DNA of 43,982 bases from Macrostomum lignano (Eukaryota), in assembly GCA_002269645.1 (NCBI GenBank), contig NIVC01004501.1, positions 1 through 43,982 on the forward strand. Reading direction: 5' to 3'. A program made the position numbers and the translations under genes. This document shows, in pieces, positions 1 to 43,982 of this stretch. The notes below the pieces were generated by a model. That model was not told where the DNA came from. It searched no databases and worked only from the letters and a program-made list of their open reading frames with translations. Position 1 is the stretch's first letter. Each line of letters starts with the position of its first letter.

Positions 1-48
1 GAATAACTTACTAAGCTTATAAGCCGTGTAAGTCAGAACAAAAGTCAC

Positions 49-2049
49 ATGACATCGCTACGTCAAACAGCGATTGGCATCGAACGAAAACTGGACGAGA
101 ACGACAATGCCTTATCAGCATCGTCCAGCAGTAACGACGAGGACTTTGATGAAGACTTCGAAGAGAATGCTGACTCCGAGCTGGTCGCAGCCGAAGCTAC
201 CGAGCTGACGCTTGAAGACGACCCGACTGCGACCTGTGGTCAGCCAAGGCTTCCTGCGCGGCGTCTACGACTACGACGAAGGAGACGATAATGAAGAAGA
301 AGAAGAAGAGGAACTCGGCGACGACTACGGCGAGGAAGATGGCGATGAAGCTGCTGGCAGCTTCCGTTTAGTCAGGCAGGCGAAACCGTCTGTCAGTCAG
401 CGAGCGGAGGAGCGCAGGGCAGAACTGCGGCCAGCCATCTCCACCTGCCGGAGCTGCCGCCCGCAACGGGGGCGCAACTGGTAGCGCCAGCCGATCACTA
501 GTGTACCCGTCTCCATGCAACGCCGAACAAACTTCTTCGCAAAATCAAGCAGCGCAGCCTGTGCGTAAAAAGAAAAGAAAAAAAAGTGAGGAACAGAACT
601 GCGTGAATCTTCTGTTAAAGTACATTGTAATACTGTTCACGTAGTCATTTTATGAGAAAACTAATATTTAACATTCCTTTATATTAACAGAAGCTACGAG
701 ATTTGTTTGAGCAACTGCAAGTATGAAGTTGGTAAGTACTGCATTGTGTCTATCTGATGTCGTACTGAACTGAACTGAAACTGAATCACCGCTTTTGACA
801 GGGGAATTACCGGTTTGTAAGGGATCAACTGGTTTTGACAGGGAACTACCGATTTCGGACGGGGAATGACCTGGTTTGTCCATGGAAGTATCGGTTTTGA
901 CAGGGAATCACTGGTTTTGACAGGGGAATTACCGGTTTTGACAGAGGAATCACCGGTTTTTACAGGGGAATCACCGGTTGACAGAGGAATCACCGGTTTG
1001 ACAGGGAATTACCGGTTTTGACAGGGGAATTACCGGTTTTGACAGGGGAATTACCGGTTTTGACAGGGGAATTACCGGTTTTGACAGGGGAACTAATGGG
1101 ATTACTGGTTTCGACAAAGGAATGTACTGATTTTTACTGGCAAAAAATTTCAAATTTCAACGCAACAATTTCAGTGCAAAAAGCTGCCCAAAAATCGGCT
1201 TGAAGGAAAGTTGAAGAAGACGACGAATGGAACGTGCTGTGGACTGACACCTACGTGTCAATGGACAGAGCGTGTTCAATGAAGAAATACCAGGTAATCA
1301 ATTTGACTTAATTTGAAACTTCCCATGATACCAACTTGCGAGAAAGTCTATGATCGATAAAATTGTGCCCGCAGAAAATTAACCATTTCCCTGGGATGAG
1401 CGAAATCTGTCGCAAAGATTGCCTGGGAAGAAACTTGGCAAGAATGCGAAAAACTATTTCCCAAGAGTACAACTTCGCTCCGCGACTTGGGTGCTGCCGC
1501 TGAGTGAGCACTGCTCCACTGTTTTATTTACCGTCTATTCCACCAGCGATTCTTCATTACAGATTCCTATCTTTAATCGTCATGAAACAGATCCCAATCA
1601 CAGATCCCAATCACACAGATCCCCATCACACAGATCCCCTTCACACAAATCCTCATCACGCAGACCCCCACGCCCACCACACAGATCCCCATCACACAGA
1701 TCCCCATCACACAGATCCCCATCACACAGATCCCCACCACGCAGATCCTCATCACACAGATCCCCATCACACAGATCCTCATCACACAGATCCCCATCAC
1801 ACAGATCCCCATCACACAGATCCCCATCACACAGATCCGCAACCCCCATAATGTGCCGCAGCTATGGCGATTTCCAAGCTACGCGCGGGCCAACAAGAAG
1901 CACCGCACCTACATTGTAAAGCCAGACGCCGGTTGCCAGGGCAAAGGGATCTGGTTTACGACGAAATCCTAAGGATATTAAGCCTGGCGACAATCAAGTT
2001 TGCCAGACTTTACGTATCCAAGGTAAGTTTTTACAATTGCATACCAGCG

Positions 2050-2124
<75 letters not shown>

Positions 2125-2136
2125 CCTAACTAACTG

Positions 2137-2191
<55 letters not shown>

Positions 2192-2216
2192 GACTGACTA
2201 ACTAACTAACTAACTG

Positions 2217-2279
<63 letters not shown>

Positions 2280-2311
2280 GACTGACTAACTAACTAACTA
2301 ACTGACTAACT

Positions 2312-2360
<49 letters not shown>

Positions 2361-2405
2361 GACTGACTAACTACCTAACTAACTGACTAACTAACTAACT
2401 AACTG

Positions 2406-2453
<48 letters not shown>

Positions 2454-2476
2454 CTAACTAACTAACTAACTGACTG

Positions 2477-2522
<46 letters not shown>

Positions 2523-2551
2523 AATAACTAACTAACTAAACTAACTGACTG

Positions 2552-2613
<62 letters not shown>

Positions 2614-5600
2614 GAACTAACTAACTAACGAACTAACTAACTAACCAACTAAACCAGGAATCATAATATTGTTAAAACATGTCCCCGCAGCCACTGCTCA
2701 TTGACGGTTACAAATTCCGATCTTCGAATTTACGTGTTGGTGACGAGCTGCGATCCGCTGAAAATCTCGTGTTCAAGGAGGGCTTGGCGAGATTCACCAC
2801 CGTCAAGTACAAAGATCCAACTGCTGGGAACCTGGTGAGCGTGAGCGAGAATCAACAATTCCTTGCCTCATCAGTAGAGTTTAAATTCGCTTCAGAATCA
2901 TTCCAGAAAGTTTTAGGTTCTTGACTTAACGCTAACTTACTTCAAAGTTAGACCATTTCGATAGACCATTTCGATAATGGTCTATCGAAAACACGGGAAA
3001 ATCTAGATTACGATTACTCACGCTTGATGACTCAGCGCTGAGTTTACGTCCAGGCGCGACCCCGCTGATGTGACGCTGGACTGCATGATATCTGAGGGCC
3101 GCAACTGGTGAATTATTAATCGCCGCACTCGCTGACATGCATGGTCAGGAAAGAGATTTTCCGGCCTCAGAGAATGAGAATGGACTCAGTTATTCTTGTA
3201 AAGCGCCCAGTCCTGGAGGCGCCCAACCAGATTATATTTGCTCATTAGCAATGTGCTCTTTCTCATGGAAAAAAACAGGTCGAAAGAGGCGAGAAGTGTG
3301 TCCCGTGTGGTGGCAGCCTGTATTTGCATAGAGATTTTAGCCGTAGAGTCACGGGTATTGAACTTGTTAGGTAAACACAAGTTGTACCTCCTGAATTAGT
3401 ACTTGTTAGACGGGAGTGTAACTGTTAGATAGGAGTGGTACCTGTTAGATAGGAGTGGTACCTGTTAGGTAGGAGTGGTACCTTAGATAGGAGTGGTACC
3501 TGTTAGATAGGGGTGATACCTGTTAGGTGGGAGTGATACCTGTTAGGTGGGAGTGATACCTGTTGCGCAGGAGAGGTACCTGTTAGGTACTCGTAGGAGT
3601 GATAAAAATTCGACTTAAGTTGCATCCGTTCTGAGCTCGTAAATCGTCTTTCGAAGTGCAAATACTCATGTCAGTCACCGACTTGACCCACCCCATTCCC
3701 GCAGGAAAATGTCTTCATGCATTTAACTAATTACGCAGTCCAAAAAAATCGCAAAGATTTTGTTAGAAACGACGAAGAAGGCGGAACTAAACGGTGAGAC
3801 TATAGTTGCATTTCAAAATCGCGCCAATTTTATTCCGGAAAAAATTTACGCACAAAAACACACGTACACGTACTATTGTTATTAAAAATGGACTCTGATA
3901 AAGCAGGCTAATATACATGTATATTTTGAAATGATTGGCTTCTATGCTTCGGCGACATCGTCCCGAAACCAGCGCTGCGTTAATTCTGCCCATTCCACTG
4001 ACTGCTGAGCACATACGAGACACACGCTCACACGGGGTGTACACCGGCCCTTTGACTTTCTAGTCGTCAGGCATGTGCACTCTCTGTGCCCTGGGATTGG
4101 CCCTCATCGGTCGGGGAATAGCACAACAACCACTTTGAGCCCACAACTCAACCACTTGAGTGCTTCAATTATATCAAACCAATTTCCAATTTTTCAGTCG
4201 AATATCAACAATAAACCGGTGGTGCTGTGCAGAACAACTATGACGCGGCAAAGCTGTGGTCGGACATTGATGACGTCATCATTAAGACAATCATTTCGGC
4301 GCACAGCGTACTGAGGCACAATTATCGATCGTGCTTTCCAAACCACGTCAAAGGTTCAGCGTGCTTTGAGATTCTTGGATTTGACATTTTGTTGGATAGA
4401 AAACTGAGACCATTGTGCTGGAGGTGAGTCACCGCTAGGCCGGGATGGATTTGACATTTTGTTGGATAGAAAACTGAGACCCATTGTGTGCTGGAGGTGA
4501 GTCACCGCTAGGCCGGGATGGATTTGATGCGGTCCAATTTGACATTTTGTTGGATAGAAAACTGAGACCATTGTGCTGGAGGTGAGTCACCGCTAGGCCG
4601 GGATGGATTTGATGAGGCAGTAATTGTCCTTGAAAACTACCGAAACAGGAAAAAAGTTCGTTGAATCCTGCTTTCAGCTTTAACTGAGAAAATTACAGCT
4701 AAAGAGTAAAAATATGGGAACATTTTTGTCTACGTCTCTGGTGGGTTTTCTAGATTTTCTAAATTTGTCCACACATGGACCGGTTTAGCATAGCAACTGA
4801 GCGCTGATTAGAGCCGACAGTGGGGACAGGGAAATTTTGCTTAAGCATGCTAGAAAAAATCTCTCAAGGTAAAAAATTAGAGGCCAGTTGAGACCGTCTG
4901 TGGTACTGCACTCGGACAACAAAGAAATCTTGAGCCCAACACAATACCCGTGCGATGGCTTGATGATGGAAGGTTGCAGCGAGTCAACAATGGTGTGAGG
5001 AGGGGGACCTTGACTCCCTCGTGTCGGGAGGGAAGGGAAGCAGGATTAAGGAGGATTAAGGAGGCGAAATCCAAACTGCATCCTATCCTATTCTCGGACC
5101 TCCTGCTGTGTCTAAACTGTGGCAGCAGCGGAGAGGGCTGAGAGGTGAGAGAGAGGAGGGAATAACAAGGTAAGTGTTGTAGCCATAGCCGTGGCTTCGC
5201 TGCTATTGCTTGCAAAAGAGATTGTTGGACAAAAGCGAGTACTTATTAAGTGTATCATGGGTTCTTAAGTGCAGTGATTATGTAGAATTTATGGCCAACA
5301 GAAATTGACGGACGCTGCCAACAAATCGGATTCGTCTAGCGCGGACTTTTATTGACTAAATTCGTCTATGGCAGAACCCCATTCAGCGCTGTGTTTTGTA
5401 GAGCATACAAAAATGCACTGGCAATACCCACTTAGCGATCTCAAGCTCATTTCTAAGAAATCGAGTTAAAATAAATGAGAATAATTAAGAAAGCTCCTAG
5501 TTTGCCGCGTGACTTATCTCGTAGCTGCCCAGGCTGATTCCAAGTGCAGTCACGTTAATTTGGGGCTAAATTGGAATCTCGGCTTGGCTCTGCTCGTGCA

Positions 5601-8600
5601 CTTAATGGCCTTGAGGGCCAACCCCCAAGGCACAGTGAAGTTTACATGCCTAGGGCCCCTGTACACTCCTGTGTGAGTGTGTGCTGTGCGTATGACTGCT
5701 CAGGGGAGTCAGCGGAACGGGCAGTAATTGCCTCTCACCGGTTGCTCGACAATGTCGCTTAAAGTGCGCCAGGGTGCACACAACCCACGCCTCTATTAAT
5801 TATTAATATCACAAAGCTAAAAGTACATCCATCGATTTCCTGGAATCGCATTGCGCGCAGTGAACCACAGTCTCGTCATTCGCCACCGACTCCCGGCTGG
5901 ACAAAGAGATCAAGGAGGCCCTGATCTGGGACACCCTGCACCTCATCAACATTGGCGCTGTTGACAAGAAAAAAGCAATCGAAGATGAGAAACGAAAAGT
6001 TCGAGAGCGACTCTTCCAGCGCAGCAACAAGAAAGAGGCCAGGTGAGTGTCCGGGGTGTCCGAGAGTGTTACTGTCCGGCAATGGAGCCGAACCGCTGCT
6101 CGAATGCCACAAACTTTGCGGCGATGTATGAACAACAGATTTTAATAGAGAGAAACAGATAAAAATTAACAAAAACAGACAGAAGCAGACAGAAGCAGAC
6201 AGAAACAGAAACAGACAGAAGCAGACAGAAGCAGACAGAAGCAGACAGAAACAGACAGCAAGATACAGCAACATACAGAAACAGACAGAAGCAGACAGAA
6301 ACAGACAGAAACAGACAATAGAATGCAACAGAATGAACGACAAAACCAGAAAGAAGCAGCACACATAATATTCAAGTAGAATTGCAGGGAGTTCGCTAAG
6401 AGAATAAACTGCAAAACCCCCCCCCCCGAGGGAGAGTGCATGCACATACAAAACTGTCCTGGTGTTTGAAACTACTTGAGAAGCTCGTGTGTGAAAGACA
6501 AGCACTTAGAATTCGAAGGTGCAGTTCTAAAGCCTACAATAGACTTGAGTATAGACTCAAAAAAACTCTTTCAAATGCTGCTATATATTCATACCTGTGT
6601 TTGCACAATAACTGCTCAACTGCTCAATTATCTGAGTAGCTGGGAATCTGCAGCTCAACCGTTTCTCTTCGGGTTGGCTAAAATGTAGATTTTACTCTTT
6701 TAATTTGCAGCTCCATTAATAAATTATTTACTGCAGATTGAAGCTGTCCAGGATGCGTGTAGCACTTCCAGATTCAACTTCCAGATTCAAACCCAATAGT
6801 ATCAAATTTAATGACAATAGTCAGAGCACTGCTTTAATTTCGATTTCAGGAAGCTTCGGTGTCAATCAACAACTAGTAAAAATTTACTTTGTTAATTCGA
6901 CGTAAAAGATCAACATTTTGAGAATTAAAATCATATTTATTGTTTTTTTTAATCCAAGTTCACTAAATTTAATAAACGGCTATGGCCCTTTGACAGTCCA
7001 TGTTCGAGTAACCTATGATATATGATTAATTTCGTAACTTGGTATTAAGTCATAAAATATCATTAAGCCTTAACTAAGACCAGAAACACTTGATCAGTTT
7101 GCCGATATTTACACGTAACCTCTGTGTTGCTTACACACACAGTCTCATCAATGCTCAAATCAACTGATTTTTGCTGTCACAGCCATCCTGATTGATAAGC
7201 AGTTTAATTACGAGTATCATAATTATGTATTGAGGCTGATAACTAGGACGGTCCTGAGAACCTATCTTTAAGGAGAACTAAATCCCAGCTCACTCCTCAT
7301 CTTATGAACTCCCCTCGTCTCTCCTCTCCTCTCATCTCCTTTCCTCTCCTCTCTCTCCTCTCTCCTCTCATCTCCTCTTCCTCCTCTCCTCTCCTCTCCT
7401 CCTCTCCTCTCCTCTCCTCTCATCTCCTCTCCTCTCCTCTCCTCTCCTCTCCTCTCCTCTCATCTCCTTTCCTCTCCTCTCCTCTCATCTCTTCCTCTCC
7501 TCTCCTCTCATCTCCTTTCCTCTCATCTCCTCTGCTCTCACCTCCTCCCTCTCCTTTCCTCTCCTCTCCTCTTCTCCTCTCCTCTCATCTCCTTTCCTCT
7601 CATCTCCTCTGCTATCATCTTCTCCCCTTTCCTTTCCCCTCCTCTCCTCTGTTCTCACCAGCTCTCCTCTCCTGAGCCCTTGCAAGCCTCTCTCACCTGC
7701 AACCCACCAACTGCAGAGAGGAATTGGAACGCGAAGCGGCTCGCTTTGCCGAAGCTCAGGAGCGCTACGAGAATGATCACCTGGGCAACTACCGGCGCAT
7801 CTACCCCCTGTCAACGCCGGCGGCCACTGATCGGTACGAGCGGTTTTTCACTCAGGCTGCCTCGCTGTACCAGGAGACGGCGGCAACCAAAGCCCGGGCC
7901 GACTGCGCCAGACAGCAACGCGAGGAGATTGAGAAGAAGCTGCAGTTGTTGAAGGGGCCTCAGCGTGGCGGCGGCGGCGGCGGCGGTGGAGGTGGAAGTG
8001 AAGTGCGCCAGCTGCCAGTGAGACCCGAGAGTCCGGATTCAGATGCAGCGATGCAGACGCAGCGAAGACAGCGGCAGAGGCAGCGGCAGGGACTGTCCAA
8101 TTCTCGGCAGCAGCAGAGACGGTCGCAGCAGCAGCAACAGAGGCAGCGGATGAGTCGGCGAACTGGAGCCAGTCCAGTGAGTTGCGGCCGTGTTGGTGCT
8201 GTATTGTGTGACTGAGTTGGTGCTGTAGCTTGTGGCTGAGTTGGTGCTGTATTGTGTGACTGAGTTGGTGCTGTAGCTTGTGGCTGAGTTGGTGCTGTAG
8301 CTTGTGACTGAGTTGGTGCTGTAGCTTGTGACTGAGTTGGTGCTGTAGCTTGTGACTGAGTTGGTGCTGTAGCTTGTGACTGAGTTGGTGCTGTAGCTTG
8401 TGACTGAGTTGGTGCTGTAGCTTGTGATGTTCATTGCCGTACAACCAGAAAAACGAGTCGTTATAGTGTTCTAAATAGACAAAACATCAGTACGAGCGTA
8501 TCCTACTAAAAATAAGTAGAGCAAAGCGGACATGACCGTTATTTTACCCACAGAGCGGTCCCGAACCCGTGTTTGACACCAGTCAGCCAGTGCCGATTGT

Positions 8601-10306
8601 TGACGAAGAAGAAATTCAGCGACTATCCGGTCTGCTGCAACGGGACAGCCTAGTTCGCGGCATGGGAGTGGTGGAACTGGTCTACCGAATGCTGCACTGC
8701 ACTGCCGGCACCATGGCTCTGATTCCTACTAGTTACCCGGTGACTTTGCCTGGCAACGGTATCCATGGCAACGGACCAAACGCTACTAATAATCAAACAA
8801 CGCGCTCTTCATACAACGACGAATTGTCTGCTAGCAAGTTTGGAGCAGGCATGGTGACGACAGGAAATTTTCAGCATTCGCAAAGGTCCGGATCGAACCA
8901 GAGTCTGCGGCAGTCGCAGTTCGGTGGCTACCCAGCTGTTCCTGCCAGTAATGCCACCGTACCGCCGTTGTTGCCAGCCAGTCAGAGACCGTCTTATCTG
9001 CAGCAGCAACAGCAGCAGCAGCATGCTCCAGAGCTTCCAATACCATTGTCTGCTGGCAGAGCACGCGTTGGTGCGTTTCTTAACGAAGGATGGCTAAATC
9101 AAATGATTTCTAATTTTCTCCTAAGGTTGTAAGAGAAATATTTCAGCATTAGACTAGCAATCTAGTGTCCCCCTCTGGGGCGGCCGATAAGCCAGAACTG
9201 TACTTTACATTGACTAGCATTTCATTAGTTTCCAGCGCACATGGGAACAGCGCAAATGCAAGGCCAACACAAGGGTTCAAAAATCGGCACCCATTCGAGC
9301 ATACGGTCACATGATTTCCATGGTCATTGTTAAACAACAAAAAAGAGTTCATCAAAACTTATATCGAAATTTAACAAACTTTAATTTGGTATTGCATTCC
9401 TTCAATATACCGAGGATGAACTTTTCCATTTCCAACGTCAGTTATTTTACCCTTTAGGAAAAATTGGGACCTTTTCAAATGCAGTACAGTAACAGTAAGT
9501 CAATGGTCCCTTCCAAACTCATTAGGATATTCAAATAATTGGATTTTGAAAACCTTCCTGCAATTCTAAAAGTATTTGGACAAACTGAAAGAAACCTGCT
9601 ACTTTTAATTCGAGGTGCACTTTAAGCGACATTGTCGCACAACCGGCGAGAGGCATTGCTGCCCATTCCACCGACTCCCCTGAGCAGGCACAAGCGCGCG
9701 GATACGTACGCAGTCATACGCACAGGCACACACGCACACAGGAGTGTACAGCGGCCCTAACTTTTTTATCGTTAGGCATGTACACTTCACTGTGCCTTGG
9801 GGGTTGGCCCTCAAGGCCGTTAATTGCACGAGCAGAGCCAAGCCAAGATTACAATTTAGCTCCAAATTAATGCGACTGCATTTGGAACCGAGCCTGTCCG
9901 TTGTACTTTTAGGCCACTAGGCTGTAGTCTCCCATTCTCTGCTATAAAAACTAACCTATACAGCAATCGTCCTTGTTTTGCAGGACCGCCGCGACTGGGT
10001 CACTACGGCCACCGGCAACCGCACAGTAGGGCGGTCCCAGCGGCCCTGCCAACCACCGCTCAGCAGCAGCTGGTGCAGCAGCAGCAGCAGCAGCAGCAGC
10101 AGAGCCAACTGTTTCCTCAAGTCAGTCTGTCGGCGGCCAACATTCAACCAACGGCAACTCAAGCTGCGGGATTCGCCGGTCTGTCAATCATTTCCGGAGC
10201 TGCCCCGGCCGCCACAGCGGCTACGGCTGCAGCCCGGCGACAGAAAGTTGTTGGCGGCAGGTCGAATGAAGCCGCGCCAACAGAGGGCGGCTTGCTGATG
10301 CGCTGA
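49..10306 (+). CDS. TTLL6: Tubulin polyglutamylase TTLL6/TTLL13-like (12 exons; apparent 1-nt indels in exons 1-9)
   Basis: Hand-assembled exons with GT-AG borders: ~49-585, 691-731, 1175-1293, 1375-1503, 1862-2022, 2691-2834, 3705-3793, 4198-4423, ~5861-6042, 7717-8176, 8554-9070, 9984-10306. Indel-corrected translation gives TTL-family motifs: KKKRKK-SYEICLSNCKYE, WNVLWTD, KINHFPGMSEICRKD, YIVKPDAGCQGKGIW, PLLIDGYKFDLRIYVLVTSCDPL, EGLARF, FMHLTNYAVQK, IDDVIIKTIISAH, CFEILGFDILLD, VNHSPSFATDSRLDKEIK, QETAATKAR. The TTLL6 versus TTLL13 assignment is not resolved. Confidence 0.92.
793..1112. repeat. 21-nt minisatellite (TTTTGACAGGGGAATTACCGG), TTLL intron 2
   Basis: Direct inspection; explains the TGELPVL / KPVIPLS ORFs. 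Confidence 0.95.
1587..1840. repeat. 15-nt minisatellite (CACACAGATCCCCAT), TTLL intron 4
   Basis: Direct inspection. Confidence 0.95.
2052..2652. repeat. (CTAA)n microsatellite, TTLL intron 5
   Basis: About 600 nt of near-pure CTAA. Confidence 0.98.
3401..3600. repeat. 20-nt minisatellite (CCTGTTAGATAGGAGTGGTA), TTLL intron 6
   Basis: Direct inspection. Confidence 0.9.
3950..4110 (-). mobile_element. Same SINE family, copy in TTLL intron 7
   Basis: Shares ggggtgtacaccggccc-tttgactttctagtcgtcaggcatgtgcac...gggattggccctc with the other copies. Confidence 0.7.
4377..4620 (+). repeat. Tandem triplication of the TTLL exon 8 3' end plus 5' splice site (~70-85 nt units)
   Basis: tttgacattttgttggatagaaaactgagacc...tgctggagGTGAGTcaccgctaggccgggat occurs three times, with donors at 4424, 4497 and 4582. 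Confidence 0.95.
5570..5790 (+). mobile_element. Same SINE family, copy in TTLL intron 8
   Basis: ctctgctcgtgcacttaatggccttgagggccaacccccaaggc...ctgtacactcctgtgtgagtgtgtg...gacaatgtcgcttaaagtgc is the reverse complement of the 9612-9890 copy. Confidence 0.8.
6165..6320. repeat. (ACAGAAGCAG/ACAGAA)n low-complexity array, TTLL intron 9
   Basis: Direct inspection. Confidence 0.9.
7305..7675. repeat. (CTCCT)n polypyrimidine array before TTLL exon 10
   Basis: Direct inspection. Confidence 0.95.
8189..8427. repeat. 24-nt minisatellite (GAGTTGGTGCTGTAGCTTGTGACT), TTLL intron 10
   Basis: Starts about 12 nt after the donor at 8177. Confidence 0.95.
9612..9890 (-). mobile_element. Same SINE family, copy in TTLL intron 11
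   Basis: gcactttaagcgacattgtcgcacaaccggcgagaggcattgctgcc...aggagtgtacagcggccc...ccttgggggttggccctcaaggccgttaattgcacgagcagag. Confidence 0.8.
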
Positions 10307-11998
10307 CAGGCAGACTGACAGACAGAGCTCCAGAGCTTTAAATTGGCTGTGTCATATGGAACGATGCACCAAAAGGACCATTGGTACTAGTAGTAAGACA
10401 TGTAGGTCTGAACATCTATAAATTTGTTAAAATCGAAAATTCGCTTTAAAATGCATTCTGAGACAGGATGGTAGTCATTGCGAATGCAATTTAATACCAA
10501 TATGGGTACGGAGCTTTAACGGAATTTTCAAGTTTTTAAAAAACCCATTAACCGTCATTTAAAAATAGTATTTAGTATTAAATCTTAGTATTTTCAATTT
10601 TGATATCTAAATTCAATTAAACACAAAGCTCGTACCAATTTTATAAGCGCAAATGAAGTTCAAAAGGTGAAGTTGCTATCAAATTTCCAGAAAAAAACTG
10701 AAAAATTTGAGTCTCACGATTGCATCCTGGAGCGAAATTATGACTTTAAGTAATATTTTTTATCAATTTCTATTGAATAACTAACCTGCTTTTAACAGTC
10801 TTTAAAACAACGTTTCGTGTACCTCAATAACTTTGTGACAGTAAATTCACTACTTAATTCCGAATATATAATGTACAGCTTTGTTGGATATTTAGTTTTA
10901 AAATTTGCTTTCTAACACCTGATAAGCCCATTAGTTAAAGTCGAATTTTTGTTAAAGCAACATTGTGGAATCTCAGTGTCTACTACACTCTTGTTCTTAA
11001 TTTTTAAGAATTGATTTATCCTTAATTTCAGAATTTAACGAATGAAACCTTTTGCAGTGCATCTTTCACATAGTTGACGATGCTTTGCACTGGTTCTCTT
11101 TGCTTTTTGTTTTGGCAACAAACTGCTCAGATTTGCTTTCAATGTGAGTCCTTTGCACTACTCAGAAAGATTTTTGTTTTATTTTTTTCCACTTACTATA
11201 TACACATACTTTTTGAGGCCCCCACAGTTAGAATTATTCCGAGATAAAGTGTAGAAATCTTCCCAATGCAGTGCACAGAAGTTTGTTAATAAGTCTGACA
11301 ATATATTGTGAACTTTCATGGGAAACCTGCTGTATAGAATGACGCTACACACTCAAATTTCTTGGAAATGAGATGTGAGCCGGTAAGGAACCTACAGTAT
11401 GGTCTGGAGTGCGCATTGCACAGATTAAGGTTTTGCCATAGACAAATTCATTTCTAAGAAAATCGAGTGAACCGTAGCGTCCTTGTACTTCAGGTGTCCA
11501 TGGGCGACTTATTTTTGCAAATAATAGCTAATGAACTGAAACTGCATGCTGCTTTTACCATATCGGTAGAAGTTCTGACTTAATTGATTAACAAAATGTC
11601 GATAAGGGCCACAAGCCGTAGCCCTCAGTACAGCAAAGTGTGCATGCTTATCGCTCCCATGCTTCGACGACAGAAATAAAGAGCAATTATAATCTTTAGA
11701 CTGGCTTTAAGGACTAGATTACAAGAGATTGAATTCGATATGTTTACCTAGCTACACTGGGCCGCTTTACATGTAGATAGGCCATATCGAGTCAAGCAAA
11801 TCTTGGCTGTTTCACTGCAGTGCAACTGGGGGCAGACGGAGTTCAAGATTTCTGTACGGTCATGCAGCTAACACACAACGTTAGTCACGGCCCCACCAGT
11901 GCAGCAATCGACACTGTATCTAATCGGGCCTGACTGACTCAGTTTTCCATAACAATCTGCGCACCTGCGAGTCACGCGCACCCGCCTCTATCGAAGCG

Positions 11999-12007
11999 TA
12001 TTTATAA
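11999..12007 (+). promoter_or_regulatory. Possible TATA element of the stomatin gene
   Basis: TATTTATAA about 75 nt upstream of the ATG, with TGACTCA at ~11935. Confidence 0.3.
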
Positions 12008-12078
12008 GCTCTGAAAGCCCCTGTGGAAGACGCGGTGACGTTGAAATTTACAAGCAACTCCAACTGTACGAAGCCAGC

Positions 12079-13706
12079 ATGGACGCCAGCACAGTTGCTA
12101 AGCAGGATCGGCGAGTTGAGTTTGAAGAAGACGAACCCGAGCCTGGAGTCGGATTCTGCGGCGGAATCCTCATCTTCTTCTCAGTTATTCTGATCATTTG
12201 CAGTTTTCCTATTTCGATCTTTATGTGCATCAAGGTAAATTGCTTTCGAAATTGTTTGGCATGTATGCTTTACTAATGTTCTCTTTAGTAGTTTATTTTC
12301 AACAACTTCAGATTGTGGCGGAATACGAACGGGCGGTGATCTTCCGGTTGGGCCGTATCGTTTCCGGCAGACCAAAGGGCCCAGGCCTGTTCTTCATTAT
12401 TCCCTGCGTGGACACAATGCGCAAGGTGGACCTCAGAACCATCATGTTTGACATCAGGCCTCAAGAGGTGACTACCATTTTCAAATCCAATTACTATCCA
12501 GGGTGATCTAGATCGAAACAAACAACCAACCAACCGACCAATCAACAAACCAAACAACTAACCAACCAACCAACCAACCAACCAACCAACCAACCAACCA
12601 ACCAACCAACAAACCAACCAACAAACCAACCAACCATCCATCCGACCAGATTCTGACCAGAGATTCTGTCACAGTGACGGTAGACGCTGTTGTGTACTAC
12701 AGAATCTTCAGCCCCATCATGTCGGTGAAGAATGTGGCCGACGTGGACTCGTCGACTAGATTCCTGGCTCAGACAACGCTACGAAATGTTCTTGGAACAA
12801 AGAATTTGTCAGACATTCTCTCGGAGAGGGAGGCAGTCAGCCAAGCAATGCTGGTGAGCATTGTTGAATTCTCATACATCAAAACCGTATACTGTATAAT
12901 ACCTGTCACTAATGTTCACTGTTGTCACTAACAACGTAGGCACAACTGGACGAAGCCACTGATCCTTGGGGAGTGAAGGTCGAACGAGTGGAAGTGTGAG
13001 TTGCATCAATTTATCTCTCGGATAGCAAGCTATTTTGCACTATTTTCTAATAAATTTCCTGCAACAAACCACCTTGATTTTTACAGCAAGGATGTCAGGC
13101 TGCCAACCCAGATGCAGCGAGCCATGGCTGCTGAAGCTGAGGCGAATCGCGAGGCCAACGCTAAGGTGAGATTGCCAACTGGAAAAAATCTAAGAGGATT
13201 AAATAAAGCAATAAACTTCTCTCTAATGTAGTAGTAGATAGGTGAGGCAGTGCAATTATTTCTGCAGAATTGCTACAGGTATAAGATGATTGACCATTCG
13301 GTTGTTTTGCAGTTGCTATGCAGTTGTTGTGCAGTTGCTATGCAGTTGCTTGCTACGCGGTTGCTATGTAATTGCAGTGTTGCCTTTTGCAGAACTTTAG
13401 AGCTCGGGTAGAGCCGTTTAAGTTATACACCCGAGCTAAAGTTGAGTTAAAAATAGCTCTTCTTATCTGTTATTACTAACTTTTTCTCCTGTAAACTCCC
13501 AGGTAATCGCTGCCGAAGGCGAGAAAAAGGCCTCTCGTTCGCTCAAAGAGGCCTCCGACATCATGGCGGAATCGCCAGCCGCTCTGCAGCTGCGCTACCT
13601 GCAGACTCTGAACACGATATCAGCGGAGAAGAATTCCACAGTGATCTTCCCGCTGCCAATGGAAATCATGTCGTTCTTTGTGGACAACAAGAAGACGAAG
13701 ATGTAG
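12079..13706 (+). CDS. STOM: Stomatin / band 7 (SPFH) membrane protein, MEC-2/STO-like, 284 aa, intact
   Basis: Exons 12079-12234, 12312-12467, 12650-12853, 12940-12995, 13087-13165, 13503-13706 total 855 nt, in frame with no lesions. Motifs: hydrophobic hairpin [97 protein letters not shown]. Confidence 0.97.
12520..12640. repeat. (CCAA)n microsatellite, stomatin intron 2
   Basis: Direct inspection. Confidence 0.95.
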
Positions 13707-14340
13707 TGGAGAATGAATAGACAAACAACTCTACGCTTTTACATTAGTTTTACATCGGGATAATCTGATTTATCGCCTACTAAAACAAGTTTTTTTGACA
13801 GAAATATTGTAGCATCTCAAATCAGAAGCAAGCAAAGTTTTTATTCAGAATTTTAGCTGCATGTATACTCGCTAATCTTATACCTTATTAGATTTTATAT
13901 TTTTCTATCGCTGTTCCATTAAGCACTGTTCGTTCACTAATTGGTTGTGTCTGTATTCACGGCATGGAGTGAAGAGTGAAGACAGTCTGAAATTGGCTTT
14001 GAAATGTTTCGCATTGCTCTCCTGATTCGTGCAAATGATTGGGAATTTATGAACAATTTACGACGTATTAGTAGATTATGTAACCTTCATGTCAATACGA
14101 TTATTATTGCTGTCACAGACAACGGCAGCAAATTAAATTTTTGGATGTATGTCACTTAAAAGGCTTCAAATTTGCTATCTAACGTAAATTTACCGCATTT
14201 CATACGGCAGTATTGGTGAAAATAATATTTTTTGAAACGCGATAGCTGAAAAATCATGCCTACACAACTTACTTACTATAAGGAAGAAAAATCTTAGTAA
14301 GTAATTGAATGTGGAATGTTACACTAATTTTTACATTTTC

Positions 14341-15240
14341 AGGTGGCACTCTCTGACTTACAGGTGACACTCACTGATTTACAGATGACACTCTCTGATT
14401 TACAGGTGACACTCACTGATTTACAGTTGACACTCACTGATTTACAGTTGACACTCACTGACTTACAGGTGACACTCACTGATTTACAGTTGACACTCTC
14501 TGATTTACAGGTGACACTCACTGATTTACAGATGACACTCACTGACTTACAGGTGACACTCACTGATGCACAGGTGACACTCACTGATGCAAAGGTGACA
14601 CTCACTGATTTACAGGTGACACTCACTGACTTACAGGTGACACTCACTGACCTACAGGTGACACTCTGACTTACAGGTGACACTCACTGACCTACAGGTG
14701 ACACTCTCTGATTTACAGGTGACACTCACTGACCTACAGGTGACACTCTCTGATTTACAGGTGACACTCACTGATTTACAGATGACACTCACTGATTTAC
14801 AGGTGACACTCACTGATTTACAGATGACACTCACTGATTTACAGGTGACACTCACTGACCTACAGGTGACACTCACTGACTTACAGGTGACACTCACTGA
14901 CCTACAGGTGACACTTACTGACTTACAGGTGACACTCACTGACTTACAGGTGACACTCACTGACTTACAGGTGACACTCACTGACTTACAGGTGACACTC
15001 ACTGACCTACAGGTGACACTCACTGACTTACAGGTGACACTCACTGACCTACAGGTGACACTTACTGACTTACAGGTGACACTCACTGACCTACAGGTGA
15101 CACTCACTGACTTACAGGTGACACTCACTGACCTACAGGTGACACTCACTGACTTACAGGTGACACTCACTGACTTACAGGTGACACTCACTGGTTTACA
15201 GGTGAGACTCACTGATTTACAGGTGACACTCACTGGTTTA
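14341..15240. repeat. 21-nt minisatellite (TTACAGGTGACACTCACTGAC), ~43 copies
   Basis: Direct inspection; explains the QVTLTDL / CKSVSVT ORFs. Confidence 0.97.
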
Positions 15241-15702
15241 CTCGTGAAACTACTTTCTAGAAAAGAAATCTAAATCATCCCATAGGCCCAAATGAGGTTA
15301 TGTTAGGCCACATCAAATATGTGTTCTCTTAGACTATCACGTGAGGTTCTCCAAAAATTCCAACCTTAACAACTAAAAGTTGTATTTATTATTAATAGTT
15401 GATATTCAGCAAAGTGTTACAAAGCAAAATATGGAACATCAAATCATTGCTTGATGGTAAATAACTAAAGAATTGGCGTGCAACAAAAATGTAAAAAAAA
15501 TTAACAGCTTTCAGTGGCCACCCAGGATTGCGAGTGGCACAACGCTTGATTTGGTGAACTCGATATTATTAGTGCAGAATCGGCCTAGTCTTCAATATTT
15601 CAAGTTCAGAGAACCATACTTCTCACATCCGGCTTCAAAAGTAAATGACAAGTGACATCGATTCCACTTTAAGTATTTAGTACACAGAATGATCTTGATT
15701 AA

Positions 15703-16293
15703 AACCAATCAACCAACCAACCAAAAAACCAATCAACCAACCAAACAACCACAACTAACCAAATAACCAACCAACCAACCAACCAACCAACCAACCAACC
15801 AACCAACCAACCAACCAACCAACCAACCAACCAACCAACAACCAACCAACCAACCAACCAACCAACCAACCAACCAACCAACCAACCAACCAACCAACCA
15901 ACCAACCAACCAACCAACCAACCAACCAACCAACCAACCAACCAACCAACCAACCAACCAACCAACCAACCAACCAACCAACCAACCAACCAACCAACCA
16001 ACCAACCAACCAACCAACCAACCAACCAACCAACCAACCAACCAACCAACCAACCAACCAACCAACCAACCAACCAACCAACCAACCAACCAACCAACCA
16101 ACCAACCAACCAACCAACCAACCAACCAACCAACCAACCAACCAACCAACCAACCAACCAACCAACCAACCAACCAACCAACCAACCAACCAACCAACCA
16201 ACCAAACCAACCAACCAACCAACCAACCAACCAACCAACCAACCAACCAACCAACCAACCAAACAACCAAGCAACCAACCAAGCAACCAACCA
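15703..16293. repeat. (CCAA)n microsatellite just downstream of the SLC22 stop
   Basis: About 590 nt; explains the LVGW ORFs. Confidence 0.98.
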
Positions 16294-16348
16294 ATCTATC
16301 GTTAGTCTTAATTAAAAAGTCTTCGTTTTCTCCGTCAGCATTGCAGCA

Positions 16349-19300
16349 TCACCGACAAACGCCGCAGTCTCTGATACAGCCTCGACCTCGTCCTTCCAAC
16401 ATCTGCTTCTCCGCCTCGTCCAGCGTGTCCGGGGCCGGACAATTTCGAGTTTCTGGCAGCACAGCCGCCGACAGAAGACATCCGATCAGGCTAACAACGC
16501 CGCATGTGACGAGAGGCAGTTGCGGCCAAAGCTTGCTCAGCAGGGTGAGCTCCGGAGCCAGAACCCGCGCAACTCTGGCCGCCGTGGAGCCGACTCCGAC
16601 GGCGGAGTTCCTCGCCGGAGTGGGGAACACCTCGCTAGCGTAGAGCCAAATCAGTTCAAACGCCAGCAAGAGGCCGAACCGACCGGTCAGGGCGAGGGCG
16701 ATCGCCGCTTCCACAGGAAGCAGCTGGTTGTGACGCAGAGCAGCTGTAAGAAGGAGGGCCGCGCCGCCCACACCCATCGAACCGGCTAGAAGGCGAACCC
16801 GGCCAAGGCGAAGGCCGCAAACGGTGCCCAGGACTCGAGCGGCCACTTCAGCGCAACCGCCAAGCGCCATGGCAACGAACGGCGAACTGCCACCGTTGTT
16901 GCCTCCTGCCACCACGCCGAAGTCGCTCCAGCCGAGCGACAGACCGTAGTAGCCGAAGCTGACCATGGCGAACACCGACCAGACGGCGAAGGCGACCGAG
17001 CGAATAACTTGGCGAGACAGCAGGTGGGCGAGTGGAGCGGTGGCCGCTACGGGCTTCTGGCAAGAGTGCTGGGTGGCTAACTGGGCCGGTGTGTTCCTAA
17101 TGGGTGAAGATTGGGATGGATTTTAATGGGAGTTGAGCTTCCGGTTTGCAGGCAACTTTCGCTGATGCACAGGTTACACTCACTGATACACAGGTGACAC
17201 TCACTGATGCACAGGTTACACTCACTGATGCACAGGTGACACTCACTGATGCACAGGTGATACTCACTGATGCACAGGTGACACTCACTGATGCACAGGT
17301 GACACTCACTGATGCACAGGTGACACTCACTGATTTACAGGTGACACTCACTGATTTACAGGTGACACTCACTGATTTACAGGTGACACTCACTGATTTA
17401 CAGGTGACACTCACTGATTTACAGGTGACACTCACTGATTTACAGGTGACACTCACTGACCTACAGGTGACACACTGACTTACAGGTGACACTCACTGAC
17501 TTACAGGTGACACTCACTGATTCCCGGTTGGCCCTCTTTGTCCTATTATTGATGGCTTCTTTTTGCCTCTATCTTACAGGTGAAGATTCTCACTAGTACA
17601 GTATGGGACAACTACTAGTAACTGTTGATGTCCACATGTAGCAGGCGTTGTCAGACATCTGTGCCCAGAAAATAACTAATTAAACGTATCAAAGCTCTGT
17701 CTAAAGTATCCTTACTTGTCTCGCAGCTGGTGCGGATGCAGACTCTGCAAGCTCTGCAGACCGTTCTCCTGCAAAACTGACAAGTTCTTGCTATCTCGAC
17801 GGGTTTCGCTGGTGCAGTCCGTGTCTTCTCCTTCCGATGACTGCTGACCTGACGGCTTTCGTTGTTTTCTTGTTTGTTGCTGGTGTTGCAATTGTTGATG
17901 CTGTTGTTGTTGTTGTTGTTTTATCCTCTGATGCGACTCACGAATGTACAGATGCATCGCATTCCGACGCTCGCGATCAGCCAACAGACTGTCCAGGCGA
18001 TTCGTTCGTCCGTTTACAGCCGCCATTTTATGCAGCGCTGCTGTTGCGTCGCAGGCTCGACCGACCTGCGGTGCGATGGGCGGTGAATTGAGAGGCGGGG
18101 ACTTAACGACCTAGTTTTTGGACCTAAGTGGGTCTTGAAACTGTGCCACTTATATGACTAGGCATAAGTCTTTCGTATCCTTACGACCTTCGTAATCTAT
18201 AAAGCGCAGGTTTGCTCTTACGCTTGATCGTAATTTTGGGACTACGAGTAACATGGAGTCTCTGCTCGTGCAATTAACGGCCTTGGAGAGCCAACCCACC
18301 AAGGCGCAATGAAGTGTACATGCCTAACGATTAATCAAGTTAGGGCCGCTGTACACTCCTGTGTGAGTGTGTGCCTATGTGTATGACTGCGTACGCATCC
18401 GCGCGCTTGTGTGCCTGCTCAGGGGAGTCGGCGGAATTGGCAGCAATGCCTCTCGCCGGTTGTGCGACAATGTCGCTCAAGTGCGCTAGGGTGCACACAG
18501 CCTTCTGGCAAAAAAGTGGCAGGTTCCTTTAGGCTTGTAGGAATATTTTTCGGGATTGCAGAAAGGTTTTGAGATCCCAGTATTCGAATATCTTAGTGAA
18601 TGTGGAAGTGACCAATAACTTAATGCATGTAAAATTTGAAAAGATTCCCGTTTTTCTTTCAAGAGTAAAATATCTGACCCTGGAAATGGGAAAGTTCATC
18701 CTTCGGTTTATTGAAGGAATGCAATACCGAGTTTTGAACCATTGTGGTGTTCCCTTGCATTCGAGTTGTTCCAATGTGCACCGGAAACTAATGAAATACT
18801 AGTCACTGTAAAGTACAGTCAGAACGACTCCCGATTGGCTAAAGGTCAAACCTGCATGAGCCAGCGAGGCGACTCAACCACGTAGAAGTGGGCGAGCAGC
18901 AGCAGCAGGGCCGGAGCCGAGATGACCAGCTCGAGGTATCGCCAGTGCTGAGTTACGTAGGCTGCGCCGGTTAGCAGAAAAATTCCTGCACTCCAGCCCT
19001 GCAAGTAGTTTATAGGGCGTTTGTAGGTAATTGCGGAGAAGCTCGAAACTGCACTGTTACACGTGGATGTGCAAAATGTCTTCGTGTACAGTAGGTAGGT
19101 GACGTTTTTACGGAGACAATCAGACTGGGTTTACAAAGACATCAGACTGGGTTTACACAGACATCAGACTGGGTTTACACAGTCATCAGTCTGGGTTCAC
19201 GCAGTCATCAGACTGGATTCACACAGTCATCAGTCTGGGTTCACACAGTCATCAGTCTGGGTTCACACACTCATCAGTCTGGGTTCACACAGTCATCAGT

Positions 19301-20976
19301 CTGGGTTCACACAGTCATCACACTGGGTTCACACAGTCATCAGTCTGGGTTCACACAGTCTTCAGGCTGAGTTCACACAGTCATTAGACTGGGTTCATAC
19401 AGACATCAGACTGGGTTCATACAGACATCAAACTGGGTTCATACAGACATCAGACTGGGTTTACACAGACATCAGACTGGGTTTACACAGACATCAGACT
19501 GGGTTTACACAGACATCAGACTAGGTTCACACAGACATCAGACTGGGTTCACACAGACATCAGACTGGGTTTACACAGACATCAGACTGGGTTCACACAG
19601 TCTTCAGGCTGAGTTCACACAGTCATTAGACTGGGTTCATACAGACATCAAACTGGGTTCATACAGACATCAGACTGGGTTTACACAGACATCAGACTGG
19701 GTTTACACAGACATCAGACTGGGTTTACACAGACATCAGACTAGGTTCACACAGACATCAGACTGGGTTCACACAGACATCAGACTGGGTTTACACAGAC
19801 ATCAGACTGGGTTCACACAGTCTTCAGGCTGAGTTCACACAGTCATTAGACTGGGTTCATACAGACATCAAACTGGGTTCATACAGACATCAGACTGGGT
19901 TTACACAGACATCAGACTGGGTTTACACAGACATCAGACTGGGTTTACACAGACATCAGACTAGGTTCACACAGACATCAGACTGGGTTCACACAGACAT
20001 CAGACTGGGTTTACACAGACATCAGACTGGGTTTACACAGACATCAGACTGGGTTCACTGCTTGCCCTGTCGACTTTCGCTTTTATTTGCGCCAGTGACC
20101 GAAGCCAAGTTAATAACTGGCAGGAAAAATTTCCTCTCTCACCTGCTTCATCAGCATAGTAAAGAGGAACCTGTGCCTGCTGTGCTGCATCTCAGTGTGC
20201 CAGGCGAAGCACACAGTCAGCAGACCGGAGGCCGCGAAGCCGGTCACGAAGCGGAACACTGCGTAGGCGGCCACCTCCTTGACGAAGGCCGCGATGACGC
20301 CGCCGACAGCTAGATTGACGCAGGCCAACAGGTAGGCGTTGCGCCGGCCCCACCGATCCGACAAAATCCCATAGCTTGTGCTGCCAAATAGGAAGCCGAG
20401 CATAAACATCACCTTGACAACCGTTGCTATGGGTTCCCAGCCACAGACAAGACCGAACGATTCCGTCACAGTTTTAGACATCGGGTCGGAGCTGTTGAAG
20501 AGAAAGCGCTGGCAAGGTATTCCGGCTGCAGAAGGAACGCTGCCGTTCTGAGTCGCCTCTGGCGCCGATGTCGGACCGGGAATCTGACAGCTGCTCAAGT
20601 TTGACACCGAGGCCCAGTCGATTGAAGCTGCAGCTGAGGAATTATTCGAGCCGAAACCGGTGGCGCAGACGAACGGGCGTCTCAGCATGGTGAAATTCAC
20701 CGAGTGAATCTGCATCGACGGAAACGCGACAGCCAGCGCGATTGTGACCATGAAGGCGGCCTGGTACTTGTGTCGCCGGCCCACCACATTCATGTACTCG
20801 TCAAATGTCGGCTCCAAGCTGCCGCCCGACATCAAAGACTCCATCGAGCCGGCTGTCCGCTTCAACTGGTGCTGCTCAACTTTATCTAAGTCGTTTCCTT
20901 CTTCATCATCATCCTCGTCCGCTCCATCTAGCTGGTCTTTGATCTCGCCGACAGCTTGTTTTACAGGCTCCTGCAT
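16349..20976 (-). CDS. SLC22-family (MFS) organic cation/solute transporter, 692 aa, intact
   Basis: Exons 20976-20143, 18998-18852, 18065-17716, 17096-16349 total 2079 nt, in frame. Cys-containing first extracellular loop (CQRFLF...[10 protein letters not shown]), motif [37 protein letters not shown]...DTLDEAE are typical of SLC22. Confidence 0.95.
17157..17521. repeat. Second array of the same 21-nt minisatellite, SLC22 intron 3
   Basis: Same unit and orientation as 14341-15240, including the GATGCACAGG variant. Confidence 0.95.
18255..18502 (+). mobile_element. Same SINE family, copy in SLC22 intron 2
   Basis: Near-collinear with 5570-5790 and the reverse complement of 9612-9890. Confidence 0.8.
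19120..20058. repeat. 22-nt minisatellite (ACAGACATCAGACTGGGTTTAC) with higher-order structure, SLC22 intron 1
   Basis: The variant unit TCTTCAGGCTGAG recurs at 19359, 19601 and 19821. Confidence 0.95.
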
Positions 20977-21116
20977 GATGTAGAATGAATGGAAAACGAC
21001 GGTAAATTTCCTTGCAAGTTGGAAACTTCAATTAGTTAGCTAGTTGTACATTTATGATGGTATTGGGAAAGCACAGCTGTGCAGGCTAGGGATGCAAAGT
21101 TCCATTAGGCTAATGC

Positions 21117-21125
21117 CTCTCTCTC

Positions 21126-21181
<56 letters not shown>

Positions 21182-21188
21182 CCTCTCT
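21117..21188. repeat. (CT)n microsatellite
   Basis: Direct inspection. Confidence 0.95.
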
Positions 21189-22310
21189 CGTGAGGCTGCT
21201 ATATCAGTTTTTTGTACAGCAAAGCCGTGCTTTGCCACGCTCTATCCCTCTCCTCTCTTTCTCTTTCTCTCTCTCTGCCGCCGTCCCACTCAAGCTATAG
21301 GAAGGGAGAAGCACAGTGTTCACGCAGAAAATCACCGGTGGAAGTGTATGCTGCAGACATTGCGTTCCTCCTCTCTCCAGCCCTCTCCTCTACCCCACTC
21401 CTCTGCTCCTATTCAACTGTGCGCAGTCCACACACAGAAAGGCTGAATGCTGATTAAAGTAGCCAAGAAAGAAGCACTTTGCTAGCTTCTTCAAGTAGCT
21501 CGTAGCTTTTACAATGTGCGTGCACTCGTTGTGGAAAATTTGCATCTAAGAAACCTAGTGAAAACCAGTGTTGGAAGGCTGCGAAATTGAAAAGTTTCCT
21601 AGTTTACTAATATTGCTGTGAAAAGTTGAAAAGTTGCCTTGCACTTGTGTAGTGATTGCTGCACTGTTGCACAGTTAGATTTTAATTAAAGTTTCTGTAA
21701 GAAAGAGATGAGGCTAGAGGATATCTGATTAAGAACCTGATGATCGGACATAAAATTGCTAATATCAGGTGGCCCAGGTTGCTATAACCTCAGGGCAGAG
21801 CACGCTGCGACGCCAGGATGGCGTTGGCGTTGCGCCAGGATGACCACAGCCTTCCTGCGAATTATGATTTAGCCTACTATCAACGTTTTTTGTTGCTCCT
21901 TCCCGAGTTCTTGAAGAGGTTCCTAGAAATAGAACTCGCTGCTCCGGAAGTATTCTAGCTAGATAGTACCGTTGTACTACCTATCGATTTGCCTGAAAAA
22001 GAACCTAAAACGTTAGCCTTAGACTTGGTAGGGTTGCTGCAATCTTGGTGTGCGGACTCGACGCGTCGGCAGAGTTGTCTATCCGTCACCTGAAATAAAA
22101 TAACGAAGTCGCTCGGAGCAAGGCAGATCTGAAAAATGTCTCGACAGTTGATCGTTCCTAAAATTGCTGCTCGAACCTGAAAACCTGAAAATCCTGAAAT
22201 GAGAGAGAAGAGCTCGGAGGCAGAGAGGCAGCTCCGGTCGAGCCCAGGCAGGACGACGCGACACTCCGCGCTGCTCCGCGATCTGGAGAAAATGGTTCAC
22301 AGATGCTCTG

Positions 22311-22690
22311 TATTTATAGCCGAGCGAACTCCCAAAAGTCACGTGATTTTCATGCGTTGAGCGCGTGAAACTTCCTTATTTGGTCCTTAGAATCATGCGA
22401 GCGATGCGTGATCCAAGGCCAACTTCCAAATAAGGTAACCCTGTCACGCAGCAGTGGCGTGATTCAAGGTCAGCGGCCACGCATAACATGCGTGCACAGT
22501 CACGTGCTTATTCTGTGCTAAAAATAGAACTTGGGCGGATGAGTCATCCTGTTAACTCCATCTAGGCAGCCATTACACTTCGCGCGCGCGAGAGGGCAGG
22601 TGATGAGTCATCCTGCTCAGCCTCAGCGCGGGTGGGGAAGATATTGTGTGTGGCTGCCCACGCCTGCTCGGGCGATGAGTCATCGGGCAG
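22311..22690 (-). promoter_or_regulatory. TATA promoter with dense cis-regulatory module (2 CArG with overlapping ETS, MEF2, 3 AP-1, 2 E-box, 2 NR5A/ERR-type sites, GC box)
   Basis: TATAAATA on the minus strand at 22318-22311. TCACGTGA 22339-22346. CCTTATTTGG 22374-22383 and CCAAATAAGG 22426-22435, each preceded by AACTT so that ACTTCC overlaps. CCAAGGCCA 22413-22421, TCAAGGTCA 22464-22472, CACGTG 22501-22506, CTAAAAATAG 22518-22527, GGGCGG 22533-22538. GATGAGTCATC at 22538, 22602 and 22674. Confidence 0.7.
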
Positions 22691-24478
22691 TAAACACTTA
22701 GGCCCAGCACAGGGTAACTCTCTCTCTAGATCAGGTGGATTGAGCTGCTGTGCAGCGGATCACAGAGCCCGTAGAGATAGCTAGTGAATGCTGCTGAATA
22801 GCCAGTTAGCAGCCAGTCACTACAGTTTCAGTGAAGTTTCAACACTGCTTTTGCAACTTTCACCATAGACTATGGTAACAAGCTTATTGTTACTCTGATT
22901 TAACCATAGAAGCATTGCTTAGCAATTTGACGATCATTATTCACATTTTTTATTCAGACTACAGCATAACAATGCAAAGAATCAGCGGTCCCAGTGCGTG
23001 ACGACGATTGTCTGGCGAGCGCCAATATTTATCCATTGTTATGCATCATGGCTTTAACCTCTCACACTGAAGCCAGAAAAAGTACGTTCTTGCCGGCGTA
23101 TTCAGCGAGGATGGCCATCGACTACGAGTATCGCTGCCATTGTTAGAACTCTCATCAGTTAGAACTTATTCATTACCCAATAAATCTGAGATGAGTAAGC
23201 GCGATCTACGTTCTTAAGTGGTTTATTTTAGAGGTGTAAAATAAGCATGGTGATCGCTATGGCGCTTCTACGTTGGAGGATTGTTTTCAGTATGCAGCAA
23301 TGCTACGATCGGTCAACCAAGTCGGAAAGCCATGTGGAGCCTCTGGAAAAACGTAGAATTCAATGAGAGCCGACGTGCGCTGGATGCTTCAATGAAGCTG
23401 AGTACCCGTGATTGAAAGGGTAGTGGATCGCGTCGCGCAGGACTTGCTCCATCTGGCATCAAATACGCTCGTAGACGCTCTGGACTGAAAGTGTGCTTGG
23501 TAGTGATAGTCCACGACAACTGATGAGTTCCAATTGATTTGTGTAAACGTCTGTTCAACACCTGTTAGCTATTCTACAACTTTATAACCTGTTGCTTCTA
23601 TCTGTTGAGTATACTTTCAAGCGGTTTATTCGTTTGTCCCAAAGGGGTGTAGAGATTAATTCTACTTGAAATTATAGTACATTAAAAGTGTACTCGTTGT
23701 TCTGAATTGTTCAGTACAGTACCCACGGTGCGCAATCGACAGATTCTTGATAGATAGCTCGTAGCGCCTATGTCTGGTGGTACATGATTCTTCTGCTTCA
23801 ACGTCCAGTAAAACTGCAGCCAGTAAAGCCACCGATTCGGCTATTGAAACATCAACAATACATAAGCACCGCCGTCGAGACTGGAAACTGTCAGATGGGA
23901 CCAGTGACAAGACGTTGCAGACATTAGCAAACAAAATGATTCTTTGACATGTTTTGACATAGCCGCTTTAAGGCTATATTCGCTCACGAAAAGCAGCCAC
24001 GGCTTTATTCTTGTCAAATATATTAAACAGTCAGTCGCAGCTAAAGGCAGCTAAGACGATTAAATTAATGCATTCAGCTCAGTAGAATGAATTCGCAAAC
24101 GAAACGAAATAGCTGCAAAAAGACTGCTTTTAGGCTGATAGCTGATGGCGTGTGAATGTGTTAAGCTAGCTGCAGTATCTCAAATATTCCAAATCTAACG
24201 CAAAAATTAGCTTCATAAAGATGGCTCCGAGCTAAAATTTCTCTTCGAAAGGAAAAGCTTTGATAAAGCAGCTACCCAAAACAATAAAAGCTCTTGAATC
24301 CCTACTAAGTGTTTTGGTTGAATTGAAAATTGATTGCAAGGAAAAATTATTTCATTGATCAACGGTTGCCTAGTAGCTAGTGCATGGAAATTTCTCGATG
24401 CATCGAGTTGTCGATAAATAGCTCAGTAAAAGAAGCATAGTATAGAAGCTGCTAGATGCATATCGGCTTGAGACAGAC

Positions 24479-25211
24479 ATGTCGCTGGGAGTCTTGCTAT
24501 GTCTGCTGGTCCTGCTACTCGCTGCTCTGCCGCCACTGAGCAACTCCTCCGGCTCCTTCAGCCTTATCGAAGGCTACCTGTGCATCAGGAACGACTTCAT
24601 TGAAACTCCAGGTGGCTCTATGGGACGAAATATTTCTGTGCCTCGATGTGCAGCCGCAACCCGCGCTGTCAGGCGTTCAGCCTGGCTGACGGTCCGTGCC
24701 AGCTGTTCGTGTTCGACAAGTGCAGCAAGTCGGTGAGGGACTGCGGCTGCTCCAGGAGAGGCCGGGTGTTTGTGAAGCAGCAGCCGGGACTCGAGGCGGG
24801 CGCGCTGTGTCCGTCTGGCTACCGAGACGACCTGTGCGGAGGGAAGTACAAGCTGCACTTTAACGCCGATTTCTGGTGGCCGAGCAGACGCCTGTGCGAG
24901 TCGGAGAGCGGTCTGGTGATCATGGCTGACGTGATGGACGCCAGCGAGATGAGCCACGTGGAGACGATCTACAGCAAGTACAGCGCCGGCTCGGAGGCTA
25001 CAAAACTCCTGGAAGTCCCGAGCCGAGAGGCGGCTGGCACTAGGCCAGCTGCAACATCACCCTTGACGACAGCTTGTGGAACCCAGGTGAGCCTCATGGT
25101 AGTGGTGAAAACGTCATTGGCCGCTACAAGCTAAAGGATCATCTCTCCGATTTCTGGGATTCGGTGGACAAGTACAGAGCGCTGTGCGAGTGCGTGTCGC
25201 CATTTGTCTGA
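24479..25211 (+). pseudogene. Secreted PAN/apple + C-type lectin-like protein, single exon, disrupted
   Basis: Signal peptide MSLGVLLCLLVLLLAALPPLS. PAN-like C..C...CQAFS...CQL. CTLD-like CPSGY...F..SRRLCES, (W)LGGY, W-x-W, LWNPGEP, YRALCEC. Frameshifts at ~24648 and ~24988, plus an in-frame TAG at 25041-25043 where Trp is expected. Final TGA at 25209-25211 and AATAAA at 25425. The lesions could be assembly errors. Confidence 0.7.
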
Positions 25212-26215
25212 GCTGTGGAGAGGCCAGTGAATCCGATCGTGCAATGTTGATTAAGTTTTTTTAAACACAAACGCAGTCTTTTAACGCAATTAAACTGATA
25301 ATGACGTCTGCCGAAAGTCGGTGTAATGTAAAAGTACATATCTGTCATCGACGTCGGTGCATGACACACCCTGTTCGCTCTGTTTTAGAGTTTTCGGAGT
25401 TGAATAATGAATAGCTCGTATTGCAATAAAACATAAATATAACGACTTTCAAGCTATTATTTGCGTTCTTCTGAATTCTATTTTGTTCGGGATTCAATAA
25501 AATCCCATAAAATCTTTATAACAATATGTTTTATCTTATGCTTACGTACATGTATGGTCTGATAAGCAGCCTACATGAAAACTAAAATGATTTTTTCAAC
25601 ATCATGCCGAAAATATCTAAGTGTCGAAAAAAGTTAGCAAAAGATGAATTGACGAGAATATTTGAATCGCTCAAAACCTGGAAACTATCGGTAAGCCTCA
25701 TCCTTTTCGCCGTCCAGCCTCACGCTTCTGCGAAGAATTGACTATTGTTAATGAATGTAGTTGCTGACCTTGATCAACTGGTAAAAGCTTTGTAGAGTCT
25801 TGTCCCACCCATAGGCTGCAAAAAATGTTTACAATGCGGTTATGGCTTTTTAGTGGAGGCCACTCGGCAGGTTGAAGTTTTAAAAAGCATCCGAAGACGT
25901 CAATGGTTGATCCCGTAGCAGCACTGATTCCTAAATATAGTGGTTTGGCTTGCAATAAAGCGAAGCAAATAATGAAAATCAAGGGCTGAGAAAGTCGCAG
26001 GTCGCGTGAGCTTGGCGCCTATCTACAGACAGTATCGCATAATAAAAACCAAGATTGTGGCGGCGCCTTTCACAAGCCAAGTCGCGGACATGTATCCACA
26101 ATACGGAAGCGTGTGCCGCGAGAACATCTCGGATTTACAGTGTATATCGTTAATCAAGCGACAACGGGCGGTGTAGTACCATCTAGCCATTCTTCCTTCA
26201 CGGAATTGGAGAATT

Positions 26216-26217
<2 letters not shown>

Positions 26218-26268
<51 letters not shown>
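26218..26268. repeat. (GA)n microsatellite
   Basis: Direct inspection. Confidence 0.95.
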
Positions 26269-26272
<4 letters not shown>

Positions 26273-26517
26273 TGCAGCTGACGCACGAGAAAGTTGTAGG
26301 TGTTGGATCAATATAGTATACTCCTAGCCCAGTCATATAGAGCAGCTCATGTTAGCTAAGAGATCAAAAAGTATATTATCTATCGCATTGGCAGCTGACT
26401 CCCAAGTGTATTTCTAAAAACCAACGCAAAATACTTTTGACAACGCCCTCGTAAATTGGACAGTCTATTTAAAAGCGCTTTAAACCAACAGAACTTTGAA
26501 CCACAGCAGCTCGCGTC

Positions 26518-29500
26518 ATGGAGTCAACTGAGCTGTACCGGCTAATCTGCGATCCAAGTCGGACGAGCTATGCCAGAGCTCTAACACTGCTGGACAAGCC
26601 GTCCGATGCAGACGTAACGGAGATCCTACGTCGTTGTAGTCGTCGGCAGAACACCTATTTGCACCTGCTGATGCTGCAGCTTCGTCGACTGTCGAATCGA
26701 TGCAACGGCGACATCGGTTTGGCGATCGCCCTCGCCTATCGGTTGGCACTGCGTGGCTGCGACGTCAACGGGCAGAACCTGGCTGGCAACACGGCGCTGC
26801 AATGGCCTGCTACCGGCCTGCTGGGGACCAGCTGGCTCAGCATCTCATCCGGATGGGTGCGCCCGATTTCTGAGAGGCTGTGGCTCATAATTTTGGGGGA
26901 AAGTGGTTGAATTGAGTGACGCTCATACAGGGTGTACAGCAGTTCTGACTCTTAATCGTCACGCGGAGTCTGAGGCGTTACTCGCTGAGATATTACATGT
27001 ACTCATCTGCACTGAGAACTCGGGGATCTTTTAGTTGGTCCTTGCAGATGCGAATTTGATGACAAGCCCCATTATCAGTGTCCGCACAAAAACTTTTACA
27101 AATTACTTCGTGAAGAACAACACGGAAACAATAATTGGCTAACTTCGTTTTCAAACACAAAGGCGCCGATCCTGGCATAAAAAACGAACGAAATTGGCGA
27201 GTGTTTCACGACAACCGGCAGCACAAGGTCTGGCTGATTCGCAGCAGCACTGCCGCAAATTGCTGCAGCATGTGGAGTGCAGGTGCGGATCTTTTGCCTG
27301 GTTTATGCTTGGTCAGCTGGTGCAGAAGGCGCTGCAAATTTTGCTGGTGGGCATGGTTTTCACCACTTTCGGAATTCCGAATTGCACTCGCGGTGCACAC
27401 ACGAGTTTGTTAAGAAACAGTTAGAAAAGAATACTGTTGAAGAGAGGCACCGCTTGACAGTACGCTGAATGAGGTCTCATCTTCGACAAATTTGGTCGAG
27501 AAAAAAGTGATTGGGAAGTCAGAAAACATCAAGCAATGAGTTTAAAAACTGCCAAAAATCGGTTTCCAGCAAAATTTGCAACGAATTAAGAGTACATAGC
27601 ATCCATGGGTTTATGGACTATTCTTTCACCTGCCTGTCATTCTACCATACTCGTATAATAAACCTGCTGTTTTCCAAGTTTGCGACGGAGTATGGCTGGC
27701 TGGTGAGTACAATATCAGGCTTGAATTAAGTTAGAAAATTTACATGCACCTTTGTAGGTACAGCTAATATTAGAATTCTGTAAGTAGTTTAGCAGTAGGT
27801 AGTATCGCAATGTGTATCTATTTTTTGTGAGGTTAATTTAACTGAATCACTTTTATTTTATCAATTTTGACGCGTCACAATTTAACCTAGACGTGAAGGC
27901 TTTGAAATAGTTTTGTCACGTCACGGCGAAATCGAAACACAACCCATTGGGATGCCAATGTTTAGATCCAACTTATTTATAAAATTATTCAAAGTGATCG
28001 TTCTCTAGTGCTTTAGGTTGTGGCCACCCTGATGCAAAGCCTTCGGCGATATCGTCCAATAACAATTCCAACGCTGACAGGACGGCAATCCTACCAATCC
28101 CGCTGATTCCTGAGCACACTCAGGCACAGCACTCGTACATTGGCCCTGACTTTCGAATCGTCAGGCATGTACAATCTGTGTCTCTCTGCCTTGGGGGTTG
28201 GCCCTAGTGGCTGTGAATCCCACGACGACAAATTTCATGCACAAGCACCAAATGAATGTGGCTGTGCAGGGAATCGAACCCTCGGGGTCTTGCCCTTAAT
28301 GGTTAGAGTCAATACTCAAAGGTTAGGCTCAAAGTAGCTAGTTTACAAACGCTCTACCTTGTACTCAAACTTAGTTGCCAGGGAGGACACGGCTCTGGTT
28401 GCGAAATACCTGAACTCATGGATTCGAGTCGACTCTCGTAGACGACGCAAAACTCTGCTGCAGTTGAGCAACGAGACTGGCAATTATGGCATCATCCGGC
28501 TGATGGAGAGGCACTCGAACACTAACGAGCTGGTGTGCAGGGCTCTGGCCTGCGACTGCGACGGAGTTCGCCAACTGCTGGCTCTCAAATCCGGTATGAA
28601 CCTTTCACAAGTGCTACTTACATATAATTCTAATAGCCGTCATTTGACCCTTCTCGTTGTGAAATCGAACCAGCAATCATCCGTGATGCACAATGCACAT
28701 TGATTGTTGTATAATAGGGGCTGTTTCGAGTCCTTTAAGCGGCCACATTCATTTAATGCTTTTGCTTTGCTTATCTACGTGGCGCAGAGAGTGTACATGC
28801 CTGACGATTAGAAAGTCAAAAGGCCCCTGTACACCCTGTGCGAGCGTGTGTACGAGTGTGTGCTGTAGTAGCGCTGTAGACTAGTCTTCGCTTTATTCAG
28901 CTTTTTTACTCCGCAAAAATATTGTCCCCAGACAGGCCAAATGTTTCCACGTGCGACAGCTCACAGAAGATCCCAAAGCCACTGCTGGCTGAGATGCGAC
29001 TGCTCTCCCAGGTGCCAGGTGCTCAGGAACTCTGCGGACTGCTGCGCTCAGCTGGGGCACCCGATGAGTCACAATATTTTGGTGAGAAGGTTTTAGACTT
29101 TAGGTTGTTACCCAGTGATGCTCAGTGGTTACTAAGTCATGGCTTGTGGTTACTAAGTGCCTCTAATCATCCGTGCCATGATGTCCAACAGCCCAGCTGG
29201 AAACAAGTCGACGCTCGTTTCGCCTGTCCCAATTCTACCAGCTGGTTCAAACCGGGTCCACTGACAGCTTGGCTCAAGCGTGGAGCGAACTTGACGCCAA
29301 GCGGGTTGACGTGGATTGCATTGACGAAGAAACTGGAGATACTTACCTGCACTGTGTGGTGCGAAGGTGGGCTCTTTTTTGTTTTTACCTGGCCCTTGAA
29401 CTTGTCTCACCAACCACCTCACTCCACACCTCTTCACTCCGAACCCCCTCACTCCGCACCCCCTCACTCCACACCCCTCACTCTACACCCCTTCAAGGAC

Positions 29501-32500
29501 AAGTAGTCCTTGCACCCCTTCACTCCACATCCCCTCTCTCCACACCCCTCACTACACACCCCTCACTCTACACCCCCCTCCCTTCACACCCCTCACTCAC
29601 ACCTCCTCACTCCACATTCCCCACTCCACACCTCCACTCCGCGACCCCTCACTCTACACTCCCTACTCTACCGCAGGCACGCATCGGCAGGCCTCACAGA
29701 GCGCAGTCGGCGCAGCTTGGTCCGCCTCATGTACAAACTAGCTCTGGAAGGCATCGATCTACAAGCCAGAAACGTCGCCGGAGACACCGCCTTGCTGACT
29801 GCGGCCAACCCGACTTCGGCGATGCCGTCGGCCTCCTTGGCAACTCTTCCACCGGACCGTCAACTACTGGAACATCTTCTTCGCCTGGGCGTCGACGCGG
29901 GACTTCGCGGAGCCGGTGGTCGCGGTCTGGCCTCGTCTAGCTTCGGTCCCGACCTCCGACTGCAGCGAGGCGGCTGCCCGCGTTTTCGGGTGCCGGGACT
30001 GACAGCGGCGGTCCGCGACGCCGACGTCGGTCGAGTGCGTCGCTGGTTGGCGAGCCTTGGCCGTGTTGAAGCGGTCAGCAACGGCAGGAGCCTCCTTCAA
30101 CTGGCAAGGGAAGCTGGTGGCGAGGTGGCCCGTCTGGTGGAGGCGGCCAGGCAGACGACGGAGTTCGCTGCGGCGGTGATGGCCGGAGATTTGGTTGCCA
30201 TGCGGCGATGGCTGGCGATGGGCGGCGCAAATCGACTCGTCAACGCCTGGTTCCGGTAAGGGACTTTAATCTCTGAGGCAGAGCAGCTCAGCCTTTAGAG
30301 AGTCTGACTTTGCACCAGAGTACCCAAAGTATTAATTTGGGACTTGTGCAGGAATATTGGATTGGGGCTTGACTTTCTATGTCGCCCATGAGGCCCAACC
30401 TCCCAACCTACCTACAAGAGTTTGTTCATGCCTAACAATGAAAAGCCATGGCAAAGTCGCTGACAGCACAACAGGTCGTTTGGACGGGCATCTAGGGCTG
30501 CGATGGTGACTTGCTCGTTGCTGATTTTGAAGGCGTCGTGCAGCAAGACAGCCTCGAACAACTCCTGGAACAAGGCCGCCCTCTGGCGGCCTTGAACTGA
30601 AGAAGGCAACTCAGGCAAGCCCGCGACGATGCCGCAGATTTTCGTAGACGCTGGACAACAGACCACCCGGATTAACGAACTGCTGACATCGACAGGCGCA
30701 CACACTCGATGTTTTGTAGACGCCGACGCCCTGGACTCGGTCGGCTTGCCCTGTGGCGCTGTTTTCATAAGACCTGACAGCGTTTATTTTGTTTTTTTTG
30801 TAGACCCGTGCCTGCGTTCGAATGTCCGTGTGCGCGTACTCTGGGATCAGCAGAATAGTCTCTCCTGCTTCTTATCGCTAAGTCGGCTTCGGCACTCCTT
30901 CTGCAAGCTAGCAAACACTCCCAACAACCTTAAAATTATGGGTTTTTATCTAGCTACCTCTACCTCATAGCTTACCTACACCATCCCCATCCGCCTCATT
31001 CCTGCTCACCCACTCACCCGCCTTCAGCTTCCACTTCGTTGGCCTCAGTACAGACGGCCTGACCCCTGAGTTCGCCAACCGCCCTTTGCTCGCCGCAGCC
31101 GTAGAGTTCGCCCCAGCCAGCGTTGTCGACTGTCTGCTTCGCTTTGGAGCTCGTCTCGACGTCCAGTGCGAGGAGAGACACCCCTGCGGCCCGGCCGCTT
31201 TCTGGGCATTCAACGACGCGCCGTTTGGTGCGGCCGTAGGCGGGACGGCCGTCGCCGAAACCGTAGCCGCCTGGGCCGACGCTCGGCATCTCAGAGACGA
31301 GCTCGGGCGCACGCTTCTGCATGCAGCCATCGAGTGGCGCGAACTCAACGATGAGGAAACGTCGTCAACGCCTAACTCAGAAGATTTAGCATCGGGGGCT
31401 AAGTCGCCTGCGCCTCCAGCGACTCTATTACAATCGAAATCGTTTCATTCAATGCTGAACTCAGTTCGGCCTGAGTCTTCGCTTAGACGGTGCCTCAGAT
31501 CGACGTCATTTTACACGTCGTCTAAAGTGCAACCGTCCACCGAGTCCAAAGTGCAACCGTCCACCGAGTACAAAGTGCAACCGTCCACCGAGTACAAAGT
31601 GCAACCGTCCACCGAGTCCAAAGTGCAACCATCCACCGATTACAAAGTGCAACCGTCCACCGAGTCCAAAGTACAACCGTCCACCGAGTCCAAAGTGCAA
31701 CTGTCCACCGAGTCCAAAGTGTCGCTGTCAGAGGCCAGACATCGAGTTATTCGCCGTCTGTTAGCACGAGGGGCACCATTGGCCGCTCGCGACGCGTCAA
31801 GTCGAACAGCTCGAGACTTGGCTAGTGCCGTCGGTGACTTTGAAGTCTGCCGCCTGCTCGACAATCACGTGACCGAGTTGGCCCGTCGAGGCGACCTAGA
31901 CAGCGTCGAGCAACTGATTCTCGAAGCCTACGACGCAGGTTTCGACGGCGCCACGGCGTTAATCGCCGCTCGGCGCCACGATCGCGATCTGCTGCGCTTG
32001 CTAGGCGAGGCGCCGCGCTACCGGCGCCAAATCGCCGCGCTACACGCATCCATAGCCACCGGAGGCGCCGTCGCCGCTGCTGCTTTTGCTCGATTTGCCG
32101 GTGAGAAACGGCTGGCGCTCGGCTTGGACCGACGCGGCCGCAACCTCCTGCACGCCGCCGCGCTGTCCGGCGACGCCGCACTGGTCGGCTCCGTGGCCGA
32201 GCGGCTTCCTGCGCTGGCTGGACAGGGCGACTGTCTGGGTCGGACACCGGCGCACTATGCGGCTTGTCTGGCCGACTCGAAAGCGACGCTGTCGGCAATT
32301 TCTCGAGCGATCGGCGGTTTGGACATGTCGATTAAAGATGCCGTGAGGATTTGCGATTGACTTCTTTAGTAAACTGTCTATATATGCTCTCGACGAGTAG
32401 CAAGTGGCGTTATTAGTCAGGTTGAGTGAAAAAACTGATGGCTTTATTATGACTCTAATATTCAAATTGGGCGCCCATTTTTTCAATTGGACACCTATGT

Positions 32501-33173
32501 ATCTCTTATCTGGGCGCACCAGTGTTTAAGTTCGGCGCCACTGTGTCTGAATTGGGTACACCAGTGTGTCTGAATTGGGTATACCAGTGTGTCTGAATTG
32601 GGTATACCAGTGTGTCTGAATTGGGCGCCACCGTGTCTGAATTGGGCGCCACTGTGTCTGAATTGGGCGCCACTCTGTCTAAATTGGGCGCCACTGTGTC
32701 TGAATTGGGTATACCACTTGCACTGTCTGAATTGGCGTCGCCCTCGTAGAAATAGGCTGCTTATACTACTTTCTGTAAGTAGTAAAAGAGTTTCTTCCAG
32801 AAAAGAAACTGAATGCCAATACAAATTTTGCAGAACAATCTCAGCGTATTTGACTATCTAGAGCAGATGGATCGGCCAACACCGAAAAAACTGAAGTCGC
32901 CAAGCAGAAGAATACTTAATTATCAGGTAAGAGTGAATTCATTACGCTTGTATAAAGCTTTACTTTTCTCTAAACCTAATTATTAGCGTTTTAAATCTGC
33001 CTAAACCTGCTTAGGTTAGAGATCTAATAGACATCGAGCGGAGAGCTACAGTTTCAGTTGGCCCAGTTATCAACGAAATCGCTGCTGCGTCAACCGAAAA
33101 CGACTCCGAATCGACTGACAGCCAAAAGGCTGACACAGACTTGCCTATGATTCGCATCGATATCGTCGATTGA
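26518..33173 (+). CDS. Large ankyrin-repeat protein (~1049 aa, 9 exons) with internal duplication
   Basis: Exons 26518-26856 (one -1 indel at ~26800), 27163-27282, 28375-28593, 28932-29081, 29192-29366, 29677-30255, 31028-32342, 32834-32926, 33015-33173, with consistent phases. Ankyrin motifs: NLAGNTALQ, GDTYLH, GDTALLTAA, GRTLLHAA, GRNLLHAAA, GRTPAHYAA. Confidence 0.88.
28040..28330 (-). mobile_element. Probable tRNA-derived SINE copy retaining the B-box head
   Basis: The minus strand reads ...GGGTTCGATTCCC (B box; plus-strand gggaatcgaaccc at ~28270), then the family core GGGCCAACCCCCAAGGC...TGTACATGCCTGACGAT...GGGCC. Confidence 0.7.
28770..28880 (+). mobile_element. Same SINE family, partial copy in ankyrin intron 3
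   Basis: gtgtacatgcctgacgattagaaagtcaaaaggcccctgtacaccctgtgcgagcgtgtg. Confidence 0.7.
29410..29670. repeat. C-rich degenerate minisatellite (CACCCCTCACTCCA-like), ankyrin intron 5
   Basis: Direct inspection. Confidence 0.85.
31524..31715 (+). repeat. Exonic 24-nt coding minisatellite, 8 x KVQPST(E/D)(S/Y)
   Basis: AAAGTGCAACCGTCCACCGAGTCC x8, in frame in ankyrin exon 7. Confidence 0.95.
32515..32735. repeat. 21-nt minisatellite (GTGTCTGAATTGGGCGCCACT), ankyrin intron 7
   Basis: Direct inspection. Confidence 0.93.
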
Positions 33174-33199
33174 ACGGTGAATTACGATTTTTGTTTAGC

Positions 33200-33850
33200 A
33201 TACATCTCAACCCCAGCCCACTAGCTGATGCGGCTTTCCTTACCCCTCAACCCCACTCCACTATTTTATGCGGCTTTCCTTACCCTCAACCCCACTCCAC
33301 TATCTTATGCGGCTTTCCTTACCCCACCCCATTATCTGATACGGCTTTCCTTACCCCTCAACCCCACCCCATTATCTGATACGGCTTTCCTTACCCCTCA
33401 ACCCCACCCCATTATCTGATACGGCTTTCCTTACCCCTCAACCCCACCCCATTATCTGATACGGCTTTCCTTACCCCTCAACCCCACCCCACTATCTGAT
33501 GTGACTTTGCTTACCCCTCAACCCCGCCCCACTATCTGATGCGGCTTTCCTTACCCCTCAACCCACTCCACTATCTGATGCGGCTTTCCTTACCCCTCAA
33601 CCCCGCCCTACTATCTGATGTGACTTTCCTTACCCCTCAACCCCACCCCACTATCTGATGCGAATTTTCTTACCCCTACAACCCCGCCCCACTATCTGAT
33701 GCGGCTTTGCTTACCCCTCAACCCCACCCCACTATCTGATGCGAATTTTCTTACCCCTACAACCCCGCCCCACTATCTGATGCGGCTTTCCTTACCCCTC
33801 AACCCCGCCCCACTATCTGATGCGGCTTTCCTTATCCCTTAACCCCGCTC
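33200..33850. repeat. 40-nt minisatellite (GCGGCTTTCCTTACCCCTCAACCCCACCCCACTATCTGAT) just after the ankyrin stop
   Basis: Period 40 (acggctttcc at 33341, 33381 and 33421). Confidence 0.95.
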
Positions 33851-34085
33851 CCACTAATCTGATTGGACCTTTCTCACCCCTCCATTGCCAATGCTAGCAA
33901 AATTTTCAAGCTAACGTCCGTCAAAAAATCTGAAACTTTGATTTGAATCCCAAATAAATTTGAACATCCAAACACAGGTGTTAAAGTTATCATCATTTTA
34001 TTTGTCATTTTCTTTTATTACCATCAATGTACATGCTCAGTCAGAATGGTGTAACATTCGATTAGCGAGTGCTCGACCTCGTCAG

Positions 34086-34844
34086 TCAGTTGTCGTAGAC
34101 ATAGCCAATCGGTGGGCCGCCCTCAACCTCTTCGCACATGATCTCGTACTTCAGGCACAGTCGCAGCACCTGCAGTCTGTACTTTTGCTGCGACTCGTCG
34201 CTTAGGTACCGCCGAATGCGTCTCTCGCCCATGCCTAGTTCCGATGACGTCACAGCAGCTTTGCCGTCGCGAGCGTCGCTAGATTCATCGTCGACTAGTG
34301 TAGCGGCCATTGTTGTGGAGACAATGACAGCCAGCAGTAGGAGAGCTGAGGGTTGGAGTAGACCGACTGAATTGATGGATTTGACAAATAGTGGTGAGTT
34401 CGTGTAGGATTGAGCTCGTTTTTACTCAGCTATAGAATTTCTGTTTGCCTCAATTGAGCTGCAGTGAATCGTGAATGTCTGCTTGAAAGACGAGACACAG
34501 CAGGGCGTTGCGATTTTAAACAACAAGAAGGAGCTCTATTTTTGCCAAAATACAAGCTAGTCCTTGTGCAGTTCGTAATTACTGCCTGTATGCTAAGCAT
34601 CCACAACTTTATCACCCATCACCTCAGCACCCACCACCTCAGCACCCACCACCTAAGCACCCACCACCTAAGCACCCACCACCTAAGTAGCACCCAGTTA
34701 CTCAGCACCCACCACCTAAGCACCCACCATCTAAGTAGCACTCAGTTATTCAGCACCCACCACCTCAACATTCACCACCTCAGCACCCATTCTAAGATTA
34801 ATAAAAAACAAAATAAAGTTTTTCTCACCAAAGAATGACTCCAT
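34086..34844 (-). CDS. Small secreted prepropeptide, 98 aa (signal peptide - acidic pro-region - RRIRR - 40-aa two-Cys peptide)
   Basis: Exon 1 is 34844-34829 (aaaaacATGGAGTCATTCTTTG|gtgaga, phase 1). Exon 2 is 34366-34086 (aattcag|TCGGT). Together 297 nt, in frame: MESFFVGLLQPSALLLLAVIVSTTMAATLVDDESSDARDGKAAVTSSELGMGERRIRRYLSDESQQKYRLQVLRLCLKYEIMCEEVEGGPPIGYVYDN*. Two AATAAA signals downstream (34019-34014, 34002-33997). Confidence 0.8.
34612..34790. repeat. 15-nt minisatellite (CAGCACCCACCACCT) inside the prepropeptide intron
   Basis: Direct inspection. Confidence 0.9.
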
Positions 34845-35712
34845 GTTTTTGGAAGTTACGTTTTTAAGTTTTTGCTTCTGTATTTATTGTTGTTGCTGTT
34901 ATCTAATCAGCACAGATCGGGACACCAAAGATGATTAGACAAGGTACCGACAGTCCCTCCAAATGATTGCAGATGTAGTCATATTCCCAGTCACAGTCAG
35001 TCTCAGCCAGTCAGAGTCCGGCTATTCTCATTTGCTCCTTGTGCTCCGACTCGCTGAAGAGAGAGAATCGGCATTGATGCAGAGCAAACTGGTGAAAAAA
35101 TTCCTAAGAATATTAATAAGGCCCAACTTCATTAGTGCCTCTGAGAGTTCATTAGCCGGTAAAGGTGCTTATAGCTGCTGGGGCACCAGGGGCTAATGCT
35201 GACTTTATGACCTCCATTCGTGCAGGATAATTTCCTGAAGAAGATCTCCGTCTTCCTATTGCCGGATGCAATCTCCAGCCGTCAGATAATATCCGCAGTA
35301 GCCAGGCCATCCGGCAAGGGGCTAAGCCAGCTGCCTTATCTATTAATCTGGCTGTCCCCAAGCTGTGGAAGTAACGAACCGTTGACGACACGCATGTAAC
35401 CAATTCCTTGTGTACTCTTGATTGGAATGACCAGCGCTGACCCAGCTGAGCCCGTCTCGAATCCAGCTGCCCGAGCGATTCCTAATCCTGTAATCTCTGT
35501 TCTGAAATTGATCAAGCCGATATCGTCAGACATGTACGCTCGTACACTGATAAATATATATATATCGTTTCGATAGAGGCCTTAATCTTATTCATTTCCT
35601 GATGAATTTGGTGCAAAAATCGACTGTACAAAATGAAAACTAATGTTAATACAAAAACTATTAAGTTTGTTTAACTGGAGTCAAACAACACCGCATCTTT
35701 TTTCAAAACCGA

Positions 35713-36270
35713 TCAGTTCCACAGCCTGCCAAAATCAACTCCGAAGGAGGAGTCGAAGACGCTGAATCCGACCTTTCTGCCCAGCTGGAAACCAGTGCCG
35801 AGCACCTTGATCGTCAGCGAGTCGTCCACGATCCCGATGGCGGACGAGACGCCCAGACCGAGGTTGACGTCGAAGGCGGACACGCGACCTCCAGCGAAGA
35901 CGAGCTTCGCCCCGTAACCGAGGCATGTCGGCCCGGCGAATGCCGACACCTCGGCGCCGAACACGGTGAAATCGATGGTGTCGAGCGGCGTCTCTCCAGA
36001 GTTGACCTTCATTAAGCCGGCTCCGATGAGGTACTCGATCTTCGGGCCGGTGTAATTCTTGGTCACATTCACCGCGGTCTCGATGAATCCGACCGTGTGT
36101 TCTTCAAATTTCTGCAGGCGACCTTCAACTGCTACGACGTAGACAGACGATGTGTAGTCCATAGAGTCGTAATCCGCTGCCGTCAGGATCTCGTCGACGC
36201 TGTACTCAACATCAGCATTCAGATTGTTTTCCAATTTTTCCTTGATTGTTGTCTCTAGGCCCGCAGTCAT
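35713..36270 (-). CDS. Uncharacterised 185-aa protein with acidic N-terminus and Gly-rich, beta-strand-like C-terminal half
   Basis: Clean ORF with a good start context (gttaccATGa) and GC-rich codons against AT-rich flanks. A probable 5' UTR intron spans 36516-36295 (AAG|GTAAGT ... ttttag|). No family recognised with confidence. Confidence 0.8.
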   Translation of the reverse strand: MTAGLETTIKEKLENNLNADVEYSVDEILTAADYDSMDYTSSVYVVAVEGRLQKFEEHTVGFIETAVNVTKNYTGPKIEYLIGAGLMKVNSGETPLDTIDFTVFGAEVSAFAGPTCLGYGAKLVFAGGRVSAFDVNLGLGVSSAIGIVDDSLTIKVLGTGFQLGRKVGFSVFDSSFGVDFGRLWN

Positions 36271-37077
36271 GGTAACTGGTTGGTTTTCGGATATCTAAAA
36301 TTGGAATTCGTCAGCATGGAGCAGCAAAGTCGGAAGGTGGTCCATTCGGTTGGTCACTTTAATTTGGGGTTTCTCAAGATACATTCCGGGTCAAGAAACG
36401 CACAATGCGTACACACTAAGCTGACAAATATCAGGCTGCAAGCACAACCGTTGTGTGCGTCCCTGCACAGGAATAGGGTTAACAAGATTAACAAGGTTAA
36501 AAAGATTTTAACTTACCTTATTTATGAAGGACCTTGGGGCTTAAGAAGTGTTTAAAGTTAACAGTTTTTTGTCGCATGGAATTTTATCTATTCGGTTTCG
36601 AATTTCCAGGGTATGATGAAAAATATAATCTGATGATGTGCATCTACAAGTTATAGTTTTATTTATACTGTCGGCTAGGCAAGTGGTACCACCCCCTGCC
36701 GTGCGCGAGCTACTATATGAGACTACAGGCTCAGCACAAGCACAATGATGCCAACTGGTTCTGCGCTGACAGACGCAGATTCAAGAGAATTTCCCAAGCA
36801 AACAATGCCGCGAGATGAGAGTCCACTGACCACGCGCTGAACAATAGGCCATGAGTGAAATTTACTGACCCTGGCGAAGTTGCTTGCTAGAAAGACGAGG
36901 GCTTTGCTTTTCATAGGAAACTCTGTTTTGCCAGGCATTTCGCTCAGGGCGTAAATGACACATTGCAGGTTGTTTACAAGAATCTGGACTACAAACTGCT
37001 CTTAAAATAACTCTGCAAATTATTTACAACCAAAGTGCCGCTCGAAAATGCAGGCTTAATCAGTGAGTTCATTACAG

Positions 37078-38212
37078 TGAGGCCTCTCCATTTCTTAGCT
37101 GTGATGTGTCTTCATTTTTGACCTGTGATATGTCTCCATTTCTTAGCTGTGATGTGTCTCCATTTCTTACCTGTGATGTGTCTCCATTTCTTAGCTGTGA
37201 TGTGTCTCCATTTCTTAGCTGTGATGTGTCTCCATTTCTTAGCTGTGATGTGTCTCCATTTCTTAGCTGTGATGTGTCTCCATTTCTTAGCTGTGATGTG
37301 TCTCCATTTCTTACCTGTGATGTGTCTCCATTTCTTAGCTGTGATGTGTCTCCATTTCTTAGCTGTGATGTGTCTCCATTTCTTACCTGTGATGTGTCTC
37401 CATTTCTTAGCTGTGATGTGTCTCCATTTCTTACCTGTGATGTGTCTCCATTTCTTACCTGTGATGTGTCTTCATTTTTGACCTGTGATGTGTCTCCATT
37501 TCTTACCTGTGATGTGCCTCCATTTCTCACCTGTGATGTGTCTTCATTTCTTACCTGTGATGTGTCTCCATTTCTTACCTGTGATGTGCCTCCATTTCTC
37601 ACCTGTGATGTGTCTTCATTTTTGACCTGTGATGTGCCTCCATTTCTGACCTGTGATGTGCCTCCATTTCTCACCTGTGATGTGTCTTCATTTTTGACCT
37701 GTGATATGTCTCCATTTCTTAGCTGTGATATGTCTCCATTTCTTAGCTGTGATATGTCTCCATTTCTTACCTGTGATGTGTCTCCATTTCTTACCTGTGA
37801 TGTGCCTCCATTTCTTACCTGTGATGTGCCTCCATTTCTCACCTGTGATGTGTCTCCATTTCTTACCTGTGATGTGTCTCCATTTCTGACCTGTGATGTG
37901 CCTCCATTTCTTACCTGTGATGTGCCTCCATTTCTCACCTGTGATGTGTCTTCATTTCTTACCTGTGATGTGTCTCCATTTCTTAGCTGTGATATGTCTC
38001 CATTTCTTACCTGTGATATGTCTCCATTTCTTACCTGTGATGTGTCTCCATTTCTTACCTGTGATGTGCCTCCATTTCTTACCTGTGATGTGCCTCCATT
38101 TCTTACCTGTGATGTGCCTCCATTTCTCACCTGTGATGTGTCTCCATTTCTTACCTGTGATGTGTCTCCATTTCTGACCTGTGATGTGCCTCCATTTCTG
38201 ACCTGTGATGTA
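37078..38212. repeat. 24-nt minisatellite (CCATTTCTTACCTGTGATGTGTCT), ~47 copies
   Basis: Direct inspection; explains the RNGDTSQV / FLTCDVSP ORFs. Confidence 0.97.
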
Positions 38213-38559
38213 TTTTAATTGATTGGTACCAACCAAGAAAACCCATCAAGACACCAAATATTGGCGCCCCCTAGGGTTGCGGCCCTCACCAGTTAAAATT
38301 ATTGCGTACACAACTGCATCTATCCCTAAAAATTTTGATGTCTGTCTGTCCCTCCGAATATTGATTCTCGATTTCTACATTATACCGTATACAGAAACAT
38401 ACCGGTTATAACCTGGGTCATTTTTTAAACTACTTTAAACAGTGCGAAAGTTAAAAAGTATGCCAAAAGTCAAGTGTACACGTACTTTATTTACTATAGC
38501 TGTTTACACCTGACTGGAGTTTGAACGAGCAAATTATAATTCGCGGGAGTGCTGCGGCA

Positions 38560-38700
38560 CACTGGTGCAACGCTTTAGGCCACTTGTGTACATTGTGCTG
38601 CTCGGGTGTACATGTACAGCGGCAATAACAATTCCTCGGCCCATTGTTTTCGTACGTGCACAAGCCTCAAATGAATGTGGCCGCGCAATATTGCATTTGC
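38560..38700 (-). mobile_element. Degenerate SINE fragment
   Basis: Shares gcacaagc..caaatgaatgtggc with 28240-28262, plus the gtgtaca motifs. Confidence 0.45.
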
Positions 38701-39047
38701 CGCTGAGATATGCGCTTAAGCTACTTTTAGTAGAGCGAAAAAGTTCTATTATTTATCCTATTATTTATGCTACCCGCAAATTAAGTGAAATTTTGAACAA
38801 ATGCAAATTTGCATCATTGAGAGAGCAGCAATTTAAATGACACATAGTGAGCAAATTTTAAATCAATAGAGTTCAATGCAGTTGAAGCACAGTTGAAGAA
38901 TATTTGACAAATACTAAAGTGCTACTTGTACACCAAATACTACTTAATTATAATCACAAATGATCTGGATAGCTCAGTAGGCACATGGATTTATTTTTGT
39001 GTAAGAAAAAAGACTTGGTGTACAGGGATGCGAAACGCACCCTCTAA

Positions 39048-39542
39048 AATGAACTGGGGCCCTCTCAAATGAACTGGCGCCCCCTCAAATGAACTGGGGC
39101 CCTCTCAAATGAACTGGCGCCCTCTCAAATGAACTGGCGCTCTCTCAAATGAGCTGGCGCCCTCTCAAATGAACTGGCGCTCTCTCAAATGAACTGGCGC
39201 CCTCTACAATGAACTGGCGCTCTCTCAAATGAGCTGGCGAGCTCTACAATGAACTGGCGCCCCCTCAAATGAACTGGCGCCCTCTACAATGAACTGGCGC
39301 TCTCTCAAATGAGCTGGCGAGCTCTACAATGAACTGGCGCCCCCTCAAATGAACTGGCGCCCTCTACAATGAACTGGCGCCCTCTACAATGAACTGGCGC
39401 CCCCTCAAATGAACTGGCGCCCTCTACAATGAACTGGCGCCCCCTCAAATGAACTGGCGCCCTCTACAATGAACTGGCGCCCTCTACAATGAACTGGCGC
39501 CCCCTCAAATGAACTGGCGCCCTCTACAATGAACTGGCGCTC
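39048..39542. repeat. 20-nt minisatellite (GAACTGGCGCCCTCTCAAAT)
   Basis: Direct inspection. Confidence 0.95.
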
Positions 39543-39630
39543 TCCCCACTGAAACTCCTACCTACACACTCAATGTAATGAAACGCGAACGGTTTAGCTT
39601 CGCACGCCACTGACTCCGATCAACTCGAGT

Positions 39631-41771
39631 TCAACTATCAGACGATCTCCAAGCCACTCGTCGAAAACCAGCGCAGCATCCGGCTGAAGCAGCCTCATCT
39701 TCGTCTACCTGCTGCTGCTGAGCACTGATGGAGCGGGTCAGCTGCACAGTGTTAGCCGGCCTCACGGGTGTCCGTCCCGATCGGCCATCGACCAGGAGCC
39801 GATGGCTGTAGGTCTTGTAGATGGCACGAATCAGCTGATTGAAAGCGGCTTCAACATTGGTGGTGTCCAGTGCGCTGGTCTCCAAGTAGGACAGGCCATT
39901 GTCGCTAGCAAAATTTGTTGCTTCAGTTGTTGTCACCTGGCGAGCGAATTCCTGGTCGACCTTGTTGCCAACCAGAATCACTATGGACTCTTCGCTGCTG
40001 TTCTGGCGAAGTTCGTCAAGCCAGTAGTTCAGGCTGTCGAAGGAGGCCCGGCTGGAGATTGAGAACACCAGGAGGGCACCCAGGCTGTCGCGGTAGAATG
40101 CCTTCGTCACCGCCCGGAACCGATCTTGGCCTGGGGGGGGGGAGGCGAGGTTAATTTCTGATCTTCTGATCTTTTGAGATTGACCTACGGTTTCATTGTT
40201 TGGTGGCAGTGGCGGATTCAGGATTTTTAAATTGGGGGGACGGATTGGCCCCAAAAAAAGCCCAAAACTAAAAAACTCCCCTCTTATATGCAAGTCCAGC
40301 CCCGGCAAAACAAAAGAGGGGGCGGCTGCCTCCTCCCCTGGATCTGCCACTGTTTGGTGGGAAGGATGGGAGAAGGGAGAGAGAGAAGGGGAGAGGGGGA
40401 AGGGAGAGAGGAAGGGAAGAGAGGGAAGAGAGAGAAGGAAGGGAGAGAGGGAAGGAAGAGAGAGGGAAGGGAGAGAGAGGGAAGGGAGAGAGAGGGAAGG
40501 GAGAGAGAGGGAAGGAGAGAGAGGAAGGGAGAGAGAGGGAAGGGAGAGAGAGAGGGAGAGAGAGGGAAGGGAGAGAGAGGGAAGAGAGAGAGGAAGGGAG
40601 AGAGAGGGAAGGAGAGAGGAAGGAAGAGAGAGGGAAGGAGAGAGAGGGAAGGGAGAGAGGGAAGGAAGAGAGAGGGAAGGGAGAGAGAGGGAAGGAGAGA
40701 GAGGAAGGGAGAGAGAGAGGGAAGGGAGAGAGGGAAGGGAGAGAGGAAAGGAAGAGAGAGGGAAGGGAGAGAGAGGGAAGGGAGAGAGAGAGAGAAGGGA
40801 GAGAGAGGAAAGGGAGAGAGGGAAGGGAGAGAGGGAAGGGAGAGAGAGGAAAGGGAGAGAGAGGAAAGGGAGAGAGAGGAAAGGGAGAGAGAGGAAAGGA
40901 AGAGGGAATGGAGAGAGGGAAGAGAGAAAGAGGAAAGGGAGAGAGAGGAAAGGGAGAGAGAGGAAAGGGAGAGAGAGGAAAGGGAGAGAGAGGAAAGGAA
41001 GAGGGAAGGGAGAGAGGGAAGAGAGAAAGAGGAAAGGGAGAGGGAAGGGAGAGACGGAAGGGAGAGAGAGGAAAGGGAGAGAGAGGAAAGGGAGAGAGAG
41101 GAAAGGGAGAGAGAGGAAAGGAAGAGGGAATGGAGAGAGGGAAGAGAGAAAGAGGAAAGGGAGAGAGAGGAAAGGGAGAGAGAGGAAAGGGAGAGAGAGG
41201 AAAGGGAGAGAGAGGAAAGGAAGAGGGAAGGGAGAGAGGGAAGAGAGAAAGAGGAAAGGGGAGGGAAGGGAGAGACGGAAGGGAGAGAGAGGGGAGAGAG
41301 AGGAAAGGGAGAGAGAGGAAAGGGAGAGAGAGGAAAGGAAGAGGGAAGGGAGAGAGGGAAGAGAGAAAGAGGAAAGGAAGAGGGAAGGGAGAGAGGGAAG
41401 AGAGAAAGAGGAAAGGGAGAGGGAAGGGAGAGACGGAAGGGAGAAGAGGAAGGAAAGGAAGAAAGTGCGATATAGGAGCAGAGGGCTTTAGGTTAGCCAG
41501 AAATGACTGTCAAGATACGTAAAAAAATTCGAATTCAAAAAGGCGCTTCACAAACACAAGAAAAGTACAGTGCAGACTCACCTGCAGTGTCCCAGATCTG
41601 ACAGCGCACAGTGCGGCCATCCACAGGCACAATTTTATTCGAGAACTCGACTCCTATAGTAGTCTGGCTTTCTATTCGGAATTCATTCTTAGTAAACCTG
41701 CTGATTAGATTCGTTTTACCAACGCCACTGCTGCCGATTACAATAATCTTAAATAAGCAATCGTATTCCAT
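39631..41771 (-). CDS. RAB11-like: Rab11-like small GTPase, divergent, 229 aa, 2 exons
   Basis: Exons 41771-41582 and 40130-39631 total 690 nt. G1 GSSGVGKT, G2 TTIGVEF, G3 WDTAGQD, G4 NKVD, G5 ETSAL. N-terminus [11 protein letters not shown] and a CC motif near the C-terminus. Confidence 0.93.
40207..40352. mobile_element. hAT-type MITE (146 bp) in the Rab intron
   Basis: TIRs CAGTGGCGGATTCAGG / CCTGGATCTGCCACTG match at 14/16. A perfect 8-bp TSD TTTGGTGG lies at 40199-40206 and 40353-40360. Confidence 0.9.
40361..41465. repeat. ~1.1-kb polypurine (GA-rich) array in the Rab intron
   Basis: Almost exclusively G and A on the plus strand; explains the REGRERK ORFs. Confidence 0.97.
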
Positions 41772-41999
41772 AGTGTTTTCTGCTATAAAGCTGTCGCTCT
41801 TGTTCTTTCTACGTCTCTCTTTTTGAGTCTTGGGACTCAATTTATAAAAATTAAAGTAGATGAAGAAAAAATATAATAGAAATGGAATGAATGCCCGTAC
41901 ACAGACTGCGCACTGCGGTCAGTGCGTTCAATGATAATTTTGCGGCGAAATAGAGGTTTGGCCAGCCATTGGCTGGGAAGGCCAGTTCTATTTTTAGAA

Positions 42000-42140
42000 A
42001 CTGAAGTGTACAGTTGTAGAGTTAATGAGCCAGGCTTATGTACATTTCTGTCTGGGCTGGGGGTGGGGTTGTGGTCTCACCGAGCGTGGATATTAGGGGG
42101 CTTTAGTCATGCCGGCGCAATTAGTTTAGGTCTCGGGACA
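42000..42140 (-). mobile_element. Degenerate SINE fragment
   Basis: gtgtacag...atgtacatttctgt...gggggt aligns loosely to 9744-9805. Confidence 0.35.
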
Positions 42141-42424
42141 CGCAGCAGGCGTGGCTTCTCGCTCGATTATGCTTCTTCAACACGGAAAAAATTCGCCGGA
42201 GAGGCTGAGATGACTCAACTCCCGAGACCGAGCTTTACCGTAATTTTAGTTGTGTGTAACTGATACAATTGCTTATTTTGCAGATTATGCAAATTATTTG
42301 TGCTGTGGCGCGCTGGTTAATACTGCTTTCATTGTGTTTGCCGCAAGGCTGTCTGGGTTTTGGAGTGCAATTCTTTATTGTGTCTCTGGAGTTGGTGCCT
42401 GAGTCACTAGCTAGGGGTTTCCGG

Positions 42425-42690
42425 GGTATTTAGAGAGGTGACAGGGTATTTAGAGAGATGACAGGGTATTTAGAGAGATGACAGGGTATTTAGAGAGATG
42501 ACAGGGTATTTAGAGAGATGACAGGGTATTTAGAGAGATGACAGGGTATTTAGAGAGATGACAGGGTATTTAGAGAGATGACAGGGTATTTAGAGAGATG
42601 ACAGGGTATTTAGAGAGATGACAGGGTATTTAGAGAGATGACAGGGTATTTAGAGAGATGACAGGGTATTTAGAGAATGGTGACAGAGTA
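42425..42690. repeat. 20-nt minisatellite (GGGTATTTAGAGAGATGACA)
   Basis: Direct inspection; nearly homogeneous units. Confidence 0.95.
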
Positions 42691-43334
42691 TTTAGCGAGC
42701 TCACGAATGCATACATTTGATTTAGAAATGAAATATATCTATACTCAGTTCTTTGCGCCATGCACTTCGCTTATAGAATAATTTCTTGTTTATTGATTTA
42801 TTGATCGAATCAACGAAAAACTTCGTTTGACATTTGATTGTATTTATTTAGTCGATGTATTTTACTCATTTTCCAGATTGCAAATTAAAATTGATTATAA
42901 TAAAACAGCAATAACTTTGCAGACTAGCTACGATAAAATGCTCGGTTTCTAATAAGCAAACGGTGCTTTGAAAAGCAAAAAAAGAGTCTGAAAAAACAAC
43001 TTCATTAAGATGGAATGCCTATTTTTATAGACTGAATCCAAATTGGAATGCTTATAGAGTACTGACTGACAGTAGCAAGGGAGCGCATTAGGCATATTTT
43101 TTTAATGATTAATAAATTCAGGATAAAAATTGCACATAAGGATCAACATGATGTACAAATAATGTCCAAAACAAATAAATAGCATTTGACTTTGGAGGAA
43201 GCATTGAACCTTCGAATTCAGCTGTGCACAACAGAGGGGCGGAAGCGCATGTACAAGCGTGGAATGCTTTTTATTAAACAAAAAGGTAAAGAAGAGGTCG
43301 CTATTTTTCTGCATAAATCGAATTTTTTTTCAGG

Positions 43335-43982
43335 CGCTAACTGATAACTATTAATGGCAAAATGTTATAACTATAAATCGCATCAATTATAGCTATATGA
43401 CGCCAACTGATAACTATTTATGGCGCCACTGATAACTATTTATGGCGCCACTGATAACTATTTATGGCGCCAACTGATAACTATTTATGGCGCCAACTGA
43501 TAACTATTTATGGCGCCAACTGATAACTATTTATGGCGCCAACTGATAACTATTAATGGCGCCAACTGATAACTATTTATGGCGCCAACTGATAACTATT
43601 TATGGCGCCTCTGATAACTATTTATGGCGCCAACTGATAACTATTTATGGCGCCAACTGATAACTATTTATGGCGCCAACTGATAACTATTTATGGCGTC
43701 AACTGATAACTATTTATGGCGCCAACTGATAACTATTTATGGCGCCAACTGATAACTATTTATGGCGCTACTGATAACTATTTATGGCGGCCAACTGATA
43801 ACTATTTATGGCGCTACTGATAACTATTTATGGCGCCAACTGATAACTATTTATGACGCCAACTGATAACTATTTATGGGTCAACTGATAACTATTTATG
43901 GCGCCAACTGATAACTATTTATGGCGCCACCTGATAACTATTTATGGCGCCAACTGATAACTATTTATGGCGCCAACTGATA
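43335..43982. repeat. 24-nt minisatellite (GGCGCCAACTGATAACTATTTAT-type) running off the window end
   Basis: Direct inspection. Confidence 0.95.

What the first reader, a model, noticed from the sequence alone, without database searches (positions are those of the whole stretch)
34086..34844. Hidden two-exon gene encoding a candidate novel neuropeptide/hormone precursor
Seen: the ORF track shows only a 74-aa fragment. In frame upstream lies a hydrophobic signal-like stretch (LLQPSALLLLAVIVSTTMA). A 16-nt exon at 34844-34829 (aaaaacATGG start, G|GTGAGA donor) splices in the right phase onto the acceptor at 34366. The result is a 98-aa protein: signal peptide, acidic spacer, RRIRR, then the 40-aa peptide YLSDESQQKYRLQVLRLCLKYEIMCEEVEGGPPIGYVYDN with a single C-X6-C pair. 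Two AATAAA signals follow. Established: signal + acidic pro-region + R-X-R-R furin/prohormone convertase site + short Cys-bridged peptide is the architecture of peptide hormones and some antimicrobial or toxin peptides. Inference: I cannot match the mature peptide to a named family. The C-X6-C spacing recalls allatostatin-C, but the long C-terminal tail and absent amidation Gly do not.
Basis: partly seen in the sequence, partly recalled or inferred. Interest (0 to 1): 0.78.

Follow-up and report, generated by a model that had tools for sequence, protein, structure and literature searches.

The report
Annotated orphan secreted-peptide gene, flatworm
The "hidden" two-exon gene is real, but GenBank already lists it as an uncharacterised 91-residue protein of the flatworm Macrostomum lignano; it looks like a small secreted pro-protein with no detectable relatives, and nothing yet shows it is a neuropeptide.

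Summary
The window is the whole contig NIVC01004501.1 of the Macrostomum lignano Mlig_3_7 assembly. GenBank already annotates a gene spanning exactly 34844..34086 on the minus strand. It is PAA47294.1 / A0A267DF70, "hypothetical protein BOX15_Mlig027809g2", 91 aa. That annotation was built from RNA-seq-guided transcript models.

The deposited model uses an acceptor 21 nt further downstream (exon 2 starts at 34345, not 34366). The product is therefore 91 aa (MESFFALLLLAVIVSTTMA|ATL...), not 98 aa. The 98-aa form is absent from a 15-billion-protein collection.

The protein has a textbook-looking signal peptide, an acidic 27-aa spacer, an RRIRR site (R-X-R-R) and an acidic 40-aa C-terminal peptide with C-X6-C. 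Codon usage supports the reading frame.

No true homologue was found in any protein, Pfam, PDB, metagenome or literature search. No expression data could be retrieved.

Best reading: a lineage-restricted secretory pre-pro-protein. The neuropeptide or hormone role is possible but untested. M. lignano also has many orphan secreted gland proteins, so the architecture is not specific. Interest is modest.

The parts
34881..34888 (-). TATA-like AATAAATA, 37 nt upstream of the ATG; possible core promoter element (inferred only)
   Evidence: In the paralogous locus L002 the motif reads AAAAAATA, so this is weak.
34829..34844 (-). Exon 1 coding part: ATGGAGTCATTCTTTG (M-E-S-F-F plus the first base of codon 6), followed by donor GTGAGA
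   Evidence: It is the same start as GenBank gene PAA47294.1, whose range is 34844..34086. The donor matches the M. lignano consensus GT[G/A]AG.
34346..34828 (-). Intron of the deposited model (483 nt). It contains a 15/48-nt tandem array at 34613-34789.
   Evidence: The array differs by a 105-nt indel in paralogous locus L002.
34346..34366 (-). 21-nt segment between two in-phase acceptors.
   Evidence: The older model P0004 uses the 34345 acceptor as well.
34305..34345 (-). Start of exon 2. Together with exon 1 it encodes the predicted signal peptide MESFFALLLLAVIVSTTMA (residues 1-19).
   Evidence: The hydrophobic core FFALLLLAVIV has mean Kyte-Doolittle hydropathy 3.39, followed by a polar c-region STTMA. 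The -3/-1 rule is met for cleavage after A19. This is a heuristic; SignalP was not available.
34224..34304 (-). Acidic 27-aa spacer or pro-region ATLVDDESSDARDGKAAVTSSELGMGE (pI 4.05)
34209..34223 (-). RRIRR: R-X-R-R furin/prohormone-convertase-type motif (two dibasic pairs)
   Evidence: The motif is read from the sequence; cleavage is inferred.
34089..34208 (-). C-terminal 40-aa peptide YLSDESQQKYRLQVLRLCLKYEIMCEEVEGGPPIGYVYDN. It is acidic (pI 4.49), has one C-X6-C pair and no C-terminal Gly.
   Evidence: The AlphaFold single-sequence model has low confidence (pLDDT 56.9).
34086..34088 (-). Stop codon TGA
33997..34019 (-). Two AATAAA poly(A) signals (34019-34014 and 34002-33997), 67 and 84 nt after the stop
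35713..36270 (-). Upstream same-strand neighbour: an intact 185-aa ORF annotated in GenBank as a separate hypothetical protein. The older 286-aa model A0A1I8G3H0 fused it to exon 2 of the target gene.
   Evidence: No Pfam or PDB match.
35432..35501 (-). Small bridging exon (NRDYRIRNRSGSWIRDGLSWVSA) used only by the older fused model. Both donors of that model are weak (GTTGAT leaving the 185-aa ORF, GTCATT leaving this exon).

Best explanation
This is a genuine, compact, two-exon gene of Macrostomum lignano, already annotated as BOX15_Mlig027809g2 / PAA47294.1. The gene spans about 0.85 kb and the mRNA is about 0.4 kb. It encodes a 91-residue, lineage-restricted secretory pre-pro-protein.

Shown:
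- The gene's coordinates, the deposited exon structure and the 91-aa product.
- The annotation derives from RNA-seq-guided transcripts.
- The frame has coding-type codon usage.
- A second, roughly 99 % identical copy exists at a paralogous locus.

Inferred mechanism:
1. The N-terminal 19 residues (MESFFALLLLAVIVSTTMA) direct the protein into the ER and are removed by signal peptidase, leaving a 72-aa acidic pro-protein.
2. In the secretory pathway a furin/PC-type convertase probably cuts after RRIRR. This would release a 27-aa acidic spacer and a 40-aa acidic C-terminal peptide.
3. The two cysteines of that peptide (C-X6-C) form either an intramolecular loop or an intermolecular bridge.

The secreting cell type and the target are unknown. 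I consider an exocrine or otherwise lineage-specific secreted product at least as likely as a neuronal or endocrine signal.
For: - Identity of the window and the gene. The contig is NIVC01004501.1, the gene range is 34844..34086, and the 91-aa product matches exactly my join of exon 1 to 34345.
- Provenance of the annotation: StringTie/TACO/BLAT-mapped transcripts, then TBONE and TransDecoder (PMC5730564).
- Splice signals: the donor is the only GT[G/A]AG among 78 phase-compatible candidates. Both candidate acceptors are CAG.
- Codon-usage log-likelihood: +0.37 bits/codon in frame, negative in the five other frames, rank 2 of 203.
- Signal-peptide-like N-terminus, acidic spacer, R-X-R-R site and peptide properties.
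- Poly(A) signals.
- The paralogous copy keeps the ATG, donor, both acceptors and an intact ORF.
Against: - No RNA reads or junction counts could be inspected directly. Transcript support is taken from the annotation's provenance.
- Signal-peptide cleavage is a heuristic call, with no SignalP run. The n-region has no positive charge.
- No homologue exists to show purifying selection. The two paralogous copies are too similar to test constraint: 3 coding and 3 intronic substitutions.
- The paralogous copy in L002 carries no gene call.
- Convertase cleavage is inferred from a motif only.
- A 91-aa TransDecoder ORF in an expressed transcript could still be non-functional.
Confidence: 0.6

Rival explanations
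1. One reading: a true neuropeptide or peptide-hormone precursor. It would be made in neurons or endocrine cells, cut by PC2-type convertase at RRIRR, and its 40-aa disulfide-looped peptide would act on a receptor.
For: Signal-like N-terminus, acidic spacer, dibasic/R-X-R-R site, short Cys-containing C-terminal peptide and small precursor size. This is a special case of the best explanation and is not excluded by any result.
Against: - No homologue and no conserved mature peptide in 5.8 billion or 1.84 billion-protein searches, in Pfam or in metagenome contigs.
- The peptide has no amidation Gly, there is a single cleavage site, and the peptide is long and acidic.
- There are no expression data.
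- The architecture is equally typical of non-neural secreted proteins. In M. lignano, 31 of 76 prostate-limited transcripts had no BLAST hit, and 38 of the 65 with a predicted ORF had a predicted signal peptide (PMC5977470).
Confidence: 0.17
2. A single-pass membrane micro-protein. The N-terminal hydrophobic segment (F4-V23) would be an uncleaved signal anchor, tethering the acidic 68-aa tail to a membrane.
For: The 19-residue window FALLLLAVIVSTTMAATLV has mean hydropathy 2.37 and could just span a bilayer. No positive n-region marks it as a classical signal peptide.
Against: The strongly hydrophobic core is only 11 residues. It is followed by a polar STT and a small-residue -3/-1 site (T-M-A), which is the standard h-region/c-region layout of cleaved signals.
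Confidence: 0.1
3. Exon 2 is the last exon of a larger gene. The upstream 185-aa ORF (35713-36270) would be spliced through a small exon (35501-35432) to the 34345 acceptor, as in UniProt A0A1I8G3H0 (286 aa). The hydrophobic stretch would then be internal.
For: Such a model exists in UniProt for a paralogous copy. All its pieces are present in the window.
Against: - Both of its donors are weak (GGA|GTTGAT and CTG|GTCATT) and do not fit GT[G/A]AG.
- It discards the 185-aa ORF's own last 7 codons and stop.
- The later RNA-seq-guided annotation splits the locus into two genes with different transcript-cluster names, Mlig030894 and Mlig027809.
- Pfam does not find the Ysc84 domain of its UniProt name.
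Confidence: 0.06
4. A transcribed but non-functional or very young ORF, with the protein features arising by chance in a repeat-rich intergenic transcript.
For: - There is no homologue anywhere.
- The product is only 91 aa.
- The surroundings are saturated with tandem repeats.
- The paralogous copy is not annotated.
Against: Coding-type codon usage is specific to the frame. A Kozak-like ATG context, consensus donor, clean signal-peptide layout and poly(A) signals all co-occur. The ORF is intact in both copies.
Confidence: 0.07

Closest known systems
GenBank PAA47294.1 / UniProt A0A267DF70, hypothetical protein BOX15_Mlig027809g2 (Macrostomum lignano)
   Same: It is this gene: same contig, same range 34844..34086, same ATG, donor and stop.
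   Different: The deposited entry carries no functional annotation.
Generic secretory pro-proteins or prohormones processed by furin/PC-type convertases (signal peptide, acidic pro-piece, R-X-K/R-R, C-terminal peptide)
   Same: The order of the parts and the cleavage motif.
   Different: No sequence relationship to any named prohormone. There is no amidation signal, only a single peptide copy, and the tissue of expression is unknown.
Allatostatin-C / somatostatin-type peptides
   Same: A C-X6-C spacing preceded by a basic cleavage site.
   Different: In those peptides the ring sits at the very C-terminus of a roughly 14-15-aa peptide. Here 17 residues precede the ring and 15 follow it. There is no motif similarity and no Pfam hit.
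Orphan secreted gland proteins of M. lignano, e.g. prostate-limited putative seminal fluid proteins (Weber et al. 2018, PMC5977470)
   Same: Small, signal-peptide-bearing and without detectable homologues or domains.
   Different: Mlig027809 was not found in that paper's supplementary files as held here. No expression pattern is known for it.
UniProt A0A1I8G3H0, 'Ysc84 domain-containing protein' (286 aa, older M. lignano gene model)
   Same: Its C-terminal 86 residues are the paralogous copy of this protein from the 34345 acceptor onward, with one V->M change.
   Different: It fuses the upstream 185-aa ORF to this exon through weak splice sites. This is probably a prediction artefact.

Membership tests
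GenBank gene BOX15_Mlig027809g2 (PAA47294.1) | Exact product sequence and genomic range | tested here: met
   My join 34844-34829 + 34345-34086 gives a 91-aa sequence found by exact look-up. The gene range in the record equals the finding's coordinates.
Neuropeptide / peptide-hormone precursors (class) | Cleavable N-terminal signal peptide | tested here: inconclusive
   The hydropathy profile and the -3/-1 rule fit cleavage after A19. No trained predictor such as SignalP was available, and the n-region lacks positive charge.
Neuropeptide / peptide-hormone precursors (class) | Mono- or dibasic convertase sites flanking the bioactive peptide | tested here: met
   RRIRR lies directly N-terminal of the 40-mer, and the C-terminus is the stop codon. 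The motif is present; cleavage was not shown.
Neuropeptide / peptide-hormone precursors (class) | Mature peptide conserved across species while the spacer diverges | tested here: not met
   No orthologue was found at all. The only hit, P0005, is a repetitive 2178-aa protein that matches the signal and spacer region at 23-28 % identity. Caveat: transcriptomes of other Macrostomum species may not be in the libraries.
Neuropeptide / peptide-hormone precursors (class) | Expression in neurons or endocrine cells, and a cognate receptor | not testable with these tools
   No expression table containing Mlig027809 could be retrieved.
Neuropeptide / peptide-hormone precursors (class) | C-terminal Gly amidation signal (common, not obligatory) | tested here: not met
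   The peptide ends ...GYVYDN-stop.
Allatostatin-C / somatostatin family | C-X6-C ring at the C-terminal end of a short peptide, with the family's sequence motif | tested here: not met
   The spacing is present, but the ring is internal, with a 15-residue tail. No Pfam match at E<=10. The motif comparison rests on my own knowledge of the family.
Furin / proprotein-convertase substrates | R-X-[K/R]-R motif in a protein that enters the secretory pathway | tested here: met
   R-I-R-R lies downstream of a signal-like segment. Actual cleavage cannot be tested here.
Ysc84/SYLF-domain protein (older fused model A0A1I8G3H0) | Detectable Ysc84 domain and credible splice junctions joining the 185-aa ORF to exon 2 | tested here: not met
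   No Pfam family for P0001 or P0004 at E<=10. The donors GTTGAT and GTCATT are off consensus. The newer annotation splits the genes.
SL trans-spliced mRNA using the spliced leader's terminal ATG | The leader's ATG in frame with the ORF at the acceptor | tested here: not met
   The spliced leader ends in ...GCATG (PMC8629364). Joining it to 34366 or 34345 puts that ATG in the wrong frame, giving a short ORF ...SYCWLSLSPQQWPLH*.

The most novel reading that the evidence does not exclude
The 40-aa acidic C-X6-C peptide released at RRIRR is a genuine Macrostomum-specific signalling peptide, either a neuropeptide/hormone or a mating-partner-manipulating seminal peptide. It would have no relatives in other animals, making it a de novo or very fast-evolving ligand family.
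Probability: 0.17. Interest if true: 0.5.

Novelty: new member of a known kind. Interest (0 to 1): 0.25.

Why it matters
If the peptide proved to be a signalling molecule, it would add a lineage-specific ligand to a transgenic flatworm model. It would also be a tractable case of orphan peptide-gene origin.

As it stands, the result is mainly a calibration. A reader working from raw sequence correctly rebuilt a 16-nt first exon and a two-exon secreted-protein gene that an ORF scan misses. However, the gene has been public since 2017 as a hypothetical protein. The splice acceptor was misplaced by 21 nt. The functional label goes beyond the evidence.

Tried and rejected
- **Word-indexed homologue search with the 98-aa protein:** nothing at E<=10. 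It did not even return the gene's own product. The 91-aa protein sits in a 90 % cluster whose representative is the unrelated 185-aa neighbour, bridged by the fused 286-aa model. This negative is therefore weaker than it looks for very close relatives.
- **Full HMMER scan of 1.84 billion representatives with exon 2:** one hit, P0005. I rejected it because five weak repeated stretches at 23-28 % identity cover only the signal and spacer region of a 2178-aa repeat protein.
- **Exact look-ups:** The 74-aa ORF is not on record.
- **Rfam, Pfam and PDB sequence searches:** nothing.
- **Metagenome contig scan:** 593 pattern matches, none confirmed.
- **Literature:** the identifiers and peptide strings occur in no full text. 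The supplements of four papers, as held here, lack Mlig027809; a fifth paper has no supplements held.
- **Paralogue comparison for selection:** the copies are about 99 % identical, which is uninformative.
- **AlphaFold on the 72-aa secreted part:** pLDDT 56.9, too poor to interpret. No fold search was run.
- **Bacterial promoter/terminator scan:** irrelevant for a eukaryote.
- **Spliced-leader ATG as initiator at either acceptor:** out of frame.
- **Upstream CAG at 34880-34878:** it would put the leader's ATG in frame and add MKQKLKNVTSKN. That AG is AA in the paralogue, so I dropped the idea.

Full report
**1. What is in the sequence**

On the minus strand the ORF scan lists only a 74-aa ORF, 34086-34310. 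Its frame stays open upstream through a hydrophobic stretch and is closed by a stop (..IAE*KRAQSYTNSPLFVKSINSVGLLQPSALLLL..).

- An ATG at 34844 sits in aaaaacATGG. Sixteen bases later comes TTG|GTGAGA.
- Joining 34844-34829 to an exon starting at 34366 (after TTCAG) is in phase.
- RRIRR is at 34223-34209, the 40-aa tail at 34208-34089 and the TGA at 34088-34086.
- The two AATAAA signals are at 34019-34014 and 34002-33997.

**2. Is it more than chance?**

I listed every ATG...GT pair within 5 kb upstream that would be phase-compatible with exon 2 and open in frame. There are 78.

I built a codon table from 587 codons of three other coding stretches in the window.

- The spliced CDS scores +0.37 bits/codon in frame.
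- It scores -0.38 and -0.46 in the other two sense frames, and is negative in all antisense frames.
- It ranks second of 203 stop-to-stop ORFs of at least 70 codons, behind one of the training ORFs.

The training set is small, so this is supportive rather than decisive.

**3. What the window is, and the key result**

An exact look-up of the neighbouring 185-aa ORF (35713-36270, minus) identified the window. It is the complete contig NIVC01004501.1 of GCA_002269645.1, the Mlig_3_7 assembly of the flatworm Macrostomum lignano.

The same look-up showed a called gene occupying locus positions that convert to window 34844..34086, with a 91-residue product. This was confirmed.

This suggested the next in-phase acceptor, CTCAG|CTCTCC, with exon 2 starting at 34345. 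The resulting sequence is MESFFALLLLAVIVSTTMAATLVDD...VYDN. Exact look-up finds it as PAA47294.1 / UniRef100_A0A267DF70, [quoted passage not shown]. The 98-aa form is not in the collection.

The gene is therefore already public and uncharacterised. It is "hidden" only from an ORF scan.

**4. How good is that annotation?**

The GenBank annotation of Mlig_3_7 was not produced ab initio. It is the "coregenes" subset of a genome-guided transcriptome:

- STAR-mapped RNA-seq was assembled with StringTie and TACO.
- BLAT-mapped de novo transcripts were added.
- Gene boundaries were cut by the TBONE pipeline using trans-splicing and poly(A) read evidence.
- ORFs were called by TransDecoder (PMC5730564).

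I could not see the reads themselves.

The acceptor at 34345 is also the one used by an older, independent model of a paralogous copy (P0004). It has the more pyrimidine-rich upstream tract. The two AGs are 21 nt apart and both are in phase, so minor use of 34366 cannot be excluded.

**5. The rival "larger gene" model**

UniProt A0A1I8G3H0 (286 aa, named "Ysc84 domain-containing") fuses three pieces: the upstream 185-aa ORF minus its last 7 codons, a small exon (window 35501-35432), and exon 2 from 34345.

- Read in the window, its two donors are GGA|GTTGAT and CTG|GTCATT. Neither fits GT[G/A]AG.
- Pfam finds no Ysc84 or any other domain in it.
- The later RNA-guided annotation gives the two parts different transcript-cluster names, Mlig030894 and Mlig027809.

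I treat the fusion as a probable prediction artefact (about 6 %).

The M. lignano spliced leader ends in ATG. Attached at 34366 or 34345, that ATG would be out of frame. Trans-splicing therefore does not offer an alternative start.

**6. The protein**

The 91-aa product has these parts:

| Part | Residues | Features |
|---|---|---|
| n-region | MES | uncharged to acidic |
| Hydrophobic core | FFALLLLAVIV | 11 residues, mean Kyte-Doolittle 3.39 |
| c-region | STTMA | -3/-1 rule met for cleavage before A20 |
| Spacer | 27 aa | acidic, pI 4.05 |
| Cleavage motif | RRIRR | P4-P1 = R-I-R-R, the furin-type R-X-K/R-R consensus; also two dibasic pairs |
| C-terminal peptide | 40 aa | acidic, pI 4.49, 4.7 kDa; Cys at positions 18 and 25 |

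The peptide ends in ...GYVYDN without a Gly amidation signal.

The 98-aa variant would merely insert VGLLQPS into the hydrophobic region. A single-sequence AlphaFold model of the 72-aa secreted part has pLDDT 56.9. I do not interpret it.

**7. Relatives**

None were found.

- The word-indexed search of 5.8 billion clusters returned nothing. It could not have returned the protein's own entry either, because that entry is clustered under the unrelated 185-aa representative.
- A full HMMER scan of 1.84 billion representatives gave one hit. It is a 2178-aa repeat protein whose five weak stretches (23-28 % identity) align only to the signal and spacer region. I reject it.
- Pfam, PDB sequences and Rfam were negative.
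- A scan of JGI metagenome contigs was negative.
- Full-text searches for the identifiers and for strings of the peptide were negative.

Within the species, a paralogous locus (L002, NIVC01002622.1) carries a roughly 99 % identical copy.

- Exon 1 has one change, F5I. Exon 2 has V->M plus one synonymous change.
- The intron has three substitutions and a 105-nt difference in its tandem array.
- The ATG, donor and both acceptors are intact.

That divergence is far too small to measure constraint. This fits the recent genome duplication of M. lignano.

**8. What it most likely does**

The layout is that of a secretory pre-pro-protein:

1. Co-translational ER entry and signal-peptidase cleavage (inferred, about 70 %).
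2. Probable convertase cleavage at RRIRR, with basic-residue trimming (inferred, about 45 %).
3. Release of an acidic 40-mer.

Whether that peptide is a neuronal or endocrine signal is open. I put it at about 17 %, for four reasons:

- Nothing beyond generic architecture supports it.
- The peptide is long, acidic and not amidated.
- No conserved counterpart exists.
- M. lignano expresses many small orphan secreted proteins in glands. In a prostate screen, 31 of 76 gland-limited transcripts had no BLAST hit, and 38 of 65 predicted proteins had a signal peptide (PMC5977470).

An anionic peptide is also a poor fit for a classical cationic antimicrobial peptide. That point rests on my own knowledge. 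The allatostatin-C comparison fails on ring position, length and motif.

**9. Novelty and verdict**

The gene model is not new. The protein is an uncharacterised orphan. The prohormone idea is a legitimate but untested hypothesis, one among several for a small secreted protein.

It was off by 21 nt at the acceptor and over-reached on function.

Interest is 0.25. The decisive data are junction reads, SignalP, orthologues in other Macrostomum species, in situ or single-cell expression, and peptidomics. They are listed under next steps, and none needs anything beyond routine work.

Noticed in passing
window 35713-36270 (-): Intact 185-aa ORF with the best codon-usage score in the window. GenBank annotates it as a hypothetical protein. 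It has no Pfam or PDB match, and near-identical copies (P0003) lie on two other contigs. It sits 868 nt upstream of the target gene on the same strand.
   Followed up: partly
protein cluster of P0001/P0002/P0004: The 91-aa protein and the unrelated 185-aa protein share one 90 % cluster because a fused 286-aa model bridges them. The representative lacks the 91-aa sequence, so representative-based homology searches cannot return this protein.
   Followed up: yes
window 31086-32360 (+): A 424-aa ORF with ankyrin repeats (Ank_2, E=1.6e-11) that includes a 24-bp tandem array at 31520-31721. It is not among the genes called for this stretch of the GenBank record.
   Followed up: no
window 20110-20976 (-): A 288-aa ORF whose C-terminal third matches MFS/Sugar_tr transporters (E=5e-12). 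It is probably one exon of a transporter gene.
   Followed up: no
window 39631-41270 (-): A called gene with Arf/Ras/Roc small-GTPase Pfam hits lies upstream on the same strand. The same neighbour order (GTPase, then the 185-aa gene, then the target copy) is kept at paralogous locus L002.
   Followed up: partly
window 34613-34789 (intron) and the whole window: The intron carries a 15/48-nt tandem array that is 105 nt longer in the paralogous locus. The window as a whole gives 43 TRF rows (some overlapping rows describe the same array), including 4-bp arrays of about 600 bp and 20-24-bp arrays of up to about 1.1 kb.
   Followed up: partly
window 34845-34880 (-): The frame is open for 13 codons upstream of the ATG (IQKQKLKNVTSKN). 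A CAG at 34880-34878 would put the spliced leader's terminal ATG in frame and add a lysine-rich n-region to the signal peptide. That AG is AA in the paralogous copy, so this is probably coincidence.
   Followed up: partly
window 33206-33863: A 40-bp tandem array of 16.6 copies starts about 130 nt beyond the gene's second poly(A) signal. It generates the short repetitive + strand ORFs (MRLSLPLNP...).
   Followed up: no
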